A DNA stretch of 63,945 nt, counting the filler, from Atractiella rhizophila (lineage: Eukaryota), in the NCBI GenBank assembly GCA_021432655.1. It is 14 parts of 12 records of this genome, joined end to end, with 100 filler letters (N's around TTAATTAATTAA, not from the genome) between each part and the next. Parts side by side here need not be neighbours in the genome. Positions count along the whole stretch, not along the records: positions 46,803 to 53,101 come from MU272310.1; 13 more parts are not named here. One strand, 5' to 3'. Of the stretch, positions 1 through 63,945 are shown one piece after another (positions within the stretch are counted from its first letter, which is position 1; each line of letters opens with the position of its first letter). The notes beneath the pieces are model-generated. The model worked only from the letters and a program-made list of their open reading frames with translations. It ran no database searches and was not told the origin of the DNA. The position numbers and the translations under genes are program-made.

Positions 1-2370
1 TTGTCATAGTACTGAAAGTGACTGTACCCTATGGAACCACCCGGGGCAATTTGATTGACAAAGGTGTTGAAGACGTCCCAAGAGTGATTGCAGTAGATAT
101 CGCGGACAAAGCTTCTCGCCATGGACGCATCCTTGTACCTGTTCGATCATCGTCAATATTTCTCCATCGAACAGAATAGATAATAAGTACGGGATGGCAG
201 CGATCCATTTGCCGTCCTCCCTTTCTGCAGGGTGAGGGAACACCTGATGGGCGGCCGACGGTTGAAACTTGTCTATGGGTAGCATGACTGTGTCTGCATC
301 GCCTACGCCGAGGGAGATGATGGCATCTGTCGGGGAAAGAGTGAAGGAAAGAGCGGTCGACGGGACGTCCCCCGTGAAAGCGAAAACCTTGCATTCTTTG
401 AACGGCCCGAGTTCAGTATTGACGAAATCAGTAAGGGGGGAAGTAAATACCTGGCGAGAAGTTGAATCTCTGGACAAAGTATCGTCCTATTGTCCCTGCC
501 TACACCCATACATTCATTCAACATCTTCCAAACATCACATAAAAACTATTGGACACTCACACTCTCGCCATTAAACCTCTTCACCCCGCCCAACCACCTC
601 TCAATCAACGCGGCGCCGGACACACCATCCTTCTTAAAGTCTCCCAACACCACACCGGCGATCTTCTCGTCCCACCTCCGCTCCCTCACATTCCACAAAC
701 CGGTCGCACACGCGTCCGACTCGTCCGTCGGAGCTAGTCGTCCCAAAAAGAGGGAAGTGATCCAAGTGGAGAGGAGCAAGATCTGAGCTGTGTCTGCTAG
801 GATCTGGGGTTTCGTTTGACGGAGCTTCATGATCTGTAACCCTGTGTACATGCACATCAACGTCAACAACGTCCAACACATCGACACATCGACGAGGAGA
901 CGGGAAGCGCACCAGTATAGCGATGATGGACCCTCCCACCGGTTCTCCAAACCAACTCTTCCCCCCTCTCCCCACCAAAGATCCTGCCCAACTCTCTCGC
1001 CTGACTGGCTGTCGAAGTGTCCTGACCATTAGGAGAATTCGGGAGAGTGGTAAAAGGAGCGAGGTGCTGCAACAACTGAGCGTTTGGGGTATTTTGTAGG
1101 GACGATAGTTTGGATAGTGTTGACGAGGAGAGGTAGACTGCTGCGTGTTGCTGTGTCCTCTATTAGCTTTAGATCATGTAGAGGCGTGTCAGGTGCGACT
1201 GGATGGAGGAGACTGACCTGTGCGCTCCCTGTCACGGCTACGATTCGAGAGATGTGTCGACCGTCTAATCGACTCAGGAGGAGGTCGAGAGCTCGAATGT
1301 GCATCTCCGATGGAGAGGTGATTTCGTCCCCAAAGGCATGGCAGCCTCCTCTTGTCCTACATCCCAGGATCCCACGAACCATCATGTCAGCAGAATGTCC
1401 GCCAGAAGGATTAGAGATGAAGATGGATAACATAACATCATGAGTGATCGATTCATGGACACCGCTCTAACCTGACCACACGTGCATTCATGTAACATGC
1501 AAGCTCCAGTTTCCCAAGCAGCCTGAACTCCAAGGATCTAGTTGATTGACTAGTCTCATCGCGAATTCCACATCCAGAATCGAGCTCATGGATCCGGCCG
1601 CTTCATATCGATATCCATGTACGGTAAGAAGGGAGAGGCAGAATTAACTTTGACAGATGAGCTGTCTCCTCTTTGAGGTCTCCTCTCTAGGAATGCTTCT
1701 TCGCCTCACTTGAACATGAATCGCGTCAGGCAAAGTAGAACACGTGAAGCGTATGGTTATTCAGTCATGGTAGACTCCGGCCGAGAGAGGTCCATGCATG
1801 TATCATTGATGTTCGTGCTCAGCTCAACAGCTCAACAGGCTGTATCGCTCGCTCCAGCTTTTCAAGCAGTCTGCAATCTTGAGGATGTCCAACATGCAAC
1901 ACCATGATATCGCCTTGCAATGTAGTTGGCCTCCAATGATCAACAGATCATTATGCTGCAAGAATGATCAACGCATCTCAAAGGACGGTCAAACCATCAC
2001 GAAGCCCTGCTAGCTCTACGATTGAATGAAGAGACGAGAGAAGAAGGAAGGACAGCTCCCCCTTCCCCGCCTGAACAGCCCACAGCCGACAGTTAAGAAC
2101 TTTGAAAAAGGATAGGACGCGCGACGGCAGCTCCGAACGAAGACATGGCACTTCCTGCGCTGCACCTTCCCAGCGCATCCACCACACGAACGAAAGGTAT
2201 TCGCAACACGTATCCCAACAGAGCATGAGGAAAGGAGGAAGGGCTGACCCGTATTCCTTGCAGTCTCTGTCGAACACGACGACGGTGGACCAGACGACTT
2301 CGAGGTGGTCGTCGAGCAGGAGGCCGCGGAGACACGTGACGGAGAAGTCGAGGGAGAGGATGAGGGCCAT
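1..2370 (-). CDS. Divergent xylulokinase-like FGGY carbohydrate kinase, multi-exon, 3' truncated at window start
   Basis: Spliced N-terminus MALILSLDFSVTCLRGLLLDDHLEVVWSTVVVFDRDCKEYG|TRGGCHAFGDEITSPSEMHIRALDLLL..SRIVAVTGSAQ. Later exons have ITSLFLGRLAPTDESDACATGLWN and FTGDVPSTALS..AIISLG, matching the XKS1 family pattern. First intron 1357-2248. Confidence 0.8.
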
Positions 2371-2699
2371 GGTCGCTGTGTGCTGTGCTGATGGAGGAAG
2401 AGGCTGAGGAGAGCTGATGGTCGGGAGTCTTTTGGGCAGAAGGCGATCGGAGCTCTTTCCAAACTTCACTCGCCAACTTAAACTCTGTTTAACGTGTTCT
2501 ATTGCTTACTCAGCCGCACTTTCTGACTATATAGTTTGCATATTTGAAATGGAAACATCACGTGATGCATCATCATTGACACGCATCAATTCCCCAATCT
2601 TTCACTCGTCACAATCTCCTCATTTTATTCATCGACTATTCCTTATTTCCTTACTCCAGAGTAGCACCAGTAATACCTCCGTATCAGTGCCGGGCAGCC

Positions 2700-5600
2700 A
2701 TGAACGGCACCAACGGCTCGCTCACGCCGCGCGCCCCCCATCCCGCTGACCTCCTCTCCACCTCCCACCCCGACCGCTCGTCCTCCACGCCCGAACTCGA
2801 GATGATGCTCGACGGCGGGCTCAACCTCAAGCCGACCTCCAGGGCGTCAAGGTCGGCGCAGCACCGAGAGGGAGGGGACCTAGATGGGGAGGTGGGGATG
2901 GAGTCGTCCTCCTCCCAGCAGCAGCAGCAGACGCAGACGCAGAGGAAGGAAAAGGAGTCGTCGCAGAGGAGGGAGAAGGAAGCGTCGGCTGTTCAGAGGA
3001 GGGAGAGGGAGAAGGAGAAGGAGCGCAGGAGCACGAGGGATGGAGGGGGGGAGAGGGAGAGGCGGAAAGAGCGAACGCGTCAACTCGGAGAATGGACGCT
3101 GGGTAAGACCCTTGGAGCGGGCAGTATGGGTAAGGTGAAGCTAGGAGTCAACGCTAAGGGTGACAAGGTGTGTCTCCTCTATCACATGCTCACATGCTTC
3201 AGCCGAGGGATGGTGCAGCGTCTGGTGCGGTGCTGAACAGGGTTGGGGAAAGGTGGCGATAAAGATTGTGCCTCGTTACACGTCTACCGCCTCCGTGCAC
3301 GCTCAGGAGAAGGCGGCGAGAGCAGCGGCGGCGGATCCGGCCGCGATGAAGGAGGGCGAAATACCGCCGGCGATGCCCACCAAGAGTTACATCGCCAAGG
3401 CTCACGCAAAAGATGTGAGCAAGGAAGTTCGAACCATCAGGGAGGCTTCGATCGTGCTCTTGCTCCATCACCCCTATGTCTGTGGAATGAAGAGCATGCT
3501 CGTCTTTCCGGGTCATTATTACATGGTTTTCGAGTATGGTTCGTCCTTCCTCCTTTTGTGTTTCCTTGGGGAAAATGTGGAGAAGGATTTTGATGTTGTG
3601 GCGACAGTGAATGGAGGTCAGATGCTCGATTACATCATATCCCACGGCCGGTTGAGGGAGAGACATGCCCGCAAATTCGCGCGACAAATTGGTAGCGCGT
3701 TGGAATACTGCCACGCAAACAGCATAGTGCACCGAGGTGCGCTTTCCACCCTTCAAAAGCCGAAAGAGCTAACGGACGGGATGGGACAGATCTAAAAATC
3801 GAAAACATCCTCATCTCGAAGACGGGAAACATAAAAATAATCGATTTCGGACTCTCCAACCTCTTCAGTCCCCACTCCAATCTAACCACCTTTTGCGGAT
3901 CTCTCTACTTTGCAGCTCCGGAGCTTCTCAACGCGAAATATTACACCGGTCCGGAGGTGGATGTATGGAGTTTTGGCATCGTGCTCTACGTGCTCGTTTG
4001 TGGAAAGGTTCCTTTCGATGACCAGAGTATGCCCGCTTTGCATGCAAAGATCAAGAGGGGACAAGTGGAGTATCCGGCATGGTTATCAGGCGGTGTGTCC
4101 TCCCTCCATTCTTCCTCAGTCAATGGTCAAGGTCAGACGAGAGCTGATCGAGCGCTGTTCCTTCTGTTCCGTGATGCTGACGGTGATTGGTGTTGGTGTT
4201 GATGGGAAAGATTGCAAGTCTCTCCTCGCCCGCATGCTCGTCACCTCCCCCTCCCTCCGCGCCACCCTCCCCGAAGTCCTCCACCACCCCTGGATGGTCC
4301 GAGGGTTCGATGGCGCTCCCGATCCCCACATCCCTTTGAGGGAACCTTTGCGAGTCGGAGAGTTGGACGAAGAGGTGATCAGTGGAATGACTGGGTTTGA
4401 GTTCGGAACGAGCGCCGAGATACGGGAGAAGTTGGTGGAGGTTTTGGAGGGAGAGGATTATGGAAGGGCGTTGAGGAATTGGGAGTTGAGACGGAGAGGC
4501 GCGGGTGGAGGGAGCACGGAGAGCTTTCCTAGTAGTGGTGGTGGCGAGAAGGGATTTGGGTTTGAGAGGACTGGAAGTGGATTGGGCATTGGGATTGGAG
4601 CGAGGAAGTTGAGCCCGCATGCTCATAGTCCTAATAGGAGGTTTAGCGGTTTTGACTTTTATCGCAAGAAGATCGCTGGTGCTTTGGGTGGTGGGAAAGA
4701 TGGAGAACATTTTCATGGCATTGGAGGACAGGGAAGTCCCGGGAAGGGAGAAGATGGGAAGGAACCAATGAATGGCCTCCCAGCCAATCGTACAGAAAAT
4801 TGGGATCCGACTAGAGGATTCCATCCCCTCATCTCCATCTATTATCTCGTCAAGGAGAAGATTGAACGGGAACGCATTTACGGGCCTGGCGTCTTCGCCT
4901 CCTCCACCCTCTCTCTCACCGGTCCTCCTCCTCCGCCAGCCCCAGTCCAAGCATACGGGACGACAACAGCCACGCCTGGTGTATTAGAGGACATCCAGTC
5001 GGGCACGATCACAGCTTCGCCCTCCAATTACACTCCTGACCCGATCCCGAAACTCCTCCCTCACTCCGCCTCCACACCAGCTTCCCGCGCTCACCAATCC
5101 GAAGCCCTCCCGATGACGCCGACGTCCAGCGGAATGGGCGAGACGAAGCGACACTCGCTAAGTATGGGAAGAAGGACGTCGCTACAGACCCCGATACCAA
5201 CGGCTATGTCTGCTCCTAATTCGCCAGCTCCTGATGTGGGTAATCAGGGATTCGGAGTTGGCATTGGGGACGGAAGGAAGGAGAGGACCGGGACGGTTAG
5301 GAGGAGCGTGCATATCGATCCTTCCGGTGCCAGTGCGAATGCGAATGCGAATGTGAATGGGACTAGTGTGGATGGTCCACCTCCTTCACCTGCTCCTTCG
5401 ACTGGACATTTTGTGAGGAGGTTTGGGAGCTTACTTGGACGTGCGACGAGCTTGCAGGATGGGGATTTCAAGAGACATCGACAGAGGGCTAGTATTGGTG
5501 GACAAGTACACAAGGGGAGCAATAAGGGGCCTGCGAGCACTTTGCCCCAGGTGGATGAAGGTAGTGCGGCGATTCCGGAGATGGAGAAGGAGGACGAGGA

Positions 5601-6389
5601 AATTAAGAGACCGATGTCAACTATTTCGGAAGGCAGGGGCCACTATCGCGGCGCGAGTGTGGGAGGGCACGCTGTCTCGAATCGTCTGTTTCACAGTCCG
5701 GAACGGAGAAGACATATGTCGGTTGGAGAGACGAAACGTCCCAACACTGCTGCGGTGGCGGAGAAGACGGTCAATTTCATTAGGGAGGAAGGAGAAGGAG
5801 AGGAGGAGGAGGAATTGGAGAGGACGCCGAAGCAAAAGGTGGGATTCGTGGCGAGGAGTCCTAGCCCTACACAAGGAAATTCCGAATCCATCAAGCCTGT
5901 ATACCTCAAGGGTCTCTTCTCGGTCCAGACGACGACGACAAAGTCAGTCTCGACCCTCCGGAGAGATCTCATCGCCGTTCTTGATCGCATAGGCGTGCAA
6001 CATCGCGAAATCAAGTCCGGGTTCGAATGCGCGAAAGTCCCATCTATCGATCTGGCCTCAGTAGCCGCAGGAGGGAGAGCACCAACTGGAATAGAATCAG
6101 AAATGGAGGAGGCATCGTCACCAAGAGAGACGCTACAGCATCGGACGTCAGTCACTCGTCGTACATCTAAACTTGCGATATCGCCTCCGAGAACGCCTTC
6201 ACGGAAAGAGAAAGAAAAAGAGAGGGAGAAAGACCTCCCCCATCGCCCTGAACGCTCTGCAGAAAACTCACAGTCTTCTTTGCACCAGACTGCTCAGACT
6301 CGCACCACCACTTCCTCCTCGTCTTTCAACGTCGCGTCGAATGGGACACTGCCTGATACAAGAGTCCCACCGACACCAGCATCCACTAA
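2700..6389 (+). CDS. KIN1: Kin1/Par-1/MARK family Ser/Thr kinase, multi-exon, 3' truncated
   Basis: [73 protein letters not shown] and pre-KA1 motif [18 protein letters not shown]. Confidence 0.95.
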
Positions 6390-6489
6390 NNNNNNNNNNN
6401 NNNNNNNNNNNNNNNNNNNNNNNNNNNNNNNNNTTAATTAATTAANNNNNNNNNNNNNNNNNNNNNNNNNNNNNNNNNNNNNNNNNNNN
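6390..6489. other. Artificial contig-joining spacer N44-TTAATTAATTAA-N44 (first of 13)
   Basis: Identical 100-nt blocks at 6390, 12871, 19343, 25800, 32240, 38662, 40294, 46703, 53102, 54660, 57862, 60172 and 62520. The 12-mer puts stops in all six frames, and genes are cut at these blocks. Ordinary scaffold gaps are at about 8469, 22518, 43111 and 48122. Confidence 0.98.
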
Positions 6490-7055
6490 CGGATGTTGTA
6501 CTCGAGAAGAGGACGATGTGCTGCCCATAAAGAGTCTACTAGGGTTGTAGACGCTTTCGGCACGTAGGGGAGGGGGCTGATGTGAAGAGTGACGGGGATG
6601 GGGACAAGTCCTACATCTGGCCGTCGACTTGGAAATTTCCGTCGATGCGAACGAGGAGGGCGACGCGCAGAAGGGCTTTCCTCCTCCCCTTGGACTGTAT
6701 TTGGCGAAGATGAAACGGTTGTACTCGACGCAGAAGTGTCAACAGGATCATCCTTATCCTTCTTGACCACGTTCTTAACGCCATCTTCCTCCTTCACACC
6801 CCCGCTATTCCCAACTGAATTTTCCTCACCTTCTTCATTCCCAGACTTCTTACCCGAACTGCTGAACGAGATACTCCTGCTCCTCCCCGTCCGCTCAGAA
6901 ACTGCCCCTTTCTCCGCCCCCTTCGTGTTCAGAAAGGTGCCTCCTCCTGAGGAAAGTGATGTTCCTCCGGCTTGAAGATGGTGATGTGAAGGGGTGAAAA
7001 AGGTCGAGCCGGGAGATGAACGAAAGCGTAGGGAGAGGTGCAGTCGATTTATCAT
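6490..7055 (-). CDS. Probable mitochondrial protein, possibly Cox24/mS38-like; 5' part only
   Basis: Arg/Ser-rich presequence-like start, low-complexity body and LVDSLWAAHRPLLE, which resembles the F-x-x-HRP motif of fungal Cox24-like proteins. The diagnostic C-terminal domain would lie beyond the break. Confidence 0.4.
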
Positions 7056-7783
7056 TGGATGAGCAAAATGCCCTGGCTGGAGGTCAAGGTCGATTCTTTC
7101 TGTTGTTGCGAGGGCCCCGTGTGCGCCTGAGGGGCTTCTTATGACTCAGGAGAATCTTCTGCTTCTTACCTCTTAGTCAATGGGGATGAAACAGGTATTG
7201 ACTTGTTATCAACAAACAAGATGATTTAGAGAAAAAATAGAAGAATATGATGCATGTATATACTACTGATGGGGTGACCGGAAGACTTTATACCTCCTAC
7301 TTTCTGGGAGCATTCATGTCTCCTAGCATCCTTACTTTGGTTTGTGCTTATGTTTTCTTTTACTTCCCATTGTGCCTTCTCATTATTCAGGAGCTTTCTC
7401 TGATAACAAAGAATTGCCCTACGAGTGCAAGACCACATTCTCATTGGTTTGGTGTCGCCATGTCACAGCCTCATACATCGCCACTCTCTAACCTTTATAT
7501 ACAGAGAGCTCAAAAGCACAGACTTAAATGGAAGATTGGAAGGCATGAGGTCATGAAGAATGAGGTATCAAAAATAAAATAGATCAGCTTGAATCCACAT
7601 GTGAGAGCAAACCGAGATGGTCAAAGAGACTGGTTTTAGGAAAACAGAAACTGATTGGAAGACAGGGTTCTTCTGAAAGTAGGTGGTAGCGGTGTTGTTA
7701 AATGGAAGAGTAAAATCCAAGGGCGAAAAATAAGATCCATGTAATATAAACTTTTTGAATAGACATTGGAAGGCAAATTCATT

Positions 7784-8561
7784 TTAAGAGAGACTAGTAA
7801 CCCTCCACCTGCGCTTCGTCCAATTTTGACTGGACCCTTCTTTTCTTCGAAAGTAAGAGAGAGGCAGAGGTAAATCCATCAGAAGGTGATCATTTGGAGA
7901 ATGTGAGACTAAAAATTGGGTGGATCCTGTTGCATTTTCTTCCCCTTCACCATTGCGGACAATATTCCTGGGAATGATTTGGTCGTCCATCTCATCATTT
8001 CTGCCTGGTTTTCGATAGGAAGGCAGATCAGCCCAACGAAGTTCCACCGAAGCGTTTCGCAGTGATTGTACACAAGGAGCAGAAATTGTAGGAGCAAAGG
8101 TAAGTTGATGTTGGTCGCGATCAAGGTGATGAGAAGGAAGGTGATCCTCTGCCAGAGGGTTCATCTGAAGGACATCTTTTTTATCATGCAGATGACCCTT
8201 AGATTTGAGCATTGTGATAGAATCTTGCTGATCGATGAGTTCTAAGTCTTCTTCTCCATTCTTGACCCATTCGGTATCCTCTTCTATGGGAGAATATGAA
8301 GGAGGTGATGCAGCAGGAGGTTGAGAGAGCTCATCCTCTTCCTGGATCTTTTCCACATTGTAGGATGTCTGAAGCACAGGAGAGGATGGTGACAGTGGAG
8401 GTGGAGAATGAGCAGGTTGGAGGACATCAGGCATATCTGCCTATCACAAACCCATTTCTAAACTGAATNNNNNNNNNNNNNNNNNNNNNNNNNTGTTGAT
8501 GATAGTCATCAGTGACTCTAGCCAGTTCAGCTTGGCTGAGATTGGAGGGATAAGAATAAGA
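7784..8561 (-). CDS. Hypothetical or degenerate low-complexity protein spanning a small gap
   Basis: ORF segments MSYSYPSNLSQAELAR.. and MPDVLQPAHSPPPLS..(216 aa). No recognisable domain; AT-richer, CpG-poor context. Confidence 0.3.
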
Positions 8562-8918
8562 CATTTTGGTGAATGGAGAATGTTGAGGAGAGTTGATGGT
8601 GGAATGGGGGTTGAGGTGGTGGGATGCTGGTTGCCACCACAATTTTCAACAACAGAAACCACCTTTTATACCTATACAATCCGCAGCACTGCGGAAGCAA
8701 TCCGGTTTGATCTGACTCAGCTTAGTCTTGGCGGGCCCGAATACACTAGTTGGAGTTGCATTTTTGTCCTCAAACTGTTTCTGAAGTTCTGAAGAAAAGA
8801 AAAAGCAGATAGGTTGTTTGGTCGATATTGGTTCCTTTCCCGTCCGACTGACAACTACAACCAACCAACCAGAAGCAACTGCCAAAAAGTTTCCAGCTCA
8901 TTCGAAACATCTCGGAAG

Positions 8919-9988
8919 ATGAGCATGAGCCTCCTGCGTCCTCTCTCTGTCGTTCTTTACTCTGGGGACAGCCTTATTTCTGCCTCTCAACAGCCGTCTC
9001 CCTCCCAACGCGACTGTCCATCTCAGTCCGACATGCCTCCTCCTCCTCGTCCCCTCTGAAAATCCACGCCCTTTCCGCCGCTCCAGGGAGCATCAAAAAA
9101 GGTACCTATTCTCCTTCTTCAGAGTGTACAGTAAGCTTATGTTTTTTGTATAGAGGAAAAGACTGGGTCGTGGCTCCTCTTCCGGGAAGGGAAAACTCTG
9201 CAGGACGAGGAAACAAAGGACAGGGACAGCGAAAAGGGGTGTCACTGCTATTTGAAGGAGGACAAACACCAATGACAATCAAGTATCCTAAGTTCGGACG
9301 GCCTGCAGGTCGCACGTTGTACGTCTTCTTCCTCTCTGTTTTGCTCACGGTTGTAACGGGACTGGTGTGGTGGGGAAGACGAAAGGAGAAACCTACAGCT
9401 CTGAACCTTGGGAGGATCCAAGAATGGATAGATAGCGGACGCTTGAACCCAGAGGAGGAGATCAACATGCGCCATCTTTATGTGTCTGGTTGCATTCATA
9501 ACCTACGAAAAGGCGGCGTGAAGCTGCTAGGCTCTGTACGTCGCTCCGCCCACTCGTTCCAAGCTCAAGTGAATCGATGTGGTGCGGCGTATGAGTAGGA
9601 CGCGACGAAATTGAAGGGAAAGATCAACATCGTCGTCTCCCGTGCATCCCAGACAGCCATCAAGCACATAGAATCATTAGGAGGTAGCGTGAAGTGCGAA
9701 TATCACACTCCGCTGTCCCTGCGAGCACTGGTGAAGCCGCACACGTTCGAGAGGAAGGGAAGGCTGATACCTGGCCGACCGATGCCTGTGCGGAGGAAGG
9801 ACGTGTTGTTTTTATTCCAGGTGGGACAAGCGAGGTCAGTCCTTCTCACAGCTTCTCTTCTCTTTACCCTGCAGCTGATTGATGTGTTGGTTGGGATAGG
9901 ATACCTCGCGAATGAGTGGGCGGCGATGAAGGCTGCAAAGCCTTTGGTGTCACAAGTGAGTGAGGGAAAGATGGAGGCGAGCATATAA
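8919..9988 (+). CDS. MRPL10: Mitochondrial ribosomal protein uL15m
   Basis: RKRLGRG.SSGKG..GRGNKGQGQR, FEGGQTP, LNLGRIQEWIDSGRLNP, IVVSRASQTAIKHIESLGG, RGYLA. Several 1-nt indels in homopolymers. Confidence 0.9.
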
Positions 9989-10264
9989 TGGAATCATAAT
10001 TTGGTACATGCTGGATAATAGTGATTATTCTTCCATTCTACATGTGGCAAAGAGCAAATACAGTCCGTACATTCGTCCTTCGGAGGATTCAGAAAGAAGT
10101 ACACAGCAGAGAACATCTCAGAAAGCAGATTCCAGTCTTGACCCCCACCACGATCTTCCTGAACCTTCAGCCCGCCTTCAACCTCAACACCTACCATTAA
10201 ACGTCATTAAACGTTCACTGCAAGCGTCCGACACTGCGAACATTCGAAGAAGCAAGTGAATGGA

Positions 10265-11836
10265 TCACTCGTCCGCAGGTCCGTACTTATCCTTCCAAAT
10301 CCAACTATTCCCGACGATAGGCGTGCCCCCACTCTTCTCCGCCTTCCTATACCACGTCGCCGCCTTAAACTTATCCCTCTTCCCCCCTGGACCCCTACCG
10401 GCCAAATAAGCGTCTGCGAGACCGTTCATGGCGTCGGGGTCACCGAGGACGGCTGCCATCTCGAGGTACTCGAGACCCTTTCCGTTCGTTCTTTTCGACG
10501 CCGAGACCGAAGAGGAAGGAGTTGGCGACTTCGTAGATTGCGAAGCGGAGGTAGGCTCGTTCTTCGTCGTTGCTGTTGTTGTTGCTACTACTGTTGGGGT
10601 TGGTGCTGGTGCTGTGGAGGGATTGTTGAAGGTCAACGATGGCTTCGGAGGCGGCGGAGCGAAGGTAGTGGAGTCCTTGGGCCTCGTTGGGCTGAATTCC
10701 CCATCCATGCCTGTGAGGAGATGGGGAGAACATCATCAACTGGACCTCTTGCACGATGATAGTAGAAGATAGATAAGACGGAGGTACGAACCTAAGTGCC
10801 AAACCAGCCAAAATCTCGCCTCCCTTGGATCCCCTCTCCGCTAACTGAATAAACATCTTCGTGCTGAGTATCAACCTCGGATCGTCCTCTACCGTTCCAA
10901 ACTCGTCTCTCCTGATATGATGTTTCTTCTTCACGACCGTGCTCGCCTTCGATAGCGTATGAAGCTGGACTGCAAGGTGCAGAACGTCCTGGAGAGGGAG
11001 CGAGGCCAGTTTCTCATTCGTGATCGGTCCTCCATCCTTCTCCGCCCTGTCGGGGAAGAGCGCCAACTCGAGAGCGCTCAACTGGATCGGAACGTGCGGA
11101 TCGACTCTAGAGGAGCTCCTCGAGCGGGTGACGTTGAGGGGAGGTGGAGGGCTACTGAAGTCCGCGGCGGAAGAGGACGAGTCGGACTTTGCGTGACCCC
11201 TAGTGAAGAAGGCTGATAAGCGGCTCCTCCTCTTGGAGCTGACCGATGTAGGACTGCCAAGGTCCGAGGTAGGAGAGAGTGTGTCGTGGTCAACGGGTTG
11301 GAGGATGGTGTCGGCGGTGAGGATGGCCAGCGTGCGACTCTCTGGCGTGGAGCGGTCGGCGTCAAGGTCTTCTGGACGGAGGTTTGGAGGGACGAGGGAG
11401 ACGCGAGAGGCGGAGCGCGAGCGGTTCTTTTCTGGTGTGCCGTTCGAGTTGGGTAGATATTCTGTAATACCATCACTCAATCTATACTTAGCAAAAGAAG
11501 GACAGAAGAACTACCAGAAGAATGCAATCCGCCGTCAATGACGCTGATGAGCGACTCGTCCTCCTTCTCACGATGAAAAGGGTTGAAGCTCCTCCGCTTC
11601 CTCTCCTTCCCTCCATTACCACCGCCTCCACTTGTAATAGAGTGCTGGGAGACGCGGGAGGAGGTTGAGGACACGGACGTGACGGAGAGGTTCCTCGATA
11701 GCTGCGATATAGCGTCGTTGTACGCTGGATGGGTATTCTGGTACTGAGATGGATGGGGAAAGTCGAGCGAGTGCGGAGGGGCGACAGGAGTCTGTGGAGG
11801 GATGATGTTTAGCTCCGGCGCTGGGGGAGACGACAT
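10265..11836 (-). CDS. Sel1-like repeat protein (Dsf2-like)
   Basis: ILAGLALR|HGWGIQPNEAQGLHYLRSAA, AIYEVANSFLFGLGVEKNERKGLEYLEMAAVLGDPDA, KAATWYRKAEK..VGNSWIWKDKY. Ser/Pro-rich N-terminus. Confidence 0.85.
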
Positions 11837-12091
11837 GCTTGGAGTTACTTGACGGAATATTGTTATCAGTATGTAAACTGTAAAGTAGTGAGAAGGTAAT
11901 TGGGAGGCAATAAAGAAAAGGAAAAGGATTGATAAAGAGAACCAGTAAAGCGGCTTGGCAAGTGAAATTACGACAAGGTTCCGAAACACTGCCTTGTTCA
12001 CTTCATTTTATATTACAGTAGGTCACATCCTCTTACAGTGTTGCACTCGTAATAACAATGGGATGAAGTCTGCCGAAATAACAGTACAATA

Positions 12092-12513
12092 TCACTCTTG
12101 CAGTAAAATCACATCAACATCATCATGAGCCCCTTGCAACAACATCTGACCCTCAAACGTAACGATTCCCTTCCTCTTCGCCGCTCGAAGAGTTCCATTG
12201 AGCGCCTCGACTGCCATCATAATGTTGTCCAAACAGCGCCGTCGACATTACACGAGCGAAATGAGATCAAGCTCAGATCAGATGCAGACGACGAATAGAG
12301 GGAAGAGGTGACACACAGATGTTGCTGCATCGATCGTCCTTCACTATCTTCCCAAACTTGACCACTGCGACACCTTTCCCGTCAGCTGGCTTCTCTCCCA
12401 GTCGCTTGATCTCGACCTGTTAGGCCGACCGTCATTTATCGTTTCCCTCTGAAAATAGCTAATAGATATGTGCCCACCTTCAACAACTCGACTTCTTCGT
12501 CAATATTGACCAT
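12092..12513 (-). CDS. ABRACL: Costars/ABRACL family small winged-helix actin regulator (3 coding exons; not in the ORF track)
   Basis: Spliced translation MVNIDEEVELLK|VEIKRLGEKPADGKGVAVVKFGKIVKDDRCSNI|FEALNGTLRAAKRKGIVTFEGQMLLQGAHDDVDVILLQE*, with GT-AG introns in consistent phase. Confidence 0.9.
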
Positions 12514-13296
12514 GATGGTAGATGTCACTTCTTGATGCACCGTCTACAGTGGAGGATAGATACTGTTCATAAAGGTGAAAGATGTGCAGAGATAGAGTTC
12601 AGGAAAGGAAGAGATTAGGTTCAATGCAACCAGGATCACAGAATCCGGCCGCTCTGACACAGTGGCAAATGATAGGAACTGATTTGTTGAAAGTTCAACT
12701 TGACGTCTGCGTCTGCGTTGCAGTAACAGTATTGATCTGGAATGTACCTTCCCAACCACGTCAACAAGGTCTACCACATCATGACACGGCTCACATTGAG
12801 GAAGAGTGGAAAAGTCTGCGGAAACTGTACAAGCCAGTCCGAGGTTGGTGAGCGCACCACGAATGGCGCCNNNNNNNNNNNNNNNNNNNNNNNNNNNNNN
12901 NNNNNNNNNNNNNNTTAATTAATTAANNNNNNNNNNNNNNNNNNNNNNNNNNNNNNNNNNNNNNNNNNNNCGGAGGGAGCATCGAAAGCTGTTTGTGGCG
13001 TAATTGAAGGGAGTAAGGAGAAGACGGAGTGTGGAGGGAGGGATAGGTGGTGGGTCAGTGCTGCTGTGAGCTTGCGCAGGCTTGCGCATAGTCACATGAT
13101 GGGAACCTTAAATGATGCCATGGGGGTACTCCACTTGGGAATATCGAAATTCTGGTTCCATCTGGTTCCACTATCAGTGGTCGGCAGCCTCCGGCCCACG
13201 CGCCTGCTTATAAATGTCAACTTGAACTTGAAATGTTGATCGTCCTCCTCAAGGGATCTGTCAAAAGGTGTCGAAATCCTAGACGGAAAGCAAAAA

Positions 13297-14655
13297 ATGG
13301 CTAGATTTGGATTTTATAAAACTCTGAGCAGTGGCACGCAAGTACCTGCTCTGGCCTTTGGAACTGGTGCGTTACAGTGTCCTCAATCCCCTTTTCTGTC
13401 CTCGGAGGTTGCTCGAGGACTTTGAGTTCTTGTCTAGAAGAGAAGAATTATATGGGGAACCGAACATAGAGAAACTTTCGCGGTTTTACTTACTTTCGCC
13501 ATCCTTCTTTGTCATGTAACTGAAATCTGAAGTATTGATGATCTCCGTGTTTGCTGCTCTAGGTACCGCGCTTTTCAACCAGCCGGCCACAGAGCAGGCC
13601 ACTCTCGCTCTCTCCGTTGGCATAAATCACATAGATGCTGCACAAATGTACGGGAACGAAGGTGAGATCACATTTATGCCGACGAAGATATTTCTTGATA
13701 CCCCATCACAGCTTCTCTCAAAGGACCCATATCCAGCGTTCCCCGGTCCGAACTGTTCATCACGACTAAACTGCATCTCTTAGCAGGCGCTAGAACGGTG
13801 AAAGAGCGGCTCCAAGCCGAACTGAGAGATCTAGGAGTAGATTATGTCGATTTGTACCTCGTGCACACGCCTGTTCCTTGGACCAAGAAACAGGAGGGAA
13901 TGGATTTGAAACAAGTGTGGAAGGGGATGGAGGAGTGTAAGAAGTTGGGATTGGCGAAGGAGATCGGGGTCAGTAACTTCCGTCTCAAGGACTTTGATGC
14001 GATTTGGGAGGAGGCGGAGATCAAGCCGATTGTTAATCAGGTCCGTGCTTATTTTTTGATATCCACTCAGTCATAAGTCCTCACCGAAGAACTGAGAAGA
14101 TTGAGTTCCATCCTTACGTTTATGAATCCATACAACCTCTCCTCGAGTTTCACAAGAAGGTACTTCTCTGCTTTACATCTACATCACTCGATAGGTTGTT
14201 CATTGACGAAACAGCACAACATCTTCACCGAATCATTCGGAGGTCAATCAGCAGCTTTCCGACTTCCTGACGGCCCCGTTTCTGCCCTCATCCCTGCAAT
14301 CCAAGAAAGGCTGAAGAAGGAATCGGGAAAGGAGGTGTCTGCGAATGCGGTGTATATGCGATGGTTGGACAAGAAGGGAGTCATCGTCGTTACGTGAGTT
14401 GATTCTCTCTTTGGGATATGGTGGCAGTAGCTGATATGAATACGGGCAGAACCTCGAGTAAGAAGGAGAGGATTCAAGAGTTCATGGCGACGTTTGAGCT
14501 GCCAGAGTTGACGGATGAAGAGGAGCGAAGCATCGACGAGGCCGCAAAGAATGTGCATAAACGGTTCTACGTATGTTTATTCCCTGAACCGTTACCGCAA
14601 GCATCGTTGCCTCTGACCCGGGGAACGGGAACAGATGCGTCATATGGATGAATGA
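13297..14655 (+). CDS. Aldo-keto reductase, multi-exon
   Basis: VPALAFGTG|TA, GINHIDAAQMYGNE, LFITTK, LGVDYVDLYLVHTP, LAKEIGVSNF, PIVNQ|IEFHPY, VT|TSSKKERI. TATAAA near 13209. Confidence 0.92.
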
Positions 14656-14705
14656 GCAGGGTCCCCTCGCAAGATATATATGTAAATTAAGGTGGTTTGT
14701 AAATA

Positions 14706-15082
14706 TCATTGCTTTAGACATGAAATCGCGTTAGATCTTACTCCATTCATTGTGCTAGCGCATCCACGGCACAGCAGACGACCCAAGCTCAAGGAATACG
14801 GAGCCATGTATTGCAGGGATACTATTTGTTCAGATTCTTTGGATGGCTCTTCTGCGTGGTATTGTTGAGGAGAGCCCTCAAGCACCCCAACTGATTCCAC
14901 CCAGGGGCAGAATCCCCTGTTGATGAGGGCGAGGGGGATATTGGTTAATTCCTCGATCCTCCTTCCTCCCTTCAAATCCTCCTCTATTTTCTTAAGGGAG
15001 ATTGCTGCCGATGCGAACTTTTCAGGAAAGGTGAGAGTCACGTCAACCCTCATGTGACAATATTTTCCTTCTGTCATGAACT
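14706..15082 (-). other. Isolated exon-like ORF of unknown function
   Basis: 123-codon ORF preceded by a CTAAC branch site and a TAG acceptor. No recognisable family. Confidence 0.2.
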
Positions 15083-15509
15083 ACATATGTTAGTCTGCTC
15101 CTGCTGTCTTTTCTGGCAGCATCTAAGTGCGTCTTAAGTTGAGATCCAAACATCCAGTTTTCAACGCATTGTAGAGGAACCTTCATGTAGTCCACATTGA
15201 ATCTTACACTGACGAATCATTGCTCGTTCAATTAGGTGTCAATGGTGTGGGTGAGATTAATAGAGAGACAAATTCGTGACAGCAGAACTGTTGGGAGGAT
15301 AGTATGGATAAGGCTGATAATCAATGATAATCAAACTTGATGAAACAAACCCAGCGCAAACAAAATATTGCTAGAACCAGTCCAAAACAAGAGCACATCT
15401 GTCCTTTCTCGATTAGTGATCGTTATCCTCCCCAACTCTGAGACTAGAAACCGTGCTTGTATCAGCGGCATGGGTCGGGAACTCGCCGACGCTTTCAGGT
15501 TGAATCATG

Positions 15510-17360
15510 AGCTCTCCATCGGTGGTTCGAATGAGCGCTCCATCGTCTAGGAGGAACGGGACCCTCTCCGCCAAATCCAAGGTTTCACCAGGATCGTAAC
15601 AAGTGTGACCCATGAGCAATTTTCAGAATGAAAGGACAAACCTTCGTCATCGTCAACGTCTTGACGAGCAGTGCTTGCACCATCATCTCCATCTCCATCG
15701 CTGCCCTGTGAACTCGTTTCGTTCGGAGGGACAGAGACGATTGCAAGAGCATTAATCTGACGGAGGTGGGGTAGGGGAGTTTCGGATGTGCCGTTCCAGT
15801 GTTGGGTCTATAACAAAGCGATGAGCAGATAAGATAGGCACTCTGGGCTACAAAAGACTGACCGCCTGATTCGAGCGGCTGGACAATCGTCCAAACAGCA
15901 ATGTGTTGGAAGGTTGTGTATTTGTTTTCTAAAAAGTGTGTGAGGTGTCCGTGTAAACCGCCTTCAAGATCGTCTCAGAAGGCATTAAAAGAATTGTATT
16001 CTTTCTCTGTAGGGAATCTCTTCAGCTGGCGCAGATTCGTTCTCAAATGGCACGCACCTTTGGAAGATAAATTGCCTATAGCAGCGGCACTTGTTGCCTT
16101 GGACTTCCATGCCGCTGCTTGCTGTGAGAGGAATCAACACTTCTAGGGTGCCCATGTTTAGAAGATCGCTGTTGATATCATCTGTGGAGTACATCAGCCA
16201 AACTTCTCACTGGAAAGCCACACAGCTTACTGTCCAAGTCCAGAACAGCTGCGCAAGCCGTCATCTCGGACTGGACGCTAATCGGCACAGTTGAGGACAA
16301 GTTACTTGATTTTATCCAAAGCCCCGGCTTCAACCATACCTGACTTGTTCTTCCTGCTCGACGCCGCGAGATTATGGAGAGTGGAGATGGCATGACATTG
16401 TATCTCTTCGTTCTCCTTGTATGCCAGCAGATCGATGAGGAGATGAAGGAAGCCGGATTCAATGATGGAGAACTCGTTCACGGATGGATGGAGACGCAGG
16501 TCGCAGAGGAGAGGATAAGAGGTAGGAACAATGATCGAAGGAGCGAAGAAGCGAAGAAGCGGAGGAAGGCCGCCAGATTTGACAATCTCAGTTTGAGATT
16601 TCTCTGTTGTGGAATCATAGGAGTTGAGAAGAGAATGAATGAACCATGCAGACGTGAGGTTTCGGAGTGCCAAAGCGGCTTGACACTGGACCTTAAGTGA
16701 AAGGCTGTCCATGAGGGTGATGAGATTCTGAACAAGCTTCGACTTTGTATTCAATAACTTCTTTCGGTTGTTGGCTGTGATGCACCAGTAAGAGAAAGTT
16801 TTTGGACGGGAGGAAAAGAAAGCCGAGCCATCAACAGCAAAGTTGGACAGAGCCGTTGTGCAGTAGTACTGGATTTCGTGTCGGGAGAGCTGCAGGCCTA
16901 CAATGACAGATATTGCTACTGCATTGACGAGCTGTTGGCGATTCTCATCTGTTATAATTTCAGTGATGTCACTTTCGGCAGACTGAGGGAGATAAATCAC
17001 CGCTCTGTGTCCTGTTCAGGAGAGCACCAGTAGCATTCCGCTGGAGGCGCATGTCCTTGCTTTTTGCGTAAGAGGAACGAGAGCACCAGATCTTGCGATC
17101 CTGGTTTTATCCTCATCTGGAATAGTATCAGTTTGCAGCCGAAACAGAATGGAGTGGCTGACTGTGAGTTGCAGGGTTGGTGCACGTTGGTGACGCAGCC
17201 GACAGCGTAGCGTTGGACTTCGGTATTTGGACTGAGCATTTGACGAATGAGGGGCTGGAGACCGCCTAGTCGCACGATGAAGAGCTTGTTGTCCACTGTC
17301 ACGATATCGACGGCGAGTCCGGTTCCCGAGAGTAAGAACAGGTTCCAGTAGCTTCAACGA
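15510..17360 (-). pseudogene. VAC8: Degenerate VAC8 (armadillo-repeat vacuolar protein) copy
   Basis: [92 protein letters not shown]. In-frame TAA at 16302, non-homopolymer frameshifting deletions (about 17070 and 16520) and a collapsed N-terminus. Introns are retained. Confidence 0.8.
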
Positions 17361-18528
17361 ACGGTAAGATTATGCGCCCAAAGAAAGAAATCAGAAAGAC
17401 CAACCGATTGCGAAAATAAGTCCACCAGACAGAGAACATCTAGAGTGACGATTGCTCCCAGCATGAAAGGCAAACTGCATGCTTCATCAAATGAGCGGGG
17501 AGTATAACAGCAATCGCCAACGCACTGCTGGTTCTGCTGCGAATACTGCAAGCAAAGTCCACCTCTCATAACTAATGTCATCAGAAAGAGCGTTCAAGAC
17601 ACCAGCGATGATTTGGAAGCAGATAGGGCCGTTGGGAGCAGCGGGGTCATGCCCTCTAATGCAAAGGAGTTCCTGCCTGAACCTCACAACACATGAGTAC
17701 ATGTTTCAGACAAGATGGCAAGGGAATTACAGGAGGCACAGCAGACGCACTTGAGGGAGATTTAATGGCAAATCTGTCATGTCTTCCCTATTTGTTAGGT
17801 AGTTGAGTTAGGTATGTTTGGAGATGTAGAGGAGAGGGACGAAGAGGAACACGAAGAAGGAGGAAGAAGTTCAAAGTCAGATAGAATAAACTATACCGAG
17901 ACGCCAAAGAAGTGAAAGAAAGCATAGGATGATAATAACCATACCTGAAATCTTTATACCTGCAAACCGCTACTTGGGTGATCCGCAGACGCATCCTTCC
18001 GAAACGGCAAACTTCCCTTTTCCAAATTCCTTCGCCACCTTTGAGATGCTTTGTGTTATTAAGTTTCTACGGTGTTACTGGGCCTGTCTAGCGTAGGCAG
18101 CCTGAGATTGAGGCACTTTGCCAGAGCGGATTCTGATTAGACATTATCTACCTCCTTATCCACTACTTACTTATTGAGATACTCCTTATAACGTTCTACC
18201 GATAATACATTAATTTCACCACTTTATCTAGAAAATTTGGGGCCGACTTCGCTTAGTCACGTGCCAATAAGTAAAAGCGGAGCTCTACCTTTACTTTACT
18301 AGGGTTACTTTACCAGGTAAAGTATGGTCAAGCCGGATCAGGGCTGCTTTACTAGTAAAGTGCGAACACTGTGTGTGACACACTTGTCACGACAAAACTC
18401 AACTCCACTTTCACCCTAACCGCTACGCTATAACCAGGACCATAACATTAAGTAGTTGCCTCCTGCTGTGAGTTGTACAATTGTCTTCTCGTTGCAACCC
18501 TAACCTGAGATGGTCTTGATCAGCGATC

Positions 18529-19342
18529 ATGCCCACATCCACCTCGAATCGGTCTACGTCGAACAGGCGACTAGACCTTCCCACCACACCGCCCCGCTAC
18601 TCAGACAACGCTACTACACCTTTCTCCTTGTCGTCTAATGCTGAGCACGCCTATGTTTTTGCAGAGCGCGATGTCCGTGGAAAATTCGAGGAGGTTTCTG
18701 TGAAGGAAATTCTTGACATGCTCCCTGCACCTAAGAGCTACTCGGAATCACGGCCAGCTCCTCACCCAATCGATATCTCTGTACCAGTTTCCAATAAAAA
18801 CGAACTGTATTCTCAAGTGGTGAGTGTTCAGAACTGAGGTGATTGCGATAGGTTGAGAAGCAGTATAGATCACTGGCTTGGACCGCTACCTCGCTCGCGA
18901 TTGGCACTGGGTCGACACGTCTACGCTCCCCGACAAAACAATACATCCTGTTTACAACTATTCTGCGGTAAAACCTGACCTAGTGTTGTATTCGGCGGAC
19001 GCGGTCGCGGTGGAAGGGAACAGTATGCGCGATGTGGACATGTTTGCTGAGCTCAAGACAGAGAAAATAACGGATTCCTTCGAGTCCAAACGCTCCCCTT
19101 TCGAACGGGACTCTAAGGTTGCACGAGAAATCCGAGGTCAAATTACCGTTTACAATACCGTTATCCAGACATTGCAACACCGTACTCGTGTCTTCTCCTT
19201 TTCTCTCCATGGCGCCGTGGCACGCCTCATTGTCCACTCTCGCGCCGGATCGAAAGTGTCTCAAAGGTTCGATGTCAGGTTGGATAATTCGTTATCCGAT
19301 TACATCGACCGCTATACTCACGCTGCCCCCGAACAAAGAGGC
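18529..19342 (+). CDS. FunK1 (fungal-type protein kinase) family, 5' part
   Basis: KPDLVLY, MFAELK..DSF, RGQITVY..IQTLQHRTRVFSFSLHGAVARLIVHSRAG. One intron at about 18820-18867. Confidence 0.8.
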
Positions 19343-19442
19343 NNNNNNNNNNNNNNNNNNNNNNNNNNNNNNNNNNNNNNNNNNNNTTAATTAATTAANN
19401 NNNNNNNNNNNNNNNNNNNNNNNNNNNNNNNNNNNNNNNNNN

Positions 19443-20870
19443 AGTGCCTACGAAAGAGCCGGGATATGGAGAAATTCGCATCAAGGTACGTACCAGCATT
19501 TGAATTTGAGAAATCATTGAAGAAAGGACAGGTTTCAGCGTGCGGAATCTGCGCGACAGACCATCTTAGTGTGGAGGGTCTAGTGCCAGGGATCACCTTC
19601 CCTCACACCGGAGGTCACGAAGTGATTGGGAGGATTGATGCAATCGGTATTTGCTTTCCAACACCGATGTAGACGTGGACTAACGGCAGCCTCTGCAAGG
19701 GCAAGGAGTGCCTCCTGTTTGGAAAGTTGGACAAAGGGTGGGAGTTGGATATGCTGGTGGCTATTGGTTTCGATCCTTCATTTCGATTACTTGAAAAGTT
19801 CTGAGATTATCTACAGCGAAGTATGCGAGGGATGTCTAACCGGGGATACCGAGTCTTGTGTTGGTCAAACTGTAACGTTTTGATACCGTAGATGCATTGG
19901 GCTCATTGCGTATCCTAGCCGACTGGACTGGGGCGTGACGGAGGATGGCAAGAATACCTGAATGTACCAATTAAAGGTTCGAATCTCCATATCTCTCATT
20001 TCCTGTACTAACGTCCGTGTCATAGTGGTCGTCCGTATCCCAGAAGATCATGCCCAATCCGACCAGGAAGTAGCTCCTCTACTGTGCGCTGGCGTGACGG
20101 TTTTTGGCGCTCTGCGAGATGCGAAATACAAGCCTGGAGACGTATGCATCATTCAAGGAATTGGAGGATTGGGACACCTCGCCATCCAATATGCTTCCAG
20201 ACTGGGATTGCGAGTGTTTGCCGTCTCGAACACCACCGATAAAAGGGTGCTTGTACAGCAACTTGGGGCGGAGGACGTCTGGACTACTGAGGAAGCTGTG
20301 CAGAAGGCGCAAGCATTGGGAGGAGCGAAAGTGATACTTGCGTATGCTTTTTGAACAGTCATCCCGCATCTTTGTCATCATCCTTTGAGACAGGACTTCC
20401 CCAAATGTTCAATCCATCAATGCTCTTTTGCCAGCACTTGCGAAAAAGGGTCAAGCCCTTGTCGTTGGTCTGGGAGTGGACGACGAAATCAAAATTAACA
20501 CAGTTTTCTTGGTCGCCAACAAGATCACTGTTCAGGGATCCGTGACGGTTAGCTTTTCTCTCAAATGCGTCCTATCACAAGGACTTTTTTCACTCAACAT
20601 TCGGTCGGTTCGCAGGGTCAAATCAGCGTCCATGAAGATGCGGTGCGCTTTGCGATGCTGAAGAACGTCAGAGCTATGGTCAATGTGGGACTTCACTCCC
20701 TCATTTCTGATGCAAAGAGAACTGATGTTGAATATACAGACTTTCCCTTTGGAAAAGATACAAGAGGCTTATGATGAAGTCATGAATGGCCGCCCCAAGT
20801 TTAGGTGAGGATGGTTCTGACAACGTTGCTCTCGCACTGACATGGACACAGGAATGTAATACTCTTCTGA
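19443..20870 (+). CDS. Zinc-binding alcohol dehydrogenase (MDR family), 5' truncated
   Basis: CGICATDH, GHEVIG, structural-Zn C..C..C.......C, APLLCAGVTVFGAL, GIGGLGHLAIQYA, GRPKFR|NVILF*. Confidence 0.9.
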
Positions 20871-21098
20871 TCCAATGAGCTTGTCCACAACGATTTGATG
20901 GAAGCGACTCGTTAAATGAATGTGTATGTAAGAAGATGCAGACTGCAATCCAATATATGTTGAATTCCATAGCTTTTCACTGTGTCAGCCATAATATCAA
21001 AATTTCAAATCGCCAGATCTGGAAGTTTAGTTCGCATCTCGATCACATTGAGCATTTCGCATCACCACGTCCTCATTCGGCAAGGCAATCATTCACCT

Positions 21099-22061
21099 AT
21101 GGAGCCTTCTCCCTCTCGCCCTTCTACGCCTACGTCAGCCGCAGCCTCTTCATCTTATGCCGTTGAAGCACCACAAGAATTGCCCATCATTCCGGAATTG
21201 AGAAAGAGACACCCAACGCCCTACTCCACGACTCATACGACGGAGCAGCCAACCACAAGTGTTGCTGAAGCTGAAGGCAAGGAGAGCAAGGGAGTAACAG
21301 ATCTAAAGGATGTTAAGGATGTGAAGGGGAAGGGTAAAGCAATCGATGCTGAAGCTGGCAGTGAGGAGGAATCCGGGTTTTTCGACTGTCACATATGGTA
21401 CGTTCTTGTCCCCGTCACGGGAGTGGGGAGTGGGGAAAGGAGGGAGAATGTCGTCTGATTGCTATTGTATGACTGCGGCATCACAGCCTAGAAACAGCAC
21501 GGGATCCAGTTCTCACGCAGTGTGGACACCTCTTCTGCTGGTCGTGTCTCTACCTCTGGTTTTCCTCTCGTCCCTCTGCCTCTTCTTGCACCTGCCCAGT
21601 ATGCAAAGCTCCGTCTTCTTCAACTACCGTCATCCCTATCTATGGTCGTGGCCGTCCGGCAGTTGATCCACGGTCGAAGCCTCCTCCACCGCGACCAAAA
21701 GCGACGCCTCCTCCTGCTCCGTCAAGGACTGGCTGGAATTTCAGTCCTATGGATACCTTTTTCGGTCCCGCATCTGCATCAGGAGCCGGAGGGGTAAGAG
21801 TGCACGCTGGACTTCATGCCGGCTTATTTCCGTTTCCGAGCATTGGGTTTACGTTTGGTGGAGGTGGAGGAACAGGGTTGATGGGCGCGGAAGGGGAGAG
21901 GTGGAGGGAGGAGAATGAGCGCGCGCAGACATTTGTATCAAGGGTTTTTGGGGTGTTGGCGTTGCTTATTATTCGTATGTCTTCGCTCTAGCATATGCCC
22001 GGCCTCGCTGAAGGAGATGGTTGATCTGTTTGTTGATTCAGTGACGATGGTTTTCGGTTAG
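21099..22061 (+). CDS. RNF5/RNF185-like ER membrane RING E3 ligase
   Basis: FDCHIC|LETARDPVLTQCGHLFCWSCLYLW..CPVCK..VIPIYGRG..PPRPK, plus a C-terminal hydrophobic anchor. Confidence 0.88.
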
Positions 22062-22345
22062 TCTCATCGCTCTTTATACCAATGGTCCAAAGCAGAGTTG
22101 ATGCATGGTGGATGGCAAGATGTATATCTTATCGATTGAGTTGCTGTATGGAATTCTGCTTTCTTTCTTGGTAATGCTTCGGTATCGCAAATGTACATTA
22201 ACACAAGTCATATATCCCACTCTTTACTCGTTTCACACTTGAAGGAACACTGATGCAACAAATCTTGACATTTTCTGTACATTTTCTTCTCGCTACAGTA
22301 ATTTCACATCACGCTCTTCATCCTTCTTCTACTTAGTTGGCTTGA

Positions 22346-23713
22346 TTAAGAGAGCATCAATACGCTGCTAGGCGTCAATCCCAACTCTCCAAGGCTCTTT
22401 GACATCTCACCAGCCGAGAACACCTTTCTCGGGAAAGGAATAGCTAAATTGCAGCATCACCAACATCATGAGCGCTATTGAAGAGAACAACGCAAAGAAA
22501 TCTCTTACAAAACTTGANNNNNNNNNNNNNNNNNNNNNNNNNNNNNNNNNNNNNNNNNNNNNNNNNNNNNNNNNNNNNNNNNNNNNNNNNNNNNNNNNNN
22601 NNNNNNNNNNNNNNNNNNNNNNNNNNNNNNNNNNNNNNNNNNNNNNNNNNNNNNNNNNNNNNNNNNNNNNNNNNNNNNNNNNNNNNNNNNNNNNNNNNNN
22701 NNNNNNNNNNNNNNNNNNNNNNNNNNNNNNNNNNNNNNNNNNNNNNNNNNNNNNNNNNNNNNNNNNNNNNNNNNNNNNNNNNNNNNNNNNNNNNNNNNNN
22801 NNNNNNNNNNNNNNNNNNNNNNNNNNNNNNNNNNNNNNNNNNNNNNNNNNNNNNNNNNNNNNNNNNNNNNNNNNNNNNNNNNNNNNNNNNNNNNNNNNNN
22901 NNNNNNNNNNNNNNNNNNNNNNNNNNNNNNNNNNNNNNNNNNNNNNNNNNNNNNNNNNNNNNNNNNNNNNNNNNNNNNNNNNNNNNNNNNNNNNNNNNNN
23001 NNNNNNNNNNNNNNNNNNNNNNNNNNNNNNNNNNNNNNNNNNNNNNNNNNNNNNNNNNNNNNNNNNNNNNNNNNNNNNNNNNNNNNNNNNNNNNNNNNNN
23101 NNNNNNNNNNNNNNNNNNNNNNNNNNNNNNNNNTTTCTCCTTCTTCTCCTCTTCCGTCAAAGGCTTCACCTCCTCTGTGGACTCTTCAAATTGATCGTGG
23201 CCAGATTTATCACCATGATAAGATGCTAGGGCGGTGTTTCTGTGCACCACAAAATGTCATAGGTCAGAACAAAATATCTTGACTGTCAGAAGCAGAAGGG
23301 ATCAAGATGGCCCACCTAAAGATCTTGCCACATTGCAAGCACTTTAACGACTTCGCTTCTCCCCCAGCAGCCACTCCTGCCAGAGCTTCGTCCTCGTCAT
23401 CTTCATCTTTCTCCTCTTCTTGCAGCTCAGGGTCATCTGCATGTGCAAGCAGCCCTATAACACACAACCCACATCGTCAGCTTTACGCGTTTCGAACAGC
23501 CATTGTTAATCAGCGGAGAGGGATGCTTACAGTCGAGTGCAGCTTGAGTACCCGAGTTTTTCGTCTAAGCGCAATTGCAAGACACGTAAGTCATACAAGA
23601 CAGAGCATGGAGGGATAGAATGGCACCTGCTTCAACGCTTTCTTGGATTTGGCCTCAGAGAAGCCCATCGACGTTAGCTCCTTCAAAGCGAGATCGTGCG
23701 CTGGATCCGACAT
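22346..23713 (-). CDS. UBA - C2H2 - UBX domain protein (UBXN1-like), middle in gap
   Basis: LTSMGFSE (UBA), SLKCLQCGKIFR..ALASYHGDKSGHDQFEESTEEVKPLTEEEKKEK, and C-terminal FPRKVF..SLGELGLTPSSVL (UBX). Confidence 0.88.
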
Positions 23714-23925
23714 CTTGTTCTTTCTTTTGTGCGTTCTACAACGTCTTCGTCGTTTACACACCCTAGCTTTCTTGCCGCCTTGATTCCTTGTCCGCGACCT
23801 CTTTGTGTGAACAAAAGTCCAAAAGAGGAAATGTCAGCCCAACTTTGGTGACCACACGTGACCTGTGTACCCGTCGCGATTTCGACCATCTCTGCTCGTT
23901 CAAGGTTCGCTGAAATTTTCGAGAA

Positions 23926-25374
23926 ATGGCATACAAAGGTATTAATTGCGCATCCAAGCTTCTGCATGCCTCTCGCTTTTCTCTCACTCGCCAGCTCCCC
24001 CGTGCTCCTCTTCGCGCGTTTTCCAGCTCCACATCTTCACGCGCGGGACCTCCTCCACCCAAATCAGACGCTCAAGACAACAGGATATACGTCTCCTCAT
24101 CCTCTTCTTCTCCAGATACGAAGAACCTCAACCTTTCTTTCCTTTCCGACAAAAACGCGGTCTCAAGTGCATTTCTTAATGCTTTGCTCAAATGTTGTGA
24201 AGAAGTGAAAGCGTCCGAGTGTGTCTTTCTTTTACGATGCCAATATTTATTAGCCAGAATATAGTGGATTTATTGCTAATTTTGTATGGATGGACGGAGG
24301 GAATAGGGATACGAGAGCAGTGTTTCTCAGAAGCGACCACCCCAAGATCTTCTGTGCGGGTGCCAATTTGAAGGAGAGGCTGGGGATGAGCCGTACCGAG
24401 ATCCTCTCCTTCCTCGACCTCTTCCGTCGCACCCTCAACTCTCTCGAATCCATACCTGTACGCTAACCTCCTCCCTTTCTTTTGCATTTTCACGGTTTGC
24501 CGTCCGAGCCTGTTATTTCTGCTTCTGTGGATCGTGATAATTCTTGGTCATGGATAACTTGTGCTGATACTCCCGTGATCGATGGATGGATAGGTACCGA
24601 CTTTCGCTTTGATTGAAGGAGCTGCTCTCGGTGGTGGCTTGGAAATTGCACTGGCTTGTGACTTCCGAGTGTCCAAGTCCTATCCATCCCCCTCTTCAGA
24701 CGGAGGATCCAAATCCCCGATCCTCATCGGTCTACCAGAAACGAAGCTAGCCATTATACCAGGGTAGGTCGTTGACTCCGTCCACATCGTCTTTTCCTCC
24801 TTAACGACTCACTGGACGGCTGAGATTGAGTTATGTGTAGGGCTGGAGGCACACAACGTCTTCTTCGCCTCATCGGTCCGTCGAAATCGAAGGCGCTCAT
24901 ATTCGAAGGACGACGGTTGGACGCGTTGAAGGCTTACGAGTTGGGAATTGTGGATTATTTGGCAGAGGGTGAGGAGACGGTGGAAGAGAGGGCGGGGAAG
25001 GCGGTACAGGCGATGGTAGATGCTGGTACGCTCGTCCTCTTCATCCTTGTTCTCCAGCTTCTAGTACAACTGCAAGCTGGAGCTTGGATCTTGAAAGAGA
25101 AAGATAGAGCTAATTGGTGGGTTAATAGGTCCCGTAGCTTTGAAGGCTGCTAAAGGAGCGATAAATGAAGGAATGGAGTTGGGCGACCTGTTTGTCCTCC
25201 ATCCTTCTCGTTTTCTATTAAACTCCATGTTCACTACTTTTGTGGATGTGTAATAGGGACGAGGCGCTCGACGTTGAGCGCAAGTTCTACGAGCAGGTGC
25301 TCGACACACAGGATCGGGTGGAAGGCTTGAAGGCGTTCGTAGAGAAGAGGAAGCCAGAGTATCGAGGCGTCTAA
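23926..25374 (+). CDS. Mitochondrial enoyl-CoA hydratase / methylglutaconyl-CoA hydratase (AUH-like)
   Basis: [71 protein letters not shown]. Confidence 0.9.
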
Positions 25375-25935
25375 TCCATTCTCCCATTCTCCATGGCTGC
25401 TGAGAAACGAAGAACATTGATGTAATACAATGCACGTTCAAAATGGCTCTGATTGCGTATTCTAGTTCCTATGCCTATGAATGAAGACGAGGCTGACCTC
25501 GATCCATATCAATAGAGTAGTCATGGTATCTGTACGGTAATTTCAGCCGTTTCACGCTGGCAATAAGCGAACGCAATGAATCGTAGTCCAAGGTCCTTTC
25601 TCTGCTCAATGTTGATGTGTTGAGAGACGAACGATGATTTGTTCAATCTGAGTGTAAGGCAGATTTGGCAGACTATCTCATTTTTCTCGTATCGACGGTG
25701 TCGGCTGTTGTATGCTTCAGGAAAGTCGAGATCGATGAAGCTGATCATTCTGGAGCTCAAATGACCAACTGTCAGCTTGTCGTTGTCGTTCAATCAGACN
25801 NNNNNNNNNNNNNNNNNNNNNNNNNNNNNNNNNNNNNNNNNNNTTAATTAATTAANNNNNNNNNNNNNNNNNNNNNNNNNNNNNNNNNNNNNNNNNNNNC
25901 TCCTTCTCAGTCTCAAACGTTTCCGAACCTGCAGC

Positions 25936-26358
25936 ATGGCGATTCAAATCAAACCACTTGTACCTGGCGGCCTCGCATCTTGCTACTCCATATTCTCCAT
26001 ATTTGGCATCCTCTTCTTTGTTTTCATTGGGCTCGCTTTCGACAATGGGGTATGTTTCACTCTCTCCCCTCTTCTCTTCGGCGCCTCCCTTTGGTTTCTG
26101 TCTCAGTGACCTGGGCTTTGTTGGCGTAGGCGGATGTATTACTCGACTCTGAAGAGTCACCGCCAGACGGACATGCTGTCGCGAAGACGTGTTATGGAGC
26201 AGCGGTGGTGTATGCTGTCTTGATGGGGTTCTGTGCATGCCAGGTTCGTACTCTCTTACTTTCTTTCTGCATTGGGAAGAGCAGAGGAATGATTGATTGT
26301 GTCGGGAAAGGCGGGAGTGAATAGGAGGTACCAGAGGAGCAGCAGCATCCGGCTTTAA
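25936..26358 (+). CDS. V-ATPase subunit f / RNase kappa family small membrane protein (3 exons)
   Basis: MAIQIKPLVPGGLASCYSIFSIFGILFFVFIGLAFDNG|ADVLLDSEESPPDGHAVAKTCYGAAVVYAVLMGFCACQ|AGVNRRYQRSSSIRL*. Two TM helices and phase-0 introns. Confidence 0.82.
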
Positions 26359-27166
26359 AGCATTCGTCTTGATTCGATTTGTCTACATCCGTTCCATACG
26401 ACATGTAATCGTAATTTATCTATCCCACCCCCAGTCTCACTTTCCCTCACCATATCCTCACCATATCCATGAGAACATGCGAATTGCAACGCTGTTTGTT
26501 CGAAAGATGCATTGAAATTGTAGGTGGTGACATGCCAGGCTTCTTCGAAGTGCCGGGTTTCGAGAGTCAGAGTCAGGTGTTCTTTCCCCTTCCCGTGCAT
26601 TGTTCCACCTGCAGACAGGAGCACATGTGTGCTTGTGGTCCGTACCAGCATGTGAGATCGTAAATGCATAAGTAATTTGGTGTGGCACTACGTCTCTGAT
26701 CTCAACATTACTGCCCTCCATATTGTGACAATGCAGGTTTTGGAAGGCCAACGCACTTGATATTTGCTGCAGCGGTCTATGGAGTGTCGAGACGAGGGCA
26801 GGGCACTGGCGGCCCATACATTTTGACAAACTGACATGGAACTAAGGGGCTGAGCCGTACGGCCACAAAGTTACTGTAATGGAGGCCATGGAGCAGGGCA
26901 TAGATGTAATATGGATCTGGAGGCACACCAATCATTTGCTACCTGTCAAGGTTTGTTTGTCTGTCTGTTGAGCACTTTGGGCATTGTGACCATGCAAGGA
27001 AGGCAAAACTTTAAAAAAAAATTAAGTCCAAACAGCCACGAACATTGACAGCTGTTCGAGATAACCAGGTTGACAGAGTTTCTGCCATTTAAACCAGTCA
27101 ACAATTGGAGGCTGAAGGGTCTGTTGAAGTTTGGCGAACTTCGACGACGGGTTTCCGAATCGTACA

Positions 27167-27264
27167 ACATTGACAGGTGCAATACAGTACCTTCATCTTG
27201 CGGGAAACATTGACAGGTGCAATACAGTACCTTCATCTTGCGGGAAACGTTGACAGGTGCAATA
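27167..27264. repeat. 40-bp tandem repeat, about 2.4 copies
   Basis: Unit TGACAGGTGCAATACAGTACCTTCATCTTGCGGGAAACRT at 27171 and 27211, partial at 27251. Confidence 0.95.
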
Positions 27265-28378
27265 GATTCTGCTTGCTCGGAGGATTGTGTTATAAATGGC
27301 CTTATTCGTTGTCGTCCCCCGCCATCCCTTCAGGCTTAATAATAACGGCTCAACCCGTAGCCTCTTATCATCTATATCTGGCTTTGGGAAACTCTTCTAT
27401 GCTTTTGGTATGTTTCGCCCTTTAATAATGTTGCCTCTATCTGATGGGTGCAACAGTGATCTCGCCACTGATAGCAGAGCAGACATCCTTCCGAGTGGCA
27501 GGATGGACACATCTTTGAAGACGTTATGGAGCAGCGATCCTAGATGCCGTTTTAATGGCGCTCTGTCTTGACTTGGTATGCTTGTCTTTCGAAAACCTCA
27601 AGAAAAGGGAAGGTCGATGAATAGTAGTGGAGTAGTAGCATCTGGTTTCAAGCCACCCCTATCCAAATCGCTCCCTTCGATCTTTAACTGTTTTGCACCC
27701 ATTCCATCCCCTTCCGCCTCTCTCCTCCGTTGATCATCCTAGAATGCTGGCTAGAATGATCGAAGTGGGGCGATGACTTTATTTAAGGCATGAGATGGTG
27801 GAATTTGGGAGAAAAGGGGAGAGAGTATGGCCTGCTCTGCAATGGTGAGTATTTTCTTGTTTTTCCAGTCAATGGGAAGAGTGGTGTAATTTTCGCCAAT
27901 GTAAGCTGTGGCTCAGCAGGCATAATGGTCCTCTTCAGTTGAATAGACAGACAGGTGTCCTTTGATTTCGCTGACATAAGGCGAACGTACGTCCGTTATA
28001 GCACACAGGACCAAATTGAAATTGACAATCATACTTCTCTGGGAATTTGCAGCCTGCGTCTCTCCTGTGGCTTTCATTCTATGTGTGCAAACACTCTTCG
28101 TCTTTTTCTTGTTCTTTGATGGAGTGGATAAATGCCGCCGTGATAGGAATAAGAAACAGATGTGACAGAGCGGACGGACGGTGGGGATATATGCAGACCC
28201 GACAGACAGATGTTTGAATGACGATTATTTGGCGACGATGATATTTGGCCAGACCGGACCCTGAGGGCCCAGCTCCAACGGAACCTAGCAGTGGCTCAGA
28301 AGGGAAGAGCTTCTCAGGTGCTATTACGCATCAGCTCGTTTTTTTGCGTGCAGAAGTGTTCAATCCGAGCAAGAGAGG

Positions 28379-29715
28379 ATGGAAGATTTTCATGGCGATA
28401 TTCCTTGGACCACAGATGCTGCGTCCTTTAATGCAGGAGCGACGGCAGATGACCATCATGTCCAACCATATCCATACCAGACTCATCAGGTTCCATCACC
28501 TCCTAGGTCCAATGCTGGATCCTGGTGGAACTCGTCGATTCATATGGATCCGTATGACAGTTCCCATGTTTCCTTCGATCACAGATGGATAGCGCCGTCC
28601 TTCCCAAACGTGCCTGCAGTTCCTGTCACCTATGAGCCCTCATTTTCGCTTCATGGGAACTACCATCCTGTCAATCCCTATTATCTTCCTCCCCCAGTGG
28701 GGCCATTCGAGACCCAACATGCTCAAGATCATGTACCAACGCATCTAATGCCCACCGCACCCAGTGCGTCCGCTGCTGTGCTTTCCGCTTTCCGTGCAGT
28801 CGAAAAGATGACACGTTTCCACAGACTTCCAGAACCTGGTTTATTCCCATCCGCCGCCAGTCCTACCCCTCGCTGAACACTATCGGAGGATCGCCAGAGA
28901 TTCTCCTTCTTATGCAGCCCAAGTCAACTTTGGGACGCCGGGTAAGTCTTTATACCATTACTTCAGATTCAGATGGGGATTGATCGATTTTCCTGCTGCA
29001 GCGAGCGTTGCGAGTGCTAACCCTTGGATAGGACATGAGAACACCGTTGCAGGTGAAGTGATCGATTATACCAATGGGCACAGGATAGACAGTACGATGC
29101 TTCCACAGCTGATACTTATGCTCAAGCGGAAATAAAATAGCAGCTACTTCTCAGAAACTGCTCAAGACTACTCCCCTTGCACGAACGCTCATTCTCTATT
29201 TCGACAGGGAAGGGAAAAAGATTTGGATGTTGCAAGAACTTCTGGATCTTGGTCGTAGCCCAAGGGAAGAAGGCTTAGATGGCCCTGTTACGTTCAGTAG
29301 TCCGGCATATATGAGGGTCACTTGCTGCGGAAAGGAGTGTTTGCCTTCCGCTAGGAATCAGAGGGAGCGAAATAGTACGCTTAAGCGTTCCCCGCTTCCT
29401 TTTCTGACGTGCAGAGTAGATTTCCTAAAAGGCCAATTGAAGTGGATCGGTAAGCACCTTCACCAGTTTATCGTCACCTCTCAAATTAACAGTGGAATTT
29501 GGCTTATAGGTGACTGTGCCCACAAACCCTCATTCAAGTTTGAAGGGAAACGACCGTCAGTCATCTTGTAAGTCAATGCCTTTGTTTGCTACCTTCAGGT
29601 CTCCCTCTCCTTGCTTATGCATTGATGTAGGTCTCATCTGGTCAAAGAAAGCTGCACGCTGCACACGACGCATCCCGACTTGGTTCAATATGCAGAATGG
29701 TGCCGTGCCCTATGA
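28379..29715 (+). CDS. Orphan 7-exon gene: Pro/His-rich N-terminus, Cys/His-containing C-terminal domain
   Basis: Exons 28379-28763, 28825-28941, 29002-29091, 29141-29374, 29420-29449, 29510-29567 and 29631-29715 splice in frame through six 45-63 nt GT-AG introns. Confidence 0.6.
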
Positions 29716-30444
29716 AAAACAGGACTCTACTTTAAACCTCGTCATCTGTCTTGTCTGTGGTCTAATCGTTTCCGTTCAGTGTCCATGTCTCCAAAAGATA
29801 GATTCTCATTTCCTCGGTCCTAACTCCTCCTGTTTGGTTTCACTGCTTGAAGTCTTTGTTGTGCCTCGTTTGTCTTCGTCATTGCTTTGACAGTACATCA
29901 TCGTCGTTTCATCCACTTGCACCAGCAGCCAGGACATCATCTGCGTAGCATTCAGTAGCATCACATTGTCTTCATTCCTTTTGTGTTTATCCAATAAGGT
30001 GCAATGCCATCTAATTCAATGCTTACGACCGCTAATGCTGGAAATACAGAACGTACAGCATCGGCTGGAAGGCTGGAATTGGCTGGCTTTGCCCAAAGCA
30101 AGATGCGGACCAACGCCACCAACAAACCATGAGATCGGCCCCATGAAACATGCTCGTCTGCGGCTTTTCTCCTAGCTGAGCAGCCCTCGGTGAGAAGTCA
30201 CCTGACTCAGTCAGGAAAACAATTTTTTTTTCGTCTCTAAACAGGCTTTGCTGTATACGGTTCGAAGGGCGCAGACACGCGTATTCTGTTGGTATGCTCA
30301 GAATTCTGACAGGGTTGTTGTGGGCGGTGATATAAGAGCTCAAAAGTACATGCGTGAGTCATGGTCAAACCCGTCGTGCTTTTTATATAAGGAGATTCTT
30401 GCCCCGTAACCTCGCATCCATCAACTTTTCTAAATTGTCAAGAA

Positions 30445-30790
30445 ACTCGCTCCGCTCTTCAACGCCTGGCTTTGGTTTCTGTTACATCCCAGTCAAGATT
30501 GGGCTTTCCTTTGTTGGCATAGGTGGATGCATTACTGTGCTCAGCACCAAAAGAAGACGGAGTCGCTGTAGCACAGACGTGTTATCGAGCAGTATTAGTC
30601 TCTGCTGTCTCAATGGGCTTCCGTCCGTCCCAGGTTGGTACTTTCTTACTTCCTTAGAGCGTTGGGAAGAACTGGTGAGTGATTATTGTGTCAGGGAAAG
30701 CGCGTGTGAATAGTACCGTTGGAGCAATAGCATCCGTGTTCGGATTTGCCTAGATCCATCCAATCGATTTGTAAATCGTAATTTATCCCC
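30445..30790 (+). pseudogene. Diverged partial duplicate of the V-ATPase subunit f gene
   Basis: Colinear with about 26060-26420 (intron 1 tail, exon 2, intron 2, exon 3, 3' UTR TCGTAATTTATC). Exon 1 is missing and exon 3 is shifted. Confidence 0.8.
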
Positions 30791-31991
30791 CTCATGCCCT
30801 TGTATCGCTCTATAGTCTCATACCCATAGAACCTTAGATTACAGTCCTTGATGGAAGGTCTTAATACGCATAATTGGGGGACAGATGGTGGGTTTTCGGC
30901 GAGGGTGGAGAGGTTAAATCAGAGTAACGCATCTTGTTGTGCCTCCGCCGACATGCAAGTTATCTTTATTTCGTTCTCTAGTGTACACTCAACTGCTTCA
31001 GCTGCCGGTCTGAGAGCTTCCACAAATTGGTTGGCCTTTACAAAGTTAAATCTGGAGGGTTACTTCGCATATTCACTGGCTGCTTGCCTGAAGGCAAAGG
31101 GCAGCTTTATTCCAATAGTAATTCGCCACCTTGGTGTGGCGAACGAGAGCCCTTGGCGGCGTGGAAGAGGTGGCACTCTTGAACTATGAAACTGATAGAG
31201 AGGGCAAGTTAGATGAGGTTCTAGGAGGCCGTTGGACTCTGTAAAGAGATGTGGACGCTCAATCGATAGAAAAGTAGCGCCAAACAGTGATGAGAAGAAG
31301 AGCGCTCACTGATTGGGAAGAAGATCGCGCTTATTGATTGCAAATAGCGAACATTAGGAATTTCAAACTAACCTTTTTTGTAAACCTTATGAATGATCGT
31401 CGAAATTCAATCACGGAACAACTCCCCGTCGCATTTCTCATCACATCACGGACCAAGCTATTGCATTTCTGTTCTGCTTTTCATCTTCATTGGCGGAGCG
31501 GAGCCAGAGGTTCATCTCCGCCAGCAGAGCCGTGTGTGCACTGATACCATGCCGTATTTTCATCTTCTGAGTGTGTTTCGTAACAGAACCAAGCAGGAGG
31601 GAAAAGTTCTCATCGAGAGCGATCACAAGAAACAGATGCAGGTCCCTTCAGTCAGAGGGGATGAGCCGCAAATATGGTTACCTGATCTGACAAGGTTCTC
31701 CCTCTCGTACGAAAGCTTCTCAGACAAAACTGTTTACGTGATCCAGACCACTCCCTCGTACGAAAGGTAATGCTCTCGTACGAAAGGTAAATGCAAGTAT
31801 ATTGGGTGGTCCAACCCGCCTTTCTCATACAGAATCTCAACTTCCGATTTCAGCACCCGAGCGCCTCGACACCTTGTTCTGCTCTCCTCCCGAAAGGATT
31901 TTTATAAAAGGGGATTGCTCAGGATCTTTTCCTCTGATGGTGTTTATTGCACTTCAGCTCAACGTTTTGGGGACCCTTCATTTCGACCAAC

Positions 31992-32239
31992 ATGGGAGAT
32001 TCTCACCTCAACAACTGGCCACGCCCATCCTTTGATCGTGCGTTGGTAAACTTTGAAGAGCTGGTCCCACCACATCCCTTTCACACTCCAACTTCTACCT
32101 TGTCCAGCGCGCAATTTACACTTTATAACAAGCCTCATCCTCCGCTCGATCTGGTTAACGCTAAGCCAGTCCCAGTGGGCGAATCATGGAATCAAGACCT
32201 GCAACAACCTTTGGCGGAATATCAATGCCCCAGCATCCC
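31992..32239 (+). CDS. Hypothetical protein, 5' part
   Basis: ATG at 31992 downstream of TATAAAA (about 31903); frame open to the contig end (MGDSHLNNWPRPSFD..). Confidence 0.45.
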
Positions 32240-32739
32240 NNNNNNNNNNNNNNNNNNNNNNNNNNNNNNNNNNNNNNNNNNNNTTAATTAATTAANNNNN
32301 NNNNNNNNNNNNNNNNNNNNNNNNNNNNNNNNNNNNNNNGGGAGAGGTGAGATGAATGAATTCGAGAGCGCTGCTCCAGAAGTTTGAAATCCCTAAAAAG
32401 CAGGCCCAATATCACAAAAGTTGCACCAGCTCCTTTTGAAGAAATAATAAGGTGAGGCAGAGCATGGATGGCGGATTAAATACGAGACCACGACCACTTC
32501 CGAGCGTTGTCGATGGGTTGATTGACTGTTCGATTATGAGGTGACTAATAACCCAGTCCTTTTTCAAAAAAGGTTGGTTCCAGCAGATGAGTTTCGAAGC
32601 GAATCAATAAGGTATTTGGCGAGAGGGGAGCCATGTATGGGGAGAGGTAAATTGTTGACAACAGACACAGAAAGAAGTTGCTCCTCTCCTCTCTTTGGAT
32701 CGTTGTTTGGGAAAACGATCGATAAACGACTCTTGGCGC

Positions 32740-35263
32740 TCAGAATCCCGTCGAATATCCCTCCTGAGTATTCGTGACAGGATGGGTGTAATCGAACGTC
32801 GCGAGTCTGTAATTCGGATCGAATCCCTCGAATCCCATTCCGATAGTCGTCGTCGTTGGATCCATTGACAAATGATGAGTTGGATGCTGCTGGAATGCAT
32901 ACTGATGAGGGTATGGATGATACTGGAAAGTTTGTTGAGGCTGAGATTGCACATATTCCATCTGAGAGTTCTTCAAAGTCAAAGGCGGAGCGGCCGAATG
33001 GTGTCTCCTCAACAACGACGGCGCCTGAAGGGGTACACCATCTCGAGGAAGCGAAAGACTCTCAGACCGCACAAGATTCGGAGCAGAGAACGTCGCAGGT
33101 GAAGAGCTCCACGTGCTGGGCGACAGCTCGTTCGTGTTCGCTGGCGAGGTACGATCGAAACCTTCTCCATCTGAAGGGTTGGGAGTGAGCACCGTGGGAG
33201 AAGTGCGGAGCCATTGTTGGCTTTGGTCGTATGTCGCGTAGGAGGCATGGGGTTGATGGAATGTGCTTGCAGACGATGGACCGTGTGACTGGTCGGATGC
33301 CTCTCCATCTGACGAGTGGGACGACATTCCATCCACAACCGTCGCCATCGCTTGTATCTCCATATCCTCGTCTGGATCCTGATAGCTACTGGGGGAATCC
33401 GACAATTTCTCATGCACATTCTTAATATGCGCGGTTAGATTGTCCCTGTCACAACAATATATCAATTGACTCTCCAACCCAAACAAAACGAAGACACGTA
33501 CGATCTAGCAAACCTCTTTTCACAATACGTACAAATAAAAGGTTTCTCCATCGTATGCGTCCTCACATGCCTCTTCAGATGTTCTAACCTCCTGAAGAGT
33601 TTCCCGCACGTCAACAGAGGACACTGATAGCTCCTCTGCATCACCATCCCATTGGGGGTATTCTGAGCAATCATAACCTCTCCCTGTCCCACCATAGGGG
33701 TGTACCCTTGTTGAGGATACGGAGCGCTTCGATGTCCACCATAACTCGGATGAGCGGAGACGAGAGGGCCAGTTGCAGCGAAAGATGAGGTATAATGAGG
33801 CGGGGCTGAGGAAGGAGGGTATATAGTGTTAATAGGATATGCAGCTTGAACGTTCGGAGGAAGCGTCTGAATGGGAGCCGGCGTTTGGCTCTTTTCCTTC
33901 TTTCCTCCCATCCCTCCCTCTTTAGGCTGGACGCTGCTCTTCCTTCCTGTCGGCTTCCTCCTCTGTTTGTAAGTGGGCGAGCCCTCGAAGAGGGAAAGAG
34001 CGCCAAAGATCGCAGACGCCTGCGGATCGGTGAACGAGCGCTTGATCGGTCCGGCTGGGCCTGCGGACGAGGCGGTGGATGGATTGGGAGAAGGCGAGGC
34101 TGAGGAGGTGGATGATGATGGAGGCATGAGGAGGATTTGAGAGCCTCCTGGGGACTGTTGACTGCTTTCTCCGCTGGGACCAGCCATCAATTGAGGTGGC
34201 TGAGTCGAGAAATCCGAAGTCGTGAGTGTAGGCGGACTCTTCTGCTCCTTGCCCATCTCTCCCTCCATCTCCCGTTCCTCCGCCTTCGTCTCCACACTAT
34301 GCGACTGAGCACTCCTCCCCATCCCAATCATCTGTTCGGCGGTCACCACCCGCTCTCCCGCCGTTCCATTCTGAGCAGCCAACTCCCGCTCCTTCTCGTT
34401 GTTCAACTGCGTGAACTGCTCATAAAGTGTCTTCTGTGGGTTGTACACAAAGGAGAGTGCAGGTTCTGCAATCGCCTCTGTCGTCGCTTCCACGCCCAAC
34501 TTTTCCCGCTTCAGGTCGCGGTCGAGGGCGTCGAGGAAAAGCCTGTCATGAGGGACGGAGAACCAGTAGAAGACCTTTTGCTTCTTCTGTGTACGGATAC
34601 AGTTGTGCTTGAACAATAGTTCCAGAAATCCGCTCTAGAATGGTAATGCAGCTCGTCAATGACCGGACTCATACCCATATACGATGAGGAAGGAAGCGAC
34701 AAACGCACCTTCGGTTCTTCCAAAGTAGCATCTTGGCCAGCCTTCAAATTTCTCAAATCGCTAAAAATCCCCTCCTCAAACTTCTTCACGTTCCTCACCG
34801 GTCTCCCAAAAGCCAAAAACCTGAAATGAAGTGCTCTCACGATATCCGTCCCAGTGATATGATACAGACCGTTCCACATCACGCACGAGATGAACTCGCC
34901 AGTGGGGAGCATGAAGCGATTCATCATCCTCTCTTCCCTCTGCACCACATCGCGGGGATCATAAGGACTGGTATCGAAGGATCCAGGGGCGGTGGCGAGG
35001 AAGAACTTGAGGCGGTCGACGCAATCGAGCAGGCTTTCGGTCGTTGGTGCTTGTGTGAGGGTGAGGGGAACGAAGGCTGTCCCATTCGGAGCAGCGGGTA
35101 TGAGCGCTTGTGCTCCTACGGGATGGGTTCCGGGGCGCGGAACGAAGGGAGAGACGATGATTGGTGCGCCGTGAGCGGGGACGGGGAGTTGGGGGTGTGG
35201 GTGTGGGTGTGTGGAAGCGAGGAGAGGACCGGAGAATCCGGCAGCTGGTTGTGGTTGGGCCAT
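32740..35263 (-). CDS. STE12: Ste12-like transcription factor with two C2H2 fingers
   Basis: [115 protein letters not shown]. Confidence 0.97.
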
Positions 35264-36183
35264 ATTTGTCGTTTGTAGGTTCCTACGTCGGTTGACTTCC
35301 GGTCGGTAGGCGAGTAGGTCGGTAGGGATGAGGGAAGAATGGGGTTGTTGGCGGCAGAAGGAGAAAGATTAAGGATTATCTCGTTCTCTCCTGGCAGGCT
35401 CCAGGCAGGCAGGCTGGGAAACTGAGTCGTACTGTTTCCGTCCCCACAAGTATCGTCAGTGAGTGAGGCGAGCGAGATATGTAGAGCTATGGCGGAGAGC
35501 GGAAGATTCAAAGTGGAACCAAAAGAGGAGGAACAAGGAACCGGTTCATATTACCCTCGCTCGGCCGTTCACTCTGCACATCGCTGATCCCCTCCCAACG
35601 CTCCAATTTAACATGGTAACATTTGAGGACGAATACGTCAAAAGTCGGACATGGACAACATGTTACGTTACTCCGCACCATGATTGCGCCGCCCAACCCC
35701 AGTATTGTGAAGATCGGAAAACTCACTTTTGGGAGAATAAGTAAAAGAGTTAGTGGTACAATTTCCCTTATTCGGTATATGTGGGGTACAATCTGATCTC
35801 CCTTCTTCTTTGGTGGGTGACTCTGAGTAGATGAAAGCGAAAAGAGCGATGTGATTTGGACGGTAAGGAAGGACGAGAAGGGAAGAAAAGAGTGTCAGAG
35901 CGAGGAGTCCCGCTTTTTGTCGAATGTGAGTCTCGTGGTGGTTCGCAGGGGCGTTGGGCTGGAGGGAGGGGCTGAGTTGCGGGGGAGGAAGAGTGGTCGT
36001 TGGGCGGATTGTCAGCTCACTGGGATTCCTCGGAAACGAGGTGGAAGCGACACCACGGACCGGGTATCCGTACGTCTTTGCCGCTCGGGTTCTTGCATTG
36101 TATGCCATGTTCTCAGGGCGGAGGCTATTTACGACGCAACAGGCAGAGCAAGCAAGCAGAGAAGGGAGGGGAGAATGGGTATT

Positions 36184-37766
36184 TCATTTCTTCTTATTAG
36201 GTGTCTTCCTTTTTATCGTCTCGTCGCCAATAAAGATCCCTTTGCCCTGTCACACGTCCACCCAGACGAGTCGCACCAGAAACAGTTAGCGATTTCCATC
36301 CTCGGCATATTGAAGCATGTGAGAGAATAATTTGGGGGGAAGGAGGTAAGGTGTCAGGTCTCTGACAAGCCCCGGGATGTGAAAGTACGAGAAAATCATC
36401 TCGAGTTTCGCGTTTGCCACGTTGTCCTATGGGATCAAACGCGTCTAGCCTTGACGCATCAAGAGGACTGAACAAAAACACACACATCGAAATCCGAATG
36501 CCCTTGGACGCAACGCATCGGAATATTGTCGGGCACCCAAACACCTCCATGACATTTGAAGCAATAGATGAATAGAATGGGTCAGAAACGTGATATTGAT
36601 AAGAACTGAAGGTTTCAAGTTCACCAGTCAGCAGCTTAACACGTCAGAACAAATATTAATACAGAAGTGAGAGACGCGCAAATCTACATGTGAGCGAGAG
36701 AAAAACACTGTTGGATAAAATAAAAAGGAAAAATGATAGTTGGCAGGGACGATACCACCACAACGCTACAACCGAACCTTGAGACCCAAGAGTTTACCCA
36801 TGGTGTATAAAACAACCGTCTTTTACGAAAGAGTCTTTTCAAGAGGATCCATAATAAGTGCTCACACCTTGACTAGGGAAAGACGGTTTTCTCATGGACA
36901 TGGACACCAAACAATTCATAAACACAAACAGAAGTCACACTTGAGCCATTACTGGATATCTCCTTTAGAGAACAAGAACACTCTGGGCACAACAACCCAA
37001 TCGCAAATATGGACCAGAGAGAAGAGAACAACTCCAAAAGGATGAACAAAGGACATACCTTGTACGGCTCTGGTTTCCTCCACTTCTGGACGTAGCGACA
37101 CCACTCCCCAACCCTCTGTTTATCGATGCCAGCGACCTCTATAGCAGTCGTTCCCTGTAGGGTGACTCTCAAATCGGAAGGTATGTCAACAAGGACATCA
37201 TGACTGAACCCAAGTTTGAAACGCAACCTCTTCACACCTTCCCTCAACGGATCATCCTCCATAGCTACCCTATACCCAACTCCAACCAGCTTAATGACGA
37301 TGTAATACCCCCTCGTGGTCCCCACCACCGCATTATGTATAAGAGATCTCGTAGTGCCCCACATCTGTTTCTGAGCCTTATCCTCCGGGTCCACCACCGC
37401 AATACAAAGCTCGACCTCCTCCCCAACCTCCTTCGCCCTCCCCACCGCGTCCTCATACCTCTTCCCGCCAAGCACAATTCCCTTCCTCCACCCCACCCGC
37501 GGGTCCTTCGGCGCATACTTCTGTCCCTCCCCCCGCGCAGACCAGGCGAAGCGCACGTAGGGAGGGATGACGACGGGCAATGAGCCCAGGGGACCGGAGA
37601 TGAGCAGTGTGGACGCCTTTTGTAGGTGTGAGAAGGGAGGAAGCGGGTGCACGGAGGGTGGAGGAGCGCTGAGCGTGATGGAGGAGGGAATGGGGATGGG
37701 CTGGGACCCGATGTAGGAACGTAGGTGCGGGGTGGTGCTGAAGAGACGACGCTGCATTGTTGCCAT
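36184..37766 (-). CDS. MRPL6: Mitochondrial ribosomal protein uL6m (2 exons; last exon 36184-36246)
   Basis: SYIGSQPI, MWGTTRSLIHNAVVG, LVGVGYR, KLGFSH, GIDKQRVG, RKPEPYK|GKGIFIGDETIKRKTPNKKK*. Intron 36247-37058. Confidence 0.93.
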
Positions 37767-37981
37767 TTCGCAGATTAGCGAGGAGTGGTCGGTGGTGGCT
37801 GATGGGATGCAGAGGTGCAGGTGATTAGGGAGGTCTAGCGGTACTTTTGCTTGCTGTTGTTCTGAACTGTGGTTGTTGGCCTTGGGTGAACAATTTTGAA
37901 TTTCACGGGAGCCGCATTTGTATGTTTGACCTTGACTTCAACCACACCCAATAACTTGGAGGACGTAGGAGAGGAAGCAGG

Positions 37982-38661
37982 ATGAGCACGAGCAGGGCAT
38001 TGTGGGCGATAGTCTACTCTGGAGCGAACATAGGCAAGCGTGTGCTCAGGCATTCCATAGCGAACAGGACGCCAGCTTCCTCCACAAGGCACTTTGAAGA
38101 AGTAAACAGGCCTAAGGGAGGGATACACGATGTAGGGCCATCCTCATCCAGCCCGCTTTCTCATTCAAAACCTTCGCCTGAACCACTTACACCATCTCCT
38201 CCCCCACCGTCACCACCACCTCCTCCTCCTTCTCCTCCACCACCTCGAGCACCAGCGCCGTCCTCTCCAGCACCTCCAACACCCACCGAGCCAGAGCCCA
38301 TCCCGCCACCTCCTCCCACTACGGCCGACGACCCACCGCGCCCAGCCCTCCGTCTCTCTCCTGTCCCAACATCACGTCTCGCGCGCCTGCTCTCCTACTC
38401 CTCCCTCTCCCTCTCCCTCCTCCCCGGTCGCTCCTCCCAATCCAAAGCCGACGCACTGGTCCGCAAACTGTCACGCATGAGAGGCGCAGCATTGAAGTTG
38501 GGCCAGTTCTTGAGCTTGAACGAATTCGAACGGAGAGAAGGCGGAGGTGGCGTGTTGGATGGAAGTATTGGAGATGAGAAGGCACGGCAGTTGAGGGAGG
38601 TGTGGGAGAGAGTTATGGATCAAAGCGAGGGCATGGAGAGATGGCAAGCCGAAGTACGTCT
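37982..38661 (+). CDS. COQ8: ABC1/Coq8 atypical kinase, 5' part
   Basis: SPVPTSRLARLLSY, LVRKLSRMRGAALKLGQFLS (KxGQ motif), MERWQAE. Confidence 0.9.
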
Positions 38662-39820
38662 NNNNNNNNNNNNNNNNNNNNNNNNNNNNNNNNNNNNNNN
38701 NNNNNTTAATTAATTAANNNNNNNNNNNNNNNNNNNNNNNNNNNNNNNNNNNNNNNNNNNNCCCAAAAAAATGCCAATAATGCATGAAATTGTAGCTTAA
38801 TCCTATACATTGTGTGTTTACTTTGCTTCTTCTTTGTTGGGTGAGGAAGGGTTAGCATTCGTATCATTTCCTGTACGCAGTGAAACAATCTTGTTCCGTT
38901 TCTATTGAAATTCTGTGTATCGCGGAAATAATATCACAGACTTGAAACGATATTATCTGAAAATGAGCACAATTGGGTACACTTCGGTGCGCACGACAGA
39001 AAATGTGTTTACGAAATGAATGACCATGCACCCAAGCAGAACCTCTACGTCAAGTTCAGTGGTTACAGGCTTCAGCGCTTCAGCGATCATTGCTTGCCCG
39101 TTCTCACTTTTGATCCGCAGTCCACATTTGCGTTGTTCACTCCTTATCAGACAGTGACTGTGTCCATTGTGCAAGGACCGAGAACTAGACAGCAGAGCGA
39201 CCCAGCCAGAGTAAAATGAGTATACTATATCTCTCCGCGCTGGGAAAGGCCGCGCTGGAAGAATCGTGGTAGTCAAGATAGATGGAAAATGACGAAAATT
39301 GAGATAATCATGATCCTCAGCTCTACATTCTGTCCATCTTGCAAAGCACCACGGCTTGGCCAAGCTTTCCTGTGACAGGAGGTTTGCCAGGTATGAGCAG
39401 CAAGACGTAGCGCCAGCGGAAACACAACCAGATTGCATCACTGACATCGCTCATATTCGCACATTCCGCCAGGATGTATCACTGGAATTGCCATTGGGTG
39501 CCATATAATTCAACATTCAATGGATCGATAAGATGGCAAGGTGCTTGAAAAGCTGGTGTTGATGATTTGAACGTGAATTCCACCCCAAATGTTACAACCC
39601 GCCTTTATCTCGTTTAACTCATACCAACATGGTTAACAAATCTCCAACCCATGACATCGACATCCACTACCCATTTCATTCCGCCTGAAATCGTCACTCC
39701 GTCGTTTCTCACGGCAGCCGGCGACGGAAGCAAACTAGGCGCATCATAGCCAACGACCAACAAAACCAACCAACCGACGACCTCCCTCGCTCACTCAACC
39801 TGCACTTCCAAGCGAGCGCC

Positions 39821-40293
39821 ATGGCTCCCTCGACCAGTGCCACGCCCGACTCGCGCCTGCTAAACAACCTGCTGAAGGTCGAAAAGGACGCCGCTCAGTC
39901 GTACGTTCCACTCCCGTCCCTTAGCTCATCCCGGGTCATGTTACGCTGACGCTGTATTGATGATTGTGCTGTGGTTGTGCTGTTTTTGTTTTTGTGTGCT
40001 GGTGGGATGAAAGGTTCAAGACGTGGACGAAGGATGCGGCGGCGGCTGCTAATGCCCTTTCGGCATGGGCGTTGGCGGATTCAAACGTTGGAGGAGCGGA
40101 AGGAGGAGCGGAGGAGGGAGGGATGATGGTTCGTTTTCCCTCCCGTATTGTCAAACAAAGTTCTCGAATTGATTGCTGTGATGTGTAAGGATATAAGTCT
40201 TCGTATATCCCAACTGCTCGCTTCCTGCTCAGACTCCCAACTCGCATACCTCGACACGCTCTCCGCCTACCGCCTCTCCCTCTCCGACGTCCT
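39821..40293 (+). CDS. Pil1/Lsp1-like BAR domain protein, 5' part
   Basis: Spliced MAPSTSATPDSRLLNNLLKVEKDAAQS|FKTWTKDAAAAANALSAWA..|DISLRISQLL..YLDTLSAYRLSLSDV. Confidence 0.6.
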
Positions 40294-41589
40294 NNNNNNN
40301 NNNNNNNNNNNNNNNNNNNNNNNNNNNNNNNNNNNNNTTAATTAATTAANNNNNNNNNNNNNNNNNNNNNNNNNNNNNNNNNNNNNNNNNNNNGTGGAAT
40401 GGATGAAGTTGTTCAAGCTTCAAGCGAGAAGGCACAACAAGGTTCCGTTCTTAGCAGCACCAATTAATATTACCACCGAATTAACAGTGAAACCGCTCCA
40501 AATGAAGCAGCATAGATGAGAAGATGTAGTGTCTTTCATGGGATGGGCTTAGAGGTTAACAGGGCAGGTGTAAGTGTGCTTCCGAACGATGGACCATGTC
40601 CATGCGCAGGCTGCAGGGTTGCAGTCGTTGCATTGAAATCAAAGCTATATAAAGTCTTTCCTATTTTATAATAAAGATTCAGCCATTGAAGTAACGCATG
40701 AAAGCGTATTGAGCATAAATCAAACACGAATCAAGAATACTCTCCCTTCATACTCTGGACCTTGGAAGGACATCACCAGCCTTGTACTTCTCAACCTCCC
40801 TTAACCATTGCTCAAGGGAGGTTTAAAACTTTACCACTTCATTCAAAGGATGAAAAGACTCAACGTTCAGCTCGAGCTGTTGACCTGAAATCTTCAAAGC
40901 AATCCGTGTGATGGATATCATTTTGACACCAAAGCAACTTCATGGGCCATCAGAATCCATGCTTGTCACACACAGCCTTTGCATCACAAGAACCCAGAAG
41001 TCGCGCAACGATTGTAGATATAAGTTTGTAGCCGATGGCATGATGCTCAAGTACTGTAAGGACGGTAAGGTCTCCGCGTACTCATCAAGCTAGACAAGAA
41101 GGTACAATGTTTCGAGCAGGGAGAGGACTCATGGCAAGTCTGCTCATGGCAAGTCTGCTAGGAGTAGCATAAAGAATATGAAGATTCGTCTAACAGCCGG
41201 ACACCTATGGTTACAGGTGTCTGCTGCGAAGAAGCAAGGGTAGCGGCGACGTGATGTCCCAAAAGTGCTAAAGCTGTATACTCGATGCCGATGCGCCGTC
41301 TGCTTTCCTTCGCCAGATTACTGCTTGATCAGCGTTTGCAATGTGTAGGAGGGACGAACGGACGAGTAGTGACGAGACACGAAAACATGTCCAGACAGCC
41401 AGAGGACACGATTTTCTAAGGAAAACCGCGTTGGCGATTGTCATGGAAAGATATTCTCCGTGATCACCTCTCACGCGCTGACAGGAGACGGATGGAAGCT
41501 TTAAATATAACTACCTTCCACAGTATTCCATGTTTTCTCTCCCCCTCGACGAATATTCGCTGAAGTAAACGAGACACTGCCAAAACGAG

Positions 41590-43660
41590 ATGTCAAGCAC
41601 AACAGAAGAAAAGTCTACTGCGTCCACCGACGCTCAACTGCAGTCTCAACTGGAAGAAGTCAAACCTACAGCTGAGTCTCAACCTAAAGAGCAATCTTTG
41701 AGGCCATGGTTGGCTGTCGCTGGAGCTTTCTTGGTCCAATTTTGCACTTTTGGGTATGTCAACGCCTTTGGAGTCTTTCAAGGTGCGTTGTTCCCTCTCC
41801 TTATTGCTTTGATCGCAACCGTGTTGATGGACGCCGAAGCGTACTACACCTTTGATCAGCTGCGTGGATACTCTTCGAGTGACATTAGCTGGATAGGTTC
41901 AGTGCAGGTGCGTTTCCCGCTCCACTATCCTATACCATGAGACGAATGAATGCTAATTCAGAGTAAAATCAGCTATTTCTTCTTTGGGTCCTCGCTGTCG
42001 TATCAGGCAAATTATTCGACAAAGGTTACTTCACTTGGCTCTTGCTCGTCGGCTCAATCCTTCATGTGCTCTTGTGCGTCCATTTCCTGACACTTGACTT
42101 TATCTCTCTTCTGAAGCTCAACTAAGCATCCTGGTTCTTTCCGTCTGTGACACATACGCCGAAATTTTTGTTGTTCAGGCACTGGGACAAGGGGTACGGC
42201 GCTTCATCGCGTAGAGTGGAAGAATTACTGACCTTTCTTTCAGTTGAGCAATGGACTACTCTACCTCACTTCTCTCGCCTGCGTCTCCCGCTACTTCGCA
42301 CAACATCGAGCCTTCGCGTTAGGCGTAGCAGTGACAGGGAGTGGATTAGGCGGCGTTTGTTTCCCCAGTTCGTCCATCCATCCCCATTCCCTCACCCAGC
42401 TCATTCCAAACCAACTGATGTTGACGCAGTTTTGTTGAACAACTTGATCAAGGAACATGGCTTCGCGGAGGGAGTCAGAGCAAGCGGTTACCTCGTCCTT
42501 CCCTGCCTTGTTCTGGCCAACATCCTCATGCGGAACCCAGTCGAGGGTCACGCTGGATCGCAGATCCCTGAAGGGACGTTAAAGAGCGTGGTCTCCGATA
42601 AAGCAGCCTTGTTGAGCGCTGGAGGATGCTTTTTCGTCTCCTTGGGATACTTCATACCTGTAAGTCCATGATTCTATAGATGTAAGCTCAGGCTGATCCA
42701 CTCTTATGTCAGTTCTTCTATCTCCAAGTCTTCTTCCGATTACACGGGATAAGCGAACATCTAACGTTTTACTCCGTATGTGCCTAACCTATTTTCAAGA
42801 ACCGTTTGATGGATGAAAGGTTAACAGCTTGCGATATTGAACGGGGTGAGCGTTATAGGACGCTTAGTACCAAACTTGCTCGCCGACAAGTAAGCAACTA
42901 CCTCTTTTGTCATGTCGTTCACTGATCCTATGGTGTTCAAGGCTGGGAGTGATCAACCCTAATCATCCCTATCGATATCGCCACTGCAGCCATCACCTAC
43001 GCTTGGTCAGTGGCCCAATCTCCTCGAAAGTATTGCTGAGATCTGACAATGTTTTACGTTTGGATCAGGGTGGCATGTACAAAGACGGGTTCCGCGATCA
43101 CCTTTTGCGTNNNNNNNNNNNNNNNNNNNNNNNNNNNNNNNNNNNNNNNNNNNNNNNNNNNNNNNNNNNNNNNNNNNNNNNNNNNNNNNNNNNNNNNNNN
43201 NNNNNNNNNNNNNNNNNNNNNNNNNNNNNNNNNNNNNNNNNNNNNNNNNNNNNNNNNNNNNNNNNNNNNNNNNNNNNNNNNNNNNNNNNNNNNNNNNNNN
43301 NNNNNNNNNNNNNNNNNNNNNNNNNNNNNNNNNNNNNNNNNNNNNNNNNNNNNNNNNNNNNNNNNNNNNNNNNNNNNNNNNNNNNNNNNNNNNNNNNNNN
43401 NNNNNNNNNNNNNNNNNNNNNNNNNNNNNNNNNNNNNNNNNNNNNNNNNNNNNNNGGTCGAATTCTGAGTAGCGCAAATAACGATTACTGGAGTCTTGCA
43501 GTGTGGTCAGGGGTACGTTGGTCACTTCCTAGCTTCTCTTATCACCGCAGTCCTAATGATTTATCGTTTGGGTGAGCAGACAACATTATTGTTCTCGAAC
43601 GTACTGTTCTTCTGGGCGAGACAGTTGGAAGTGGGGAGAAAAGGGACACAGCGAGTGTAA
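41590..43660 (+). CDS. MFS monocarboxylate-porter (Mch-like) transporter, part in gap
   Basis: WLAVAGAFLVQFCTFGYVNAFGVFQ, SSSDISWIGSVQ, SGKLFDKGYF, YFAQHRAFALGVAVTGSGLGG, GRLVPNLLAD. Confidence 0.92.
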
Positions 43661-43846
43661 TCGAACGAATGTCATCGCGGGACCATATCGTATATCCACG
43701 TCAGAATGCAATTGCAATTGTTGAATACGTTCTTTCCGGACTTGTTACAGCTCTGCGTACTGGTACATCTATCAATTCGGCAACATTGCGACTTAACCAA
43801 GACCATTCTATTCCAATTCCTCATCCTCATCTCGGCATGCAACCAG

Positions 43847-45005
43847 TCAACTTCTCACATCTCCTAACCACTCTTCAAGCGGCATGACATCCTTCTTCTC
43901 CCTTACTTCGTCCCACACCTTTCTCGCACCACGAGCTTCGAACTGGATCCAATTCGGAGACGTATCCAGTAGCGGATTGTCAAAGTCCTGCACTTTAAGC
44001 TGAATATTCATTTCCGTCGATGTTTCGGTTGGATGGAGAGATTGAGGGTGAACGGCGAATTTGAGAGATGAGGAGTATTCGATGATGCTGTTAGTATGTG
44101 GAGGGACGAGGAAAGTGGAGTTATGAGAATGGTGTATCCTCAACTACGTCCATCAATGATCGATTAAGGTCGACTAAGAGGGAAGAGGAGTATAACTGGG
44201 AAAGATTCGCACCTGTCTACAATCTGCAAACAAAACGCAATCCTTCAAACCATGAACGATCACGCTCCCCTCCGTCACTTTCAATACCACCAAAGATCTC
44301 TCAACGTCCTGCATATGCACGCTTCCAAACTCTTCCTGCTCCAATCCTACCACACACCTCTTCAAATCCGAGATCAAGATGCTACCTTTATCCGGCGATT
44401 TGGAGGAGATAGAAGAGAGGGAGAGGTAGGAGTCAGAGTGGGAGGATATGTGGAGAGTGGAAGGGGGGAGGGAAGAAAGGTCGAAGAGTTTCTGTGGAGG
44501 AGTTCCTGGTGGAGTGTGTGACGAAGGAGTTGGAGCGCTCGGAGTGCCTGTGGAAGGTTTGGTAGAATGGGATCTCTCCTTATCCTTCGGTTTGGTCCCC
44601 TTGAAAGCAAACTTTGACTTCTTCTTCTTCGCAGCGTTCAAAGTATCCAATTCCTTCTCGAGCTCTTTGATCCGCTGCACCAGTCATGATCGACCGCATC
44701 ACCTTCCTCTGACTGACGAGTGAAGGGAATGACGGCTCACATTCTGGAACTGGGCCTGGTCATATTTCGTCAACGCGTCAAGAGAGTGCGAGAGCTCTTT
44801 CTCCAATTCTTTGAGTTCCAGTAATAGATCCTTAGTGTCTGTATCTGTGTCAGACAAGACGGCGGATACGCGTGCGCCCACATCTGTCCGTAAACATTCC
44901 TGATTAGAAGATGGATAGATTGACACTAAGAAATAGGAAGGGAGACAAACCTGCGATCTTGGATGAGAGGGATGAGGTGATTTCCGGTGAGATGGTCGTG
45001 GACAT
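43847..45005 (-). CDS. TBCC: Tubulin-folding cofactor C
   Basis: ALTKYDQAQFQN, KKSKFAFK, beta-helix GSILISDLKRCVV..GSVIVHGLKDCVLFADCRQ|LRIHHS..SIIEYSSSLKFA, VQDFD..TSPNW. Confidence 0.88.
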
Positions 45006-45487
45006 CTCTGGTTTTCGTTACACCTTCTCCCTTGATTTACGGCTCACTAGCTGGAGGAGAAGTTAGGTCAGCTTCATTTCATGGCTGCTTTGCTTTGCAT
45101 ATGGAGATGGAGAGGTATGCGTCGGCACCGACTCTAGATCCACCATCAAGCAGGTAATACAACAAAATGATCTGTACATCGCACGAGTACTATAGATTAC
45201 TCCGACCACATCAAGGTTTATGCAGCATACACATGTTGATTTACCCAGTGCAAGATCAACAATACGGAGACATTGATGTTAACGTTAAGGAGTTATAAGT
45301 TGCTAATATGCGAGAACAATGAAGCAGTTTCTACAAACAGACTCACGATCACAATCCAGCACAGTCACAACTGCATATTCACTGCAAACAAAAAACCAAA
45401 AACCATCAGATCATCACAACTTACCCGAAGGTCATATTGAGTCATCGGGTATCCCGCTCTATCATATCAATCGCCGCAGTGTTATGC

Positions 45488-46702
45488 ATGCTTCCCACAT
45501 TCTCATCAGCTTTTCGGCGGATGTCAGTGTCACCCAAGCGACCACTGATAGCGATCATCGGCACGACAGGGGTAGGGAAGAGCCAGCTGTCCATCCAGCT
45601 GGGGACTTCTCTCTCTCATGCCCAGCTGCTCTCCAAAGACACTGACCAAATCGAAAACCAAGAAGCAGAAGTGGAAATCGTGAATGCGGACGCGATACAG
45701 TGCTACGAGGGGTTCCCCATCTTCACGAATAAGCTGCCAGTGCATGAGAGGGGCGGGTTGAGGCATCACTTGTTGGGTGTGTGGGAGCCAGGGAGGGTGG
45801 GAAGGGTTGGGGAGTGGACGGAGGAGGCGGAGCGCGAGGTGAGTAACTTTCACTGATCCCTTTGCTATTGTGATATTTTCTTATTCATTCATCCTGTAAT
45901 ATATATGTAATCTCATATTTTCTCTTGCGCAGTAGATATCTCACATCCACGCACGGAGAAACATCCCACTCGCAGTCGGAGGCACATTCTACTACCTTCA
46001 AAACCTCATCTTTGCCGACCGTCTCATCTCCGCCCCTCGCTCCCCTCCGCCTTCTCCGCCTTCTCATCCTTCTCCTCATCCCTCTTCTTCTGTAGCATCC
46101 GTCCTCGATCCGCTCCCACAGCCCCTTCAATGGCTCATCCACCTCCTCCCTACCCTCCCAAACATTTGTACCTCCAAATCCTTCGACTCCGACTTCCCCA
46201 CGCACGTGTTCGAAGAAAAGAAAGCCGAGCTCAGAAAGATCCTATCAGAAGTAGGACCGCGGGCTGGAGTCGAAGTCGGGACGTCTAATCTGAACAAGAA
46301 TCTCAAGGAGGATAAGGATGGGCAGGATAGGAAAGAGGGCAGGAAGGAAGGACCGTTGGAAGCTGTGGAACTCTCCCTCCTCCTCTATCACTCCCTTTCT
46401 GTCCTCGACCCCCTCACTTCTTCTCGTCTCCATCCACTTGACATCCGAAAGATTCGTCGATCCTTAGAAATCCTGCTTAGCACTGGACAGACACAATCCA
46501 GTCTGATTGCGAAACAAGAAGCCCGAGAGTCGAATGGAGGAGGGGACGGGAGTGGAGGGAGGAGGGAGGAGGGGAGATATAGGAGTTTGGTGTTTTGGGT
46601 TTGGTGCGAAGAGGAAGAGTTGGAGCGGAGGTTGAGGGATAGAGGGGGAGAAATGAGGATCAATGGATTGAGGAAGGAGTTGAAGGAGATGAAAGAGCTC
46701 GT
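45488..46702 (+). CDS. MOD5: tRNA dimethylallyltransferase, 3' truncated
   Basis: IAIIGTTGVGKSQL, EIVNADAIQCYEG..TNK, HHLLG, VGGTFYYLQ, HPLDIRKIRRSLE. Confidence 0.93.
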
Positions 46703-47652
46703 NNNNNNNNNNNNNNNNNNNNNNNNNNNNNNNNNNNNNNNNNNNNTTAATTAATTAANNNNNNNNNNNNNNNNNNNNNNNNNNNNNNNNNNNNNNNNNN
46801 NNCATGAATGATTTGGTGTTTTCAAGTATCGTAGGAATGGAGAAGGGAACTAGATGGCGATCTGCTTCTGAAGTGAGGCCGCCATCACGTTACACAAACC
46901 CGATGCCTTAGAACCGAGGCATCTTATCGTCAGAGACAAGAGACATCCGCCAACGTTTCGATGTCAACTTGGGCCGACTGAAGGCAGGGCTCGATCGCAA
47001 CATCATGGGAGGTAGAACAGAAGTTTCAGGAAGAAGATCATGCCACTAGAAGAAAACGCCACGATTGCATTACGCACTTGTTTATGCCGAGTTCAGTCTG
47101 TTCAGAAGCGAAGAAGGAGCAGGGAGAACTCCAAAAGTTTACTTGAAATCGACTGCCTTGAGACAAGGAACTAAAGAAGTACAGGAGACATGGCGGGACT
47201 AGGAGATCGACGCTCAACGGACCGCGATTCGGTGCAAATTCAAGCGGATAATGTTTCACGGCGTACGACAAAAGTCAACTTTTCCCTGAGCAGTTGAAGA
47301 TCATGCACGACCATGAGTGGACTAACCACCGACAGTAATAACCGCTACACAAAGAACAGAACAGAGACACGCTTGCGCGTTGAACCTACATGCAAATCGA
47401 GGACGACTGAGCAATCAAGAAGCTTACCTGCTCACACGTGACTACGCACCATCCGATTTGCCTCTCATATACTACTGTCCTAGCTGTGTTTATAACTCCC
47501 CATCCCCTAAGCTCAGTGCAAGCATTGAACATCTCCTGCCATTTGGGGTACGTGCGGCGCGTACGTTTTTCTATTGCGGTCACCTGATTCTTGAACGCCA
47601 ACACAACATTCTCGATCCTATGTTGTATCTTACTGCGAATTTGCAGAAGTAG

Positions 47653-49421
47653 ATGGCCAGGACCAAGCAGCGAACATCAGCACGAACAAAGAACGTCGCA
47701 GTTGAAGAGGAGGAAGAGGATTTCGACGTGCGTACTTCTATTTCCTTTATCTTTCATCGGGGACAGTGTCCCATTACATTGGTCGGAGAGTTGATTTGCT
47801 GTTTGTGTTTGGTGTCGTGAAGGACATTGTCAGTCTACCAAATAAGAAACAAGGTGCTTCTCCCTTTCGTTGCGTCCTAAACTTAAATCTGAAGTTGTGA
47901 GCGCGTAGAGATGGTTAAAAAAACCACTTCTCGCGCTAGCACCACTGCTGCAACAGGCAACACGACTCGAGGAAAGAACGGAGGAAAACGCGCATTGTCT
48001 GTGCTTGAGGAAGAGGAAGAGGATGGATCTGACGCCTCCGCTGGTGCTGGAAAACGAGGAAAGAGTGTTGGAGCGTCAAAGAAGCGGAAAGTGAACAAGG
48101 AGGAGGGAGGGATGAGTGACANNNNNNNNNNNNNNNNNNNNNNNNNNNNNNNNNNNNNNNNNNNNNNNNNNNNNNNNNGAGGAAGAATGTAGTCGGGTAC
48201 GTCATTTCAATCTGTTACTTTGGAGCGGGAGGATGAAGATGGAAGGATGCAGATTAAGGAGGAGCGTGATAAGGCGGTCGAGGAGTACAGGCAGAAATGG
48301 GAGAACTCTAAGACGACAGCAGACGAAAGGGCAGATCGTTCGTCCTCCTTCTACTTTCTAATTGAACGACTGAGAGGAACTGGCGCGAACTTAGGCTCTA
48401 AAGCCATGATAGCCGAGTACCAAAAGCAGATTACCGAGCAGCAAGCAGTCCTGAACAAGTACCAGTTGGATAAGGAGAAGTCTCTTGACGCATCGTTGGA
48501 GAATATACATCTCTTTGGAGTGGATCCTAAGAAACATCAGGCTCTGGTGGATGAGTTGGAGAGGCTCAGGTCAGAAAAGGGCGATAGAGGAGAGGCTGAG
48601 ATAATGAAGCGAGAGCTAAAAGACCTGAAAGATGAGTGTGCGCCATTCTTTACTCCTTGCTCCTGCACACGTGTGTTGAGGTGGATCATTGGTATAGTAT
48701 CACGTACGAAGAAAGAAGAATCAACGAAGTCAGAGGAATGTGAGTGACCTCTTTCTCGCACAAGCGCGGATTTTGAAAAGATTCGACGACCGCTTAGTGC
48801 AACGTTTGAGGAAAGAGGATGCCTCGAGGACTGAAGAAGGTAACTGTTCTACAGATTTAACTCTTCCAAGTCTAAGAACCATCACAGTTCAACAGCTCCG
48901 CCTCGAACTAGACGCCGAAATCCAACAACACAAGCTCACTCAACAGAAATTACAAACTTCTCGTCCAATCAACGTCAACCCAACCACCCCTACCAGTGCC
49001 TTCGCCGGCCTTGCTGCTTCTTCATCTTTGCAGTTATATGAGAACTTGACCTGCTTGTCGGTCCTGTCGGTGAAGGATGAGACGATTGATGATGTCTTTT
49101 GGAAGGTCCACGAATGTCTCCTATCAGATTCAGGGGGACATCAACTTTGTACGCCGTTCTTCATCCCTATCATTTCTGCCATTTCTTGCTTTCCGGCTTA
49201 GAACATACTAAGTTCTTTGCAGCTTTTCACTTCCAACTCCGCCATCGTGCTGTACAAGATGATTGGGGGTTCATTCCGAAGATCGATTCCAGAAGGGATA
49301 CGAAACTCTTGAAGGTTTTGGACGAGTCTCCAAATTTTAAGGAGCCATGTTTTTCGGAGCTGCGCAGTTGCCAAAGTTCTGGAAGCAGCTTTGGGGGATA
49401 ATGAACAAGAAGTCAAAGTGA
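47653..49421 (+). CDS. CSM1: Monopolin subunit Csm1/Pcs1-like protein (coiled coil + C-terminal RWD-like domain)
   Basis: Long coiled coil, then LQLYENLTCLSVLSVK..VHECLL..FHFQL..FIPKIDSRRDTKLLKVL. The tail MFFGAAQLPKFWKQLWGIMNKKSK* needs one extra base near 49345. Exon 1 is MARTKQRTSARTKNVAVEEEEEDFD. Confidence 0.7.
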
Positions 49422-50063
49422 TGTCGTCTGGATTTGTCCCTTTTCTGTGGATTGGATTTTGTGTTTATGACGGAGGTTCGCTGTTTCGTTGTTGTGGTAT
49501 TACATTGTTTGCATTTGAATCACATCACGTTTAGGTGACAGCGTTTCCTCTCCCTCGTGCCCAGTCGTTGGTTGTGGCTCTAACAATTGTTCAACAGTCA
49601 GGAGAAGTTCCTCATCCCAGTTCACACAACCTCTGGCCACCGAAAACGCAATGAAACTGGAGGCTGGGAGTGACTGGGGAAGCTCACATTATCAGTGACA
49701 GTTCGTTTAATGCATCGCTTTGTTGTTCGGTACCTGTGTCACCATGGCATCTTCCTCCACGGTTTTTCCTGAAGCTGATTCTCTCAGACGATCTGCTGCC
49801 TCTGCTCAAATTGCGAAGGTTGTGAAGCCAAGGGAAGCTGGATGGGGTGCGATCGTGCCGTGCGCCAAGCAAAATCGTAACCAGCTACTATTCTGCCATT
49901 AGGCTCACCGCGGTCTCACCGGCTTCCCTGCACAGTCGAGTGACAGAGAGTCCTGAGCCGGTGTTGACTTCATTCATTGTGCAGAGGGCATTTGATGAGG
50001 ACTCGGAACGGCGACATAGGTGCTCAGTCGAGAGCCTTGAACTTGAAACATTGTTTTTTATTG

Positions 50064-50074
50064 GTGCATAAAAG
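50064..50074 (+). promoter_or_regulatory. Shared TATA-like element GTGCATAAAAG upstream of both Cys-rich paralogs (second copy about 51029)
   Basis: Same 11-mer about 60 nt before each ATG in otherwise dissimilar upstream DNA. Confidence 0.5.
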
Positions 50075-50127
50075 CATTGAAGCAGTCTCACCTGTTTCAT
50101 CCTCTAAAGACTGACGAAAAACGAATC

Positions 50128-50738
50128 ATGCTCTCACGAACTCTCGTCGCATTTTCTCTTGCCATCTCGGCATTCGCCGTACCAACTGTACATCTCCCAT
50201 CATATCCCTGGTGCATGCTAATTGGTGGTATGTTAGTTCACATCAGAGCAGGCATCTGCACTTGTCAAACGGAGCTGTCCCAACTGTTCCTCCGTGAGTT
50301 CTTTGCATCCACCTCTACCTCCTCTTAAAGCTAAACACCGAGAACACACCAGTGCGTCGACCGTTGTGATGATATGAACAAAGACAATGATAAAAAGAGT
50401 GTGCGTCCTCTCTCTTCTTCATCCTTCCCGACCTGATAACATTTCAGTGCGCGATGAACTGCATGTTCGTCTGCGTTTGCGATCCCGAAATGGAGAAGAC
50501 AAAGACTGTCGGGGCCTATCTGCCAGGGTATGACACCTGTGAATCACGGAGCACCTCCTTCTACGACGCTTGCACAGGAATGTTGAAGATCGGGACTTCA
50601 GCCATTTCTCAGAATTCAGGTTCAAAATCTTCTACCAGCAACACAGTTTATGGCGCATTTTTGCCAGGCTACGAAACGTGCGAGTCCAGAAGCACGTCTT
50701 GGTATGATGCTTGTACTGGGAAGCTGAAGACGGGCTAG
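50128..50738 (+). CDS. Small secreted Cys-rich protein A (151 aa, 4 exons)
   Basis: Exons 50128-50187, 50237-50293, 50353-50400 and 50448-50738, all phase 0. Signal peptide, LVKR site, 8-Cys domain, two 2-Cys repeat modules. Confidence 0.88.
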
Positions 50739-51092
50739 TTTGTACAATTTTGCTTTGGATACTAGTAATACATACTGCAAAAAAAGCCAAGTCTGCGCTC
50801 CAAAACGATGAAGAGTCGGTGGCGAACAGTTAGAATTCAATGAGACGCCGAAAAGCTGCAACAAAGCAACATCGTTGCGGTCAGTGCCAATAATAGTAAC
50901 TGGCCCAGGAGTGTGCCAGTCACCCAGGACTGGCCAAGAGATTGAACCCGAGGAGAAAGGCGACACATCTGACCCTTTTGGCTATGAAACAGCACAGCGC
51001 CGGTGTAGCCTTAGTACCCTGGTTTGTAGTGCATAAAAGGGTCTAAGCCCTTTTTCTTCCCATCCCTCCCATTCCGTCCAAATCCGCCCGAC

Positions 51093-51597
51093 ATGCTCTC
51101 CCGAAGCCTCGTTCTCTTCTCTCTCGCCATCTCGGCGCTTGCCGCACCAGCTGTACATCTTCTCTCGTATCCCTCCAACTGTCGCTCACTTCCTCGTTGA
51201 TTAGTTCACGTCGGAGCAGCAGGATTCGTCCCTTGTTAAGCGGGGAGGCTGTCCCGACTGCTCTCCTGTACGTTCTATCCATCGACGCTCTGCTCATCAC
51301 TGAGAACAAACCAGTGCATTGATCGCTGTGATCAACTGAACAGCGACTATAACAAAAAGAGCGTGCGTCGTCTCCTCTCCTTTCTCCATTCCAGCCTTAT
51401 AACATGTATTGCAGTGCGCGATAAGTTGCGTCCCCCTTTGTGTCTGTGGTCCCGACAACACAAACATGAATACTACGACGACGACGATGACGAAGGGTAC
51501 CGGTTCCAAGGCGGCGTTTCTTTCTGGTTATGAGACTTGTGAATCACGGAGCACTTCCTTCTACGACGCCTGCACAGGCCAGTTGAAGATCGGTTAA
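51093..51597 (+). CDS. Small secreted Cys-rich protein B (117 aa, 4 exons), paralog of A
   Basis: Exons 51093-51152, 51205-51267, 51315-51362 and 51415-51597. Same intron positions and Cys spacing as A, a Thr-rich linker and one repeat module. Confidence 0.88.
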
Positions 51598-52409
51598 GGT
51601 AATGTTTTTTAACATGCCCATATTGCTTGCTGGCTCAGACGAGGCTCAGGTAGAAACAAGGAATTAATTACAAGTTTTGAACCGTAGCCGAATGTAATCC
51701 TCATTACTCTCTTCTAGTTGGAAACAACCTATTGGAGTAAAAACAATCCGCAAGAGCTCCAACGCAGAAAAATAAGCCATGGATGTAAAACGAGTTTTCA
51801 GAAAAGATTTATTTGCAACACACAAGTGGAGTGATTGACCCTGCACCTGTCTAGAGATTGAGACCTTTGTAATGCGTGAAGACCGTTTCCCGGACATTCA
51901 GGGCAATTCACGAATCGAAGCTTCCGCACTCCGCACCTTTCCGTCAGCGAGCTACCGAGCAATCCAGGCCTGAAGCTTGTCGGCGGATTCAGCGCTTTCT
52001 CTTTCACGACAAATTGGTCAAGCACCGCCTTCTTTCTTCTTTCATGATACAGCAGACAAGCTTGACCTGACCGCAGACGAGTCTCGTAGCCCAAATCCCT
52101 TTGCTTTGCTTGGTCATGAGGGAACAAATACGCACGCCTCCTCTTCAATCTGATGCCTTCTTTCTGCACCCTTTGACGCATTTTAACTACAAGACGAAAT
52201 GTACACCTCTCCTCTGTTCCCCTTTCACGCCATTAGTTTCGAACTCGATGTAACTGATTTCCCCTCTGTCCAGTCGTTGCGTTGTCTCCAGTACAAGAGC
52301 GGACTAGATTATTTTTCGGCATCTTCCCAAGTTGTCCATACAAACATCGACCGTCTCACTACTGTCCTCCCTGAGGCTTTAGGACGCGTCCCCTTCTCTC
52401 ATAAGCATT

Positions 52410-53101
52410 ATGGTGCCAGGAAAACAGGAGAAAAAAGTCTTTCGCGCCACAGGTATACCTTTGCGGACGTGCGTCTCCCCCACTTCCTGCTGCTTCCTCA
52501 TCATGCAAGCCATAACCAGGAATTTGACTGTTTTCCGGGTACATATAGCTCCTTCCTCGATCTATGGCAGCAAATTGAGCTCGCCGAACCTCTCCCTGCT
52601 TCTTTCGCGCGTCTTTACAGCCTGCATTTACAGAAATTATCCAACCCTGCTTCTGCTTTTCCTCCTCCAACTCCCACGTCCAGGCAGGCATTGAAGTGTG
52701 GAACTGTAGTGATCGATGGAGATTCAGATAGGAAGGTCAAAGTAGATGAGGTGGAGGCGGAACTGGCACTGCAGGTATCAGAGTGGTTGCAGCTTGATGA
52801 GATCGAGAGCTTGGTGCTAGTCAGGGGAGTAATGAAGAAAGGAGAAGAGTTCAAAGAGGGGAATAAGGTCGAAGTGGAGTTGTTGGAGAGACTTCTCATG
52901 GCTTGGGCAGAGGAGAGACTGGCTTTGATACTTATCATCCAGAACATATTAAGACACGGTAAGTTGATTTCTCTATCTCTTTAGGTGTTGGGTAGGACGT
53001 GATCGCGAATGGAATGCTAGCCGATGACGCGGACTCAGACCTGAACGAATGGGCCGACTCGCTCCTTGGCGAGTTTCTCGTTCCCTCTACCTATCCGTAC
53101 A
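52410..53101 (+). CDS. NUP188: Nucleoporin Nup188-like, 5' part (start uncertain)
   Basis: LSNPASAFPPPTPTSRQALKCGTVVIDG..ELALQVSEWLQLDEIESLVLVR..WAEERLAL resembles the Nup188/Nup192 N-terminus. Confidence 0.6.
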
Positions 53102-53813
53102 NNNNNNNNNNNNNNNNNNNNNNNNNNNNNNNNNNNNNNNNNNNNTTAATTAATTAANNNNNNNNNNNNNNNNNNNNNNNNNNNNNNNNNNNNNNNNNNN
53201 NCCGTCTCCCTACTCTTCGATGAGACCGCAAGAGGAGGAATAAACGCCACTTTCTAAAAATGCGTGCCATTCTTTGATGTGGGAAAGTTGTGCCAGCTGT
53301 GTGGTGCTTTGTACGAAGTTCCACCTCCTGCATTGACTGCATTCCGCTGTGAATGGCAGAAAGTTAATGTCTCTTTCAAGATTTGAAGGAATGCCTGTCT
53401 TTGTCAAGCAGAAGAAATGTGTCCCAGGGACTGAAACATGCGCTCTTGAACATATCCAACACTGCAAACCTATCAAAGTAAACGACATAAAGACACCTAC
53501 ATATTTCTTAGTTGCTCCTCCAACGCTCAAGGCGTGCTTTGCTCCGAGGCTGAATTGCGATTCCCAGCTAATCGACGACAGCTCTCAGAATTGCCCAAGA
53601 TCTATCCACCTTTGAAACTATCTAGTCCTCTTCTCAGAACTCCGTAAGGGCCGCCTTATCAAGTCGAGGAGCTGGGGAGTGGCAATAGAGAGTTGAGAGT
53701 GACGAAATCGCGGCCGGAATTCGCCTCGATCATTCAAAAAAGTTTCTTAATCTCTTTCTTTCGAAAGCAATAGCACTTCACTGTTTCAGCTGTTCTGCGC
53801 GAGATAAGCAATC

Positions 53814-54659
53814 ATGGCGCCTTCCACTCGTCTCCTGCTGCTCGACCTTCCTCCCTCTCTCACCGTCTCCTGGCTGAGGACACACATCCTCTCCATCCCA
53901 TCTCTCCTGCCCTCCTCGCTCACCGACCTCAAACACCTGCCCAAGCGGCACATGGCCTTTGTCGGCTTCAAGAGCGAAGGAGACGCTCAGAAGGCCTATG
54001 AGTGGATCGGTGGGAGCTGGATAGGTGGAAGGAGGGTGAGAGCGAAGTGGGCAGAGGATGTATGTCTTTCCTCTTTCTTTCCTTCTTGGAAGCGTTGGGT
54101 GTGAAAGGTGTGATTTGTTGAGCGATGTGTTGATTGGATTATGTGGATAGATTGTGGATAAGCCTCCTGAAGGAAAGAACAAGAAACGCAAACGTTCAAC
54201 AGCGGATGAAGGTGAAGAAGCAGGGAAGAAGAAGTACGCAAAATCCTCAAATTGGAAAACTCTCGCTCTTCCCAACCCTTCTATTCCATCTACGTCTGCC
54301 AACGCCAATTCTGCATCTACACCCACCACCACCACTGCTCCTGTACCTGCTGTGGAGGAGGAACAGAAAGCGCTGGATTCGGACGAAGAAGAGGAGTTGG
54401 AGAGACAGCGCGAACTGGAGAATGGGATATCCGACACTCAATGGCTCCTTTCTCATCGCGCTCGTCATTTATCTCCTCCTCCATCAGCGGATCCACCCTC
54501 TGCAGAACCACCGACAGCAAATCCATCAACCTCCGAGTCTACGTCGTCTGCAAAACCTGCGGGAGACGTAGAGATGGTCGACGCTGCGGCACTGGAAGTG
54601 GAGAAGAAGGAAGGAGAGTACACGAGATTGTTCTTGCGCAACCTGCCTTTCTCTACAAC
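53814..54659 (+). CDS. MRD1: Multiple RRM rRNA-processing protein, 5' part
   Basis: RRM1 STRLLLLDLP..RHMAFVGFKSEGDAQKAYEWIGGSWI, SSNWK, GISDTQWL, RRM2 start TRLFLRNLPFST. Confidence 0.85.
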
Positions 54660-55046
54660 NNNNNNNNNNNNNNNNNNNNNNNNNNNNNNNNNNNNNNNNN
54701 NNNTTAATTAATTAANNNNNNNNNNNNNNNNNNNNNNNNNNNNNNNNNNNNNNNNNNNNAGAGAGGAGGCAAAGAGAGGAGGGGAGGGGAAGATCGGAGC
54801 GAGGAAGGAGCGGATGAGAGATTTCGAGAAGGGAATCAAGGATGGAGAGGGATTAGGAGCTGTAGACGAGGAGATGGATGACGATTGAACAGTCTACATC
54901 GACTTGGGTGAAATACATCCTTGCTCGTCGGTTCATTGCAATTTTGTGGGCACAATGCTTATGGTTATCATAGTACAGATGTTGGCATATTCTACATTGC
55001 ACCGTAATGGAATGCACCCATGACATGCCCATCCCTGGCATCCAAA

Positions 55047-57460
55047 CTAGGAGTCCTTGAAACGTTCGTTCCATCCCTCTAGTGATTGCATAGTGTCAGT
55101 CAACCCTGAAGCGTCGACGAACATATACGCCAGCTCGCAAAAAGCGAGGTGGATAAGTTCCATCTCGTCGTTCGAAAGCTGGCACTTCATCAGGATATCT
55201 GGATCCCAACCCACCAACGCGAACTGTATAGCACGAAGGACAACAGGGTAAGGCGTGTGCTCCCCCTCTTCCGGTGACTGTTCCCAATTGGACTCATGAA
55301 GCATGGCCATGGAGATGAGTTGAGGACTGACAGCAAACACAGCCCTTAGCAAGGCTAGCAGACTCTTCATATATCCCACTACCATCTCCTCACTCTGCTT
55401 CAAGATTTCTTCCGTCACATTTCCCATCTCTTTCTGACGTCCAACCAGTTCGCGATGCAGCGAAAACACTGTTCGTACGATTTCACAATACCCAATCCCA
55501 AAATCACCTCGAGGGGTATCCATCCAACCTATTGACTTTGACGCAGTTCCGGAGCCATTAGGGAAGAGGACGTCTAACGCGCCAGTGGTACAGAAAAACG
55601 AATTCATGATGCTTGAGAGGTCCTGTATTGTATTCGATACTTGCGTCCAGAAATGCTGCACACGTTCGATAGTAACATTGTTCAGCTTCGATTTCTCTTA
55701 ATTTGCGCATCAAACCGTTGTCAAACTGAAAGCGAGAAAGCCGTACGAGACGTCCAATTGTTTACTAGCAACCTGTACAACACACCAATCCGTACTCCCA
55801 GCAGCAGAGCTATCGGATATCTCGAGCAAATCTCAGATGAGCACTGTGGCTGGAGCCCTACGAAAACTTCGAGCGGGAGACTTGAGCGGGACATGAAGAA
55901 CTGAACATCATCATCGGTAATTAATAGTCGGTCGGTTGTGCGAGAAGAAGAAATCGCATCTCGGTTAAACAGGTAGCAGGAAACTGTGTCGTACATCGGC
56001 TGTGACAACTGTGGTACTATGAGATCCTACGCTGGCTTGATTAGTATGAAGATAGCTTCTGACGGCGCGGCTCACCAGCGAGAGCGTACGCCAGTGCTGG
56101 ATTGCAAGGATCAAGAAAGGACGGCTGTCCTGGCTGTCTATTCCAAACAGACGAATTAGAGGTTGCCTTTGCTCTGTTTCTGAGGAAATAAAATAGTTTA
56201 CGAGAAGAAAATTCAACCAGAAGCAGCGCCGCTAAGCTTCCAAATGTGCTCTTCCTCAACACGCCACTCCCATCAATCATAGTTGTTCCTTTCCTTTCAA
56301 GCACTTCGCAAATCGGCTGTCGAAGCTGACCGTAGATGTAGTTCGAATCCTTGCCACGAGTATCTCGGAAACATGGGACGTCAGACTGCCCTAGGATGAG
56401 AGGATGATTTGTTATTCTTGCACCACAAGCGGAGATGGCTAACTCGCATCCCTTTATTCCATTAGCATTGAAAGGAGATGACGAAGAAGCTCACCTCTGC
56501 GACGTCGGGAGGGAACTTTGGTTCGAACGGCCCAAAGAGAGTTTGTAAAGGTGTCCCTGCCTACGTTCGAGTTGGATTGCTTTCGCTGGAGGGAACAGAA
56601 ACTAACGGCAATGAATAGTAGTTCAGCGGGCATGATCAATCGCGCCACTTAGTCCCAAAAATGAGTCAGCCGCTGCATCGACAATGTTAGGAACATAGAA
56701 GTGAAATGACGAAGCAGATTTCATAACAATCAAACTGGAGGATCGCCTGATTCCGTGACCTCCTTCCTGTGAATTTTAACAAATACGGAGAAAAGTCTGC
56801 CTTTCAGCGACAGATGACGTTGTACGGTACGAAAGACAGACAAGAGAATAGAGCACATACTTTCGCTCAAATGCCCACTCAATCCTCTCCACAACTCATT
56901 CCGAAACATTCTCTCCTCCCCTTTCCTTGTTAAGATTTGCAAGACAGTGTCGTCATCCCTTTCACTACCAAACATCTCACTGTTCACCGCACCGATGTTT
57001 GAATGAGCGAATTATACGGATGGGGAAGTGGGACCGACCGAGCTTTCGCGATCCTCTTCCCTCTCTTTGACAGTCCAGTACTTCCAGTCCGGTACCGCAA
57101 GAGAATTTGCCGTTCCTCTGTAGGAGAGACAGAGCATATTAGATTTTGTTGTACACAAACAGCGCAGGGCTCATTTAGGGCATTTAATTCGGGGGCAGAC
57201 GATACTGAGGAGGTGGTGGTCGAACGGCGAATGCAACGAATGTGTCGAACTAGACCTGTCATGAAGTATGAAAGCTGAGGGAAGTTTATTAGCTAGCAAA
57301 TGTGTTACAATGGTCCTACTCTCATTTCATTCCCAGTGAACAGGAAAGCACGGAGAAGTTGACGCACACAGGATCGGTTAAGACGGTCCCGTTTCTTGCT
57401 ATTCGCTGATGGCGGGTTCGAGGTTGTGGATGTGCCTTTGACAACAGTAGACCGATTCAT
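55047..57460 (-). CDS. Zn(II)2Cys6 transcription factor, multi-exon
   Basis: Spliced KKRDRLNRSC|DHC|LVRHIRC-x22-CAVCVQQNLIC followed by GKRIAKAR. Downstream exons join through canonical introns into a helical regulatory region. Exact 3' end uncertain. Confidence 0.78.
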
Positions 57461-57961
57461 ACCTCTTTAGTGCAGGAAACTATTACGAACAGAAGCAGTG
57501 AGTGTGAAAATATGAAATCAAAGGCACTTTGAGTTAGGTACGGTTTTCACTCGTTCGGTTGTGCTGATAGGGGATGCAAAGCACGCATTTGTAACATAAA
57601 TCTCTTGGAATTTGAACTACATGCCCCAATATCAATGGTAGGCTTGTATCTGGCCTAGTTCGTTGACAAACTAAAATGGCAGAACGCGAACCCGAAAATA
57701 TATCTTTGGAACTTGAACTGTCCATTCAATAATAATGTTTGCGCAGTTGGCAAGAGTGAAAGAGGAGACAATAAGGCGGCCTCGCACCTGGTATACGCTA
57801 AACCTTTACAGCTACTAGCATAATAGACCTCTGGTTATAATGGGAAGGCATTTGCTCACTANNNNNNNNNNNNNNNNNNNNNNNNNNNNNNNNNNNNNNN
57901 NNNNNTTAATTAATTAANNNNNNNNNNNNNNNNNNNNNNNNNNNNNNNNNNNNNNNNNNNN

Positions 57962-58549
57962 CTCTACATGAACATCCATCCGTCACTAGTCAGAAAAGGC
58001 TAGCAGGAAAGGGAAGACGCAAACGTTGCCGAGCGATACTTGCAGAGGGCTTCGAACCCGATTGTGCATGTCCTATCAACCTATGTTGTAATTGGTCAGC
58101 CATTCCTTCGAAGCAGAAAGAGAGAAGGGGGGACACAAACCGGCATGCGAGGAAGAAGCCATCTTCCGTGAGAAAGCCCTTGTTGTCGTCGTCTGACATC
58201 TGCCATATTTCGCCTACGTCATGAACACACAATGTCACGACTCTCTCCCCTCAGAACGCGAAGAAGAACGGACCGAGCAAGAACGGTGGGAGGTTTGAGT
58301 GCGAGAAGAAAGGCACGGCTTTATCCCCAGTCACGACACCAATACCATCGGTGTCCGCTGCAGCCCACCGTCACACGCTACCCTGGATGTGGCGAGGGTG
58401 AAAGAGGAGAGGACGAACCTTTCTTGAAGAGATACTGGAAAGCTGTCTTTTCCTCCGGTGAGAGCTCTGACACTTTGCCCCAAACCCAATGAACCTCTAC
58501 CACACGCACAGCTCTCGATAGGAGAATACACACACTTGAGCCCTGGCAT
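57962..58549 (-). CDS. EDE1: EH-domain endocytic adaptor (Ede1/Eps15-like), 5' part
   Basis: LSPEEKTAFQYLFKK|ADTDGIGVVTGDKAVPFFSHSNLPPFLL|GEIWQMSDDDNKGFLTEDGFFLACR|LIGHAQ. Confidence 0.88.
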
Positions 58550-58768
58550 CTTTGTCTGGCTGCCTTGATGATTTCAGGCACGTCTTATTGAGTGGTCCAA
58601 CGTATGCGCTGTACCTAGATTGTCCACTTTGTCTGCGAAGGCCAGATCGTCAAACCCTATTTGGCTGAAGCAGAAAATTTCTCTGGCTCAAGCGAATTTC
58701 ACTTTTTCGAGGCGTCAACAGAGCAGGAGGAGTACGAAACTTTTAGCATCAAGGAGGTATAAGAAATC

Positions 58769-60171
58769 ATGGGATACGGTACGTCGTTCTGCTTTTCTAC
58801 CTGCACAAATACAGAAATTTACTTTGTATCCCGTTGAATAGGTGATTCTCGAGGCGGCGGTCGTGGAGGAAGAAGGGGAGGTGGACGAGGAGGCTCCTTT
58901 GGCGGTCGCGGTGGACGAGGTGGAGGAGGCGATCGTGGTGGTAGAGGAGGAGGACGGGGAGGAGGACGAGGTTTGTCTTTCAAGTTCCTTCGAAGCAAGG
59001 ACTGTCTTTGAGCGTTCGTTTCTTGTGCAAAGGAGGAGGAGTCTCTAAGCGTGGTGGTCCTCCGGGCCGTGGAGGAGGAGGCTCCTTTGGCGGTCGCGGT
59101 GGACGAGGTGGAGGAGGCGATCGTGGTGGTAGAGGAGGAGGAAGAGGAGGAGGAAGAGGTATGTCTTTCAAGTTCCTTCGAAGCAAGGACTGTCTTTGAG
59201 CGTTCGTTTCTTGTGCAAAGGAGGAGGAGTCTCCAAGCGTGGTGGTCCTCCTGGCCGTGGAGGAGGAGGACGCGGTGGCGGACGAGGACGAGGTGGACGA
59301 GGCGGAGGTCGTGGTGGTGCAGGCGGAGGCTCGAAAGTGATTCTTGAGCCCCATAGGCACCCTGGAGTCTTCGTAGCCAAAGGCAAAGAGTCCCTACTCG
59401 TCACTCGCAATCTTGTACCTGGAGAAAGTGTGTACGGGGAGAAGCGAATCATGGTCGAATCTACAGGGAGCGAGGGTGTAGCGAGCAAGGTGGAATATAG
59501 AGTGTGGAACCCTTTTAGAAGCAAGTTGGCCGCTGGTATTCTCGGTGGGTTGGACGATATTCACATTGCGCCTGGAAAACGTGTGCTGTATTTGGGAGCG
59601 GCAAGTGGAACGAGTGTGTCTCATGTGGCAGATGTTGTTGGGCCTGTGAGTCTTTCCTCTTCCTCAGTCGTGTTGTAAATTGATGTCATTGTTGGCATCT
59701 AGGAAGGATGCGTTTATGCTGTCGAATTTTCTCACCGCTCCGGACGAGACCTGATAAACATGGCAAAGAAGCGAACGAACGTGATCCGTGCGTACCCCTT
59801 CCTTCCTTTCCCTCCATACCTTTCTGACAGAGAAATGGAACAGCGATAATCGAGGATGCTCGCATGCCTCACAAGTACAGAATGCTCGTCTCCATGGTTG
59901 ATGTCGTCTTTGCCGACGTCGCACAACCAGACCAAGCACGTCTTGTAGCCCTGAACTGCGATCATTTCCTTAAACATGGAGGCACGTCTCTTCTTCTTGC
60001 TTCTGCTGGGCTACTCTAACGCTGATGATCCTGCTTGGTAGGACATGTTGTCATTTCGATAAAGGCTAACTGCATTGATTCAACCGCACCAGCAGAGGTC
60101 GTGTTTGCCAAAGAAGTGAAGACGATGCAGGAGCTAAAGATCAAACCTCACGAGCAACTTACGTTGGAACC
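58769..60171 (+). CDS. NOP1: Fibrillarin, 3' truncated
   Basis: RGG domain, [63 protein letters not shown]. Contains a GC-AG intron starting about 59982. Confidence 0.98.
58887..59268 (+). repeat. 188-bp tandem duplication (126-nt exon + 62-nt intron) inside NOP1
   Basis: Introns 58971-59032 and 59159-59220 are identical except at base 3. Flanking exon sequence repeats with a few substitutions. Confidence 0.93.
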
Positions 60172-60271
60172 NNNNNNNNNNNNNNNNNNNNNNNNNNNNN
60201 NNNNNNNNNNNNNNNTTAATTAATTAANNNNNNNNNNNNNNNNNNNNNNNNNNNNNNNNNNNNNNNNNNNN

Positions 60272-62519
60272 TCCCGCTTCCCTCACCGCATTGACGTTGT
60301 CTTGCAAAGACAACTCCAGTAGGTCCATCAGCGGATCTTCCTTGGTCCATTTGGACCCTTCAAACATTCCACTCTGAATCAATAAGGGAAGACTATTCCC
60401 GATCTTTTCCCTCACTCTCCATTTATTCCCCAGACCCATCGTCCACATTTTGACAATCCTCTCCAACATTTCTCGGCACCTCAAAGGGTCTAATTGGGCG
60501 AGAAAGGTGCCCAAATTTTCAAATATGACCTCCACTTCCCCTTCCTCCTCGTCTTCCACCCTTGCTACCTTCCGATCGAAATAAGGTAACAAATCCTTCT
60601 CCGTCTGCTCCTTGCCTATAATCTTCGCAATCTCGTGCAAAGAAGCTTTGAGAGACCGATGAACGTCTCCATCCGTCGACTTGGTCAATGTCTGGAATAA
60701 TCCCCGAAGTTCAGGCCATCGCGATTGTCCAAGCGTGAGGACTACAGCAGGGAGGTTGTAAGCTTGAACGGCCAATTTTCGAGGGTCGAGTGGGCTGTGC
60801 ATGGTGATGGGGAAGGGAGAATGTATGGAAGAATAAAATGAGATTGGGTTTGGTTGATCGTTATTGAGGAAGACATCGACCAGACATTGAGGTACGCCGT
60901 CCGGGTCTTCGAAGAAGAGATAAATCAATCGCCCTGCCACGCTCAGGAGTTCGCTTCTGACCGTCGTACTTTGGTCCTTCTCGTATTTTTCGACTCCCCA
61001 AACGACCTTTGCCCTCCTCACATCCCTCTCGTCCAAGCGTTCACACACATCTGGGAAGATGGATACTGTGCCTTGTCGCACATGCCAAACCGCGTCTTGA
61101 GAGAAAGAATCGAAGATAGGTAGGACGTGAGTGGGAATGGTCTCTGTTGGCAATGCCATGGTCAGTTGTTGCAGGGCACCGACCGCCTCGCGACGGACGA
61201 TCCAGACTGGGTCGGTTTCCATGCGGCTGACGTGCGCTAGGAGTTCGAGTAGCAGATGGAGAGGCAAAGGAGAGGCTAATTGCGCGAAAGAGCTGATGAG
61301 TTGCATTCCGGACAAGCGTGAGAAAGCTCCACTCTCGTCCTCCATGAGTGATTGGCCGTCAGAGGAGAAGGCGGACAGTCCAGATGGCTGGTGCTGCAGT
61401 CTCGATGTTGCTCTGAGCAAGGGGTTAATGGCGAACATCGGAGCGAGGTCGACTGTTGACAGAGATCTATCAGCCTTGCCTTCGCTAATTGAGCGATGAA
61501 ACAACATACTAGGTCTCTCGACAGCTGCACCTCCTTCGTCCCACTTGCCCTCCTTCATCTCCTGACTGCCAACCTCTACTTCCTCCCTCATCTCCCTCTC
61601 CTCTCTCTCCCTCTCTCTCCTCTCCATCTCTCTCAGGCTGCCCTCCTCTTCCTCCCCCTCACCCTTCGTCTCCGAATCCTCACTCTCTTCCTCTTCCTCC
61701 TCTTCATCTTTCCCATCCACCAACGGACCAACCAAAGAGCGAACCAACTCTTCCCGAATCACGTCTTGGGTAGAAAGAGGAAGGGAGATGGAAGGGAGCA
61801 CAGTGTCGAAGAAAGACACAATGGAATCGCGCGCGCACTCTGCGACTCGTCCGGCGTCTGAATCGTCAGAGAGGAGGACGAGAAGGATCGGAGTAAAAGC
61901 GTGGATGGAGATCTCAGTGTCCTGCTCTCCCATCGCACTTCCTTCCCTGGCCTCCTTGAGCGGACAATTCTGCATCCATGTCAGCTCTTGCTTCAAATTG
62001 GAGAAATAGGTAGAGGGAAGGACGAACCTTGAAGAAGAAAGCCATGACTCCAGCCATGCCAGTAGCCATCGCAAACCTCACCGGGAAATCGTCCATGACC
62101 AACGATTCGATGAGCGGGAGGATATATTCCCTCGCATCCTCCGTCCCAATCTTCTCAGCAGCCAGCTCAGCCTGACCCGACTTCAGTTTCCCCTCTGCCT
62201 CCGCCTCCTCATCGGCGGTTGCAACAGAGAGCCAAACCGGGAGATTCTCAGCAGCATGAATGCGATGGCCGATGATCGACGACTTTCCACACACAATGAT
62301 CCTCTCCAAAAGCGTGAGTTCCATCTCGTCCTCCTTCTTCCACCCAAACATTTCATCCGCTTCCAATCCAGATCCCGTCAAGGACGATTCGTCCATGGAG
62401 AGTCCGAGGCTGTCAACAGAGAGTGGGGGGAATGCGGCGACCATTGGGCTTGGAGGTTGAGGTTGAGGAGGATGGAGAGTCGATGGCGGATGGAAGTCTT
62501 TGACGGTCTCCTCTCCCAT
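60272..62519 (-). CDS. HEAT-repeat phosphatase regulatory subunit (PP4R1-like), both ends truncated
   Basis: LTLLERI, DPVWIVRREAVGAL, DAVWHVRQG, AYNLPAVVLTLGQSRWPELR, SLKASLHEIAKIIG, KWRVRE, LQDNVNAVREA. Confidence 0.8.
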
Positions 62520-62619
62520 NNNNNNNNNNNNNNNNNNNNNNNNNNNNNNNNNNNNNNNNNNNNTTAATTAATTAANNNNNNNNNNNNNNNNNNNNNNNNN
62601 NNNNNNNNNNNNNNNNNNN

Positions 62620-63900
62620 TTCGCCTTCGCATGCGCGTTTGCGGCTCCTGTACCCCGAATCCTCTTCTTCGGCGGAGGAGGTGGTAAGATGGCAGAAGCG
62701 TCGTCCTCGTCCCTCTGACGCTTCGTGGACACCCCCTGTCTCCTCCTCTCCGTCGTCGTCGGGGTATCATGTTTCGATGTGGTGGCGGGTTTTGCTCCTT
62801 GGGCAGGCGGTATCGATGCTGGTTGCAAGGAGGGAACAGAGGCGGGAGGAGCGGAGTTGTCAGGGAGAAACTGCTTAAATTCGGCTAGCAAGTCTGGCGC
62901 GTCTGCGAATAGCAGGGTCACGGAATGATAGACCTCTTGTATGGGCTTTGAATCTTTTTGGTATGTCTGAAGGATCTCAAGAAACTCTTTGTACGTCCTT
63001 GCGTCGTGTGCATACCTCCAGGGAGTAAAAATCAGTTGAGTACTGAGAAGGATAGAGAACAAGTAGCGTACCTTGTCTTGATTTTATTCACATAGTTAAT
63101 AGCGTGATTAAACTCGACCGCTCCTTTCGATCCATTGGCACCTGCGTTCAGGACGCTAGCAGCTCCAGGCGTGACCAGAGGAGCAGCACTTTGGGTTGGA
63201 GCCATCAAATCTTGAGAGACTTGGGTGGGCATAGAGATATGAGATGGATGTGCTACACCCGTATGGTTACGCGGCTGAGGGGTTGGCGACAGCTGGGGGA
63301 TAGACGTTGAAATTCTGGTGGCTATGTCACTTGACCCAGATCCAATCGTCGTTCCATTCATGAGATTCGGGCTTGAAATCCCGTTCAAATGCTGATGCAC
63401 CCCATTTGCTTGCGTCCGACTAACATCAAAGATGATGTGAGCTTCGGGAAGCAAAGGTGTCGTAAGGGACGGGAATGCGTACCCTCCTTGAGGCAGAAAG
63501 TTGTGAAAACCTTCCATCAGGTTCTGGTGCTGACTGAAGAGCAAAGACACTCGGGAAACTACTTGTTCCGTGTTCAAGCTATTACTGCTCGTGAGCAAGT
63601 ATCCATGCGCGAACAAAGACAACGAACTTTCCGGTCTTAAACTCTCTCATCACATCCAAGAACCTGGCAACAACACCAGTCTACCCGGTCAACCAGAGAA
63701 TGATGGAGCGGACTCACTCATTGTACGTCTCAGGCTTGTCTGCAAAAGTCGTTTTCACTTGGTCCAGATCTGCGTAGACACTTGTCAGTGGAAGTTGTGA
63801 AGTAAAAGGTTCAATTACACCCAAGAGCTATCCTTTCATTCACGACTCCTCCCAATACCTGTGGGAATGTTTCCATTACTACGTTTGCTGGCAGAGACAT
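62620..63900 (-). CDS. SIN3: Sin3 corepressor, 5' part (PAH1 and PAH2)
   Basis: ALGY|LDQVK..FLDVMREFK..VVSRVSLLFSQHQNLMEGFHNFLP; VEFNHAINYVNKIKTRY..TYKEFLEILQTYQK..DLLAEFKQFLP. Confidence 0.95.
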
Positions 63901-63945
63901 CCCTCCTGCTCAATACTCGTTCGCCTCGATCCTCTTGATTGGTCT

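Follow-up and report, generated by a model that had tools for sequence, protein, structure and literature searches.

A tandem gene pair in the root endophyte Atractiella rhizophila encodes orphan cysteine-rich proteins with a predicted signal peptide and Kex2 site

Results

In the basidiomycete Atractiella rhizophila we identified two neighbouring genes, A and B, that are probably old tandem paralogues. Their products, which are small, cysteine-rich and probably secreted and processed by Kex2, make up an orphan family. Both genes lie on the plus strand of the stretch of DNA analysed here (63,945 bases; hereafter the window), and each has four exons whose layout the modules of the protein follow. 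Exon 1 would encode an ER signal peptide, after which Kex2 would remove a propeptide ending in LVKR in the Golgi to yield acidic mature proteins. In these, the central CX3C-x11-CX3C could form a helix-loop-helix stapled by disulfides, a ladder that the four outer cysteines would lengthen; a Ser/Thr-rich linker would then lead from this 8-Cys module to one or two terminal copies of a 26-aa module with a C-x10-C loop. Our guess is that the proteins act outside the hypha as stable binders at the fungus-plant or fungus-microbe interface, as Kex2-processed pro-domain (K2PP) effectors do.

Gene structure and annotation

Spliced by coordinates, gene A (50128-50738) encodes 151 aa and gene B (51093-51597) encodes 117 aa (Table 1). 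The introns (6/6) are all of the GT..AG type, in phase 0 and 47-59 nt long, and their positions coincide between the aligned A and B proteins. In both genes no in-frame ATG lies between an upstream stop (at 50044 for gene A) and the start codon. The first-pass annotation, which had described two 4-exon genes with identical phase-0 intron positions, is borne out in this respect, and the peptide strings that it quoted were regenerated by splicing. Identity between the introns of A and B is 0.73-0.85; for shuffled sequences the means are 0.59-0.63 and the maxima 0.69-0.79. The alignment is gap-tolerant, and a comparison with the exons is uninformative.

Model B is the same, letter for letter, as a public 117-aa hypothetical protein (P0002). 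The public model of gene A (P0001, 105 aa) is N-terminally truncated: it begins at a Met within exon 3 and backs only intron 3. The earlier description of the pair as unrecognised is half true, because public annotation already listed B, as a hypothetical protein, and a truncated version of A. If our models are right, one public annotation is corrected, the database version of gene A being without its signal peptide, its propeptide and half of the Cys module.

An 11-mer, GTGCATAAAAG, stands at the same distance from the ATG in both genes, confirming the common upstream element that had been noted. The window has two copies where 0.03 are expected, and 0/100 shuffles gave at least two. The motif is TATA-like and may be a core-promoter element.

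The genes adjoining the pair are housekeeping genes (TBCC, IPP transferase, Nup192-like). In a scan of ten ORF fragments (44177-57292), all of them unspliced, four matched TBCC, IPP transferase (two fragments) or a Nup192-like family, and six had no family. No further copy of the pair was found when both spliced proteins were compared by tblastn with all 63,945 bases (no other match at E < 0.05); the leftover matches (E 0.058 to 9.7) are scattered short stretches, of which the best two fall within or between genes A and B. Minus-strand ORFs were also considered as the true genes and rejected: three antisense or adjacent ORFs are without a Pfam match, and the pattern of synonymous and non-synonymous differences suits the plus-strand frames.

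Table 1. Coordinates of the exons and upstream motifs of genes A and B in the window
Feature	Position	Strand	Content
GTGCATAAAAG upstream of gene A	50064..50074	+	Starts 64 nt before ATG
Gene A exon 1	50128..50187	+	20 codons; hydrophobic signal-peptide-like N-terminus; 15/20 residues identical to B
Gene A exon 2	50237..50293	+	Putative propeptide, whose last residues are LVKR (50261-50272), followed by Cys 1-3 of 8-Cys module (from 50276)
Gene A exon 3	50353..50400	+	Cys 4 and 11-residue loop of 8-Cys module; contains start Met of P0001
Gene A exon 4, first part	50448..50738	+	Cys 5-8, ending at 50480; then a linker and unit 1 of the C-terminal module (50517-50594)
Gene A exon 4, remainder	50448..50738	+	Ser/Thr-rich linker, unit 2 (50658-50735), stop; the whole of exon 4 is 100% identical to P0001
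GTGCATAAAAG upstream of gene B	51029..51039	+	Starts 64 nt before ATG
Gene B exon 1	51093..51152	+	Signal-peptide-like N-terminus; identical to P0002 residues 1-20
Gene B exon 2	51205..51267	+	Putative propeptide, whose last residues are LVKR (51232-51243), followed by Cys 1-3 (from 51250)
Gene B exon 3	51315..51362	+	Cys 4 and loop of 8-Cys module
Gene B exon 4	51415..51597	+	Cys 5-8, ending at 51447; Thr-rich linker carrying one N-x-T sequon; one copy of the C-terminal module (51517-51594) and stop

Predicted secretion and processing

The N-termini of A and B have one basic residue and then a hydrophobic core of ~14 residues, which four residues precede; the maximum Kyte-Doolittle 9-residue window (2.36 in A, 2.57 in B) begins at residue 5 in both. 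At the predicted signal cleavage site, judged by inspection, small residues occupy -3 and -1 (AFA / ALA). On hydrophobicity and inspection, this segment is predicted to be an ER signal peptide.

The putative propeptide is acidic, 12-13 residues long, and ends, after FTSEQ..., in LVKR at residues 29-32 (A) and 30-33 (B). Both proteins have a pro-domain in their first half that ends in KR, one of the endings (KR, RR or LxxR) by which K2PPs are recognised in the sections of PMC8528282 cited here. The same sections give the preferences of Kex2 as Leu at P4, Lys or Arg at P2 and Arg at P1 (PMC8528282); LVKR would be an optimal site, and cleavage by Kex2 is predicted from the motif. A signal-like N-terminus and a propeptide ending in KR had been noted at first pass; the motif is in fact LVKR, with Leu at P4. 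The mature proteins predicted after cleavage are 119 aa (A) and 84 aa (B) in length and contain 12 and 10 cysteines, not eight, because they run on into the linker and C-terminal module.

The 8-Cys module

Both proteins contain the pattern C-x2-C-x2-C-x3-C-x11-C-x3-C-x3-C-x-C, the spacing originally reported, in a module of 33 residues of which 20/33 are identical between A and B, including 8/8 Cys. In the AF2 model of B each CX3C motif is covered by a helix (residues 40-47 and 52-62; block pLDDT 58-61), and Pro residues sit within both putative helices. Taken over the whole protein the model is poor (mean pLDDT 45, pTM 0.28), as is the Atlas model (pLDDT 0.41). When the whole-protein model was searched with Foldseek, the best E was 0.6 and 0/34 matches reached E <= 0.001; CX3C-type alpha-hairpin peptides account for seven of the 32 matches listed from these 34 (the Ara h 1, Pis v 3 and Ana o 1 leaders, Tk-hefu and Nigellin-1.1). 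This low-confidence modelling suggests that the central CX3C-x11-CX3C folds as a helix-loop-helix, and because no Foldseek match is significant, the alpha-hairpin reading is only a lead. The first-pass annotation had proposed a hairpin stapled by opposed CxxxC motifs, with AlphaFold and Foldseek as a check: the helices over the motifs agree with it at low confidence, and the check returned no significant fold match, to alpha-hairpinins or otherwise.

The C-terminal module and selection

The 26-aa C-terminal module, with its C-x10-C loop, is present in two copies in A and one in B, joined to the 8-Cys module by a variable Ser/Thr-rich linker that is probably glycosylated. In the comparison of A with B, which is one of two sequences from one genome, pN is lower than pS in every region (pN 0.08-0.20 versus pS from 0.45 to saturated), with pN/pS values of 0.14/0.45 for the signal, 0.09/0.70 for the propeptide and 0.20/0.79 for the 8-Cys module. 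Selection has therefore been purifying and not diversifying, contrary to the earlier view of a family diversifying by duplication.

The C-terminal module is the best-conserved segment and is under the strongest purifying selection. Between the two units of A there are 18.5 synonymous differences at 17.5 synonymous sites and 6.5 non-synonymous differences at 60.5 sites, the peptide sequence being preserved despite saturated synonymous sites. The previous account of the domains was correct for the 8-Cys part but cut the proteins off before this module, their most constrained part. Modelled alone, the module reached a mean pLDDT of 71 in the best model, with blocks of 80-86 over the loop, and 4/5 models scored just 51-61; a fold search with it returned two rows, both RidA, at E > 6. 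If our guess of a binding role is right, this strongly constrained module is most likely the binding surface of the proteins.

Homology searches

As far as protein databases show, A and B are an orphan family of two members. An exhaustive HMMER profile search of 1.84 billion protein representatives at E <= 0.001 recovered the A and B proteins alone, and word-index searches retained the same two, both from the A. rhizophila genome (two of seven candidates for exon 4 of gene A, two of 14 for P0002). When P0002 and P0001 were scanned against Pfam at E <= 10, only two families appeared, both below cutoff: Cys_box (E 0.028; 14.9 bits, the cutoff being 29) and TIL (E 2.6). The C-terminal modules matched 0 families. 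None of hydrophobin, CFEM, CBM1, hevein (CBM18), CS-alpha-beta defensin, RALF or GASA/snakin was matched at this threshold. Hydrophobins, moreover, require a CC dipeptide, which is absent from both proteins. P0002 matched no PDB sequence at E <= 10, and in the ESM Atlas the best feature score (0.77) was below the stated noise level, with structure TM-scores all <= 0.50 and to unrelated bacterial families. The C-terminal loop bears resemblance to RALF peptides; mimicry of these plant peptides was considered and set aside, the loop being without a Pfam RALF match. The first-pass inference of a lineage-specific family outside the hydrophobin, CFEM, CBM1, hevein and defensin patterns is thus upheld within the protein databases, and the strong match to a characterised family that would have removed its novelty was not found in Pfam, the PDB or the protein-database searches.

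Our literature searches found nothing on Atractiella together with small secreted proteins and its genome, and nothing tying a hairpinin to a fungal effector. Judged by titles and abstract openings, the A. rhizophila papers listed are all community surveys or taxonomy.

Discussion

The proteins might instead be antimicrobial or toxin peptides directed against competing microbes, their stapled hairpin acting like the plant alpha-hairpinin antifungals, but we regard this as rather unlikely. Many fungal antimicrobial peptides have a prepro layout too. The non-significant fold matches lean to alpha-hairpinins, which are defined by a CX3C-Xn-CX3C core and of which several are antifungal (PMC7191063, in the sections cited here). 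The mature proteins, however, have a pI of 5.0 and net charges of -1.3 (A) and -2.6 (B), and the 8-Cys module is likewise acidic (pI 4.6-4.7, about -1.3), whereas positive charge is counted among the general properties of antimicrobial peptides in the same sections (PMC7191063). This acidity argues against a classical cationic antimicrobial peptide and weakens the antimicrobial part of the first-pass interpretation. Neither Pfam nor the PDB shows a sequence resemblance between the proteins and any antimicrobial peptide family, and an antimicrobial role leaves the conserved C-terminal module unexplained.

Secreted alpha-hairpinin-type protease inhibitors, in which the Lys-Lys of the inter-helix loop would offer P1 to trypsin- or subtilisin-like proteases of a host or microbe, are an improbable reading. 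In the trypsin inhibitors BWI-2a/b/c, VhTI and C2 the reactive site lies between the two CXXXC motifs (PMC7191063, sections cited), a conserved KKS directly precedes Cys 5 in both paralogues, and TIL is one of the two families to appear in Pfam. Yet that match is at noise level and far below cutoff, the rest of the loop is poorly conserved, and structural support is absent; furthermore, the reactive site of BWI-2a/b directly follows an Arg (PMC7191063), while here Lys-Lys adjoins the Cys.

The variable copy number (two versus one) of a repeated unit that is also the most constrained segment could point to a peptide precursor, with the 8-Cys part as carrier and the 26-aa disulfide-loop units freed as signalling peptides or RiPP cores; precursors that contain repeats and are processed by Kex2 form a recognised class (PMC8528282). 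We give this reading a slim chance. Each protein has one KR, the other dibasic pair is the KK of the hairpin loop, and the units have no dibasic flanks; peptide-hormone families, RALF included, gave no Pfam match at E <= 10. Loci for dikaritin-type RiPPs have tailoring enzymes nearby, e.g. DUF3328/UstYa and oxidases, but no biosynthetic or tailoring enzyme was seen among the ten neighbouring ORF fragments.

With cysteines making up 24% (8/33) of the 8-Cys module, a CX2CX2CX3C arrangement in the first four and a twin CX3C in the middle four, the proteins could also be taken for intracellular or metal-binding ones, whether metallothionein-like, ferredoxin-like or of the twin-CX3C/CHCH kind found in the mitochondrial intermembrane space. 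The match of profile A1 to Cox17, a copper chaperone and its sole match among PDB sequences, points the same way but is not significant (E 2, 11.5 bits); Fer4, Tim10 and metallothionein gave no Pfam match at E <= 10. The N-terminus appears typical of an ER signal, unlike a presequence, and the LVKR conserved in both paralogues suits the secretory route, making this reading very improbable.

That the pair is non-functional, as chance ORF fragments or decaying pseudogenes, is very improbable despite the truncated public annotation of A, given that both reading frames are intact with 6/6 canonical introns, pN < pS holds throughout with synonymous sites near saturation, GTGCATAAAAG is conserved and the antisense ORFs are without a Pfam match.

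The reading that we favour, secreted Kex2-processed binders, leaves room for a bolder one, which we consider distinctly unlikely. In it the 8-Cys module would be an alpha-hairpin (CS-alpha/alpha) mini-protein with a four-disulfide 'ladder', the first from a fungus. The 26-residue disulfide-loop module joined to it would be new; its copy number would set the valency, and during endophytic colonisation of Populus it would act as the ligand of a plant root or microbial receptor. Fungal genomes abound in orphan small secreted cysteine-rich proteins, which makes the pair, for now, a routine catalogue entry and no surprise. If our models are right, it defines a two-member orphan family of clear modular design in little-studied root endophytes (Atractiellomycetes), and its structure could reveal whether fungi independently reached the CX3C-stapled helical hairpin of plant defence peptides.

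Comparison with known systems

In layout the closest comparison is with K2PP effectors such as SnTox3, ToxA and SIX1/4/6, which have a short N-terminal pro-domain and are Kex2-processed (PMC8528282, in the sections cited). A and B are predicted to have the features described there: a signal peptide, a pro-domain rich in disorder-promoting residues that ends in KR with Leu at P4, and a small disulfide-rich mature protein. K2PPs are, however, a layout class and not a homologous family; A and B have no sequence or fold similarity to the named members, and these examples come from pathogens, whereas A. rhizophila is a root endophyte.

The alpha-hairpinins include EcAMP1, MBP-1, Tk-AMP-X, VhTI, BWI-2 and vicilin-buried peptides, and are compared with the kappa-hefutoxins of animals; the sections of PMC7191063 cited here describe the alpha-hairpin fold from plant peptides and from scorpion and cone-snail toxins. 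Like them, A and B have a central C-x3-C-x11-C-x3-C. In B a helix is modelled by AF2 on each CX3C at low pLDDT, and the best of the PDB fold matches, though not significant, belong to this group. Here, though, the core sits inside an 8-Cys pattern, with cysteines in the flanks that the alpha-hairpinin motif (XnC1X3C2XnC3X3C4Xn, X being any residue except Cys; PMC7191063) excludes. Alpha-hairpinins have four cysteines in two disulfides (C1-C4 and C2-C3) and are mostly cationic peptides cut from vicilin-type or multi-modular plant precursors (PMC7191063), in contrast to a fungal, acidic module with eight cysteines in 33 residues and an extra C-terminal module. No sequence link to the plant vicilin-leader or multi-modular precursors was found among PDB sequences or the 1.84 billion representatives, and if the fold is common to both, convergence is the simplest explanation.

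Kex2 repeat proteins and dikaritin-type RiPP precursors carry repeated cores flanked by Kex2 sites, flanks that the units of A and B lack. Small Tim and CHCH proteins share the twin CX3C, but they are synthesised in the cytosol without a secretion signal, whereas in A and B the motif stands behind a signal-like N-terminus and LVKR. We found no counterpart in the literature to an 8-Cys module combined with repeated C-terminal loop modules.

Lineage-specific small secreted cysteine-rich proteins of plant-associated fungi are short, Cys-rich and tandem-duplicated, have a secretion signal and lack outside homologues. A and B belong to this category and are set apart in it by their clean modular exons and strongly constrained C-terminal module: they are a known kind of protein with a new architecture.

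Tandem genes A and B

Genes A and B are real, conserved, tandemly duplicated genes. Splicing by coordinates, following inspection of 49600-52200, recovered both four-exon models proposed in the first-pass annotation, with proteins of 151 aa for gene A (introns of 49, 59 and 47 nt) and 117 aa for gene B (introns of 52, 47 and 52 nt). The two lie on the + strand, 354 nt apart, and in neither does another in-frame ATG lie between the upstream stop and the start codon. All six introns are GT..AG and phase 0, at positions that match in the aligned proteins. Introns 2 and 3 each lie directly 5' of a Cys codon (50276-50480; 51250-51447), so that exon 3 comprises exactly Cys 4 and the 11-residue loop. 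Exon 1 encodes exactly the 20 residues of the predicted signal peptide in both genes, and exon edges coincide with module edges. The motif GTGCATAAAAG, which starts 64 nt 5' of the ATG in both A and B, has two matches in the window against 0.03 expected (at least two matches in 0 of 100 shuffles), and is probably a TATA-like core-promoter element, judged by the TATA consensus.

Features in the window (exons spliced by coordinates)
Feature	Position	Strand
Gene A exon 1	50128-50187	+
Gene A exon 2	50237-50293	+
Gene A exon 3	50353-50400	+
Gene A exon 4	50448-50738	+
Gene A module unit 1	50517-50594	+
Gene A module unit 2	50658-50735	+
Gene B exon 1	51093-51152	+
Gene B exon 2	51205-51267	+
Gene B exon 3	51315-51362	+
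Gene B exon 4	51415-51597	+
Gene B module, single unit	51517-51594	+
Flanking Pfam match	44177-44683	-
Flanking Pfam match	45323-46700	+
Flanking Pfam match	52187-52981	+
44-N run pairs	6390-6489, 12871-12970, 19343-19442, 25800-25899, 32240-32339, 38662-38761, further pairs	
Long N run (616 N)	22518-23133	
Long N run (345 N)	43111-43455	

A protein search with gene A exon 4 returned two NCBI proteins from one 170,130-base contig of Atractiella rhizophila, both named 'hypothetical protein'. One of them, P0002, has the 117-aa sequence of model B without a difference, so that a public gene model already contains all three B introns. The other, P0001 (105 aa), is gene A begun at a Met within exon 3; with that start (region 50128-50400) it is without the signal peptide, propeptide and first four Cys. 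The 151-aa model is better supported than P0001, because exon 1 matches B at 15 of 20 residues and the propeptide at 10 of 12, pN is below pS in both (0.14/0.45 and 0.09/0.70, respectively), the splice sites are canonical, and the shared 11-mer is equally distant from the ATG of model A and that of B.

Genomic neighbourhood

Four of ten ORF fragments scanned with Pfam across 44177-57292 had a match, and these place the pair amid housekeeping genes: tubulin-binding cofactor C (TBCC; E 2e-9), tRNA IPP transferase in two fragments (3e-7 and 9e-20), and a weak Nup192-like match below the cutoff (6e-5). The other six had none, nor did the ORFs antisense to A and B, and nothing among the ten fragments points to a biosynthetic cluster. 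The window contains 2,187 N, many as pairs of 44-N runs 12 bases apart, several recurring about every 6.4 kb, besides two long runs of 616 and 345 N. All of these runs, which break up several neighbouring ORFs, probably reflect masking or gaps in the assembly and not biology.

Search for relatives

A HMMER profile of P0002 and P0001 (alignment A1) matched only those two proteins among 1.84 billion representative proteins at E <= 0.001, and a word-index search with P0002 again returned just the pair. In Pfam at E <= 10, P0002 matched only two families, TIL at E 2.6 and Cys_box at E 0.028 (14.9 bits, where the cutoff is 29), and P0001, the exon-4 pieces and the C-terminal units matched no family. 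Against PDB sequences, the A1 profile had a single match (Cox17, E 2), with none for P0002 or the C-terminal unit profile, and the ESM Atlas search gave no usable match. Remote relatives of a 33-residue Cys-rich module could score below these thresholds. Genes with exons of just 48-63 nt are readily overlooked by annotation; 'orphan' here refers to protein databases.

Two cysteine modules

The pattern C-x2-C-x2-C-x3-C-x11-C-x3-C-x3-C-x-C, described in the first-pass annotation, is present in both proteins. That 8-Cys domain stands, while what follows it had been overlooked: a Ser/Thr-rich linker (S+T fraction 0.29-0.33) and a C-terminal module of 26 residues that contains a C-x10-C loop and ends in Gly. 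Between A and B the 8-Cys module keeps 8 of 8 Cys and 20 of 33 residues (pN 0.20, pS 0.79).

AF2 on the two-sequence alignment gave a poor model (mean pLDDT 45, pTM 0.28), in which the only helices in B are residues 40-47 and 52-62, one per CX3C (block pLDDT 58-61). Foldseek with this whole-protein model returned 34 PDB matches at E <= 10, none of them at E <= 0.001. CX3C-type helical hairpin peptides make up 7 of the 32 matches listed (ranks 1, 2, 3, 6, 7, 11 and 34), namely the vicilin leaders of Ara h 1, Pis v 3 and Ana o 1, Tk-hefu and Nigellin-1.1. This search mode also scores residues, so that shared Cys count towards the ranking. We treat the modelled resemblance as a lead only. Taking 100 degrees per residue, the two halves of the module each have their four Cys inside a single arc (120 and 160 degrees), an arrangement compatible with, though no proof of, a one-faced disulfide ladder.

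The three C-terminal module copies share 21 of 26 positions. Between the two A units, synonymous sites are saturated (18.5 differences at 17.5 sites) with just 6.5 differences at 60.5 non-synonymous sites, indicating strong purifying selection on the module peptide. The last 57 nt of the B unit are identical to A unit 1 at 51 of 57 positions (50538-50594 vs 51538-51594), against 37 of 57 for A unit 2; elsewhere synonymous sites are near saturation. This suggests either that the ancestral gene had two units, one of which B has lost, or that A unit 1 and B have undergone gene conversion. Modelled alone (alignment A2, three sequences), the unit shows a one-turn helix and short beta-hairpin; the best of five models has a mean pLDDT of 71, the remaining ones 51-61, and there was no fold match in the PDB. 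In no region does pN reach pS; the duplication is old and its copies conserved, contrary to the earlier proposal of a diversifying family.

Probable processing and comparison with known systems

The family probably comprises orphan, Kex2-processed small secreted cysteine-rich proteins, a kind already known. Such lineage-specific proteins are plentiful in fungal genomes, and the interest of the pair is accordingly modest. Its architecture is new: a putative four-disulfide CX3C hairpin, then a strongly constrained disulfide-loop module of varying copy number. Our best guess is that the proteins act as extracellular binders where the fungus meets its host or other microbes, and that they bind through the C-terminal module.

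Both N-termini resemble an ER signal peptide: a single Arg precedes some 14 hydrophobic core residues, and positions -3 and -1 are occupied by small residues. If Kex2 cleaves after LVKR, mature A would have 119 aa and 12 Cys, with a net charge of -2.6, and mature B 84 aa and 10 Cys, with a net charge of -1.3, both at a computed pI of about 5.0; proteins this acidic are unlikely to be classical cationic membrane-active peptides. Besides KR, the only dibasic pair is a KK in the hairpin loop; none flanks the C-terminal units, making their release by Kex2 unlikely.

The defining pattern of alpha-hairpinins is XnC1X3C2XnC3X3C4Xn, forming a helix-loop-helix with two disulfides, and antifungal peptides as well as trypsin inhibitors are among them (PMC7191063). 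In LVKR the P4 residue is Leu, P2 is Lys and P1 is Arg, in agreement with the Kex2 preferences that serve to define the Kex2-processed pro-domain (K2PP) effectors (PMC8528282).
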